A DNA stretch of 64,000 bases from Eledone cirrhosa. Lineage: Eukaryota. The notes beneath the pieces are model-generated. The model was not told the origin of the DNA and ran no database searches. It saw nothing but the letters and a program-made list of their open reading frames with translations. Positions 1 through 64,000 of the stretch are shown one piece after another; within the stretch, counting starts at the first letter, position 1, and every line of letters begins with the position of its first letter. Where the stretch lies: the NCBI GenBank assembly GCA_964016885.1, contig OZ024740.1:154628001-154692000 (forward strand), read 5' to 3'. Both the position numbers and the translations under genes were made by a program.

Positions 1-2340
1 GTCAAGGTTGCTATATCGATTGACAGTGCTTCCCAGGTAGACAAACTGATCAACCACTCCAAGTCGTTTGCCATACACATAGATGTTTGGTTCAGTGTAC
101 TGCTTACCAGGGGCAGGTTGGTACATGACGACGGTTTTCTTGAGACTGACAGTCAGAACTAGGGCAGTGCACGCGTCAGAAAATGCATTCAAAATGTGCT
201 GCATATCACTCTGTGTGTGCGCTACAAGATCGCAATCATCTGCATACAAGAGGTCTCTTATGATTGATGTAAACACTTTTGTCTTCGCAGCAAAGCGCCT
301 GATGTTAAATATGCTGCCTGAGGTTCGATATCGGATGTAAACACCATGCTCGCAATTCCTGAATGCAATACAGAAAACCATTGCAAAGTATATGGCAAAC
401 AGGGTCGGTGCTGGAATATCCCCCTGCTTCACTCCATTTTTTACTGAGATAGGCTCCGATATGTTACCCCGAGATTAACCCAAGCCTTCATGTCGTCATG
501 GAAAGACCTAACTAAAGCAAGGAACTTATCAGGGCAACCAAGTTTCTGGAGAACCTTCCATAATGCATCTCTGTTAACAGTATCGAAAGCTTTTGTCAGA
601 TCGACAAAAACCTGATACAGATCCAAGCCTTGTTCCATGCACTTCTCCTGGAGCTGTCTAGCTGAGAAGATCATATCAGTAGTGCCGCGTCCAGCACGAA
701 AACCAGATTGACTTTCAGGAAGAACACAATCTGCAATGTGTGTCAGCAGACGGTCCAGAAGCACCCTACATAAAACTTTCCCTACGACAGAAAGCAATGA
801 TATACCTCTGTAGTTCCCACAATCGTTCCTGTTACCCTTTCCCTTGTACAAGACCACCATTACTGCATCTCTCCAGTCCTCAGGTACGGATTCATTAGCC
901 CATATCCTGCCAAACAAAGAGTGAAGATGTTGCAGGAGTCTCTCACTACCATATTGTAGGAGCTCAGCATGTATGCCATCCATACCTGGAGATCTTCCAC
1001 TGTTCAGCTTCCAAATAGCCACTGCAACCTCCACAAGCGTCGGAGGTTCTGTGAGAGCTACTTTCACAGGACTTTCTGGAATGAGATTGAGGAAATCTTC
1101 ACTGACGACAGACGGCTGATTCAAAAGATCATCAAAGTGCTCTCGCCACCTTCGTAGAATTCCTTGTGAGTCACGAAGAAGTTCTTTGCCATCCTTGCTG
1201 CGAAGCGGTGTCACCAGAGAAGAAGACGGTCCATAAACCTCACGCAAGAGACTGTACAACAGCTTTGTGTTATTGGAATCAGACGCAGTTTGTATCTCAC
1301 CAGCCTTCTCACTCCACCACTGATCCTTCATCTGCGAAAGACTCCGCCTAACACGTGATTTTACATCCCTGAGTTCCTCCTGCAACGTATTCCTCTCCTG
1401 TGGTTTTGCCGTCAAGTAGCGTGACAGAGCGCGCCTCTTATCAGCCAACAAGTCTTCTATATGTACATCATTCTCATCAAACCAGTCCTGATGTTTCCTC
1501 TGCGCCAATCCCAGAACACGCCTGCCTACATCATAAACCGACTTTTTAAGGGTCGGCCAATCCTCACCAAGATCTGCAGCCTGCATCTCTTCTTCCAATG
1601 TCCTCTTCACATTTTTATCCTTAAGACGAGCAGCATTCAATCTTTTGTGCAGGGCAACACCAGGAGCCCGGATTTTACGTTAAGTGATTAGTTTCACTTT
1701 TGCGCGTACCAGGCGGTGGTCCGTCCAGCACTCAGATCCAGCTCCTCACACATCTGCAGCAGGAGCATACCATTGCTGTTACACTTTTCCACCCCATGCC
1801 TTCCGATTACATTCCATGTGTTAAAATCTCTACCCACTCTAACATTAAAGTCACCAAGCACGAGGACTTTGTCTGCCTGAGGGATATTTCTTAAAACACG
1901 TTTCAAGGCATGGTAAAAGGACATCTTTTCCTCATCGACAGAACTCATAGTTGGAGCATACACACTCACCAGGGTAGCATATCTTCCCTTGTCTAGCGGA
2001 ACTCTCATGGACATAAGACGCTCACTAATCCCTACTGGGAATTCTTCTAATTTGTTCACAAGCACAGTCTTAACAGCAAATCCTACCCCAGCCTCTCTTC
2101 TGGTTCCTTCACCTCTTCCTTTCCAGAAGAATGTATATTCTCCACAAAATTCCGTAAGATGACCATCTCCAGCTAGCCTCGTCTCAGATAAAGCCACGAT
2201 GTCAAGATCGTAACGTCGAAGCTCCTTTGCAACAAGAGCGTTCCTTCGTTCAGGACGCCCCAAGGAATTCCTGTCAAGCAGCGTCCGTACGTTCCAGCAG
2301 CCAAGACTAAATGCCTTGTTTGGCTCTATTACAATGGCAC
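1..2340 (-). mobile_element. RTE-clade (BovB-like) LINE, APE endonuclease plus reverse transcriptase, frameshifted, runs off the window start
   Basis: ORF 1694-2263 has APE motifs (LDIVALSETR, SVYAPT, VLGDFNVRVG). ORF 441-1640 has RT motifs (GNYRGISLLS, QSGFRAGRGTTD, FVDLTKAFD). LYADDC lies near 230-250 in another frame. Confidence 0.92.
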
Positions 2341-2507
2341 GATGACGGGCGGTCCCTTATTGCCAATGATCTTTTTTGTTCCAGAACCTAAATTGCCAAT
2401 TATCTCTTTTATATTGTTCTGGAATATCATTGAATTGGAAAAAAAAAAAAAAGTAATAATAATAGTAATAATAATAATAATAATAGTACACTATTAATAA
2501 TTATTAA

Positions 2508-2909
2508 TGCACTCGTGCAATGCCTGTGCGTGACGAATATTTTTAAAGTGAGGAAAGACTGTGCACTGAGCCAATCCCAGTCTCTGAGCGACAGTAGCTA
2601 TAACCCGAAAAGAAGAAAAGATCAACATCATCGGTAACTACTGAGCCGCAGGTTTTATGTCGGAGTTAACCCAGTTTCCTGAGATGCCTTCTCCTAGAAG
2701 AATGCCCTGACAAGGGCTAGGGGTTCTTCACTCCCAGTGGTTTAACTGCGCGATCGGGCATCCAGCCCGATTATTTCTATGTCCCCGCGCAAAAAAAAAA
2801 TCACTTATTGACACTTATACGTACGACATACACACACGCGCATACATATGCGCGCACACAGCAACACTCATACATACAAACAAACACACACACGCTACTC
2901 TACTCACTT

Positions 2910-2973
<64 letters not shown>

Positions 2974-3113
2974 CCGTCATTACTGATACAAGATTACAAG
3001 ATTATGTCAACTGTTGACTTTCAAGAGTTTGTATAGTTGAAGCCGATCGTACTACAGTCCATACATACATACATACATACATACATACATACATACATAC
3101 ATACATACATACA

Positions 3114-3146
<33 letters not shown>

Positions 3147-3517
3147 GATGATGGCTGCCCCCTCGTTATCGAGTATGGCCATTGCTCGATATACCATTAT
3201 TAATAATTATTAATTAATTCTATCGTGCAATGCCTGTACGTAAAGGTTTTTTTTATTAAAGTGAGGAAAGACTGTGCACTGAGCCAATCCCACTCTCTGA
3301 GCGACAGTAGCTAAAACCCGAAAAGAAGAAAAGATCAATATCATCGGTAACTACTAAGCCGCAGGTTTAATGTTATCCCAGTTTCCTGAGTTGCCTTCTC
3401 CTAGAAGAATGCCCAGACAACGGCTATGGGTCCTTCACTCCCAGTGGTTTAACCGCGCGATCGGGTATCCAGCCCGATTATTTCTATCTCCCCGCGCATA
3501 TACATACACATGTATGC

Positions 3518-3584
<67 letters not shown>

Positions 3585-4410
3585 TGCATACATGTATATA
3601 CATATTTACACATTTTTGGATGGCCGTTGACTCTTATGAGTTCTCCCTCCCTTTGTCAGGTTTTGTTTTTTGTCCTGTAGGGTGTCCAAAATCACCCTCC
3701 TCACCAAGTAAACTTGGTGGGTCTGCCAGTTTAGTCACCGATGATCCGACCATTCGACAGGTTGTACTGGCTTACCTGACATACATACATACATACATAC
3801 ATGGTGGCTGCCAACTCGTTTTCGAGTACGGCCACTACTTTATATCCATATAGGAGAACCCCTACCGATGCGCTGAACGAGTGTGACTTTTTAGTCCAGC
3901 CAGCGACTTGAAAACTCTGGTACAAACACTACACTTGTGACAAATATTGACACATAGTGCTGGGCCCATGGTACCCTGTGACGACAAGTGCAGAGAGATC
4001 TCCAGATATAAAGCAATGCCTGTGCCGTGAAGCTTTTATAGTGAGCAAAGGCACTGCACAAAGCCAGTCCCACTCTCTTAACCAAGATGATATTTACCAA
4101 AAAGAAGAACAAGTCAACATCATTGGATACCATCAGAGTTGCAGGTGTTATATCAGAGTTTTCCTTCTCCTAGAATTCTGCCTTGACAAAGGCTAAAGGG
4201 TCATCTCTCCCGGTGATTTTGGATGGCCATTGACTCTTAAGAGCTCCTTTGCCCTTTGACAGGTCTTGTTTTTAGTCCTGCAGGATGTCCAAAGTCACCC
4301 TCCACACCAAGAAACCTTGGTGGGGTTGCCAGTTTAGTCGCCAACGACCCGACCATGGGTCAGGTTGTACTGGGATACATGTTACCAGTAGCACCAACTG
4401 GTGACCTGAC
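2508..4410 (-). mobile_element. Head-to-tail non-coding RTE-derived repeats (5'-UTR segment plus short 3' tail) separated by (TATG)n
   Basis: 2508-2790, 3222-3497 and 4012-4215 are homologous. 3617-3780 matches 4218-4410. Similar 3' tails at about 3145-3190 and 3800-3840 are followed by (TATG)n on the minus strand. Confidence 0.65.
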
Positions 4411-4721
4411 ATACATACATACATACATACATACATACATACATACATACATACATACATACATACATACATACATACATACATACATACATACATACAT
4501 ACATACATACATAGGAAAAAACTTGAAAATGCAATTGGAGTCTTTAAGAAGATTTATTAAAAATAAATTTACCGATTTCACACTTGGGCGATTTTCCAAC
4601 GTTAAGTGAGATGGAGAGGTAGGTAGCTATGCTGTGATGTCCTACATCTCTTGACATATCACGGCATAGCCACACATATATATATCTTTTTACTCGTGGG
4701 GAATAAAAATCTTTGCTTTCT

Positions 4722-4823
<102 letters not shown>

Positions 4824-4946
4824 GTGTGAGAGATAGAGAGAGAAAGGGAGAGAGAGAGTGTGTGTGTGTATATATGTATGTATGTATATATTTATATAGA
4901 GACAGAGTTGTAGAAAAAATACTGAGGTGTATATGTAGCTGTTCAT

Positions 4947-5553
4947 TGTGGATTGGCAGTATCGGTAGAGAGTCGGACGCCATGCTTTCCAGCATAGTTA
5001 CGTCCCTTTGCGGTCTGAGTTCAAATCCCGCCGAGGTTAACTTTGCCTTTCATCCTTACGGGGTCGATAAAATAAAGTACCAGTAATGTACTGGGTAATT
5101 GCTGGCCTTGTGCCAAAAGTAGAAACAATTATTTAAGACAGCATCAGGGCGGTGGATTGGCAGTATCGGTAGAGAGTCGGACAACATGCTTTGCAGCAAA
5201 GAGTTACGGCCCTTTATTTTCTGAGTTAAAATCCCGCCGAGGTTAACTTTGCCTTCCATCCTTACGGGGTCGATAAAATAAAGTACCAGTCACCCACTGG
5301 TGTTGATTTAATCTACTTTTCCCTCCCCCAAAATTTCTGGCCTTGTGCCTATATAAGAAACCATTATTTAAGACAGTATCGGTAGGGTCCGGATGTCATG
5401 CTTTGCAGTATAGAGTTATGGCCCTTTACGGTCTGAGTTCAAATCCCATCGAGGACAACTTTGCCTTTCATCCTTACGGGTTCGATTAAATAAAGCACCC
5501 GTAATGCACTGAGATAATTGCTGGCCTTGTGCCAAAAGTAGAAACATTTATTT
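4947..5553 (+). mobile_element. Three tandem tRNA-derived SINE copies
   Basis: A-box-like TGGCAGTATCGGTAG, B-box GAGTTCAAATCC, core GCCTTTCATCCTTACGGGGTCGATAAAATAAAGTACC and tail AGAAACAATTATT. The middle copy is flanked by the direct repeat ATTATTTAAGACAG. Confidence 0.85.
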
Positions 5554-5929
5554 CATAACTCCTGGAGACTCAGAATTGGCTTAGTCATTCAAGTGAGAGT
5601 TTAGGGGAATCATTGGAAAGCAAGGGAGTTGAGGGACGAAAGAAAATAATACACGTTAGTATTTACTCGTTAAACTGTCACATTTGCATATTCACAAAAT
5701 GCTTAAATGAAATTAAAAATATTAAAATTTAATTTTGAATATATAAATTTTAATTAATTTTACAGTAATAGCTATGGTAGTATCAGTGAAATTTATTCTC
5801 CGAAAGGGACTATTTGTCTAAAAAGTTTTGAAAAACTCTGCATTAAACTTTCCAATACACACAACAAAATCTTTAAACAATGAAAGAATGGTAGAGTAAG
5901 TATACGCGCGTGCGCACACACTCAAAGAT

Positions 5930-7560
5930 TGCGTATCCAGAGACCTCCAAAGAGGTTTCGGAAGGGCGCAAACCTTCACAATTGGAACCTGGAACATCAC
6001 ATCCCTTACAGGTAAGGAGCAGGAACTAGTGGAGGAGGCTATATACTACCAGCTAGATATACTCGGGGTTTCCTCAACAAAGTTCCGTAACTCTGGTTCT
6101 GTAGATTTGGATGGAGGATGGAAACACTACTATTCAGATGTGGTGTCAGAAATGACTACATAGGCGGGAGGGAGGATACTCACAAGCCCCGGGAGTCAGA
6201 GTATGTTATGGACTTGATCTTATTAGAAAGGAGGATTTGCCTCTTGAAGCTTGGACTGAAAGATAGGTCTCTGTGGGTGGGGCAAGTTAATGCACGAGAC
6301 AAGGAGTCCGAAACAGGTCCATCCTTGATAAAGTCACTGCAGCGTTAGTTGTAGTTGAGACTGAGTTATATATCCTGGTGGAACACTTCAATGCAGATGT
6401 TGGCACGGTACAAGCAGGCACGAAGAATCGCACCAGAGACAGTAAAGGCGTCCAAAGTTAAGGCATGATGTAACTTTGGGTTAAGCTGGACTCCGACTTC
6501 AGATCAGTAAATAAGTATTATGGCAGACCGTCCGCCGACTTTGTAATAAGAAGCCCTCCTCCACCCCTGCTATCAGGAACGCGTCAGGAATCCTCCTCTC
6601 ATCAAAGTGGTGCAACCTTGCAAAGTGGAGGAATACTTTGCTGATCTCCTAAACCCGATCCCTACAGCATCTTCTGATGTACACGAGGTGTATTTTGGAG
6701 CGGTAACTAATCTCTCAGAGGCTGAAGTCACAAGTGAAATGTGGCAAGGCCGCTGCGGAAGATGTAATCCGGCCCGATATGTTAAAAGCCTTCAATAGAA
6801 AAGGTGTTCTCTGACTGGCTCGTACACGCTGTGTGGCCTGGATCTCTGAAAAGGCACCCAAGCAATGGCAATCAGGATTGATAATCCCAATATTCAAAAA
6901 GAGAGACAAGAGAGATTGTTCAAATTATAAAGAGATCCCCTTTAGGCCACTCCGGTAAAGTTTCTGGCAAAGAAATGCAGAGGATTGTCGATTCCAAGCT
7001 ATCTAATAAACAGTGCGGTTTTCGCCCCGGGCGCAGCACAGCCGACCAAATATTCACACTGCAGCAGGTCTTCGAGATATCGTGGGAGTATTGCCAAGAG
7101 GTATATTCTTTTTTTTTTGTCGTCCTTGAAAAGGCATATGACTGCGTTCCTCGGGACCTGCTGTGCAATGTTCTGCAAGAGTATGGGTTCGATAGTCAGC
7201 TTCTTGCTGCCCTAGTGTCTTAATACGAATGCCCGAGTATATGGAAACGATTCAATGGGAAAATCGGTCTCCGCCAAGGGTACATACTGTCACCTCTCCT
7301 GTTCATTATTTACATGAACATGATTGACATGCGCAGCGGGTTTGGAAGTTGAATCATGACTGACGGGTATAAAATCAGTCGGCTGGTATTTGCAGACGAC
7401 ATGGTGTTATTTAACTCGACAGGTGCTTCTGACAGGACCCGTTGGAAGGAGCGTCTGAGCACTTTGCCCTCACGACCATCTCAGGAAGAAGAAGAAGAAG
7501 AAGAAGAAGAAGAAGAAGAAGAAGAAGAAGAAGAAGAAGAAGAAGAAGAAGAAGAAGAAG
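5930..7560 (+). mobile_element. Degraded RTE/Expander-like LINE with (GAA)n tail
   Basis: APE start GTWNITSLTGKEQELVEE near 5985, QCGFRPGRSTADQIFTL and EKAYD in 6975-7223, LVFADDMVL in 7356-7631, and a (GAA)n tail at 7485-7560. Confidence 0.85.
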
Positions 7561-7854
7561 ATATATCGTTGGGATGTCACTCTAGACGCTTTTACAGTCA
7601 GTCGTGTAGATATATGTATCTATGCATATAGATAGTGTATATATCTATACACTATCGTGTATATATCTATACGCTATCGTGTAGATATATGTATGTATGT
7701 ATATAGATAGTGATGCAGACAAATTACTGAGGTGTATATGTGTATCCAATTTTATCGACACGGCTTGAATCGATCAGAGGCTATAATAGACTCACCTTAA
7801 ATACCATGCAGTGGTATCGAACACTAGACTTCATGACTGAGAAACGGTCTTCTT

Positions 7855-8336
7855 AATAATTGTTTCTACTTTTGGCACAAGGCCAGTAATTATCCAGGGC
7901 ATTACTGGTACTTTATTTTATCGACCCCGTAAGGATGAAAGGCAAAGTTAACCTCGGTGGGATTTGAACTCAGAAATAAGTGTTCTACTTTTGGCACAAG
8001 ACCAGTAATTATCCCAGTGTATTACTGGTGCTTTATTTTATTGACCCCGTAAGGATGAAAGGAAAAGTTAACCTCGGCGGAATTTGAACTCAGTTCATAA
8101 AGGGCCGTATGAACTAAGTTCAAATCCCCCTGAGGTTAATTTTGAACTCAGAAATAATTGTTTCTACTTTTGGAACAAGGCCAGCACATACCCAGTGCAT
8201 TACTGGTACTTTATTTTATCGACCCCGTAAGAATGAAAGGCAAAGTTAACCTCGGCGGGATTTGAACTCAGAATGGCAAGGGCCGTAACTCTATGCGTCA
8301 AAGCATGGCGTCCGACCCTCTACCGATACTACCAAA
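7855..8336 (-). mobile_element. Three tandem or nested SINE copies
   Basis: Reverse complement of the SINE core and tail occurs three times. Confidence 0.85.
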
Positions 8337-8438
8337 TGTTGTTGAAACACATATTTACACACCCATTGAAACTGTCAGCTTATCACTGTTTGTTACATTC
8401 TTGATAAAAAGAAAAAATGTTAGTTGGTTTATGTAGTA

Positions 8439-8522
8439 GTCAGGATGGCCGAGCGGTCTAAGGCGCTGCGTTCAGGTCGCAGTCGGGTTTTCCCGGCGTG
8501 GGTTCGAATCCCACTTCTGACA
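8439..8522 (+). tRNA. trnL-CAG: tRNA-Leu, anticodon CAG
   Basis: Acceptor stem GTCAGGA/TTCTGAC(A), D-arm TGGCCGAGCGGTCTAAGG, anticodon arm CTGCG-TTCAGGT-CGCAG (CAG at 8473-8475), long variable arm CGGG-TTTT-CCCG, T-arm GTGGG-TTCGAAT-CCCAC. Confidence 0.95.
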
Positions 8523-8526
8523 ACAA

Positions 8527-8536
8527 TTTTTTTTTT
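8527..8536 (+). terminator. Pol III oligo-T terminator of the tRNA-Leu gene
   Basis: T run begins 4 nt after the tRNA 3' end. Confidence 0.8.
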
Positions 8537-8549
8537 CTTTCTTTCTTCA

Positions 8550-8970
8550 TGAAATTATGTAAAGCTTTCTGGGGAGCACAAATGTTCTAAATATTCTACT
8601 GTGACCACTCCTAACATCTTTCGTTGTACAACCAGCATCAGAAACGTTACGACTCTTTTCCTTGGCTAACAGAAAATTGTTCATCCGCCTTATTCCGCAG
8701 ACCTTGCTCCCTCGGACTACCATTTGTTCCGTATTTCACAGAATCATTTGAATGGATTAACCCTCAAAGCCCATGAGGAAGTCGAAACTACCTTTCAGAG
8801 TTCTTCTCTTCGAAACTGAAAGAGTTTTTCACTAATGGGATCAAAAAGCTTATGAGTATATGGAAAGAAGTCATAGATAATCGTGGAAACTATACTGACG
8901 ATTAACTTTCATTAAAATGTCAGATTTGATCATTTGTTTTCCTTATTCAAAACCCGGACATTACTTATAT
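8550..8970 (+). mobile_element. Mariner transposase 3' remnant
   Basis: About 8682-8732 translates to HPPYSADLAPSDYHLFR, the mariner YSPDLAP(S)D motif. A TIR-like end CGGACATTACTTAT sits near 8955-8969. Confidence 0.85.
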
Positions 8971-9024
8971 ATATGTCTGTGTGTGGAGTTCAAGTTAAGG
9001 AAAAAATACACGAATAATAATAAT

Positions 9025-9434
9025 AATTGTTTCTACTTTTGGCACAAGGCCAGCAATTACCCAGTGCATTACTGGTACTTTATTTTATCGACCCCGTAAG
9101 GATGAAAGGCAAAGTTAACCTCAGCGGGATTTGAACTCAGAATGGTAAGGGCCGTAACTCTATGCGTCAAAGCATGGCGTCCGATCCTCTACCGATACTG
9201 CCAATCTACCGTATAATAATAATAATAATGGTTTCTTATATAGGCACAAGGCCAGTAAATTTAGGTGAGGGGCAGTCGAATAAATTGACCCCAGTGCGTG
9301 ACTGGTACTTTATTTTATCGACCCCGTAAGGGTGAAAAACAAACTTAACCTGGGCGGGATTTGAACTCAGACCGCAAAGGGGCGTAACTCTGTGTTGCAA
9401 AGCGTGACGTCCTTCCTTCTACCGATACTACCAG
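9025..9434 (-). mobile_element. Two tandem SINE copies
   Basis: Full reverse-complement SINE matches including A and B boxes. Confidence 0.85.
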
Positions 9435-9887
9435 TAAATACCAAGTTCAAAAGACCAATATCCAGAGAGGTCCCGATAAAAGTTAAATATATAAGTGTAA
9501 AGCAAATATTTATTATTTAAACAGATTAAAAGTTTAAGCACAAAATCTTTGCTTTCACCTCATTCGTGGGGATCATATGTTACTGTATATATCCTGACTA
9601 CATTCTAAGAATGGTAACTGATCATATAACCGTACCTCGCCCAGATCAGTTAGTGTTATCAACTAATACTTGATACTAATCTGTTTATTGAGGGTATGTG
9701 CACCGAAAAACCAATCATGTTTACATGACTTATTTACCGTGTTTCATTCGTTGTATTTTAGTTCCAATTCAGCCCTGATCGCAATAGATTTGTTTCATAT
9801 GAGGGTTCTATTAGAAAGTCGTCAAAACCGGACGAGTAAAAAGGACATCAGATAAGCAGCTAAGTCAGAAAGCGACTAGTTTGATTC

Positions 9888-9969
<82 letters not shown>

Positions 9970-10670
9970 TTAGTGTGCGTGATTTTCTTGACTCAGTCTT
10001 AGATAGAACAGTCCCAGCTATCTGCTATATATTGGACACGTTTTGTTCGGAGATGAGGGTGGAAAGAATTCCTCCGTGAATAGAGTGGACCTCCATCGGT
10101 TGCGGCTATGACTCTTCCATCAACAGAACAGACTTCTCATGAACGTAACGTGTAAGGAGCTGTGCATAACGTGCCCTTAACGTAATTCTCAGGGAGATTC
10201 AGCGTGTCACAATGTGTGACAAAGCTGACTCTTCGAATTACAAGTACAGTTTATCCGACGGGCCTCTAATTAATTCCGTGTACTCAATTTCACTCACTTA
10301 ACATAGGTGAACCAGAAGCTGTGGTAAATGACACATACCCAAGATGCCACACAATTACTGCGAAGCAAACCGCTTAACAATTCAGACATGGTGCGTCTAT
10401 TCTTCTGTGAATATTGATTACATATATATATAAAGAATTTCGTTCGTTTTTTTATATAAAAACTGAAAAGAAGTAGACGGAGAAGTAAAACAGTTCAAAA
10501 TGCGGTAATATATGACAATAAACTGTACATAAGGCTATGTATAATACTTCCTTAAAAAATGTTTTTAAAAAAGCATGTGTTAAAAATAATTACGCGTGTA
10601 GCAAATTATACATAAAAGTATTACCAATTCGTAATACTCTAATGTGTATATATATGTATACATAGACATA

Positions 10671-10746
<76 letters not shown>

Positions 10747-10775
10747 AAAGAATAGAGGTGTAACACACAAGTTAT

Positions 10776-11161
10776 TATATATTGGTAAACGGAATAGAAA
10801 ATGCTGACAAGTTGTTCACAGTTGAAAAATGGTTTAATTAGGAATAAAAGAGTATTAGTAATTGTATGGGTTAGTATTCAGTTGTGGTTTTAAGTTTTTA
10901 AGTTTTTACCGGTTGCGCATTTCTAAATGCTTTTCAAAAATAATTTTGAGATAGAGTGTCCGTGTTGTTTGCCACGGACACTCTATCTCAAAATTATTTT
11001 TGAAAAGCATTTAGAAATGCGCAACCGGTAAAAACTTAAAAACTTAAAACCACAACTGAATACTAACCCATACAATTACTAATACTCTTTTATTCCTAAT
11101 TAAACCATTTTTCAACTGTGAACAATTTGTCAGCATTTTCTATTCCGTTTACCAATATATA
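10776..11161. repeat. Near-perfect ~190 bp-arm palindrome with 8-nt loop
   Basis: 10776-10964 is the reverse complement of 10973-11161; loop TTGTTTGC. Confidence 0.95.
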
Positions 11162-11170
11162 TATATATAT

Positions 11171-11700
11171 ATATTGTTATACTTGGGGAGGGTCATATTG
11201 TTGTAATAATATTGCCAGAAATAATAACTGTTTCTACTTTAGGCACAAGGCCAGCAATTACCCAGTGCGTTACTGGTACTTTATTTCATCGACCCCGTAA
11301 GGATGAAAGGCAAAGTCAACCTCGGCGGGATTGCCAGAAATAATAACAGAACACACTCACTGTTTGGTTGGTTTTCACTTCTGCATCTTTTATATCTCCA
11401 TAGTTAATTTATTTGGCAATCAATGTTTATCATTGACTGTGCAACGAAAGAATTTTGTTAGACTATATATATATATTTATATCTGTATTTTTAACCGTTG
11501 GTCAGTCAATGATAAATATTGATTGCCAAATAAATTAACTATGGAGATATAAAAGATGCAGAAGCGAAAACCAACCAAACAGTGAGTGTGTTCAGTCATT
11601 ATTTCTGGCAATATTATTACAATAATATGACCCTCCCCAAGTATAACAATATTTGTATCGACACACGATTTCATATCAAAAACCTCGCAAAAATAAAAAA
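11171..11700. mobile_element. Fold-back element (ATATTGTTATACTT-GGGAGGGTCAT family) with a SINE inserted in its left arm
   Basis: Arms about 11171-11438 and 11503-11652 are inverted. A minus-strand SINE fragment at about 11229-11330 is flanked by the duplication TTGCCAGAAATAATAAC. Confidence 0.85.
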
Positions 11701-11727
11701 TTAATAATTATATATCTATATATATGG

Positions 11728-11997
11728 GCGATAAAATAAAGTACCAATCTAGTACTGATGTCAATAAAATAAATTACCAATCAAGTACCTATGTCGATAA
11801 AATAAAGTACCAATCTAGTACTGAGGTTGACAAAATAAAGTACCAATCTAATACTGAGGTTGACAAAATAAAGTACCAATCTAGTACTGAGGTCAATAAA
11901 ATAAAGTACCAATCTAGTACTGAGGTCAATAAAATAAAGTACCAATCTAGTACTGAGGTCAATAAAATAAAGTACCAATCTAGTACTGAGGTTGATT
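11728..11997 (+). repeat. 33-bp minisatellite, about 8 copies, derived from the SINE core
   Basis: Unit GTCAATAAAATAAAGTACCAATCTAGTACTGAG matches the SINE segment GTCGATAAAATAAAGTACCAGT. Confidence 0.85.
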
Positions 11998-12481
11998 TAA
12001 TTGAAATATTTAGAAATTATTATAATCCAACCAGAAATAGAAATCTACGAGAATTTGCGATTTCCCCCACCTGTAGGACGAAAATGATAGGAATATTAAA
12101 ATCACTGCACTCAGATCATATCGTTCTTGATATTTTTAATGCTTTTTATAACAATTTTATGGCGTTAGTAGAGGTTAAATGGGAAATTTTATTGGAATAT
12201 TAATTCGGCCAGGTTGTTAGAAGACGAAATAATAAATATATATTCTTGACTTGTGACTAGGAAATTATATTCTCTAGTATAAAATGCATTCGATACACGG
12301 TCGAAATTTTAAACTGTTTCATTGAACATAAATTTGATTAGTATTTTCATATCTAAAAATATAGAAAAATATATATACTAACATAGCACCTGTCGAAAAT
12401 AGGGGAGTGTATTATAAAAAAAATATGTGAAAACACTTGAAATGTCCGAATTTTCCTTGATTTTTGTAAACTTCAATCAGC

Positions 12482-12684
12482 CTTCTTCTCTTCCTCCTCC
12501 TCCTCCTCTTCTTCTTCTTCTTCTTCTTCTCCTTTTTCTTCTTCTTCTTCTTTTTCTTCTTCTTCTTCTTCTTCTTCTTCTTCTTCTTCTTCTTCTTCTT
12601 CTTCTTCTTTTTCGTCGTCGTCGTCACATCATCGTCGCTGTCGTCGTCTTCTTGGCAGCAACAGCACAGTAGTAGTAGTAGTAT

Positions 12685-12731
<47 letters not shown>

Positions 12732-12742
12732 GTAGTAGTAGT
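12482..12742 (+). repeat. (TTC)n and (TAG)n microsatellites
   Basis: Directly visible trinucleotide runs. Confidence 0.95.
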
Positions 12743-12789
12743 AATTGTCAAGTGATGATTAAGCTTGGCTGTGTAGTTAAGTGCTTTAT

Positions 12790-13195
12790 GGCATAGGGTT
12801 ACGGCCATTTACGATCTGAGTTCAAATCCTGCCGAGGTTAGCTTTGCCTTTCATCCTTACGGGGCCGATAAAATAAAGTACCTGTAATGCACTAAGGTCA
12901 ATTTAATCGTAAAAGGTTTATAGTTCCTGGTGGAGTCTTGGGCATTTAAAACCTGGCGGGCCCCATATCTCTCCAGGTCGGGACACAGCCGATTTCTTCC
13001 GAAGAAAAAGATAACGAGGGAGAAAGGGAGATAAAAAAGAGGAAGAATCGACCCCCGTACTAGATTAGTACTTTATTTATAGACCTCGAAAGGGAGAAAG
13101 GTACAGTTGACCTCGGCAGGATTTGAACTCAGGGAGCAGAGAGCCGGAACAAATACCATAAAGCATTCTCTTCGACGTTCTAACGACTCTGCCAA
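12790..13195. mobile_element. SINE fragments: + strand 12790-12910 and a divergent subfamily on the - strand 13045-13195
   Basis: B box and core matches. Confidence 0.7.
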
Positions 13196-13460
13196 AGTTC
13201 CGACCATGACTAAAATTGTCTTTAGTGTTCTTGGCTTATCTGCGGGGGTCTAACTAATATGGGATTCTTAAAAACAATTCCCCTCCTTTAAAAACAACAT
13301 GCATTCATACATGATGATTGCTTCAACTTGTCAGATGATAGCTGTTTCAACATCATCTAAGTCCCTGCAACAAGTTTACACCCTCCCATATGCACTGATA
13401 TGACGACTCAATCCAGCAACTGATTTACAAGGGCTTTGACACAATATTATATATATATAT

Positions 13461-13699
13461 ATAGGAAAAAGTATGACCCCGATGGCAGAGTTCAAGCCGT
13501 TTCGACGGCTATTTCTGGACTAAATTAGAATTTTTAGCCTGGTGAATAAATAGCCATTGAAATAGCCAGAAATAGCCGTCGAAACGGCTTGAGCTCTGCC
13601 GTCGGGGTCATACTTTTTCCTATTTCCCACTCTACTACCCTAAGTATTGAGTACTCTGGTGCGTTATGGACCATCTGGTTCCTTTCCACATTTCCTTTG

Positions 13700-13700
<1 letters not shown>
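13461..13700. repeat. (TA)n-flanked interspersed repeat with a 58-bp inverted duplication
   Basis: 13461-13518 is inverted at 13566-13623. A single-arm copy lies at 37809-37950 and diverged relatives at about 53700-53820 and 62030-62060. Confidence 0.75.
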
Positions 13701-13751
<51 letters not shown>

Positions 13752-13790
13752 ATATTAAATAAATGGAAACTATATTTATAAAACCACATT

Positions 13791-13854
13791 TATTTTATTA
13801 TATATATTTCAAGGGTACCAAGACAACATTGGTACGCTTTCATCAGATAAAATA
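13791..13854 (-). ncRNA. Minimal type I hammerhead ribozyme, left pLTR
   Basis: Minus strand reads TATTTTAT-CTGATGA-AAGCGTACCAA..TTGGTACCCTT-GAAA-TATATA-TA-ATAAAATA: stems I and II, intact core, palindromic stem III. Confidence 0.85.
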
Positions 13855-14894
13855 CAAACTTTGTTTTATAAATAGAGACATACCCATGAAAATCATACCT
13901 TATCGGTTGGAAATTCACTGGATAGTGGAAATATATTAGGTATTATTCAAACTTATGTGTGAATATGCAAATGAATATGTAAATAATTGAAAAACAACCG
14001 TTTATTTAAACGACACTGGAGAAAGAGAGGGAGAAGATATAAGGGGAGAAAGATAAAAAATAGTACGAGAGAGAGAGAGAAGAAATAAACAAGAGAGGAT
14101 GAATAAAACTCATATAACGTTAATTTGGGGGAAATATATTCTAAGTATATATCTTAATAGTACGTGTATTTACGATTATTAGTTGTTTAAAATCCGTTTA
14201 TAATATAATATTTTCTGTTATAAGTAGATAAATAAATAAATAAATAAATAAATAAAAATAAATAAATAAATAGATAAATAAATAAATAGATGGGTATATC
14301 ATGTTATAGATAATTGTTTTAATGAGTTATGGGGGATATTGGTTTTGTATTTAATGTAAGTAAATATTAAGTTAAATTAAATTAAATTAACTGAGTTAAT
14401 AAGAATATTTACATTTATATATTTTAAGATATATTTTATATATATATATTTTATATATTTTAAGATACGGAAAAACTCCCGTTTAATTTATTTATTCGTT
14501 AGTATGAGACTATTTAGTCAAAATAAGTATAAATGTTGAAAGATATATTTAGCCAGAGTCAGTTAGTGGTTATAAATCTAATAAAAAATATTGAAAAAAT
14601 ATTAAAAATTTGAGAAAATTTTTTTTTTAATAATTTATAAGAGATAAGTAATTTTTAAAAGAAATAAAAATTAAGGAATAAAAATAAAGAGTTAAAAATT
14701 ATTAAGATTAAAATTACAATTAAAATTAAAATAAAAAAAAAAATTAGAATTATATATGTATATATTTTATGAAACTTTAAGAAGTGGAATTATAGCAAAT
14801 GTTATAGATATTATGATTTAGAGATATCAATATATTAAAACCAAGTGGATAAGATTGTTATGGAAATAAGTAGAAATATTATAAGTATAATTAT

Positions 14895-16270
14895 AATTTA
14901 TATATATTTCTGAAAGTTGAATTCAGGCGATGTCTACAAGAATTAAATAAATTCGTTCTTAGATTAATAGAGTTCTTACATTTGTATGAAAAAAATTTCC
15001 TCAACACACAATTTTCAAAATCTAGATAAAGCTGTGTTTCGGTACGCGGGTGCTTTCGAAACTATTTCCCAAGTTAATGAATAGTCCATATTCTTGCATT
15101 TTAAGTTCCATATCAGGTTTGAAAGAGAAGTTGAAGATTTTTTATCAAATCTTTGGAGAGAGCATTTGTGATTATTCCAGCGACTTTTAAATTCTGTAGA
15201 AGTTGCACCTACATAGTTAAATATATTATCACTGGTTTTGACTGTACATTTATAGACCACGTCCTTATTTAAACACTTATTTTGTAAAGGACAGTTTGAT
15301 TTAATTCTACAGTTACATTTTGCGGAGTTGTTGTTATTCAGAACGGTACTATTATGTTGGATATTGCTAGAGATATTACTGCTATTTTGGTTATTTTGGT
15401 TAGGATTTAAATTTCTATTATTAATTCTATTTATATGTTGTGCTATGTTCATAGTAGTAGAGTAGGATAGTTTTATAGTATGTCTGTTAAAGATTCAGTG
15501 GTATCTGTGGGCTTTAGGAAAACATTTATCTAGTGCTTTAAAGAATAGCTTTGCTAAAGGTGTTTTTACGCTTAATGAGAATGGGGGTGAGTACCAAATA
15601 ATATTTCTAGTTCTATTTCTTTTGTTAGTTTTAGAGTTTAAGTTAAATTTTTTATTATAATTATAATTAATAGTAGGGTTATACCTTATTACTGTTTTCG
15701 ATGTATTTAATCTTATTTATATAGCCTGCTCTATTTAAAGCTTCATTATAATATTTTGCCTTATCGTCAAAAATGTTTTTATTGGCGGAGATGCGTGAAA
15801 TGCGTTGTTGGATAGAATTGACAATAGTGTTCTTGATAGATCTAGGATGATTAGAGTTAAAACTTACATAGTTTAGATTCTCATTAATTTTATGGAATTG
15901 ATAGTAGAGCCCTGTGTTAAGGTTTAATGTTACGTCTAAAAAGTTAACAATGTTATAGTTATTCTCTATTTCTAACTTAAGATTGAAGCTATTGAAGAAT
16001 TGTATTGTGGATTTTCTTTTCCTATTAATTTCACAATTACTATGATTTTCAATTAAAAGCAGCATATCATCACGATATAAACCACCGGTCAACTCTGGTA
16101 TTTTCCTATGCAGTGTATTATTAATAAATAAGATCCGTTATTTGCGCCGAGTCTGATGATCCCATGGCGATATCAAAATTATTTTTTCTATCGGCTCTAG
16201 TCCAGAGATGATTGTTAAATTCAATTAAAGTTTTCTGTGCAGTTAAAATCATATGCATTTCTTCGCTAGA
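14895..16270 (-). pseudogene. Penelope RT C-terminus plus GIY-YIG endonuclease, interrupted
   Basis: ORF pieces 16121-16270, 15679-16092 and 15015-15452, and a C-terminal NSCRHR in a shifted frame near 14925-14945. Confidence 0.85.
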
Positions 16271-16430
16271 TGGAACGGTACTAACGAGGTTATAGATTGG
16301 TTCAATAACATAAAATTTAAACATAACAAAAAATTCATTCAATTTGATATTGCAGACTACTACTCTTCTATTACTCCTAATTTACTTAATAAAGCTCTTA
16401 TCTATGCATCTAAACATACAGATTTATCTC
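16268..16430 (+). pseudogene. Inverted upstream RT segment of the same Penelope element
   Basis: Reads WNGTNEVIDWF..FIQFDIADYYSSIT..HTDLS, which continues into SEEMHMILTAQK on the opposite strand. Confidence 0.8.
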
Positions 16431-16943
16431 TAAATCATAATATCTATAACATTTGCTATAATTCCACTTCTTAAAGTTTCACAAAATATATACATATATA
16501 ATTCTAATTTTTTTTTTATTGTAATTTTAATCTTAATAATTTTTAACTCTTTATTTTTATTCCTTAATTTTTATTTCTTTTAAAAATTACTTATCTCTTA
16601 TAAATTATTTAAAAAAGAAAAATTTTCTCAAATTTTTAATATTTTTTCAATATTTTTTATTAGATTTATAACCACTAACTGATTCTGGCTAAATATATCT
16701 TTCAACATTTATACTTATTTTGACTAAATAGTCTCATACTAACGCATGAATAAATTAAACTGAAGTTTTTCCGTATCTTCCCATTTAAAAATATATAAAT
16801 ATAAATATTCTTATTAACTCAGTTAATTTAATTTAATTTAACTTAATATTTACTTACATTAAATACAAAACCAATATCCCTCATAATTCATTAAAACAAT
16901 TATCTATAACATAATATACCCATCTATTTATTTATTTATCTAT

Positions 16944-16978
<35 letters not shown>

Positions 16979-17345
16979 CTTATAACAGAAAATATTATAT
17001 TATAAACAAATTTTAAACAACTAATAATCGTAAATACACGTACTATTAAGATATATACTTAGAATATATTTCCCCCAAATTAACGTTATATGAGTTTTAT
17101 TCATCCTCTCTTGTTTATTTCTTCTCTCTCTCTCGTACTATTTTTTATCTTTCTCCCCTTATATCTTCCTCTCTCTTTCTCCAGTGTCGTTTAAATAAAC
17201 GGTTGTTTTTCAATTATTTACATATTTATTTGCATATTCACACATAAGTTTGAATAATACCTAATATATTTCCACTATCCAGTGAATTTCCAACCGATAA
17301 GGTATGATTTTCATGGGTATGTCTCTATTTATAAAACAAACTTTG

Positions 17346-17410
17346 TATTTTATCTGATGAAAGCGTACCAATGTTGTCTTTCGTACCCTTGAAATATATA
17401 TAATAAAATA
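17346..17410 (+). ncRNA. Minimal type I hammerhead ribozyme, right pLTR
   Basis: TATTTTAT-CTGATGA(17354-17360)-stem II-GAAA(17391-17394)-TATATA-TA-ATAAAATA. Confidence 0.8.
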
Positions 17411-17544
17411 AATGTGGTTTTATAAATATAGTTTCCATTTATTTAATATCATTGAATATTTACTCCAGTTATATGTTGAGTGCTCTAAATCAGTTATAAA
17501 CATTTATATTTGTCGGACTTCCAACAAATTAAATACCCCTTCTA

Positions 17545-17637
<93 letters not shown>

Positions 17638-17819
17638 TCACTCACACACACACACATATATGTATATATATATGAGATATAAGATTTCGCTTCCAGCATA
17701 GCTTTATACAATATGTATAGAAATTTTGTATTTCTAAAGAAATGCGGTTTTAGGAAGCCGTAGCTATGTAAACACCGGGGACTAACGCCCTCTGGTGGAC
17801 ACCATCAGGTTCGTGTGTT

Positions 17820-17914
17820 TTTATTGACAGCATGACGCCACCAAAGTATAACAATATCTGTTTCAACACACGTTTTCAGATAAGAAATCTTCCAAGACAA
17901 ATTCAAAAACGAAG

Positions 17915-17915
<1 letters not shown>
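17820..17915 (+). mobile_element. Terminal fragment of the fold-back family seen at 11171 and 37975
   Basis: GCATGACGCCACCAAAGTATAACAATATCTGTTTCAACACACGTTTTCAGATAAG followed by (TA)n. Confidence 0.7.
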
Positions 17916-17959
<44 letters not shown>

Positions 17960-17961
<2 letters not shown>

Positions 17962-18360
17962 CATCATCATCATCATCATCACCATTTAACATTCATTTTT
18001 ACACGCTAGCATGAGTTAGACGAGTTGACCGTTTGTGAGACAAGTCAGATTAGATCACCGTGTCTTACTCATATATGACTGTTTCTAGCCTCGTTTCTAC
18101 TAATGGATGCCCTTCCTAACGCCAACCACATTTACAGCGTGGACTGGGTGCTTTTTATCGTGACACCAGAATGACTGACAGGTTGGACTGGATGTTTTTT
18201 GCGTATCACCTACACGACCACTTTACAAGATGGACCGGGTGCCTTTTGTCGTGTTACCAACACCACCACCTTACAGGATGGACTGGGTTTTTTTTATGAA
18301 TTACCAAGACATCCACTTTACAGGGTGGATGGGAGCTTTTTGTTGAGTCAACAACACGAC
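17960..18360 (-). mobile_element. RTE 3' tail fragment with (GAT)n end
   Basis: Reverse complement of the 59380-59560 tail (AGGAAGGGCATCC..CATGCTAGC..GATGATGAT). Confidence 0.75.
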
Positions 18361-18518
18361 TCATACACACATACTATTTGAGAATGTATAACTAAGAAGT
18401 GTAAAGAAACTAAACAGCCACAAGGTTTGTTATTTTTGTTAGACATGTTTTCAGTCTCTCTATTTTAGAAGGAGCCGGATGTGATGTTGTGACGTTGGTG
18501 TATTTCCCTAGGATATAT

Positions 18519-18838
18519 TTGGCTTAGTGGTTAGAGCATTGGGCTTTCAATTGAGAGGTGAGTTCGATTCTAGGACAGGATGATGCGTTGTGTCCTTGAG
18601 CAATTCACTTTATTTCACGTTGCTCCAGTTTAGTCAGCTGTAGAAATGAGGTGCGACGTCACTGGTGTCAAGCTGTATCGGTCATAGACTTTCCCTTGGA
18701 CAACATCGGTGGCGTGGAGAGGGGAGGCATGGGCGACTACTGGTCTTCCACAAAAACAAACCTTGCCCAGTCTTGTGCCTCGGAGGGAAACTTTCTAGGT
18801 ACAAAACTATGGTCATTCGTGACCGAGTGGGGGCCTTA
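18519..18838 (+). mobile_element. tRNA-derived SINE of a second family
   Basis: A box TGGCTTAGTGGTTAG, B box GAGTTCGATTC, core GTGTCCTTGAGCAA. A related fragment lies at about 48240-48360. Confidence 0.7.
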
Positions 18839-19099
18839 ATTTGCAATATAATTGAACATGAACTACTTAAAAATCCCCTTATGTAGGATATTGCGCTTAT
18901 GTAAGGAGGTATGTAAAGGTTTATTCATCCTGTATGTATTATATATCTGTACGTTAACATTTAATTCGTAGAGCACTTCCTTGTTATATACATTCTTAAC
19001 ATAGACAATGCCGCATCACAATTACTGCATGTGTGTGTGTCTGTGTGTGTGTTTGTGTGTGTGTGTAATAACAATGAGAGGGAACGAGATGTCAAAGTA

Positions 19100-19560
19100 T
19101 CATAATTAAATTTATTCAGGTGTCACTCGCGTTTCGCTCAAGATACGATCCGTATCGATCAGGCCCGACACTGGAATCAATAGCTCATCAGACTCGTGGT
19201 TCCCTTAATGACGGGAGATATCCACGTACAGCTTTAAATTGCCATTTTTCATTCACTTGAGGTGTTCTGTTGTTCTTTGTTTTGAATGTTTGGTTGCAGG
19301 GAGAATAGAGTAGAGAAGAGGTAGGGAAGAAAGAAAAGTAAGAGGAATGGGGGAGGAAAGAGGAATGAGCGAGGAAAGAAAGAAAAGCAGAAAGAGAATA
19401 AGGATAAGAAGGGGTTGAGGTGTGGTATTGAGCACGGCAAGTGTCTCAAAGTCCCTAACCTATTATTGTTTATGCTAGCTATGTGTCGGGCTATGTAGCG
19501 CATGGTGGAGTATGAGAGCTTTACTGTGTGCCTGTTCAAATCTTAAGAGTACCATAAGAT
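19100..19560 (-). mobile_element. Second Penelope-like remnant with a hammerhead-like 3' end
   Basis: NRHTVKLSYSTMRYIARHI matches NRHTIKLSYSTTMNIAQHI of the 13.7-17.4 kb element. CTGATGA-GCT..AGC-GAAACGCG lies at about 19125-19198 on the minus strand. Confidence 0.65.
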
Positions 19561-19613
19561 TTAGCTATTTATTCATCTGTACACCGCTCTATATATTTAT
19601 CTATCTATCTATC

Positions 19614-22600
19614 TCGCATAGTATAGACGCGTACAACATCGGCTCCTGCCTTTTTGAATTTTTACCTATTGACAGTAAGTGTTTGTTTATTTATTGTGTT
19701 GTCTTCGTGTCTTTTGACCACCCGGCTAGGTCTGTAGACGGGTGGTCATCGTATTTTTACCCCTTTTGGGGGTAAAAACTACTCCTAAAAATTCTTTGCT
19801 GACTCACATGTCTAAAATTGACGCCATGTCTGTAGCACGTGTGAACGAAAACGCCACGCTCACTAAGGAAGAAGAGAGAAAGAAGCAAGCGGTACAAAGC
19901 GCTTTGCCTTCCCGCGTCAACGTTTTAAAAGACATTGTAAAAGGCGATAAGGGGAGAAAAACAAGTAAATACGGGTGCAAACCCAATTAATTACAACGAA
20001 AACACTAACAATGACAAAACCAACACACCAAATGAGAAAGACAACAACAAAAATGAAAATAACTCAAACTACAAGAAACAGAACAACTCAAACACAAACA
20101 ACGTAAACAAAATATCCTTTGCACAGACTGCTAAAAATAAATCAGTCAGCTATGTGCTTGAGGATATAACAAATGCTAAAGAAATGCTTGAAAAAGCAAA
20201 AAAATATGTATCTTTTGGCGAAAATGGATCTTTTTCCATCAATTCGCCCCCAGTACTAAAAAAAACAGACGCAATTACGAACTGTTGTATTCCGTACAAT
20301 TGCCAACAAAACAAGAAAACCAGCACAACCATCTCAAGCTGAAATTCAGTTGGTCCTGAAAGAGGCTATGAAAGATATAATTTTCATACAAAAGGATAAA
20401 CTCTATGGGAGTTTATCCATATTGATGAAAGACGAATTGGCGGCGAAAAAATACTCTGTATCGCCAATTCGTTCCACGCATTACACCTTTTTTCCAACCT
20501 ACATGGCTAAAAAAACCCAAAGAATTTGGATAAGCACCATCACCCCAAACCTAATAGCAATAGGGAAGGCGACGCGTTCAGTGGAACGAGCATTGAAGTT
20601 CTGACCCAAATAAGGCCAGAACGTATCGCCCAAATCCCTGAACGCGTCATGCTGGATTACCGTACTCACCTCAACATTATTGTGGAGGGTAGGCGTCCCT
20701 CTTGTTACCTCTGTGGCGACAGAGGTCACCTGAGTGCTGCCTGTCTCCAGCTCACACCAAAAAAAACCATTGCTACCAACACCCCAACAACTTCAAAAAC
20801 AACCAACACCACCACCACCCCAACAACAACAACAAAAACAACCACAACAACAACAACAAAAACCAACAACACCACCACCACAACAACAACAACAAACTCG
20901 TGAAAAAACAACACAGAACACTGTCCCACCCAACCCCTCCCCACCCAAAACAAATACAAAAACACACACACCGCAAACACTACTAGAAAATATACCCCTC
21001 CCACCCAACAAGGAAGACGAACCCCTTTCGTCGCAAGACGAAAAAGATCCCTTCCAAATAGCAAAAAGAAAGAAGAGGAGGCGCACCACAGACACACTTA
21101 TTAACATAAACCCTCCCCAAGAGAAAACAAACTATATACAAACCCCCTCCCCTTCACACAACACTAACTGCTACGCAATACATACATGAAAACAAACAAC
21201 AAAGAACTTATGAACACAATTTCGTCAAACCCTTTGGTCCAAACTGAAGGGCCTAACTTTCTAACTGCTGTGGGACTACCTCATTTAAAAATGATTAAAG
21301 ACCCAATGAACTTATATAAAACATTGAAAATAAATTTCATGGAGGACGTGCACCCCCCCCCCCTCCCCATGCACCAAGCCAACCAACCGCGTCCTCCTAA
21401 AAAATTTCCCCACACCCTACCCAGGCACCCACTCAACTACAAACACCCCAACCCCACAACACACTGATGCCCCTACACTTCCACAAACCACCACCCAACA
21501 ACCCATCCCCCACCCTCATGGAAATTGAGCAGCCCGCTCCCCGGGACGCAGAGAGGTAAGTGCCTTTTCTCTTTACCACCAACATGGCTGTGTTGAGAGT
21601 AGGGTGTCTAAATGCGCATGGCCTGGGCTCACCTTGGAAGCAAGCAATGCTTCTAAATGACCTCAGGTCACGATCTATAAATGTGATGGTTATCTGCGAG
21701 GCCCGGATCAGCAGCGAGCGACAGCTGGCCCTCACCTTTGATGACTTTGAGATGCACGCATTTCTCTGTCAGCCCGGAGGTGGGGGTGGGATTGTCGTTC
21801 TGCTGCAAAACCATCTGGGTCTCGCCACACAGATAGTTCACTTGGACCCAGGGGGTCAACTGGTGGTGCTGGACCTTGGCAGTGGTGAGGCTAGAGCCTT
21901 TAGGCTGGTAGCTGCATATGCCCCTTTTGGGACAGAGCAGCCCGACTTCTTCCAACGTCTGGAGTCTTTTCTAGGGACGTCCCGTTCCCTGCATTTAGTG
22001 GGGGACTGGAATGGTATCCTGGATGCACGTTGGGATTATGCAGGAGCATGTCCCAATAGAGAGGGGTGTAACAGCCTCAAGGAGTTACTCGGCCAATTTG
22101 ACCTGGCCGATAGATTTCGACTAGATTTTCCGACTCTGTCAACCTGGTCTTGGACAAACCGTAGCGGTCAATCTAGATCGTACCTAGATAGGTTCTTTGT
22201 TAGAAATAAAGACAGGGACTTTTTAAGTTGTCCAGAAATGCTCATAGTTGGCTATTCAGACCACAAGTTAGTGACCTGCATGGTCAACCTTGATAGAACG
22301 CATAGACAGGGTCCCGGTTACTGGAAGCTGAACTTGTCCTTACCGACAAGTAAAGCTTACAGGGACCGGATTAGTACATTAGTTAAGGAGCGGTTGACTG
22401 GAGCGATCGTCAACAGCAGGTGGTGGGTATCTCTAATAAGAGAGATTAGTCTCGATAGAATTTAGTAAGGTTTTAGCTGCGGATAGGAATAGGAAGGAAA
22501 GGGAGCTGATAGATAGAGTAGAAGAGGCAATTAGAAGCGGCGACGTGGCCAGAGTGCTAGCGTCGAGAACGGCTTTGAGCCAGTTTTTCGACGCGAAGCA

Positions 22601-25242
22601 CGAAGGCTGCGTTGTCCGAAGTAAAATACGTGCTCTAGGAAACGAGGGGACCAAAGCTGTTAGATGGGCCCGAGTGACAGAAGCCAAGAGTGGAATTAAA
22701 TCCACCATCCGGTCTTTGCGAGACCAGGATGGACGAGCGATCCTTGAACCTAAGCAGATGTGTGAGGCCTTTCAAAGGCACTTAGCCCGGTTGTTTGGAA
22801 GGGGCGGGGAGCCGGTTGGGGAAGTGGACTTCGGTCCATACCTCGACAGCCTGCCGCGTCTTTCAGACGAGGAGGCGAAGTCCTGCGAGGAGCCTATTTC
22901 AGCCGCTGAGATAGAGTACGTGCTGAGCCAATGCGGCAAACGCAAATCCCCGGGTCTCGATGGTCTTCCATACGAACTATATCTAGCTATGCCGGACTTG
23001 TTCCCCGATCTCCTCGAGGCGGTCTACTGCAACTGGCAACAGAACGGGAGAATTCCCTGCTCTGTGACCAAGGGCGTAGTGACGCTAGTGAGGAAGGACG
23101 AGAACAAGGGGGACGAAATAAGTAACTTCAGGCCCATAACTCTGCTAAATACAGAGTTACAGATTTTGGCCAAGGTGCTAGCAAAGAGGTTGGCGCTTGT
23201 CGTGGGTAACCTGGTAGGAGATGCGCAGACATGTGCTATCCCGCCCAGGTCTATCCACGACAACCTCCACCTCATGCGATACATCATAGAGAGGGTTGGG
23301 AACGAACCCGGCTTTGGTGGGGCACTGATCAACTTGGATCAATCTAAGGCGTTCGATAGAGTCGACCATGGTTACCTGGATGCGATGCTAGCGGCGGCAG
23401 GCTTCGAACCCGTTTTCAGGGGCTGGATCACTGCTATGCACAGCAGCCGCATCTGCTCTAGAGTCAAGGTGAACGGCTACCTCTCGGAGCCGTTCGAAAT
23501 CGCGCGGTCCATCCGACAAGGGTGCCCTCTCTCCTCCCTTCTGTATGTATTGACTCTCGAGCCACTACTGCGGAAGTTGGAGTTGTTGCAGGGCATCCCT
23601 TTGGAACCGGGATTGCGGAAAGCGGTGTCGGTCTACGCCAATGACGTGACAGTAATGGTGTCGACGACCTCCGAAATAGGGGCGATCGGCGCCTTACTGG
23701 AGGAGTACGAAAGGTTTACAGGGGCTAAGCTGAACCGGGACAAGTCGATCGGTTTGCAACTCGGCACGTGGAGGGGCAAACCGATGTCCTCCGATGGTGT
23801 CGTCGGGCGCTGGACGGAGAGCCCGGTGAAGTTGCTCGGGGTCTGGTTCGGACCAGACCTCCAGGTGGAGAAGAACTGGGGTGAGGTTACGAACAGGGTG
23901 TTTGCACTGACCCAGAAGTGGGCCAGTTGCAGACTATCCCTGAAAGGTCGGAGGTGGCGAACGCTTATATAGCGTCCGTCATCTACTACCGCTTGACCGT
24001 CGTGCCTTGCCCAAGGGAAACCCTCGCCAAGATGGAGCGCGCACTCTTCCAATTCCTTTGGAAGAAGCGGGCTCCTTTGGTGAGGAGATCCATCTGCTTT
24101 CAACACCCTTCGAAATGAGGGCTGGGGATGCCGTGGCTAATGATGCGTAAACACACATTAAGGCTTCGGCACCTCACCGGTGTATTCCTCACTGGTCAAC
24201 CGGTGTGGTCCCCGTTTGTGAGACGAACCTTTCCCAGACACGTCTCACTCACCGAGCTGCAATCCTGGGTCAAGCAAAGACCGAGAAAACTGGGCGCCTG
24301 GCACACTGAGTGTGCCCAGGCGCTCACGGCCCTCTGGCAGGCGGACCCGGTTATCAGTGGAGACTCCACCTCGACATTCTATAGAGGGCTGGTACGCAGC
24401 AGGTGCGACGACGCCCTCGGAGAAGCCCTAGACATGGAGTAAGACGAACTGGCCAGCCTGTTCGGTAGGACATTCAGCCCGGGACCTATGGACAACTTCC
24501 AGAAGTCCCTGGCCTGGCAGTGCTACCGAGGGTCTCTACCCGTTCGAGAAAAGCTCTACAGACACGGGCGCCCGGGTAGGGACCCCGCCAAAAAGATCTG
24601 TCCCAGATGCGTGTGCGACGAGGAAACCGTTGCACACGCATTGGTACATTGCTCGGGCGTAGCCGATCTGTGGGCTATGTCGAACGACTGCTGTCACGGG
24701 TGGGACCGATCCGGTTGACCACCGAGGCCATTGTAACGATTAAGCCGCCTCCCCTCTTCAAAAATGAAGGAGAGGCGGTGTTTCTGTGCGTAATAGCCTG
24801 GTGAAAGAGGTTGTATGGTGGACGCGTCTGAAAGGACTCAGGTCAGGCACCTTTCTCTCTGGCCAACAACTGACCCGTTTCTTCCGATACCATTTCGGAA
24901 GAAGGATCAGGATGGAGAGAGAGATGCTCAATCCCAGTCGGTTTTTCTGAAAGGTGGGTGAAAGTGGCGAGAATGGCCCGTGTGAATGGGCCTTCTCTCT
25001 ACATCTGCCTGTAGGTGGAAAAGATGAAAGATCAAGGGAGCACCCTCTCTCTGGGCTCCTGAGGAGAAGGGTTGCACACTTTTTTCGGGAGTGTGTGCAA
25101 CCCCCCAAAACGCCTCCTCCCTATTGAGGACTCTATTGTTAATTTTATATTTGTTATTTGTTTTCTTTAATCGCCTTTTTGTGTAACCCCCCCCCCTTGT
25201 ATTTGTCCCCTTCTTTTGCGCCCTCGTGGCAATAAATAGAAA
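19614..25242 (+). mobile_element. Full-length but decayed Tx1/L1-clade retrotransposon, copy 1
   Basis: Frameshifted ORF1 about 19807-21559 with zinc knuckle CYLCGDRGHLSAAC. ORF2 about 21584-25014 has APE (GCLNAHG, GDWN, YLDRFF, SDH), RT (FRPITLLN, KAFDRV, RQGCPLS, YAND) and C-terminal CPRC..H..HC. The 3' UTR carries AATAAA. Confidence 0.93.
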
Positions 25243-25442
25243 CATATCTATCCATCTATCTATCGTCTCCCTCTCTATGTATCTATCCATCTTACTGTAT
25301 ATCCATCTATCCATTTATCTGCCTGCCTCTCTGTCTTACCAGCTCTCTAGCTGTCTATTTCTCAATATATCTATGAAGATATCTAATTATCAATCTCTAT
25401 TTATATATCTGAATTGCCTTGCCTATTGGATATTCTTTAGAA

Positions 25443-25576
25443 CAGCAGTCGCCAACCTTTCGGACCTCACGGACCACTAAATTCATAATTTTAAATCCCG
25501 CGGACCATTAATATGATTTTATTTTAAAGATAAATAACTTAAAATTTTTCCGCGGACCACTGGTTGGCGACTGTTG
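25443..25576. mobile_element. hAT (Charlie-like) MITE
   Basis: TIRs CAGCAGTCGCCAACC / GGTTGGCGACTGTTG and 8-bp TSD CTTTAGAA / GTTTAGAA. The empty site GTTTAGAA appears in the paralogous spacer at about 27616. Confidence 0.85.
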
Positions 25577-25870
25577 GTTTAGAATATCATAGTTATTTCC
25601 CTTATGTTGTAATATATATTTATCATTCGTTCGCCCTCGTTTGCTCTATCAATCAATATATCCACCCTTCCACGTATCTAATTACTTACCTATCAAATGT
25701 TTATACCTATTTCTCTCGTTCTCTCTCTCTCTCTCCATCTCTCCCTCTCTCTCTTTGTCTGTCGACCTAATTATATATCTGTTAATCTATCCATTTAGGT
25801 AGCTATCAAAGTATACACCGGTCTATCTCTATCTATAATATCCATCTATCGTCTCCCTATCTATCTATCT

Positions 25871-27372
25871 GGAGGGGCAGACCGATGCCCTCCGATAGCG
25901 TCGTCGGACGCTGGACGGAGGGCCCGGTGAAGTTGCTCGGGGTCTGGTTCGGACCGGACCTCCAGGTGGAGAAAAACTGGGCGGAGGTTACGAACAGGGT
26001 GTTTGCACTGACCCAGAAGTGGGCCAGATGCAAACTATCCCTGAAAGGTCGGGCGGAGGTGGCGAACACCTATATAGCGTCCGTCATCTACTACCGCCTG
26101 ACCGTAGTGCCCTGCCCAAGGGAAACCCTCACCAAGATGGAGCGCGCGCTCTTCCAATTCCTTTGGAAGAGGCGGGCTCCTATGGTGAGGAGATCCATCT
26201 GCTGTCAACACCCTTCGAAAGGAGGGCTGGGGATGCCGTGGCTAATGATGCGTAAACACGCATTAAGGCTACGGCACCTCTACGTATTCCTCACCGGTCA
26301 ACCGGTGTGGGCCTCGTTTGTGAGACGAACCTTTCCCAGACTCGTCTCACTCACCGAGCTGCAATCCTGGGTCAAGCAAAGACCGAGAAAACTGGGCGCC
26401 TGGCACACTGAGTGTGCCCAGGCGCTCACCGCCCTCTGGCAGGCGGATCCGGTTATCAGTGGAGACTCCACCGCAACATTCTATAGAGGGCTGGTACGCA
26501 GTAGGTGCGACGGCGCCCTCGGAGAAGCCCTAGACATGGAGGAGGACGAACTGGCCAGCCTGTTCGGTAGGACATTCAGCCCGGGACCTATGGACAACTT
26601 CCAGAAGTCCCTGGCCTGGCAGTGCTACCGAGGGGCTCTACCCGTTCGAGAAAAGCTCTACAGATACGGGTGCCCGGGTAGGGACCCCGCCAAAAAGATC
26701 TGTCCCAGATGCGTGTGCGACGAGGAAACCGTTGCACACGCATTGGTACACTGTTCGGGCGTAGCCGATCTGTGGGGCTATGTCTAACAACTGCTGTCAA
26801 GGGTGGGACCGATCCGGTTGACCACCGAGTCTATTGTAATGATCAAGCCGCCTCCCCCCTTCAAAGATGAAGCAGAGGCGGTGTTTCTGTGCGTAATAGC
26901 CATGGCGAAAGAGGTTGTATGGTGGACGCGTCTGAAAGGACTGAGGTCAGGCACCTTTCTCTCTGGCCAACAACTGGTCCGTTTCTTCCGATATCATTTC
27001 GGAAGAAGGATCAGGATGGAGAGAGAGGTGCTCCACCCCAGTCGTTTTTATGAAAGGTGGGTGAAAGTGGCGAGAATGGCCCGCGTGAATGGGCCTTCTC
27101 TTTACATAAGCCTGTAGGTGGAAAAGAGGAAGGAACGAGGGAGCACCCCCTCTCTGTGCCCCTGAGGAAAAGGGTTGCACACTTTTTTCGGGGGTGTGTG
27201 CGACCCCCCAAGGCGCCTCCTCTCTATTGAGGATTTTGTTATAAATTTTATTTTTTGTTATATATTATTTATATATATTGTTATTGCCTCCTCCTTATTG
27301 AGGACGCCTTTTTGTGTAAACTCCCCCCTTGTACTTGTCCCACTTTTGATGCCCTGGTGGCAAATAAAAGAA
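25871..27372 (+). mobile_element. 5'-truncated Tx1 copy 2
   Basis: ORFs 25885-26787 and 26803-27117 are highly similar to the 3' part of copy 1. Both junctions are in (TATC)n. Confidence 0.93.
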
Positions 27373-27669
27373 ACATATCTATCAATCTATCTTTCTATCT
27401 ATGCATCTATCTAACTAACTATCTATCTATCTATACATATAGCCCTTGTGGTTAATAAAGAAATATATCTATCCATATAGAAATATATCTATCTATCCAT
27501 ATTTCTGTCTGCCTCTCTGCATTTCTACCTCTCTGCCTTTTTACCCCTCTGTATATCTGTCTATCTTGTTATTTATCTAATTATCTATCTGGATTATCTC
27601 GCCTACTGGATATTGTTTAGAATATTTAGAGTTATTCCCCCTGGTGTTGTAATTTATATCTCATTATTG

Positions 27670-28865
27670 ATGTGTTGATTTCAGCAAGGCCTCTGACATC
27701 CTACTGACAAAAATATCCAGCATTGGTATATCTGGAAAGTTACTCCAATGGATCAAGTGTTTCTTGACAAACAGAGCCTAACATGTTGTAGTGGAAGGAG
27801 TACAATTTAGCCCAGTCAAAGTCAGTAGTGGCGTTCCACAAGGCACAGTGCTGGACCCACTTCTCTTCATTACTTATATCAATGACGTTATCGATGTCAT
27901 CAAACAAAGCAACATAAGAATCTTTACAGATGATTCCAGGTTGTAGAAGGTCATCAATAGAGTGGAAGACCGGACATACCTTCAGTCAGATTTACTTGTT
28001 GTTATCCAATGAACGGAAAAGAACAATATGCTCCTGAACTAGGATAAATTCGAACTAATCTACTTTGGAAAAGAGAATGCACTGAAACATATTTCCGTAC
28101 CTCAGGTGAAACTTTCGTGGCATCCAACAAGATCAGAGACCTGGGAGAGATTGTCGATAACAACGTAAGCTGGGCTACTCATATAAACAGCAAAATTGAC
28201 ATGGCCCTCAGAATGAGTTTCTGGATTCTCAGGACTTTCCTGTCGAAAGATATCCATACCACAATCCTTCTTTTCTCTACATTTTCCCGGCCCCATCTAG
28301 AATACTGTTGTCCACTGTGGTCTCCCGACATGAAACAAAGTATTAAGAAAATTGAAGCACCTCAAAGGTCAATCACAAAAAAAAAACGATAGATGTCATG
28401 CCAGGCCTTGACTATTGAGGTCGACTAGAAAATCTCAAACTCTACTCTCTCCAACGCCGCCGTGAGCGCTACATTATCATCATGATGTGAACAATATTCC
28501 ATCAGTATTTCCTAATGATGTTGACATCATCTTTAAAATACACCTACGACTTGGGCCTCGTGCTATCCGCCCACAAGATAAAACAAACTCGCATCTCATA
28601 ATAACATTACGGCACAATTATTTCACCTGAACTGTCCCGCTCTTTTTACACCAAAACAGAAAAACAGAAAGAGATCCTATAAAATTCAAAAGGTCCTTGA
28701 ACAAATTCCTCCAAGAAACCCCCGATAAACCTCCTAAACCCGGACATATCTCCGTAAACGATAACTCTCTAGGCAATGGTGTCCAAATCATGATTTGAAA
28801 GACTTCGCCAAGTGGTGCTATTAAGTTAGACATTGGCAAATACTGGCCGAAAGTTTATCAAAGTT
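27670..28865 (+). mobile_element. CR1-group LINE RT and 3' fragment
   Basis: DFSKA, SGVPQGTVLGPLLF, FTDD, RPHLEYCCPLWSP, YSLQRRRERY. Confidence 0.8.
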
Positions 28866-28880
28866 ATCTATCTATCTATC

Positions 28881-31472
28881 TTGGACCAGTTCTTCGACGC
28901 AAAGCACGAAGGATGCGTTGTCAGGAGCAAAATACGTGCTCTGGGAAACGAGGGAGCCAAAGCTGTTAGCTGGGCCCGAGTGACGGAGGCGAAAAGTGGC
29001 AACAAGTCCACGATTCGGTCTTTGAAGGACCAAGACGGACGCGTGATACGTGAGCCGAAGCAGATGTGCGCGGCCTTTCAGCGGCACTTTTCTCAACTGT
29101 TCGGGCGCGCCGGGACCCTTGGACGGCGAGGCGAAGTTCTGCGAAAGGCCGATTTCGGCCGATGAGATGGGGGACGCGCTGAGCCAATGCGGCAAACGCA
29201 AATCTCCAGGTTTCGACGGTCTACCCTACGAATTTTACGTAGCAATGCCGGACTTGTTCTCCGGTCTCCTGGAAGCGAACGGTCTACTGCAACTGGCATC
29301 AGAACGGGAGAATTCCCAGTTCTGTGACCAACGGCGTAGTCACGTTAGTCAGGAAGGACGAGAATAAGGGGGATGACATAAGAAACTTCCGGCCCATAAC
29401 TCTGCTAAACACAGAGTTACAGATTTTGACCAAGGCGTTGGCAAAAAGGCTGGCGCTTGTCGTCGAATACCTGGTGGGAGAAGCGCAAACATGCGCAATC
29501 CCGACCAGATCCATACACGACAATCTCCACCTCATGCGATACATCATAGAGAGGGTAGGGTGTAAACCCGGCTTCGGTGGGGCCCTGATCAACTTGGATC
29601 AGTCTAACGCTTTCGATAGGGTTGACCATCGTTACCCGGATGAGGTGCTCGAGGCGGCAGGCTTCGGACCCGTGTTCAGGGGCTGGATTGCTGCAATGCA
29701 CAGCAGCAACATCTGCTCAAGGGTCAAGGTGAACGGCTACCTCTCGGAGCCGTTCCATATCACGCGATCCATCCGACAGGGATGCCCTCTCTCCTCCCTT
29801 CTGTACGTACTGACTCTCGAGCCACTACTGCGAAAGTTGGAGCTATTGCAGGGCATCCCTTTGGAATCGGGACTGCGAAAAGCGGCGTCGGCCTACACCG
29901 ACGACGTGACAGTAATGGTGTCGAGCACCTCGCAAATAAGGTAGGTCGGCACTTTACTGGAGGAATACAAAAGGTTCACAGGAGCGAAGCTGAACCGGGA
30001 CAAATCTATCGGTTTGCAACTCGGAACGTGGAGAGGCAAACTGATGCCTTCCGATGGCGTCGTCAGACGCTGGACGGAAGGACCGGTAAAGTTGCTCGCG
30101 GTCTGGTTTGGTCCGGACCTCCAGGTGGAGAAGAACTGGAACGAGGTGACGGCCAAGGTGTTTGCGCTCACCCAGAAGTCGAGCGGAGGTGGCGGAGGTG
30201 GCGAACACTTTTATAGCGTCCGTCATCTACTACCGCTTGACCGTCGTGCCTTGTCCAGCCAAAACGGAGCGCGCACTCTTCCAATTCCTTTTGGAAGAAA
30301 CGGGCTCCTTTGGTGAGAAGATCCATCTGCTGCCAAAACCCTTCAAACGGAGGGCTGAGGATGCCGTGGCTGACGATGCGCAAAAACGCGCTCAAGCTAC
30401 GGCACCTTCACGTATTCCTCACCGGACAACCGGTGTGGGCGCCGTTCGTGAGGCGAGTCTTCCCACGACTCGTCTCGCTGACCGAGCTGCAGTCCTGGGT
30501 CAAGCAAAGACCGAGGAAAATGGGCGACTGGCACATCGAATGTGCTCAGGCGCTCACAGTCTTCTGACAAACGGACCCGGCGATTAGTGGAGACTCCATT
30601 TCGACATTCTATAGAGGGTTGGTCCGCAGCAAGTGCGACGACCCGCTCTGAGAAACCCTAGGCGTAGAGGAGGACCAACTGGCCAGTGTGTTCGGTAGTA
30701 CCTTCCGCCCGGGACCAATGGACAACTTCCAAAAGTCCCTGTCCTGGCAGTGCTACCGAGGAGCTCTACCAGTTCGAGACAAGCTCTACAGACACGGGCG
30801 CCCGGGTAGGGACCCTTCGAAAAAGATCTGTCCGAGATGCGTGCGCGACGAGGAAACCGTCGCGCACGCATTTGTACACTGCCCGGGCGTTACCGACCTG
30901 TGGGGCTATGTAGAACGACTATTGTCGCGGGTGGGACCAATCCAGTTGACCATCGAGTCCATTGTCATGATCAAACCGCCACCCTCCTTCAAAAACGAGG
31001 GAGGGGGGTTTCCTATGTGTTATGGCTATGGTGAAAGAGGTTATATGGTGGACGAGGCTAAAGGGCTGAGGTCAGACACCTTTCTCTCCGGCGAACAACT
31101 GATTCGTTTTTTCAAATATCATTTTGGAAGAAGAATCAGGATGGAGAGAGAGGTGCTGTACCCCAGCAAATTTTATAAAAGGTGGGTGAATGTGGCAAAG
31201 ATGGCCCGAGTGGTTGGGCCTTCTCTCTATATAAGCCTGTAGGTTGAGGAAAAAGAGGAAGAGAGGAAGGGAGTACTCACTCTTGGTGCTCCTGGAGATG
31301 AGGGTTGTACATCTTTTCGGGGTGTGTACAACCCCTGAGTAACGCCTCCCCCTATTGGGAATTTCAATTGTTATTTGTTATTTTATTAATAGTTTTATTT
31401 TCATATACCTGTATGTAAACTCCCCATTTGTATGTGTCCCCTTCTTTTGTGCCCTTGTGGCTAATAAAGAAA
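28881..31472 (+). mobile_element. 5'-truncated Tx1 copy 3
   Basis: RT ORF 29324-29944 and C-terminal ORF 30688-31242; flanked by (TATC)n. Confidence 0.92.
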
Positions 31473-31473
31473 T

Positions 31474-31529
<56 letters not shown>

Positions 31530-31779
31530 TTATCTATCTATCCATCTAACTGTCTGTCTCTCTGTCTTACTAGCTCTCCATCTATTTTTCTCTTAATATA
31601 ACTAAGTAATTTTTAAATTATTAATATGTCTATAAATCTCAATTATCACACTTGTTGGATATTGTTTAGGATATTTAAATTTATTTCTTTTGATTTTGTA
31701 ATATATAGCTATCTCTCTTTCGCCCTCGTTCACTCTATCAATTCCATCTATTTAAATATTTACATATCAACTCTCTCTG

Positions 31780-32695
31780 TTGAGCACCTCAAGTGCACTC
31801 AGGTGCTCACAATCCTCTATCAGGTGGACACGGCAATCAGCGGAGACTCCACGGCAATATTCTATAGAGGGTTAGTAGAGGATAAGTGCGACGACGTTCT
31901 CAGGGAGACTCTAGGCGTCTAAGAGGACGAACTGAGTCTGTTCGGAGGGACTTTCCGTCCAGGACCTATGGATAATGGATAACCTCCAGAGGCCTCTGGC
32001 CTGGCAGTGCTACCGAGAAGCTCTACCTGTTCGAGACATGATCTACACACACGGCGCTCTGGCAGGGATCCTGCCAAAAGGATCCGTCCAAGATGCGAGC
32101 AAGACATTGAAACCGTTCTGCACGCAATTGTTCAATGCCCAGGGGTGACCGACCTGTGGAATTATGTCGAACAGCTACTGTCACATGTGGGACAAATCCA
32201 CTTGACAGCCGAGTCCATCGTGGGGATTACGCCGCTGCCTTCATTAAAAAACGATGGAGAGGCGATTTTCCTCTGTCTGGTGGCTATGGTGAAAGAGGTA
32301 ATATGGTGGACGAGATTAAAAGGACTGAGGACAGACATCTTCCTCTCCGGACAACTCATTCCCTTCTTTACATACTACTTCAGAAGGAAAATGAGAGTGG
32401 AGAGAGAGAGGTGCTGAAATCCAGTAAATTCGCTGAAAGGTGGGTGAATGTGGCAAAATGGTGATTGGTCCTTCTCTGCATATAAACCTGTAGGTTGAAG
32501 AAGACAAAAGAGAGAAGACAGGAACACTTACAAAACTTGCTCCTGGAGTTGAGGGTTGTAAAACAACCCAATTGTAACGTTCCCTCTATTGGGTATATCG
32601 ATTGCTATTTATTATTTTATAAATGTTACAACACGCTTAAATGTAAAATCCCCACCATACGTCCTGTAATGTCCCATTGTGGCAAATAAAGAAAT
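31780..32695 (+). mobile_element. 5'-truncated Tx1 copy 4, second subfamily
   Basis: ORF 32007-32417 (PRCEQDIETVLHAIVQC) matches copy 5. It ends AATAAAGAAATCTATC. Confidence 0.88.
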
Positions 32696-32860
32696 CTATC
32701 TATCTGTCTCTTTGTCTGTATGTATGTCCATCTAACTATCTATCTATTACTCTACCTACATAGGTATCTAGTAAACTATACACCGATCTATCCATCTATC
32801 TACCTATCTATCTGTCTGCCTGACTAACTATCTATCTTTCTAACTGTCTATCGATCCATC

Positions 32861-32953
<93 letters not shown>

Positions 32954-33099
32954 ATCTGTCTTTCTGCCTCTTCGTCTTTCTACATCTCTGTCTTTCTACT
33001 TCTCTATCAGCCTATCTTAGTATTTATCTCATTATAAATCTCTATTTATATATGTACGTATTATCTCGCCCATTTGATATTTAGAATATAATAATGATA

Positions 33100-33368
33100 A
33101 TGATATTATTGTGTACAGTCCTCAGGTGCACTACAACTCATCAAAGTTGCATGTATAGTTCATAGAATAATGTACAAATGTCAGGAAAGAGAACGGTGTA
33201 TAAGTCATGATATACATGTGGCGTGGACACTGGACTGAGGATATCAGGTGTAGCGTTGACGAATTTCAGGAAGCATGGAGGTTTTAAAGGATGCAGTGTC
33301 TCGGCTGCTAAAAACTGATGCAGGTAGTTTGTTCCATGCTTCAGCAAATCTGAGCATGAAAAAATGTT
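33100..33368 (-). mobile_element. CR1-group LINE 3' end inserted into the spacer
   Basis: KHFFMLRFAEAWNKLPASV, the typical CR1 C-terminal WNxLP motif. Confidence 0.65.
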
Positions 33369-33429
33369 TAGAGTTATTTCCCTTGCTGTCGTAATTTCTA
33401 TTCATCTCTCTATCGTTTTCGTTCACTCT

Positions 33430-36400
33430 CACAAAACTAACCGTTTTCCAAGTGAGAATGAAGAGGAACCCTAAAAATCCAAAAAGCAAAAAAGACACAA
33501 AAAATACACAAAAACATCTACAGAAAATACGCACACACCCAACCCCACCATAAATACACCGCCACAAACGACAAACACACCAACAACACAATCACCACCA
33601 ACACAACCAAACACTTCACCAACAAAACAAACACACACACCACCACAATCACAAACCCCAACCACAAAAAGAAAACTACAAACAGAAACAGTACACATAA
33701 AAAACAAAACACACTACACATACATAAAAACAAGAAACAAAAGAACAGGTGAAAACTGTCCGAAAGGACCCCACAATACAAACGGAAGGGAAAACATTCC
33801 CCACCAACGACCCATCCCCCAAACCTCAAACTTATCAGAGTAACAACCCTACAGTATGCAACTTTAAAAGAGAACTTCCCACATGATGTGGGCCCCCCTT
33901 GCAAAAAGCCCCCTAACCGTGTCTGCTAAAAGGATTCCCTCCATCCCCAAACACCACCAATATGGACATGGAGATCGAACAACCCGACCTCCAGGAAACG
34001 AAAAGGTAAGTGTTCCTGCCTTTTCTCTCCTTAACTCTTCTTCACCAACATGGCGACTATACAAGCTGGGTGTTTGAATGTACGTGGCCTGGGCATGTTC
34101 TGGAAACAGGGTCAGCTTTTAAATGATCTCAGGTCACATTGTATAGATGTGATAGCCATCACCGAGTCCAGAATTCACGACAAGCAGCAACTAACCCCCA
34201 TGTTCGATGATTTTGAGATCTACGCATCTCTCTGTCAGCCAGGAGGTGGAGGGGGAGTTGCTTTTCTGTTTAAACAAAACTTGGATCTCAAAATACAGAC
34301 GATTCACTAGCACCCGGAGGGCAGCCTGGTGGTCCTGGGCGTGAATGGTAGTGAAGGTGGAGCTTTCAGACTGGTTGCCGCATATGCCCCGACTGGGACA
34401 TCGCGACCAGAGTTCTTCAAGCGTCTGGAGCCATTCCTTAGTGTTAGCGGGGGACTATGTAGGAGCTTGTGATAATAGAGGGGGGTGTAATAGCCTCAAA
34501 AATCTCATCAGTCAATTCCAACTGGCTGATAGATATCGACTAGACAAGTGCACCACTGTGGACGTGGAGCAACCGCACTGGGTCTTCTAGATCGTATTTA
34601 GATAGATTTTTAATTAGACAGAATAAGAAAACATTAAGCTGTCCACAAATGCACATGGTTGCCTATTCAGACCACAAATTAGTCACCTGCGTAGTCAACC
34701 TTGATAGAACACATAGACAGGGACCCGGATACTGGAAGCTAAACATGTCGCTCCCGGCGCGTAAGGCCTACAGTAAACGGATTAGCACCTTAGTTAAGTG
34801 CCAGTTGAAGGGGGCGATCGTCAACAACAGGTGGTGGAGCTCTCTCAAGAGAGCAATTAGAATAGAATCAATAGAATTTAGCAAGGAAGTAGCTTTAGAA
34901 AAAAACAAAACTGAAAAGGAACTGGTAGCTAAAATAGAAGAGGCACTTAGGAATGGCAGTACAGCTGACGTGCTAGAGGCGAGAACGGCACTAGACCAGT
35001 TCTTTAACGTGAAACACGGAGGTTGTATTGTCAGAAGTAGAACACGTGCTCTAAGAAACGAGGGAGCCAAAGCTGTTAGCTGGGCCCGAGTGGCAGAGGC
35101 GAAAAGTGGCAAATACACAATTCGGTCTTTGCAAGACAAAGATGGACGCATTATACTTGAATCCAAGCAGATGTGCGCGGCCTTCCAGCAGCATTTTGCA
35201 CAACTGTTCGGACAAAGCGGTACAGCGAGCGAGGTGATGGACTTCAGCTCCTACCTCGACGGCGTACCGCGACTCTCGAGCAGGTATGCGGACAGCTGCG
35301 AAAGGCCGATCACAGCGAGAGAAATAGAAGATGCCCTAGGCCGCTGCGGGAAACGCAAATCACCCGGTTTAGATGGTCTACCCTATGCGTTTTACATAGG
35401 CATGCCAGACTTGTTCTCTGGCGTCCTCGAAGCGGTGGTACGGCAACTGGCAACAGAACGGGAGGAGTCCCAGTTCTGTAGGCAGAGGCGTAGTAACGCT
35501 GATCAGGAAAGATGAGAACAAGGGGTGGGGGTGAGATAAGCAATTTCAGGCCCATAACTCTGCTCAACACAGAGTTAAAGATTTTGGCCAAGGTGTAAGC
35601 AGCAAGGCTGGTTCTTGTCGTCGAGAACCTGGTAGGGGAAGCCCAAACGTGTGCAATCCCGACCAGGTCCATACACGACAACCCCCACCTCGTGCGATAC
35701 ATCATAGAGAGGGTAGGGTGTAAATCTGGATTTGGTGGGGCTCTGATCAATTTAGATCAGTCTAAGACATTTGATAGGGTCGACCATCAATACTTGGAAG
35801 CTGTTCTCAAGGCGGCCGGCTTCGGTCCCGTCTTCAGAGGCTGGATCGCTGCCATGCACACCAGCATCTTCACGGCAGTCAAGGTGAATGGCTACCTATC
35901 AGAGCCATTCCAAATCATGCGTTCCATCCGTCAGGGATGCCCTATCTCCTCGGGCCGTTACTGCGGAAATTGGAGCTGTTGCAGGGCATCCCGATCTAAC
36001 CAGGACTGCGCAAAGCAGCGTCAGCCTATGCTGACGACATAACCGTAATGGTGTCGAAAACCTCGGACATTGGGGTAATCGGCAACCTATTACAGGAATA
36101 CGAAACGTTGACAGGAGCAAGACTAAACCCAAACAAGTCTGTCGGTTTGCAACTCGGCACATGGAGAGGCAAACCCATGCCTTCCGACAGTGTCGTTGGA
36201 CGGTGAGATTTCTCGGGGTCTGGTTCGGTCCAGACCTCCAGGTGGACAAGAACTGGAACGAGGTCACGGTGAAGGTGTTTGCACTCACCCAGAAGTGGGC
36301 TGAGTGCAAACTCTCCTTGAAAGGTCGAGCGGAGGTGGCGAACACTTACATAGCGTCCGTCATCTACTACCGCTTGACAGTCGTGCCTTGCCTCCGCGAA

Positions 36401-37625
36401 TACCTTACCAAAATGGAACGCCTACTCTTCAAGTTCCTCTGGAAGAAACAGGCTCCATTGGTGAGGAGATCCATCTGCTGTCAACAGAGAGCTGGGCATG
36501 CCGTGGGTGATGATGCGCAAACATGCGCTGAGGCTACGCCATCTCCAGGTATTCCTGACCGGTGAACCGGTGTGGCTGTCGTTTGTGAGACAAGCTCTTC
36601 CACAACTCGTCTCACTAATAGAGCTGCAGTCCTGGGTCAAGCGAAGACCGAAAATGGGTGCCTGGCACCTTGAGTGCCTACAGGCGCTCACAGCCTTCTA
36701 CCAAGCGGAAACGGCAATCAGCGGAGACTCTACTTCGACATTCTATAGGGGATTAGTGGAGGATAAGTGCGACGACGTTCTCGGGGAAACTCTAGGCATC
36801 GAGGAGGGCGAACTGACCAGTCTGTTAGGGAGGACTTTCCGTCCAGGGCCTATGGATAACTTACGGAGGTCTCTGGCCTGGCACTGCTACCGAGGAGCTC
36901 TACCAGTTCGAGACAAAATCTACAAGCACGGGCGCCCTGGCAGAGATCCTGCTAAAAGGACCTGTCCAAGATGCGAGCAGGACATCGAAACCGTTCTGCA
37001 CGCAATTGTTCAGTGCCCAGGGGTGACCGACCTGTGGAGTTATGTTGAACAGCTGCTGTCACGTGTGGGTCACATCCAGTTGTCAGCCGAGTCTATCGTG
37101 AGGATCACCCCGCCGCCTTCATTTAAGAACGAAGGAGAGACGGTTTTCCTCTGTCTGGTGGCTATAGCGAAAGAGGTAATATGGTGGACGAGGTTAAAAG
37201 GACTGAGGGCAAACACCTTTCTCTCCGGACAACAACTTATCCTTAAGTACCACTTCAGAAGGAAGGTGAGAGTGGAGAGAGAGGTGCTACACCCCAGTAA
37301 ATTCGCTGAAAGGTGGGTGAATGTGGCAAAAATGGCCCGTGTGAATGGGCCTTCTCTGTATATAAACCTGTAGGTTGAGGAAGATAAACAGAGGGAAGAC
37401 AGGAACACCTACAAAACGTGTTCCTGGTGTTGAGGGTTGTTCTATCCACGGGGTGTAAAAAAAACCTGCAGTAACATTCCCCCCTATTGGGGATTTCAAT
37501 TGTTATTTTATTATATATAGTTTATTGTTATTTATTAATGTTAAAGTTATTTTCATGTAAAACCCCCGCCGTCACGTCTTGTAATGTCCCATTTTTGTAC
37601 GCTCCTGTGGCAAATAAAGAAAGAT
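33430..37625 (+). mobile_element. Tx1 copy 5 (ORF1 3' remnant plus decayed ORF2)
   Basis: ORF2 runs from ATG 34050 (MATIQAGCLNVRG) to 37373, with YADDI near 36027 and a CPRC zinc finger. AATAAA is near 37612. Confidence 0.92.
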
Positions 37626-37694
37626 ATCTATTAATCTATCCATTGACAATATTTAATCTACCTACCTATCTATTTTTCTCTCACTCTCTCTCTC

Positions 37695-37812
<118 letters not shown>

Positions 37813-37974
37813 AAAAAGTATGACCCCGATGGCAGAGCTCAAGCCGTTTCGACGGCTATTTCTGGTCCTATTACCCGCTCTACTACCCTAAGTATTGAGT
37901 ACTCTGGTGCGTTATGGTCCATCTGGTTCCTTACCTCAATTCTTTCGTTATATATTATATATATATATATATAT

Positions 37975-38652
37975 TTCGTTTCTGAATTTGTTTAGCAAGA
38001 TTCTTTATCTGAAAACGTGTGTTGAAACCGATATTGTAATACTTTGGGAGGGTCATGTTGCCAATACGAAACACACGCACCAGTTTCTTTCACTTCAATT
38101 TATTACAATAAATTTATAAATTTAGGAATTTATAAATTTCCGGTTCGTTGGTTGGTTCCACAACCAGATGATTGTTTATATATTGTCAAAGTTCTTTCGT
38201 CACACATTCTGTGACCTCTTCTGTGACTGAATGGAACAGCAACATCACAGCTTACAATTAAGGACAAAATGAAAACACACACGCACATAGAACAAACAAC
38301 CAACCAGTAACATGTAAATAAACAAATAAATAAACAAATATAAACACACACAGACACCCGGATGTAACACATTCGCAAACTAAGCACACAACACACACAA
38401 AAACAAGATGGCGTAGGACAGAACAAAAGAGAGGCACAAAAACAAAGAAAAGAATCCCAGTCACTGAAGAGGTCACAGAATGTGTGACGAAAAAACTTTG
38501 ACAATATATAAACAATCATCAGGTTGTGGAACCAACCAACCGGAAATTTATAAATTCCTAAATTTATAAATTTATTTTAATAAATTGAAGTGAAAGCAAC
38601 TGGTGCGTGTGTTTCTTATTGGCAACATGACCCTCCTAAAGTATAACAATAT
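37975..38652. mobile_element. Fold-back element with ~200 bp inverted arms carrying hammerhead-like motifs
   Basis: 38031-38229 is inverted at 38458-38652. The right arm 38460-38502 reads GTCA-CTGAAGA-G-GTCAC..GTGAC-GAAA-AAAC-TT-TGAC. Confidence 0.85.
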
Positions 38653-38713
38653 ATATATAAAATAAAATAATTAAGTCAAATATTTTAAATTTGGCTTCGT
38701 TTATTAAAGGTGT

Positions 38714-38768
38714 ACTGCTATATATATTTCGGTGACAGCCATCATTGGCTGTGACGTCTTCAGGCAGT
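38714..38768 (-). ncRNA. Hammerhead ribozyme-like motif, type I, stem II partly decayed
   Basis: Minus strand reads ACTGC-CTGAAGA-CGTCACAGCCA-ATGA-TGGCTGTCACC-GAAA-TATATA-TA-GCAGT. Confidence 0.7.
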
Positions 38769-39574
38769 CCGAATTGGTGTGGTAGAGACAGGTACACATG
38801 TTGTTGAAGTGTTTAACTCCGTCAATGCACCGATATGTTCAGTTTCTGGTTGGGTTGTTATTTCTCTGAGGAACTGGAATCATATGAATTCGAACAAACG
38901 AATTTCGGCGTCATAGGACACTCTCTCCACCCATTGGTCAGTTGTGAGAACATTCCTCAGTCAAAAGTCTATAGAAATTTTTTCTGAGGCAAGGCAATCT
39001 GTTGTGGTTGGATTTGTTAAGTACAGCTGACCCCCTCCCTTGTGTTGGTAGTGGTGTTAGTGTTGGGGGTCATTAGCCAGGTCAGCTTTAGTTCGGCTGC
39101 TGCTATTTTTAGAAGAATTTGTGTGTGTGTTGGCATCTATCCTGCCACCATTTCCCGTGGTGGTGGTGGGGGGGGGGGCCAAACAGATGAAGGAATAAGA
39201 TAAAGTAAAATGGAGAAATAAAAGAATATAAGGCAATAAAATGAAGAAAAAAATAAATAATAATAAAATAGTAAAAAGAATAAGATAATAAAAGAATAAA
39301 ATAAAAGAATAAAATAAAATGCGTGTGTGTTATAACCAATCTCAAAGTTTGAAAGATTTGGAAGATATTGACCGAAGTAGAAAGGCTGTGTCAGAATCAA
39401 GAAGTGCAAAGGATCACAATCTTTACACTATCATGGTGTGGTATGTTTCAAGAGCAAATCAGGAAATGCAGAGGACTACAGTTCCTATTTCGGCATAGAG
39501 CACACATGCGTGTATGTCAAATCACATCGTTCCAAGCACACACGCACAGACACAGGCCCAGGTGCATCCCCTAT

Positions 39575-39657
<83 letters not shown>

Positions 39658-39835
39658 CACACTCACACTCACACACACACATGTAAGTATCTGTGCATGT
39701 ACGATCTTAAATAACAGTATCTATGTATGGGCATATGCATAAGTATGTATTGTCACAGGAGTCGATCGAGGCAGGGGTAGGGGTGGTGACTGTGCAGAGG
39801 GTGGTTTACCTTGGGCTCGGTGAGGTGGGACTGCT

Positions 39836-40138
39836 GTCCTTATAGCTAGAGGGAAGTTCCCATCCTAATGTGTTGTTATTGTCCATATAGCTTGAGGAAG
39901 GTCCCGGCCCTGAGGTGTCTACATGTCCCGGAGAAGTCCCTATAGCTTGACGGGAGTTCCCATCCTCATGTGTTGTTACTGTTCATATAGCTTGAGGAAG
40001 GTTCCGGCCCTGAGGTGTCTAGATGTTCCGGAGAAGTCCCTATAGCTTGAGGGAAGTTCCCATCCCAATGTGTTGTTACTGTCCATATAGCTTGAGGAAG
40101 GGCCCGGCCCTGAGGCGTCTACATGTCCCGAAGAAGTC
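39836..40138 (+). repeat. 100-bp tandem repeat, 3 copies
   Basis: Units start at 39836, 39936 and 40036; each contains two TATAGCTTGAGG-like subrepeats. Confidence 0.9.
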
Positions 40139-40225
40139 AGTCCTGAGGTTTATCAGGCTGCTTCCACCTCTGAGTTCGGCTGTACGTTCGGCTACCCGCC
40201 AGGCCGAAGAGATTAGCAGTGTCGG

Positions 40226-40625
40226 TTGGATTGACAGTATCGGTAGAGGGTCGGACATCATGCTTTCCAGCATAGTTACGTCCCTTTATGGTCTGAGTTC
40301 AAATCACGCTGAGGTTAACTTTGTCTTTCATCCTTACGGAGTCGATAAAATAAAGTACCAGTAATTCACTGGGATAATTGCTGGCCTTTTGCCAAAAGTC
40401 AAAACAATTATTTTGGCAATATCGGTAGAACGTCGGACACCCTGCTTTGCAGCATAGAGTAATAGCCCTTAATATTCTGAGTTTAAATCCCGACAAGGTT
40501 AGCTTTGCCTTTCATCCTTACGGGGTCGATAAAACAAAGCACCTGGAATGCACTGGGTCGATTTAATCGAATCCCGCCCCCTTCAAATTGCTGGCCTTGT
40601 GTTTAAAATAGAAACAGTTATTATT
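40226..40625 (+). mobile_element. Two tandem SINE copies
   Basis: A box, B box and core matches. Confidence 0.85.
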
Positions 40626-40769
40626 TATGTATCTTTAATAAATAAATAAACAAACAAATAAATATTTATTTGATTGTTTGTTTATTACGTAAGAAGAAGC
40701 CAATGACATCTTACATTTACGATTGCGTACTTATATCCGTAACAAACCCTGATATATATGTTTATACAC

Positions 40770-40785
40770 ATACACACACACGTGT

Positions 40786-40863
<78 letters not shown>

Positions 40864-40868
40864 ACATG

Positions 40869-40940
<72 letters not shown>

Positions 40941-41102
40941 CACATACACACACACATATATATATATATACATACACACATATATATATATATATATATA
41001 TGTATGTACATATATATATATATATACATATATATATACATATATACATATATATACATATATATATATATGAATATATACACACACACACACACACATA
41101 CG

Positions 41103-41190
<88 letters not shown>
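40770..41190. repeat. Compound (TA)n/(CA)n microsatellite
   Basis: Directly visible. Confidence 0.95.
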
Positions 41191-41191
<1 letters not shown>

Positions 41192-42038
41192 TTATTCGCA
41201 TCATTTGATTTGTCACTTACAAAAATACATACATACAGACAGTTGCATATACATTTTTTTCCTACTACGAAACTTCAAAATTGTTTCCTAGTTTATTTCA
41301 AACATCATTGAATTGACAATGTTTAAATTAACCTGTGTTTTATGTATGACCTGTATAATACAGGCCATCACCCCGTTCGTTGAAACATATTCTGACCAAA
41401 TAGGTGAGACTTTATACTTTGTCCTTTTAACTCGGGTGGGGTTTTCTCAGAGCCACTACCATCCATCGTGGTTTTATTTGCATAACTTTTGGTAACTTTT
41501 CCTAAAATGTATCTTATTAAATGCTCACATAACAGGTTTTCAAACAATTTCCCTATTGCCACAGGAGTTGAATAGAGGGTAGAAAATGATGAAGTTTCTT
41601 TGGTTTTTTCCATTACAGAATACATTGTTATGATTATACAGCCTTTGTAAACAAAACAATATCGCCAAACAACAATACCAGTTTAATGTATGTGTTTTGA
41701 GTTGCATAGCAATGGTTGTTTTATCGGCCACGTCGTTTCCGTGCCAACCACGTAGTAACCATTGCAACAATTTGTTATCCATTCTGCAAAACTTTTGACA
41801 TTGCATTGGTATATTTCATTTATAACAAACATGGCAAAGAGCTGGTACATGACAGTACCTATATACTGCACAGCATATATCCATGTAAAGTTCGATGGTC
41901 ATAGCCTTAATGGCTGTGGAAAAAATTCTAACACTAAATATTTGCACATCTGGGTACAACTGACTTACAGATACTCTAAAACCCCAGGTTTATAGGGTTA
42001 AAAGTTATAGAAAATTTTGAAATTATATAACAATATCT

Positions 42039-42081
42039 ATATATATCCACCGAAAATCATACACTCCAGATACACACACAC

Positions 42082-42115
<34 letters not shown>

Positions 42116-42150
42116 ATGTGGAGTGTATGATTTTCGGTGGATATATATAT
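42039..42150. repeat. Palindrome centred on (AT)n
   Basis: ATCCACCGAAAATCATACACTCCA..(CA)n(TA)n(TG)n..TGGAGTGTATGATTTTCGGTGGAT. Confidence 0.9.
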
Positions 42151-42254
42151 ATATATATATTGGGGGGGGGGGGTATAAAGTAAACAGAAATTACGAAGCA
42201 AACAATACAGTACATTGACGAAATAGTTTAATGCTTGAAATAGCAAGAAAAGGG

Positions 42255-42290
42255 TCTTAACGTTTCGGACACTAGTCCTTCATTAGAAGA
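42255..42290 (-). ncRNA. Decayed hammerhead-like motif
   Basis: Minus strand reads TCTT-CTAATGA-A-GGAC-TAGT-GTCC-GAAA-CG-TT-AAGA, with a G-to-A change in the core. Confidence 0.5.
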
Positions 42291-42408
42291 TGAGTTATAA
42301 ATAAAAGTTAAAATAGAAAGGTAAAGAGTGAGAAGAGTAAGAAACGGGGGTAGGCAATGAAAAAAGAACAAGGGAAAAAAAACATGGGTGTATAGCTTTC
42401 CCTCTTGT

Positions 42409-42680
42409 TTAACCCTTTCGTTACCATATTTCTAATGAAAGATACTGCCTATGGTTTTCAAATTTTCAAAATATTGAAGAATTCGGAGTGATTTAGTAAT
42501 ATAATTAACTTTCTCATTATTTAGCTGGTGTTTGGAACATAACTTAACAAGGTTTCTTGCATTAAATTCCGAAGAAAGTTTTGTAGATAAATATAAACAC
42601 TTTAAAACTAAGATTTTTTTTAAATTTTAAATCATTATAGAACCAGGAGTGGTTTCGTGTGATTTGTTAGCGAGAGATAA
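42409..42680. mobile_element. piggyBac-type MITE remnant
   Basis: Begins TTAACCCTTT; homologous to about 56685-56900 and 56960-57130. Confidence 0.5.
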
Positions 42681-42721
42681 GTATTGAATATGTAAAAAGT
42701 TTCAATAATATTTATTATATT

Positions 42722-43428
42722 AACTTGCAGAAAAACCACCTTTCAGGTGGTTTTCTGCTAGCATGTGCACTGCGCATATTGATATTATACACAAATATAT
42801 ATGCATATAGATATAATACATCAAATAAAATCGTAATTGACAATATGCACAGATATTGAAGAAAGGCTGTGTGACAGTCTCTTCTGTAATCAATGTATCC
42901 ATGATACATTTAAAAAAGACGATATCATATATAAACTGCATTACAGTGAAATGTTATGAAAACGAAAAAAGAGAAAATTAGCATCGGAAATATAAACGTT
43001 ATGATATAACGATGCAAATATATGAACGTTTATATAAGCTATATGATATAGTGTACGTTATATCATAACCGGAAGTATTAACATTTGAAAATTTTAAAAG
43101 AAGCGAATCTTAAAATAAGCAATCATTATATATAAGAATATTTATGTTTAATCAACAGCAACGAAATTTAGTACATAAATTATGTAATATTGACGCATAG
43201 AGTTACGGCCCTTGCCATTCTGAGTTCAAATCCCGCCGAGGTTAACTTTGCCTTTCATCCTTACGGAGTCGATAAAATAAAGTACCAGTAATGCACTGGG
43301 TAATTGCTGGCCTTGTGCCAAAAGTAGAAACAATTATTTATTCAAAGTAATCCAACTTATTTTACTAACAGGATAAAAAAATATGTTCAGGACACAATCC
43401 CGCACTCCTCCCTTTATTATATTATGAT
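42722..43428 (-). mobile_element. Non-autonomous Helitron-like element carrying a SINE (43191-43338)
   Basis: Subterminal hairpin GCAGAAAAACCACC-TTTCA-GGTGGTTTTCTGC; homologous to 53837-54954. Confidence 0.65.
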
Positions 43429-43529
43429 AATGACAACTATAATAACGGCAATAATAATAAAAGAAAAAGAAACAAAAGAAAAAAAGGAATAGGGAAATAT
43501 AGAGAAAAAAGAGAAAAAGGAAGGGAAAA

Positions 43530-44620
43530 GGAGCGGAAAGGGGTGGGATGGCAAGAACTCTGGTGTCGCAGAAGAGAAGGCCGGGGTAAAAGGAAGGGAG
43601 CATTGGGCCTGGGGCATGGGGATAGAAGTGCTACTCCCCGTGGACAACATCGCAAAAGGACTCCCACAGATAATGGCCACAGATAATGGCCACCCAACCT
43701 CGCGGGGTTCCTTCCTCAGATGTACGCCTGAGGTCTCTACGGCGACCGGTGCGAACCGGAAGCGACCGGACAAACCCCGGTATTTGTTTATTTTTCGTTC
43801 TTCTGCGAGGCAGTTCGCGATGCCGGGATTTGTGACCGAAGTGACGCAGCAGGTGGCGTCCTAGATGAGGGATCTACCCTCTTCGGATGGGAAGAGTCTG
43901 ATTCTGTCGGGGCGCTTGCCATCACCACGGTCTAGGCCTGCTGGCTCCAGTTGAGATGGAAAGCCAGCTAGTTGCGTCCAGGCTCCTTCTCAGTATGTCG
44001 TTGAGAGCGGCATGTCGGGGAAACCGGCCTGCGCTCTGGCTGCAAGACAGACAGTGCAGGCCGAACTTGTCAATGGCAGCACTTATGTGGCTCACACACG
44101 TGGAGTGCACTCATCATCAAGAAGGGTACTGGTTGAGGAGGAGGGCACCAAATTGAGCCACACACCGCTGTTGGGCTGAGAAGTGGAGTGGAAGCAGGCG
44201 AGGCGGTGTTGGTCCAAGCCAGACTCGATCCGCCTGACAGAAGACCTGCAATTGATGTTGTCCCAGTTATGTTGGACCATAGTATACTGGTTGATAGAGA
44301 GGCCTTCACCTGTCCAGTAGGCCAGAGCTTGTTCCATCTCAGGGGCCAGGTCAGATTCGGCTGTCTGGCTGAGAACCTCGCTGACGAGTGCGTGACTGGA
44401 GGGGATAGAAGAGAGGTAGGCAGGTAAAACTAGATCCGAAGCTGATCGGAGGCTGAGGCCACCGAACCTCGCTGGGAGTGTCACCTGTTGCCAGCCTGCG
44501 CTGTCGAAACTGACATTGCAGATGATTTCTGCACAGTGCCGAATCGTGACATCAATTCCCCGAGATATGTGTTGGGGGTGGCAAGGTGCACCGCGCAGCA
44601 AATATTTCCAAAGTGTTATT
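43530..44620 (-). mobile_element. CRE-clade (restriction-like endonuclease) non-LTR retrotransposon, 3' part
   Basis: WQQVTLPARFGGLSLRS, C..DKFGLHCLSC..GRFPRHAALNDIL, GKRPD..*DATC and FAPVAVETSG. Confidence 0.8.
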
Positions 44621-45282
44621 GTTTGGTGTGTCAAGAAGAACAGGAAAATATATATCGTTAGACTTGTTTTCTTCCTACTGGCAAAACTATTATTTTTTTT
44701 TTAATTTTGAACTAATATGTATGTCTGAATATATATCCAAAATTAAATTAAGGGTGTCATGTCCGAGAGACATGCGCCATATCCACTGTAGAAATGAATA
44801 AATCCGAGCATTTTATATCAACTAGAAATTGATTGACATATATATATATCTAAAATAAACATATGAAGCAATCGCAGGAATCATTTGTAAAGTGTGTAAG
44901 CACACACACCTAGGTAGGTAACTAATTAAAGTTTACCTAGAACTTATATAGATACCTTTAACTAGAACTTATATAGATACCTTTTAAAATGATTAATCTT
45001 CCTTGTATATATTTCATTAAAGAAATATATTTCACCATCAATCGATGAGTAAATCACAGTAGTCAAATCCCAGATTTTCAACAAGGCAGAAGATTTAACT
45101 ATCTGTGTTTACACAGCAAATGCAAATCTGCGAATGACTATTAGCACGTGTTGCATTTTTTTTAAAATACACACATCGTACCAGTGTCATACCAGTGGCG
45201 TGAATAGGATTATCGACAACTAGAAATAGCAGCCGAGTCCTTTCAACTGAGTTAGCTCTACAATTACTATATATATATATAC

Positions 45283-45450
45283 ATTGTTTCTACTTTTGGC
45301 ACAAGGCCAGCAATTACCCAGTACATTACTGGTACTTTATTTTATCGACCCCATAAGGATGAAAGGCAAAGTTAACCTCGACGGGATTTGAACTCCGACC
45401 ATAAAGGGACGTAACTATGCTAGAAAGCATGGCGTCCAACCCTCAACCGA
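45283..45450 (-). mobile_element. SINE copy (further fragments at 46716-46808 and 52258-52332)
   Basis: Reverse-complement core and tail match. Confidence 0.85.
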
Positions 45451-46010
45451 GGAATTTTTTCAACACGCTGACGCGTATGTGTATATGTGTGTGCGTGTGT
45501 ATATGTGCATATGCATAGATTTATATGTATGAATATATAAATATAAACGTGCAGAAACAATTACAAAAATACACACTCAGACATGCATTCACACAAACAC
45601 ATACACACATACACAGCATAACAAATGGAACGCCAGACGCTATTTATCTATAGATTTTTCACCACTCCTTCCTTCCTTTTATACACTAACATTCACGCAG
45701 GCAGCAGACGTAAAGAGAGAGGTGTAGTATGAGGTAATCAAACTACTCCTCTCTGTTAGCGGGGGACTGAGAATATGCTCCGAAATCATCATTAGACGTG
45801 TCCGTCGAACCTGCGTGTCCAGAATCAGACAGCTCCACACAATGATCAAGTCTCGAGCTGTCCGCCGCGGAAAACAATTGTAACACAATAAATTGAGTTC
45901 AGATGCATCACTGATTTTTCGTTTTCTATTCTATCATACTCTGCTCTGTAAGAGCATAGAGTGTTCAACTGGCATACCACCTATGGAAGCATCTTAGCTA
46001 CCATCAGATT

Positions 46011-46087
<77 letters not shown>

Positions 46088-46360
46088 TTAGCTATATAGG
46101 AAAAGAGTTAATCTAAAATGGCAGAACTTAAGTCGAAAACCAGAATTAACAACAGCATGCGAGATAGGGAGAATAGAACGGAGGTTACAGCAATAAGTTA
46201 ATATGAATTAAAAGTGACAAAGGTGGTATATGTGTATATATATAGAGAGAGAGAGAACGTGAACGTTTAATCTTGTAAAATCTGAACTAATGTACATGGA
46301 CCTTTTTATTGAGAAACAATCGATATATATTTAATATGTATCAAATAAGACTAGATATAA

Positions 46361-46417
<57 letters not shown>

Positions 46418-46454
46418 TATATACACTCGCATTCCAACTCGATCTTCGACAAAA

Positions 46455-46495
<41 letters not shown>

Positions 46496-47259
46496 TTGTT
46501 TGACCTGTTTAGCTTGATTTGTTTTTTGGCTTAGGTGGTTAATGCCTTCTTGACTACTTTTCAGTTTGTATGGCGTTTTAACATATTGTTTAGCTCTAGT
46601 TTTTCTTAACTATTGGAGCGCTTGCCGGTATTTCTACGATTTTGCATTTCGTTTCGCTTTTTCTACCAGCCGAAATACCATTCTCGTTGAATATACATTT
46701 ATATATATATATAGTAATAATTGTTTCTACTTTAGGCACAAGGCCAGCAATTACCCAGTGCATTACTGGTACTTTATTTTATCGACCACGTAAGGATGAA
46801 AGGCAAAGTGTAAAAATAATAAATATGAAGACTAAAATCCAAAGAGTGGTTTTGTCTTTGCGTGCAATTGTTCTCCACGCTCCACATATGACGTATTATC
46901 TTCGTTGTTTCCGTTCATTGCCAGAGAACGTCTCTACGAACCACCTAAGAGAACATTTGTCTACGACTTCTTTTATACCATAAACGTGGTCCTGTCTTTG
47001 CGTGTAATTGTTTTTAACCGCTTCTATTAATGACGTATTATATTCGTTTTTTCCCGTTCTTTGCCAGGGAACGTTTCCACGAACCAAAGTATCGTCTTCC
47101 TGTCTTCCTCCGGTTGCAACGTTATTTGAAATATCCCCTTATGCGTTTACAGATTGACTTTGTTAGTTTCAGAAGATCCCGTTAAGGGTGAAAGCAGCGA
47201 TTCTTTGCTTAAACTTTAATCTGTTATTTTAATAAATATATATATATATATATATTAGA

Positions 47260-47770
47260 ATTTGTGGGTCATCACAGTCTGAAATTAGATTGGTCAGAGA
47301 TATACTGGTATGGATTGGGTGGGTCATTACGGTCTGAAATTACATTGGCCAGACATATGCTGGCATGAGTTGGGTGGGTCATTACGGTCTGAAATTAGAT
47401 TGGCCAGAGAACCATGTTTTGCTCTTATATTCCATATTTAGCATGGTTTCTACAGTTGGATACCCTTCCTAATGCTAACTACTGTACAGAGTGTACAGTG
47501 TACATTTTATTATGACACCAGCACTACCACTTTACAGAGTGTACTGGATGCATTTTAGTATGGTACCAGCACCACCACTTTACAGAGTATACTGGGTGTA
47601 TTTTATTGTGACACCAGCACTACCACTTTACAGTGTATTGTGTACATTTTATTGTGGCACCAGCACTATCACTTTGCAGATTATATTGTGTACATTTTAT
47701 TGTGGCACCAACACTGACACTTTACAGAGTATACTGGGTGCATTTTATTGTGACCCCAGCACTACTATTG
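47260..47770 (-). mobile_element. RTE 3'-tail derivative with internal tandem repeats
   Basis: CCCTTCCTAATGC tail motif and repeated ACCAGCACTACCACTTTACAGAGT units. A ~58-bp unit occurs three times at 47260-47410. Confidence 0.6.
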
Positions 47771-47955
47771 ATACCCAATTGCAATGTTCCAACGATAACA
47801 TAGTTATTCAGTATAACTGAGTTTTATACTGATGTGTTAACTAATTACAACTAGATAATTAACTAACTACAGCTAAATAATTAACTAACTACAATTAAAT
47901 AATCAACTAATTGTAACTAAATAATTAACAAATGATTGCTCTTTTTCTTGTTTAG

Positions 47956-48155
47956 GTCACATGAAAACTGATCATAGAGTAGATATCTTACATAATGGTC
48001 AAGAAGATTTTCCTGAGTCAATTCAGATGGTGTTAACATCACCTCAAACCAAACTGCTACTAAATTACACTAAAACCTCAACACATTTCAATATCCCTAT
48101 GTATATTTACAAGGGCCTTAATCAATATGATGTTTTGGATATTGGTGAAGAAAAG
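47956..48155 (+). CDS. Candidate internal host exon, product unknown
   Basis: Acceptor CTTTTTCTTGTTTAG, 200 bp of open non-repetitive frame (GHMKTDHRVDIL...DIGEEK), donor AAG|GTATTG. Confidence 0.45.
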
Positions 48156-48924
48156 GTATTGATTTTTTTATGCATTTTAAAGAAAAAAAAGGATGAAAAA
48201 TAATAGTAGACTAATAAATAAGTTTATGAGTTAAATAACTGGACTGGGCAGTGTCCTTGAGCAAGTCACTTCATTACACATAGCTCCAGTCGATGCAGCT
48301 GAGTGCCAACAGCAGTTGAAGTTAACCTTATGATGAATTAGCATCTCTTCCAGGAGTAGGGTGTATATAGCATCAGATCAGTAGTGATGGTGGTGGTATA
48401 TAGCTCCTAGTTTTGATCAAGCAGAATGACAGAAAGACTGCAAGTTGTTGGCCAAAGGATGAAGTATACTCCACATTTCTATGGTTCAAGTTATATTCTG
48501 CCCTCATCTGATTGTGACACCACTGCACTATAATGAGAAATTCTATGGAGTGAAAGGGAATGGTCCAGAAATATACAATCTTCATTCTCCAGTCTTTATC
48601 ACAGATAGTAAGAGATCACTGTGAATCATCAGCTTCAGTCACATCATGGACTGGTGCCTGCTATATCCTTGGGTTGATCCAAACCTTATCAGTCAAATTG
48701 AGTGAATGGAAACTGTGAAAGCCTGTCAAATGGATTGCATCTCTTATTCAAAGATATTAGCTTTATCACATTATGTCATGCTAATTCTACTTGAGATTTA
48801 CATTATGGGTACATATGTCTGTAAGTATATGTGTGTGTATATATATATGCATATGTATGTATATATTTCTATTAATTCTATGTGTATATATGCTTGTATA
48901 TATTTTTATGCATGTATGTGTGTG

Positions 48925-48974
<50 letters not shown>

Positions 48975-50048
48975 AAAAGGGAAGTTACGTTCTATACAAA
49001 AAAGTGGTTATAGAGAGAAGGTGAAATTGGAAATAGCACAGAAAATATATTTAAGGGTCTGTTTTTCTTGTTTGTTTTTTTCCTTTCTTTGATTCGTCAA
49101 AGTGGCATTATTGAAAAATGTGTGGGACAATTATTTTTAAAAAAAGAGTTTTATAATGTATATAAAGTATATAAAGTATTACTGGTTTCGATGTATTAGT
49201 AAAATTCAATCGAATGTTGAGTATTACAATTCAAAAGAATCAATAAGGATTAAAAACTAAAAATTAAAGATTTAAAATTAAGTGTTGAGGTAAGTTATTT
49301 TCATCTTCCTTGTTGAGAAGGAGACTGGAAAATGTATACATATATATATAGGATACACATAACCTCCAGTTCTTGTATCTAATTGCATCATTGGTCAGTG
49401 ATTGGTGTGTTGCATACACAATCCTGATCAGTCAACATTTTATAAAATAAATAAATATATACATGTGTGTGTATGCACACATATGCACAGTGTTTCTTCT
49501 TTGCTCTGTTTGTGGTGCAAAAAGTGTGAATGAATAAGCTGATTTATTTTATGTCTGAGAAATGGGAAAAAATCTAAACCTCATGTATAAGTTGTAATGA
49601 ATTTTTTATCATATCCGACTGTTTTGAAGGCCATAATCATTAAAAAAAAAAACAATAGGAAAAACAAATTTCATCTCCAAAGTGAAACTAGTGTAATATT
49701 TACCCCCAAAGCGAAACTATTTTAGTACCTCATTTACGTAGAAGTTTGAAGTTGGGGAAAATTGACAAAATAATAACCTCAAATATAAGTTGACTCTCTA
49801 TTTTACCATTAATATATACTCTTTTTTTCTTTTTTCACATATTTCTCAACTTATATATGAATATATACCATAATCAAACAAGACATTTGTGTCTAAGAAG
49901 TTGTTACATACTTTTCTCCTGCATTCTTACTTCTACTGCCAATTTTGATTGGGTTAGAGAGGTCTCTTCAGTTTGGCCAAGTCTATGACAATCTCTCTCA
50001 TGCTGGTGCTATGATCAAATGCACCCAGTACACTCAAAAGTAGAAACA

Positions 50049-50168
<120 letters not shown>

Positions 50169-50194
50169 AGACAGAGAGAGAGATTACATTTATG

Positions 50195-50462
50195 TATTTG
50201 TTCAGCAAAAATCTTGATGTGTTGAAACCAATATTGTTATATTTTGGGATGGTCATGTTGCCTATTGAAGACATGCACCATATAACTTTCACTTTATCTT
50301 TATTCTTCCATCAAAGCTTTTTTGTAACACCAATCTGTGACCTCCTATAACAACAAAATGAAACAGAAATGTAAGACCAGAAAAGAAGAGGTACAAAAAA
50401 AATTGATAGTTATTGAGGAGGTCACAAATTGATTTGACCAAACAGCTTTGACGAGAGAATAA
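50195..50462. mobile_element. Diverged copy of the fold-back family
   Basis: GTGTTGAAACCAATATTGTTATATTTTGGGATGGTCATG end, plus inverted CAAAGCT..GTGACCTCCT / GGAGGTCAC..AGCTTTG. Confidence 0.6.
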
Positions 50463-50596
50463 CACTACATGCGGCTTTGACAGGGAGGGTCATTTAGAGG
50501 GAATTGGGGGGGGGGGGGGGTAAAGCTGCACAGCCCCACTTTCCGCCATGGTAATTGGACTGCATGCCATGCTTTCCAGGTTACCCTTCGCCACTG

Positions 50597-50684
<88 letters not shown>

Positions 50685-50688
50685 TATA

Positions 50689-50811
<123 letters not shown>

Positions 50812-50889
50812 GAAGACTGGAAGGTAATATCCGTAGTGGTAGAGTTTGGGGCGAGTTTGGTAGAAGTAGTAACATAACAGTTCACCATA

Positions 50890-50930
50890 CCTAGTACAAT
50901 TGTTTCACCTTATACGGATCTTCAGCTCGG
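50890..50930 (-). ncRNA. Hammerhead-like motif
   Basis: Minus strand reads CCGAG-CTGAAGA-TCCGTATAAGGT-GAAA-CAATTG-TA-CTAGG; palindromic stem III, weak stem II. Confidence 0.55.
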
Positions 50931-51252
50931 ATTGGTCATGGTTATACGGAACAAGAAGTACAACCGTATGAACGCGCATGCGCAGAAACGGTCACTTCAC
51001 CCAAGTGATACAAAACCTCGAGCGATAGATGTAAGGGAGATAACTGCAACAGTCCGGAAGTTCGAGTTGATTAGAAAATTAGAATGTTGTTGTTATTCAA
51101 TCCGGAGCTTTGTAGTTATGCAAGAGATGTTTCTGAGGCTTAAAAAAAGAAGCTGTTTGCATAATTGGAAACGAATTGAATATTATTATTAATATTCAAA
51201 AAACTCAGATTACATTTATCGTATTCAGCCATGTAGAGCGATAGATTATTTG

Positions 51253-51307
<55 letters not shown>

Positions 51308-51327
51308 GACACACACACATATATATA

Positions 51328-51393
<66 letters not shown>

Positions 51394-51614
51394 TTTTTTT
51401 CTAATATGGCAAAGCCAGCCATTCGTCGCTCGTATACAGGAAACTGACTGGCCAGTCTGCTGATGTGCAAATCTGGCTGATCAGTGGATCTGCTAATATG
51501 CAAATCTGACTGATCAGCCAGTCTGCTAATATGCAAATCAGGCCAATCAGTCACTGTATATTTTAGAAAATATCATATATTTTCACTAGCTCTGAGAGTG
51601 GGCAGGTGAACAGT

Positions 51615-51664
51615 GAACTGTACTGATGAAGAGTAATACCCAGAAACATTAGTGTCTGGAGTTC
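51615..51664 (+). ncRNA. Decayed hammerhead-like motif
   Basis: GAACTGTA-CTGATGA-AGAGTAATACCCA-GAAA-CATTAGTG-TC-TGGAGTTC. Confidence 0.5.
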
Positions 51665-51823
51665 TGTTTACATGCCAATACAAGAGAAAGAATGAGGGGC
51701 TCATTCTACTGACATGGCTTTAAAAATGAGGCTTGTTTGCATAATTGCAAATGAATCGAATATTATTATTAATATTCGAAAAACTCAGATTACATTTATT
51801 GTATTCAGCCATGTAGAGCGAAA

Positions 51824-51904
<81 letters not shown>

Positions 51905-52419
51905 TGTTTTCCATGCTGGAATGGGTTATATACATATATTCTACATAGAGCTTTCATTGTGGGGATCCCAATGATTTCAGAACCTCCAGCAGTGTCAAGC
52001 AGCATTGATGCTCCAATTCATGTTGCATTTTATTTTATCAAAGTACCCACCACAACAACCTAGGTACTGTTATAACCACTCTAATCCTTCAGGAATTATG
52101 TTTAAGCCTTGCTGGGGTTCACTCTCGGCTCTCAGCATTGGTTTTTCTCTCAATTTTTTTTACTATATCCATATGTATGTATATGTATAAAATTGGTATT
52201 GCAAGTAATTGTCACTCATGAATATAAATTAAAAATAATCTCTTGACTCTTTATATAATTATTTCTACTTTTGGCACAAGACCTGCAATTATCCCAGTGC
52301 ATTACTGGAACTTTATTTTATCGACCCCGTAATGATCTATCATTAGGTAATGTTTGCAACCTGTATAACATGTTTGTATAAATCTTACAACAAGCACATT
52401 ATAATATGTAATGTTATTA

Positions 52420-53600
52420 TCACCACCAATTAATGTCTATTTTCCAAACTTGGATAGGGTAGACAGGTTGTCACATTCTGAGGCTATACTGGAAAGGTGA
52501 ATATGGCTTGCTCATATGTTAACCATTTTAACTTGGTTTCTATGGCTGGACACCCTTCCTAATGCCAACCACTTTATAGGGTATATTGGGAGCATCATAA
52601 CATGACTCCATCACTGCCAACTTACAATGTGGACTAGGTACTTTTATCACTTACAGAGTAGACTGGATGCTTTTTATCATGGTGCCTGCACTACCACTTT
52701 ACAGAGTGGGCTGTGTGCAGTTTATCATGGCATTAGCACTGTGTGCGTGTGTGTGTGTGTGTATTGTATATATATTTATATATGTGTATATTATATATTT
52801 GTGCATATCTGTTATTTTTTATTTAGGATCATATGATATACAAAGACGAAGTTCATAAAACAATATTAACATTTCACTGCCATGATGTTGAATCATATTT
52901 CAAAACCTCAACATGTACTATTCAGTCAGTTGTAAGTATATATACATACACATATTTATATATATCATCATCCTCATTATCATTGTTTAATGTCTATTTT
53001 TTATGCTAGCATGGGTTAGATGGGTTGTCCTGTTTGAGGAAAGTGGAGTCAGGTGACCATGTCTTGCTCATACAGAACTGTTTCTGGCTTGGCTTCTATG
53101 GCTGGATGCCCTTCATAAGGCCAAACACACTTACAGTGTGGACTGAGTGCTTTTTGTCGTGACACCTATACAACCACTTTACAGTGTTGACTGGGAATAT
53201 TTTGTTATGATACCTTCTTGACCACTTATCAGTGTGGGCTGGATGCATTTTGTTGTGATACCAACATGACAACATTACAGTGTAAGGATGGTGAGATCAG
53301 ATGTAGTGGTGTGTTAAGGCGCGGCAGGTGTATGGAAGGTGGAGGGAGGATAATGGTTAAGAGGTGTATACTAGATGTATACTTCAGTCCATGTGCATGG
53401 GAAGGCAGATCTTTTCTATTACTGCATAACACCAAAGATCTCGATCCTATGTCATTGTCTTTGAGAGATGCAATTGTGCAAGGTCAGCTTTTATCACCTC
53501 ATCCCAGGTCTTCCTGGGCCTTCATACTTGATAGCTTCTATCAATTTTGATCTCTCTGCACCTTTTTATACAGCTGTCATCTTTCATACTCATCTCACAC
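52420..53600 (-). mobile_element. Two or three old RTE 3'-end fragments
   Basis: Reverse complements of the 59000-59560 RTE tail with (GAT)n-like ends. Confidence 0.7.
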
Positions 53601-53836
53601 ACACATATATAGCATCATCACCATTATCATCATCATAGTTTAACATCCATTTTCCATGTAGGTATGTGTTAAACGTGTTGTCCCATTGGATTCAGTTTGA
53701 AACTGGTTAGACCATTACTCACCAGAGTATTTGATACTTAGGATAGTAGAGTATAGTTATATAATAAAGAGTCGGGAACTAGCAGTTGAAATGGCAAGAG
53801 CTCAGACGTTGGGGTCCTGATTCTTTATTATATATA

Positions 53837-54954
53837 CTAGCAGAAAAAACAACCCTTCGCGTGGCTTTCTGTTAGCATGTGTAGTGTGTATATTGATATT
53901 ATACGCAGGTATTTATACATGTAGAGATGATACATCAAATAAAATCGTATTGACAATATATAATACATAGAAATTGAACGAAGACTGCCTTACACTGTCT
54001 TATGTAATCAGTAACGTAATCCATGATACATTAAAAAAGACGATATTATATATAAACTGCATTAGGAGAAAATTAGTGACAGAAAATTAGTATGTTTATT
54101 TAAGCGATGGGCAACCGGAAGTGTTGACATTTCAGAAATTTTAAAGAAGTCCCGCACTCCTTACTTTATTATAGTTTAGATGAGTTTTTAAAAAAAGAGT
54201 TAATAAATAAATAAAACGTTATACTTGTTTTGCCGTCCCATTTCCAATTAAACCGAACGCTATCATGACTGTATGTGTGTGTTTGTGTAAATGTATATGT
54301 GTGAATGCATGTTTGTGTGAAAGTATATGTGTGAATGTATGTATATTTGTGTGAAAGTATGTATGTTTGTGTGAAAGTATGTATGTTTGTGTGAATTAAG
54401 TTTGTGTTTGCGCGATTATAGTTATATACTCATAATAGTTATATACTCATACATATAGATGTATGTATGTGCACAATTATACGCGTTAGGTGTAGAAAAT
54501 CATAATCTCTCTATCTCTCTCATCACAAACTCTCTCTCTTTTTATATTGAAATGGGGGTGGTGGCAACGATATACCGGAAGTGCAACTTTGAAAAGAAGT
54601 CAATTTAAAATTATTTACTTTTACGAAATTATTTTTGTTTACGAAATTTAGTAGATAAATTATGTAATATTCATTCATTATTTATTCAAAGTGGGCGGTG
54701 GATTGGCAGTATTGGTAGAGTGTCGGACGCCATGCTTTGACGTATAGAGTCACGGCCCTTGCCATTCTGAGTTCAAGTCCCGACGAGGCTAACATTGCCT
54801 TTGATCCTACCAGTAATGCACTGGGTAATTGCTGGCCTTGTGCCTAACGTAGAAACAATTATTTATTCAAAGTAATCCAACTTATTTTACAAGCGGGATA
54901 AAAAAAAATAAACTGTACGCAATCCCGCAGACCTTCCTTTATTATAGTTTAGAT
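53837..54954 (-). mobile_element. Composite non-autonomous Helitron with two 5' ends and a full SINE (54692-54862)
   Basis: On the minus strand, 5' A|TCTAAACTATAATAAAG occurs at 54181 and 54954, and the 3' end is a hairpin followed by CTAG|T at 53837. The SINE TSD is ATTATTTATTCAAAGT. Confidence 0.7.
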
Positions 54955-55521
54955 AATAAAGAATCTTATATCATTTTATTGATTATTTTGTTACTGTTAT
55001 ATATATTTTAATAGTATCTATTGTGTAACAAATACGACCTCATCAAACAGCTATAGTGTAATCATTTGTTGAACGTGTGATATGTCCCAGACGGGTTTGG
55101 ATGTTACTCCTCCAATGCCCAGCTGACATATGGATTCAGTATAAGACTCTCCTGCTAGCATCACTTGGTGGAGTGTTCAGCCAATCCTTTTGGTTGAGTT
55201 TTACTCATCTTCTTGATCACTCCATTTTGGTTAAAGTTTAATTTGATCCTATAAGTTTTGGAGTTGGCGGCATTGGAGTATTATGTCAGTCAGTATTTTC
55301 GGTATCTGTAGTTGTAGCATTCGCTTTCCCAGCAGGGGGGGGGGTCTTCATATTTGATTGATTTTATGGCATTAATACAAGTGTAAAGCTTTCCATGTTT
55401 ATGTGTGATGGTCCGACAACAAAACCAGGAATAACAAACAAATAACTAGCTCTGGCTGTCAGTACAAAATACCACCATTATTTTAGTTTCAAGTGTTAGA
55501 GAATATCCTATTATTAGGATT

Positions 55522-55624
<103 letters not shown>

Positions 55625-56467
55625 CGTGGTTGTGGTAGCAGGAATCTCTGTTATGACCTCATAGTTGTTCATGTACTCTATTATAAATCCCCTCATAACA
55701 ATTAAAAATAAAGGTAAAAATGATTCAGGTTGTAACTAAATATTGAAAATGTATAAATATATATATATATAAACAATGTTGTCTCTGATCGAGACGAAGC
55801 GAGAGTGTATTTGAATACATATAAAAATGAGAAAACTCATCGCTAGAACAACCGTTAAAACAGCCAAATACTATCAAAGACAGAGATGGGCAAAAATGCC
55901 TCAGAGAAGAGAGACCAGCGACCAGTGGTCAACAGAGAGACAATCCACAAGGTGGGTGATAGGCAGATGAAATATAGAAATGTTGATAGAGGAAAAGGAC
56001 AAGGAGAAGTGCACTGGTACACAGAGGTGACTGGAAGAAGGAAATGAAGAAAGGCGATGTAGAAGACAAGTTTACACACACATCTTCACCCTTATCAGCT
56101 CTCAAACCAGCAACATGGTTTTCATGATTTAATTGAGAGTAATATTTTAAAACGCTGAATTGTGCAATGGAAAAATATATATTTCTGCTGGTATGATGTG
56201 TGTGTGATAAAACAAACAGCACAAATTTACTGTTACTGCCGCTACATAGCAAGTGTAAGAAAGTGTACAGAAAATGGGAAGTAAGTGTACAGTAAGTTTG
56301 GAAAAGTGTGCAATAAGCTGTGGTAAAGTGTGTGATAAGTTACAAGAAGCATGTAGTAAATGTAAGAAGGTTTGCAGAAGGTGTCCAGCAAGTGTGACAA
56401 AGTGAGAAATTGTTCAGTAAGGGTATGTAAGCATGCAGTAAGTTTACGAAGTAAACTCTAGAGTGAT

Positions 56468-56683
56468 TTAACCCTTTAGCATTTACATTACTCTATATTT
56501 ACTATTGTATTTTCACGCTAAAGTCTTTATCTCATATAATATCGAATCTATGACATTTTGATATTATTTATTTTGAGAACAATAACTTAACATCAGTATG
56601 AGTAGCAAGTTACAACCAGTTTGAATAGAAAGAAGTGAGAGAATTCTGACTGGATACAGCTGGTTTAAATGCTAACGGATTAA
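56468..56683. mobile_element. piggyBac-type MITE
   Basis: TTAA-CCCTTTAGCATTTA ... TAAATGCTAACGGA-TTAA imperfect TIRs with TTAA TSD. Confidence 0.7.
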
Positions 56684-57719
56684 ACCTTGTCTTTACTAGA
56701 TTTCTAATGTACTACACTACCTAATTTTCAAACAATTTTGAAAATAATCAAGAATTTGGAAGGGTTAATAATGTAACTAACTTTCTCATCATTGAATTGT
56801 TGTTTGGAACATAACTTAACAACATAAAATTACAATAAAGCAATTTTAGATAAAACAGTTTCAAATAACACTTTAAAATAAATTGTTTTGTTTCGTTACA
56901 TCAAGGAGTACTTTCAGGATGTTTGAAATACATAGATCAGTGTCTTTCATATGCAATGTTACCATATTCCTCAAAAGAGACACTGGCCTATGCATTTCCA
57001 TTTGTTTTGAAAATACTGAAGAATTTAGTAACACAGCTTAACTTCTATGTTATTAAGCTAATTTTCAATTTAAATATAAACACTTTAAAAGGAGTGGTTT
57101 CATATCATATTACTGTTATAGATGGGTTGGGATTAAAAGTGCTAAGTTGTTGTTTTTGCTGTTGTTTAACACCAGGTCAGCTCTGGTTCAGTAGACCTCT
57201 TGTCAAATATATTCCAACCAGGTCTATCTTCATCTTTTGGAAGGTACTAACATCTACATTATTGAATTCATTTGCCTTTTTTCAAGATGGTAAGGTGTAA
57301 TATGAGGAAATTTGGATGCTATTTCTAGCATAGTCAGCAACTTCATAGAGACTACTTTAGTGGCTCAAAATAATTTTAGTTGAATAGATTGATGATAAAC
57401 ATGATACACTCTTCTTTCACTCTGTCATTGCATATCTAGAAGTACATTGTCCAACATGTCTCTGGGTTTTTAAGACAGTAAGATGTAAGTTCAGGGATAT
57501 TTTTCTGCTATATCTAGCAAGTTGAGAGACCACATAGATGTGTCATAGTCCCTGTAGTCGTTTTTAATAGTGTGAGATGAGACTTTAGTGTCCTTTAGTG
57601 ACCTTATGATAATATGTAATAACTATGTTGATGTTCAGTCAGCCATTGAATGTCTCATGCATTGCATGTTGGCATGAAAATAAATACAGCTAAGATGAAG
57701 ATATTATCTGCTGGTATGT

Positions 57720-57903
57720 AGATTGGCAGTATCGGTAGAGGGTCAGATGCCATGCTTTGATGCATGGAGTTACGGCCCTTACCATTCTGAGTTCAAATCC
57801 CGCCGAGGTTAACTTGGCCTTTCATCCTTACAGGATCGATAAAATAAAGGACCAGTAATGCACTGGATAATTGCTGGCCTTGTGCCAATATAGAAACAAT
57901 TAT
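57720..57903 (+). mobile_element. SINE with 17-bp TSD
   Basis: ATTATCTGCTGGTATGT on both sides. Confidence 0.9.
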
Positions 57904-57929
57904 CTGCTGGTATGTCATTTTTCTAGAGG

Positions 57930-59560
57930 AAAAGTAAACCCCTATACTTAGCTTTTGTTGACTTGGAGAAAGCCTTTGACAGAGTCCCACGCCCCATTAT
58001 CTGGTGGGCTCTCAGAAAACTAGGTGTTGACGAATGGCTTGTGAGAGCTATACAAGCCATGTATAAAGAAACAGTCAGCAAGGTTAGAATTAACAACGAA
58101 TATAGTGAAGAGTTTAGTGTAAAAGTTGGTGTTCATCAGGGCTCGGTCCTTAGCCCCCTCCTATTTATTATTGCCCTTCAGGCTATAACAGAGGAGTTCA
58201 AGACCGGCTGCCCATGGGAACTCCTATATGCAGATGATCTAACGCTCATAGCTGAATCAATGGCTGAACTAGAGAAGAAATTCCAAACATGGAAGCATGG
58301 CCTAGAATCAAAGGCCTTAAAATTAACCTGTCTAAGACTAAAGTTCTAGTTTGTAGGAAGGAAAATAGGGCACTGGTTCCATCTGGGAAATGGCCATGCT
58401 CAGTGTGTAGGAAAGGAGTAGACAGAAACTCGATTTTATGTCCCAAATGCAAAGTATGGGTGCATAAAAGATATAGTGGGATCACAGGTAAGCTAACTAA
58501 GAATATAGATTTTATATGTGGCCGGTGCTCAGGTGCAATAAGTAGCAGCATGTGCCCACTGAATACTAGCTCGTTCCATTGCACAGATGGTTCTATAGAA
58601 ATAGTGGACACCTTCCGTTACCTGGGTGACAAAATCAGCAGTGGTGGAGGGTGCTCTGAAAGTACAGTAGCTAGAGTCAGAACGGGATAGAATAAGTTCA
58701 GAGAGCTTATACCACTATTGGCCGCGAAAGGTTTCTCTCTAAAAATGAAAGGCAGGCTGTATGATGCCTGCATACGAACAACAATGTTACATGGCAGTGA
58801 GACTTGGGCATTGTGTGCAGAGGATATACGCAGACTGGAGAGGAACTAAGCTTGCATGCTCCGTTGGATGTGTTATAGTAATATACGTGAACGGCAAAGC
58901 ATAAATGAACTAAGGGAGAAATTAGGAATAAGAGGGATCGGATGTTGTTTACTCGAGAGAAGACTACGTTGGTATGGTCACGTGATGCGCATGAAAGACG
59001 ACAGCTGTATAAAAAAGTGCAGGGCGATAAAAATAGACGGTAGCCACGGAGTAGGCAGACCCAGAAAAACCTGGGACGACTTCATAAATTCCGACCTCAT
59101 ACACTTACACCTCTCCAAGACAATGTCACTGGACCGAGATCTTTGGCGCTACACAGTCATACAGAAGACCCGCCTTGCCTAAGTACAAAGCGAAACCTAC
59201 AGTCAGTAGGCTCCTCTTAACAATACACCCCGTCCCACTACCCCCACCCCATCCACACCACCCCTTTCTCTGTAAAGTTATGTTGGTACCACAACATCCA
59301 GTCCTAAATAAATGAGGTCGTGTAGGTGTCACGACAAAAAAACACACAGTCCACGCTGTAATGTGGCCGTGTAGGTAACACGGTAAAAACCTCCCAGTCC
59401 ACACTGTAAACGTGGTTGGTGTTAGGAAGGGCATCCAACTGTAGAAAACCCGCCAGACAGTCCTATACGAGCAAGACAACCACTCTTGCCTCAAGTTGCA
59501 AAATTCCCGTCCAAACCCATGCTAGCATGGAAGATAGACGTTAAACGATGATGATGATGA
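57930..59560 (+). mobile_element. 5'-truncated RTE LINE with (GAT)n tail
   Basis: DLEKAFDRVP, VGVHQGSVLSPLLF, LLYADDL, Cys-rich insert, RRLRWYGHV, GRPRKTW; tail GATGATGAT. Confidence 0.92.
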
Positions 59561-60462
59561 GGTTCCACCATACTCAGTGGCAAGATTCTGAAAATGTCAG
59601 TGAATTCAAGAAGGCACCACCTTCACTGCCATAGTTCATGGTAAAGATGTGATATATGTCTGCATTAATTGTGTACGAGCTGCATTCTGTTGTTTTCAGA
59701 ACTGGCTATAGTCTACAACAGAGATGCGTCTGATCACAAAAATCTGCATCTATTGAGTGTTCGAGTGTTCATTTGCATCACCCTCCTTTTTGGTTGTAAG
59801 ATGTGATCAATGAGAAAGTTGGATTTATGCAAGCTGGAATTTTCTGATTATTATGCCTTTGCTGAATCCTCCATGTTCACACACTGGATTTTGTCCATAA
59901 CTCTGAAATTCATTGACACTACTCAGAAAGCAATTCTGTTAGTTTGGTCATACACTTTGCCACCCATGATGTAAACTCCTCTACCATGAAATTATGCCAG
60001 AGCCACTTCTGATTTTCAGCTAACATTTGGCCCTTACATATATGGTGTCCACTGCTATAATCATGGCTGGCTTCCAATATATTTGTTGGGTGTCTGTGAT
60101 CACCGTGCATGAGCAGTTTCTGTTCATGATGTTGGAAATGCATTGGTTGAAGAAGACTTAACCCATCCTTGGTGAACACTAATACACATACAAGTACAAG
60201 TGTAGATTTTAAATTAAAAATTAAATCTATTTTAATTTCAGTTTGGAATATTATATTTAGATGGATACCAACATTTTATTCAACCTGAAAAATCTGATAT
60301 CAAATACTGGACGCAGATTCCCCCAAAAAATCCAAAGAAAAACCACATTGTTCAGCACCATATTTATAAAACTGCTAGTTTACAAAATGATACTTGTATT
60401 TCGGAAAACCGTAAGTACTAAAGTCACTTTTCTGCATACTTTTATCCAACTTTTATTTTTTA

Positions 60463-61818
60463 TGGGGTACATTGTTTTAGAAACCTGTCATATGAGGTAC
60501 ATTGACTGATAAATTTGTCTTATGAGATACATTGACCGATAAATCTGTCTTATGGGGTACATTGACTGACAAACCTGTCTTGTGAGGTACAGTGTCTGAT
60601 AAACCTATTTTATGAGGTGCATTGACTGACCAACCTGGCTTTTGGGGTACATTGTTTTAGAAACCTGTCTTATGAGGTACATTGACTGATAAACCTGTCT
60701 TGTGAGGTACACTGTCTTACAAACTTGTTTTAAGATGTAGATTGTCTAACAAACTTATCTTATTGGATAAAACTGTCTTTTGGAGTACATTGACTGATAA
60801 ATCTGTCTTATGGGCTACATTGACTGATAAATCTGTCTTATGGGGTACATTGACTGATAAATCTGTCTTATGGGGTACATTGACTGATAAATCTGTCTTA
60901 TGGGGTACATTGACTGATAAAACTGTCTTATGGGTGCATTGACTGATAAAACTGTCTTATGGGTGCATTGACTGATAAATCTGTCTTTTGGGGTACATTG
61001 ACTGATAAATCTGTCTTATGGGGTGCATTGACTGATAAATCTGTCTTATGGGTGCATTGACTGATAAAACTGTCTTTTGGGGTACATTGACTGATAAATC
61101 TGTCTTATGGGGTGCATTGACTGATAAATCTGTCTTATGGGTGCATTGACTGATAAATCTGTCTTTTGGGGTACATTGACTGATAAATCTGTCTTATGGG
61201 TGCATTGACTGATAAAACTGTCTTTTGGGGTACATTGACTGATAAATCTGTCTTTTGGGTGCATTGACTGATAAAACTGTCTTTTGGGGTACATTGACTG
61301 ATAAAACTGTCTTATGGGTGCATTGACTGATAAAACTGTCTTATGGGGTACATTGACTGATAAAACTGTCTTTTGGGGTGCATTGACTGATAAATCTGTC
61401 TTATGGGGTACATTGACTGATAAAACTGTCTTTTGGGTGCATTGACTGATAAAACTGTCTTATGGGGTACATTGACTGATAAAACTGCCTTATGGGTGCA
61501 TTGACTGATAAAACTGTCTTATGGGGTACATTGACTGATAAATCTGTCTTTTGGGTGCATTGACTGATAAATCTGTCTTATGGGGTACATTGACTGATAA
61601 AACTGTCTTATGGGGTACATTGACTGATAAATCTGTCTTATGGGGTACATTGACTGATAAATCTGTCTTATGGGTGCATTGACTGATAAAACTGTCTTAT
61701 GGGGTACATTGACTGATAAATCTGTATATAGGGTACATTGACTGATATATCTGTCTTATGGGGTACATTGACTGATAAATCTGTCTTATGGGGTACATTG
61801 ACTGATAAATCTGTCTTA
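60463..61818 (+). repeat. 29/30-bp minisatellite, roughly 45 units
   Basis: Units GGGGTACATTGACTGATAAATCTGTCTTAT and GGGTGCATTGACTGATAAAACTGTCTTAT. Confidence 0.95.
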
Positions 61819-61989
61819 AAGTAATTTTTACCCAATTTCTCTTATATGCCGATCAAAGTGAGAATTGGGCTTAAATTTAATATATTTTAATACTTCTCTG
61901 TGTGGATTATTAGTTTATTAATTTATTAATATATCTTGTCCTTTCATTGAGATTCTTAAGTATTAGAGACAATTACTTTATAAAGTTGT

Positions 61990-62032
<43 letters not shown>

Positions 62033-62264
62033 AACCAGTAAGACCCCGACAGCTGAGCTGTATGTGTGTGTGTGTGTTTATATGCATATGTAGAATAATC
62101 TGTGTATATATATGTATATGAAATAAACTGTATTAGAGACAGTTAACTTTGTAGTATTATATATTAATAATGACTGCTCCTTCGTTGTTTTGAGCTGATT
62201 TAGGCGGTTTTTGGCTGCTATTTCTAGCATCGATATAAGTTCATAGTATTGTCCTGATACACTG

Positions 62265-62395
62265 AGTGTGATGAAAGAGCTTTGACAATATAAAAACAAC
62301 CATCCGGTTATCGAACCAAACAGCCAACCAAAAATTTATAATACAGGTGCATGTGTTTTTATTGGCAGCATGACCCTCTCAAAGTATAACAATAT
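62265..62395 (+). mobile_element. Single arm of the fold-back/hammerhead family
   Basis: GTGTGATGAAAGAGCTTTGACAAT..GCATGACCCTCTCAAAGTATAACAATAT followed by (TA)n. Confidence 0.7.
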
Positions 62396-62438
62396 ATGTA
62401 TATATATATACATATATACATATATATATGTATATATA

Positions 62439-63305
62439 TGTCCCAAATGCAAAGTATGGGTGCATAAAAGATGTAGTGGGATCACAGGTAAACTATCTAA
62501 GAACGTAGATTTTTATATGTGACCAGTGCTCAGGTTCAATAAGTAGCAAGTGCCCACAGGATACTAGCTCCTTCTATTGCCCAGATGGCTCTATAGAAAT
62601 AGTGGACACCTTCCATCAGCTGGGTGACAAAATCAGCAGTGGTGGAGGGTGCTCAGAAAGTACAGTAGCCAGAGTCAGAACGGGATGGAATAAGTTCAGA
62701 GAGCTTATACCACTATTGACCACTAAAGGTTTCTCTCTAAAAATGAAAGGCCGACTGTATGATGCCTGCATACGAACAGCTATGTTACATGGCAGTGAGA
62801 CTTGGGCATTGTGTGTAGAGGATCTGCGCAGACTGGAGAGGAACGAAGCTTGCATGCTCTGTTGGATGTATAATAGTAATATACGTGAACAGCAAAGCAT
62901 AAATGAACTAAGTGAGAAATTAGGTATAAGAGGGATCAGATGCTGTTTACTCGAGAGAAGACTACGTTGGTATGGTCACGTGATGCGCACACCCCTTTCA
63001 ATGTAAAGTTATGTTAGTACTACAACATCCAGTCCTAAATAAATGAGGTCGTGTAGGTGTCACGACAAAAAACATGCATTCCACACTGTAATGTGGCCGT
63101 GTAGGTAACACGGTAAAAACCTCCCAGTCCACACTGTAAACGTAGCTGGTGTTAGGAAGGGCATCCAGCCATAGAAAACCTGCCAGACAGTCCCATACGA
63201 GCAAGACAACCAATCTTGCCTCAAGTGGGACAATTCCCGTCTAAACCCATGCTAGCGTGGAAGATAGACGTTAAACGATGATGATGATGATGATGATGAT
63301 GATGA
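62439..63305 (+). mobile_element. Internally deleted copy of the 57930-59560 RTE
   Basis: Matches 58439-58990, then jumps to the 3' UTR at about 59258. Confidence 0.9.
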
Positions 63306-63362
63306 ATGATGATTTTCTTCGAATTAAAAAGTTCTAGTCCTGTAGAAGCCATTTCTATATTG

Positions 63363-64000
<638 letters not shown>

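What the first reader, a model, noticed from the sequence alone, without database searches (positions are those of the whole stretch)
13747..17454. Penelope element with ~1 kb inverted pseudo-LTRs, each carrying an outward-facing hammerhead ribozyme
Both arms contain an intact hammerhead core (13791-13854 minus, 17346-17410 plus) with an 8-bp stem I and a palindromic TATATA stem III, the form known to cleave as a dimer. Transcription in either direction would meet one ribozyme and could fold into about 1 kb of dsRNA. It shows the same architecture as the small fold-backs but with RT and GIY-YIG sequence attached.
Basis: partly seen in the sequence, partly recalled or inferred. Interest (0 to 1): 0.7.

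Follow-up and report, generated by a model that had tools for sequence, protein, structure and literature searches.

The report
Two-armed dead Hydra-type Penelope retroelement
This is a broken copy of a known kind of jumping gene (a Hydra-type Penelope element) whose mirror-image ends, each with a hammerhead-shaped RNA, were likely written into a TA repeat from both sides at once; the layout is ordinary for this group, but an inverted piece inside it hints that both copies were made from one RNA molecule.

Summary
Observation confirmed: ~1.03-kb inverted arms (24 differences in 1,021 columns), each with an outward-facing type I hammerhead core at the stated coordinates. The element is a 5'-truncated, frameshifted Hydra-clade Penelope-like element (CxCx5C linker, no CCHH, DKT, (TA)n target), one of thousands of termini in this genome. 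An inverted 5' copy with a hammerhead on each strand is published for Hydra-clade Penelope-13_HM.

The right arm runs on into a 92-nt tail (true end 17546). A 160-nt RT piece (16270-16429) is inverted and abuts the main copy's start. Family-wide, paired arms end one long, one short (22 of 22; 18 of 21), each end 7-8 nt before a twin hairpin. This fits priming from both target strands at two RNA sites.

The proposed function is not supported. A read-through RNA would bury the ribozyme in the arm duplex, holds only one sense copy (no cis dimer), and 69 of 80 arms were copied through the cut site. No RNA data were available. The scan's unreviewed notes report the same two-arm footprint elsewhere in this genome.

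The parts
13701..13746 (.). (TA)n target, left side
   Evidence: sequence
13747..14826 (-). Left arm: 3' non-coding end of the main (direct) copy, stopping at the family's 'short' terminus 52 nt after the hammerhead cut site
   Evidence: 2,225 exact short-end matches in the genome
13791..13854 (-). Type I hammerhead motif, predicted cut between 13799 and 13798 (after AUA)
14891..15330 (-). CxCx5C linker and GIY-YIG endonuclease without CCHH, with C-terminal CxxC/CxH region split by frameshifts (limits approximate)
15330..16271 (-). 5'-truncated RT (from just after motif A through motif B, YRDD, thumb), broken into three reading frames
   Evidence: tblastn against near-intact copy P0002
16270..16429 (+). 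Inverted 160-nt RT piece (W..T.EVI.WF to motif A). In colinear copies it directly precedes the start of the main copy, overlapping it by 4 nt. Joined by AT (2 nt) to the main copy and by TATCT (5 nt) to the right arm
   Evidence: the native colinear joint is also seen in contigs of 3 of 4 public runs
16425..17454 (+). Right arm: inverted copy of the 3' non-coding end
17346..17410 (+). Type I hammerhead motif with damaged stem II, predicted cut between 17402 and 17403
17455..17546 (+). 92-nt tail, present on this arm only. In tandem copies it runs on into the 5' leader of the ORF
   Evidence: 1,276 exact read-through matches in the genome
17462..17481 (+). Bulged hairpin motif (ACTC..TTGAGT) 7 nt after the short terminus; a twin (GCTC..TTGAGC) lies 8 nt after the long terminus in tandem copies
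17547..17632 (.). (TA)n target, right side
   Evidence: sequence

Best explanation
This is a dead, 5'-truncated Hydra-clade Penelope-like retrotransposon whose two arms were likely made in one insertion, when both cut strands of a (TA)n repeat primed reverse transcription at two fixed sites on the element's RNA. Shown: the anatomy, the clade motifs, the two termini 92 nt apart, and the one-long/one-short pairing across the family. Inferred: one cDNA began at the short site and ran about 2.5 kb into the RT gene (13747-16271). The other began at the long site, copied tail plus 1.03 kb (17546-16425), jumped through TATCT to the point where the first cDNA ended, and copied 160 nt more. The two 3' ends were then joined head to head. 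The hammerheads are passengers of the 3' end: kept under selection in active lineages, but not cut in most templates that were copied, and predicted to be silenced in this locus by the arm duplex.
For: Clade motifs in family copies: DK.NNLY in 15 of 39, CxCx5C in 29 of 39, CxxC-E in 28 of 39, SCRH in 32 of 39, RW.AF in 8 of 39 (most copies are 5'-truncated or broken), matching the Hydra definition (PMC8557442 section 11; printed alignment, compared by eye). End pairing in 80 loci picked only by a terminus match: of 40 short-anchored loci 22 had an inverted partner and all 22 were long-ended; of 40 long-anchored loci 18 had short, 3 long, 1 intermediate, 18 none (Fisher p 2e-9). In the 40 ORF-bearing loci, all 16 with both ends typed were one long, one short (my count). 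The window arms are each other's nearest of 37 long copies and share 3 variants found in 0 of 35 others; both other loci with two long arms (L047, L061) also pair in the tree. The inverted RT piece overlaps the main copy's start by 4 nt; L042 (gap 7 nt) and L051 (overlap about 42 nt) show similar adjacency. PAc protein cuts and extends both target strands, starts at two internal RNA sites that bound the tail, and does not need ribozyme cleavage (PMC11167929).
Against: No intermediate or RNA was observed. Copy L050 is almost as close to each arm (25 differences) as the arms are to each other (24), and gene conversion could also make arms alike. In a 185-nt block several own-arm pairs rank poorly (for example L066, L138, L049), partly because the block runs past short arms. 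L119 is a long/long pair, and 36 of 80 loci show no inverted terminus in 4 kb. Three other inverted internal pieces (L033, L048, L083) do not abut the main copy. The two locus-specific joints did not appear among the listed contig joints, so an assembly error there is not excluded by reads. The in vitro work is on a Poseidon element with a 30-40-nt tail; this tail is 92 nt.
Confidence: 0.72

Rival explanations
1. Two separate RNAs (dual priming), or a second insertion into the first, gave the two arms; the inverted RT piece came from a later microhomology deletion in a once longer inverted arm.
For: Both arms cover the same 1.03 kb, so on one RNA the second RT must displace the first cDNA. A TATCT microhomology flanks the missing 1.44 kb. 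Microhomology deletions in Penelope copies (PMC3846280) and dual priming for L1 (PMC2837659) are described.
Against: The deletion would have to end within 4 nt of the main copy's start. Independent insertions do not predict 22 of 22 opposite end types or shared private variants. Two RNAs bound by one dimeric enzyme would still fit the end pairing.
Confidence: 0.18
2. One reading: the inverted, ribozyme-bearing arms are a working unit that is transcribed both ways, self-cleaves and yields about 1 kb of dsRNA.
For: Both cores are intact, the motif is conserved and covaries across subfamilies, and a read-through RNA is predicted to form more than 1,000 arm-arm pairs. Small RNAs from Penelope copies are reported in rotifers (PMC3846280).
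Against: The duplex would bury 63 of 64-65 ribozyme bases. There is one sense ribozyme per transcript. The right stem II is damaged. Each arm carries 12 private changes, as for neutral decay. Minimal animal PLE hammerheads showed no monomer and low dimer cleavage (PMC4209133).
Confidence: 0.06
3. The inverted arm arose by self-priming or fold-back on an antisense template, as proposed for rotifer Penelopes with palindromes at the inverted junction.
For: Head-to-head geometry matches that model (PMC3846280 discussion passage); one small fold-back in the window has an 8-nt spacer.
Against: Here the arms are separated by 1.6 kb of unique sequence with no palindrome at the joint, and the inner ends of paired arms usually differ. 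The model does not predict opposite end types.
Confidence: 0.04

Closest known systems
Hydra clade of C-terminal EN+ Penelope-like elements (Craig et al. 2021, PMC8557442), especially Repbase Penelope-13_HM
   Same: RT then GIY-YIG; RWx, DKT, CxCx5C, CxxC and CxH motifs; no CCHH; (TA)n target; hammerhead near the 3' end. Penelope-13_HM is listed with a 5'-truncated inverted copy (nt 1-966) and a hammerhead on both strands (supplement files S1/S2).
   Different: A separate family: its hammerhead sequence matches none of the listed Hydra motifs, including Hydra-1_Obim (by eye). The unit is about 3.46 kb against 'generally <3 kb', the tail is 92 nt against 30-40 nt, and stem III is ATATATAT.
Poseidon element PAc of Anolis (Frangieh et al. 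2024, PMC11167929)
   Same: AT-rich target, two termini bounding a tail downstream of the hammerhead, copies made from uncut RNA.
   Different: Different clade. In PAc the start sites lie 111-118 nt inside the ORF; here both termini lie upstream of the ATG. The parts I read do not explain inverted arms.
Minimal PLE hammerheads (Cervera and de la Pena 2014, PMC4209133)
   Same: Type I topology, short palindromic helix III, location in the terminal repeat.
   Different: The pair next to the core in stem II is A-U rather than the conserved G10.1-C11.1, stem I is 8 A-U pairs, and the two copies lie on opposite strands, not in tandem.
L1 twin priming (described in PMC2837659)
   Same: Two primers from the two target strands; an inverted piece lying next to the start of the non-inverted piece; short microhomologies.
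   Different: L1 primes at poly(A) plus a variable internal site and makes target duplications. Here both starts are fixed, the arms overlap by 1 kb, and (TA)n hides any duplication. It works like twin priming but is not an L1.

Membership tests
Hydra-clade PLE | Single ORF with RT and C-terminal GIY-YIG | tested here: met
   689- and 699-aa open frames in L034 and L040; window pieces map onto them in order
Hydra-clade PLE | CxCx5C linker motif | tested here: met
   CNCRIKSNC in the window; 29 of 39 other copies
Hydra-clade PLE | CCHH motif absent from the endonuclease | tested here: met
   VVYKCTVKTSDNIFNYVG has one Cys, no CxxC
Hydra-clade PLE | DKT and RWK motifs in the N-terminal part | tested here: met
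   Lost from the window copy. Family copies have DKTNNLY (15 of 39) and RWR/RWC, with R for K (8 of 39 match RW.AF); homologs have RWK
Hydra-clade PLE | C-terminal CxxC and CxH | tested here: met
   28 and 32 of 39 copies; split by frameshifts in the window
Hydra-clade PLE | Hammerhead near the 3' end and insertion in (TA)n | tested here: met
Hydra-clade PLE | Generally shorter than 3 kb | tested here: not met
   Unit of L038 is 3,456 nt; the paper gives this as a tendency, and lists one member of 3,045 nt
Hydra-clade PLE | Placement in an RT tree with named references | not tested
   No named PLE proteins came from the sequence tools; compared by eye with the printed alignment only
Naiad/Chlamys PLE | N-terminal GIY-YIG, no canonical hammerhead | tested here: not met
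   Endonuclease is C-terminal and a hammerhead is present
Neptune and Penelope/Poseidon PLE | CCHH motif in the endonuclease, DKG motif | tested here: not met
   No CCHH; DKT
Type I hammerhead ribozyme | Conserved core and three helices | tested here: met
   Core intact in 117 of 147 copies, mean column conservation 0.976 against 0.867 for stem II and loop, but 0.967 for the downstream flank; 6 of 20 pairs change on both sides in 16 hand-picked copies
Type I hammerhead ribozyme | G10.1-C11.1 closing pair | tested here: not met
   A-U in 10 of 16, G-U in 3, unpaired in 3
Type I hammerhead ribozyme | Self-cleavage | not testable with these tools
   Needs an in vitro assay; 1 of 80 arms starts within 3 nt of the cut

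The most novel reading that the evidence does not exclude
This locus is a fossil of two reverse transcriptases working on one RNA: each starts 7-8 nt before one of two twin hairpins, and the trailing one overtakes, then jumps to the exact spot where the leading one stopped. Inverted pseudo-LTRs and the one-sided tail of Penelope-like elements would then be the routine product of a dimeric enzyme priming both strands of the cut target.
Probability: 0.45. Interest if true: 0.6.

Novelty: new member of a known kind. Interest (0 to 1): 0.3.

Why it matters
The layout itself is published. How inverted pseudo-LTRs and the one-sided tail form is still called an open question (PMC8557442 discussion passages). 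This family offers thousands of insertions with two sharp termini and a strict long/short pairing, plus near-intact ORFs, so the two-strand priming model can be tested by genome census and in vitro.

Tried and rejected
Rfam scan: no hammerhead match at E<=1. Pfam: no family for the near-intact proteins P0001-P0003. PDB sequence search with a 17-sequence profile: 0 hits. Homolog search: 38 proteins at 30-46% identity, none named. Sequencing runs: no RNA holder listed; contigs of four runs showed the native colinear joint but no listed piece for the locus-specific joints, which proves nothing either way. Search of earlier notes by sequence: nothing. Rejected: DNA transposon or MITE with terminal inverted repeats (arms vary in length and are 3' ends of an RT element); inversion of the spacer by recombination between arms (only 160 nt of the 1.6-kb spacer is flipped); hammerhead cut as the element's end (termini lie 52 and 144 nt downstream). 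Clusters of inner ends at 17273 and 17292 were set aside as likely subfamily alignment limits, since such loci share upstream flanks. One search was swamped by TA matches and redone with masking. Paper searches listed no paper that applies twin priming to Penelope-like elements; I saw only listings for most, and subscription papers are not covered. An Octopus vulgaris repeat paper (PMC13282606, passages) has no mention of Hydra or hammerheads; I looked at it on a recalled resemblance, and the host was not identified.

Full report
Observation. The arms are real: 13747-14826 and 16425-17454, 92.5% by gapped BLAST and 24 differences in 1,021 gap-free columns. Each has an outward-facing type I hammerhead core with an 8-bp stem I, an ATATATAT stem III and an AUA triplet. 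They were the only two hits of my descriptor in the window; 30 shuffles gave none. Rfam did not detect them. The right motif has a damaged stem II and is predicted to misfold.

Identity. The window lies in a 3.0-Gb genome. A search with the coding part scored 40 of 6,516 candidates and returned the window plus 39 copies at 91-96%; I fetched all 39 with long flanks. Two hold open frames of 689 and 699 aa. The protein has RT followed by GIY-YIG, with DKT, a CxCx5C linker, no CCHH, and C-terminal CxxC and CxH. These are the features that define the Hydra clade (PMC8557442: passages, section 11 and parts of the supplement seen). No tree with named references was built. The window copy lacks about the first third of the ORF and is broken into four pieces, so it cannot be autonomous. 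That supplement lists Penelope-13_HM with an inverted 5' copy of 966 nt and a hammerhead on each strand, the same layout as here.

The right copy continues 92 nt to 17546 and then meets (TA)n; the left stops at 13747 without this tail. In eight copies that run on past the long end, the tail leads into the 5' leader, and in seven of them an ATG follows. Bases 16270-16429 encode the RT segment around motif A on the plus strand. In other copies this segment directly precedes the point where the window's main copy begins, with a 4-nt overlap; contigs of 3 of 4 public runs, from one sample, show that native joint. The window joints carry 2-nt and 5-nt microhomologies.

Family pattern. Exact patterns found 2,225 short ends abutting TA and 1,276 read-throughs into the tail, with 0 control matches. 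I took the first 41 listed short sites less one already held, and the first 45 long sites less five that were partners of those short sites. Of 40 short anchors, 22 had an inverted partner, all long-ended, and 18 had none. Of 40 long anchors, 18 had short partners, 3 long, 1 intermediate and 18 none. Two of the three long/long cases (L112, L122) are distant partners about 80% alike, probably older insertions, and L122 also has an adjacent short partner; L119 is a true exception. Fisher p is 2e-9. Among the 40 ORF-bearing loci, 16 had both contiguous ends typed and all were one long, one short (my count; non-contiguous diverged pieces in L042, L056 and L063 were left out). Most sampled fold-backs are 150-450 nt, so the window element is a long member of an ordinary series. 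Following a lead from earlier scan notes, I found a bulged hairpin motif 7 nt after the short end and its twin, with an A-T to G-C swap, 8 nt after the long end. The Hydra-2_Amil consensus printed ends with a similar motif (seen by eye). Its predicted stability is low (-3 to -4 kcal/mol) and its role is inferred.

One event. The two arms are mutual nearest neighbours among 37 long copies, share 3 variants absent from 35 others, and each has 12 private changes; L047 and L061 arms also pair. The margin over L050 is one difference, and gene conversion is not excluded.

Ribozyme. The core is intact in 117 of 147 copies and better kept than stem II, though about equal to the downstream flank. In 16 copies that I picked to span subfamilies, 6 of 20 pairs change on both sides; relatedness inflates this control. 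So the motif is likely under selection in active lineages. It does not set the ends: termini lie 52 and 144 nt past the cut, 69 of 80 arms span it and 1 starts within 3 nt of it. This agrees with PAc, where ribozyme mutants still insert and the ribozyme needs protein (PMC11167929, parts 1-2 of 4 read). Minimal animal PLE hammerheads cleaved poorly as dimers and not as monomers (PMC4209133, passages); 1 of 9 Xenopus retrozyme dimers cleaved (bioRxiv 10.64898/2026.07.22.740005, passages). A 2017 paper on dimer-cleaving PLE hammerheads is recalled only and was not seen. In this locus a read-through RNA has one sense ribozyme, predicted to be almost wholly paired with the other arm, so dsRNA and cleavage exclude each other.

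Mechanism. Shown: anatomy, end types, pairing, adjacency. From the literature: a PLE protein can cut and extend both target strands and start at two internal sites. Inferred: both strands of the cut (TA)n primed, one at each site; the long-site cDNA jumped to where the short-site cDNA ended, which is simplest on one RNA. Three of six inverted internal pieces seen (window, L042, L051) land beside the partner's start; L033, L048 and L083 do not. L1 twin and dual priming are the models for comparison (PMC2837659, passages); rotifer Penelopes were explained by self-priming instead (PMC3846280, passages).

Small fold-backs. Those at 10745-11161 and 13463-13700 belong to other repeat families with the same one-sided tail. 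They and the one at 11330-11612 carry no hammerhead core.

Verdict. A new family member of a known clade in a published arrangement; interest 0.3. The end-pairing rule and the inverted RT piece give modest mechanistic value, and earlier unreviewed notes of this scan reached the two-ended reading on other DNA of this genome. The bioRxiv supplements were not seen.

Noticed in passing
window 10745-11161: Fold-back of a very young family (39 other scored copies nearly identical over 221 nt) with a ~31-nt one-sided tail and no hammerhead. One of 11 other fetched loci (L156:1-588) has an upstream GIY-YIG frame with CCHH-type Cys/His, suggesting a Neptune-like PLE; the link is not proven.
   Followed up: partly
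window 13463-13700: Fold-back of another family, 58-nt arms plus ~80-nt tail, in the same TA tract as the element's left end. It carries the same hairpin motif at 13629, about 8 nt after its short end, so it is likely another Hydra-type end; the motif recurs at 37877.
   Followed up: partly
window 19120-19540, minus strand: Decayed second Hydra-like fragment: linker-region peptide (HMM E 4.5e-4) followed by a hammerhead-like core whose cleavage position appears to be G.
   Followed up: partly
L040:4718-4787, L088:4131-4199, L135:1801-1865: Older subfamilies (about 80% identical) share both termini and the hammerhead core but have rewritten stem II; several sit next to younger copies in the same TA tracts.
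   Followed up: partly
L039 and L047 (G000 C28 and C1): Both near-full-length direct copies begin at the same position inside the tail, a possible RNA 5' end.
   Followed up: no
window 8439-8522: tRNA (Rfam 54.6 bits) with a long variable arm.
   Followed up: no
window 11697-12026: 33-nt tandem array related to a SINE-like repeat also seen near 12863.
   Followed up: no
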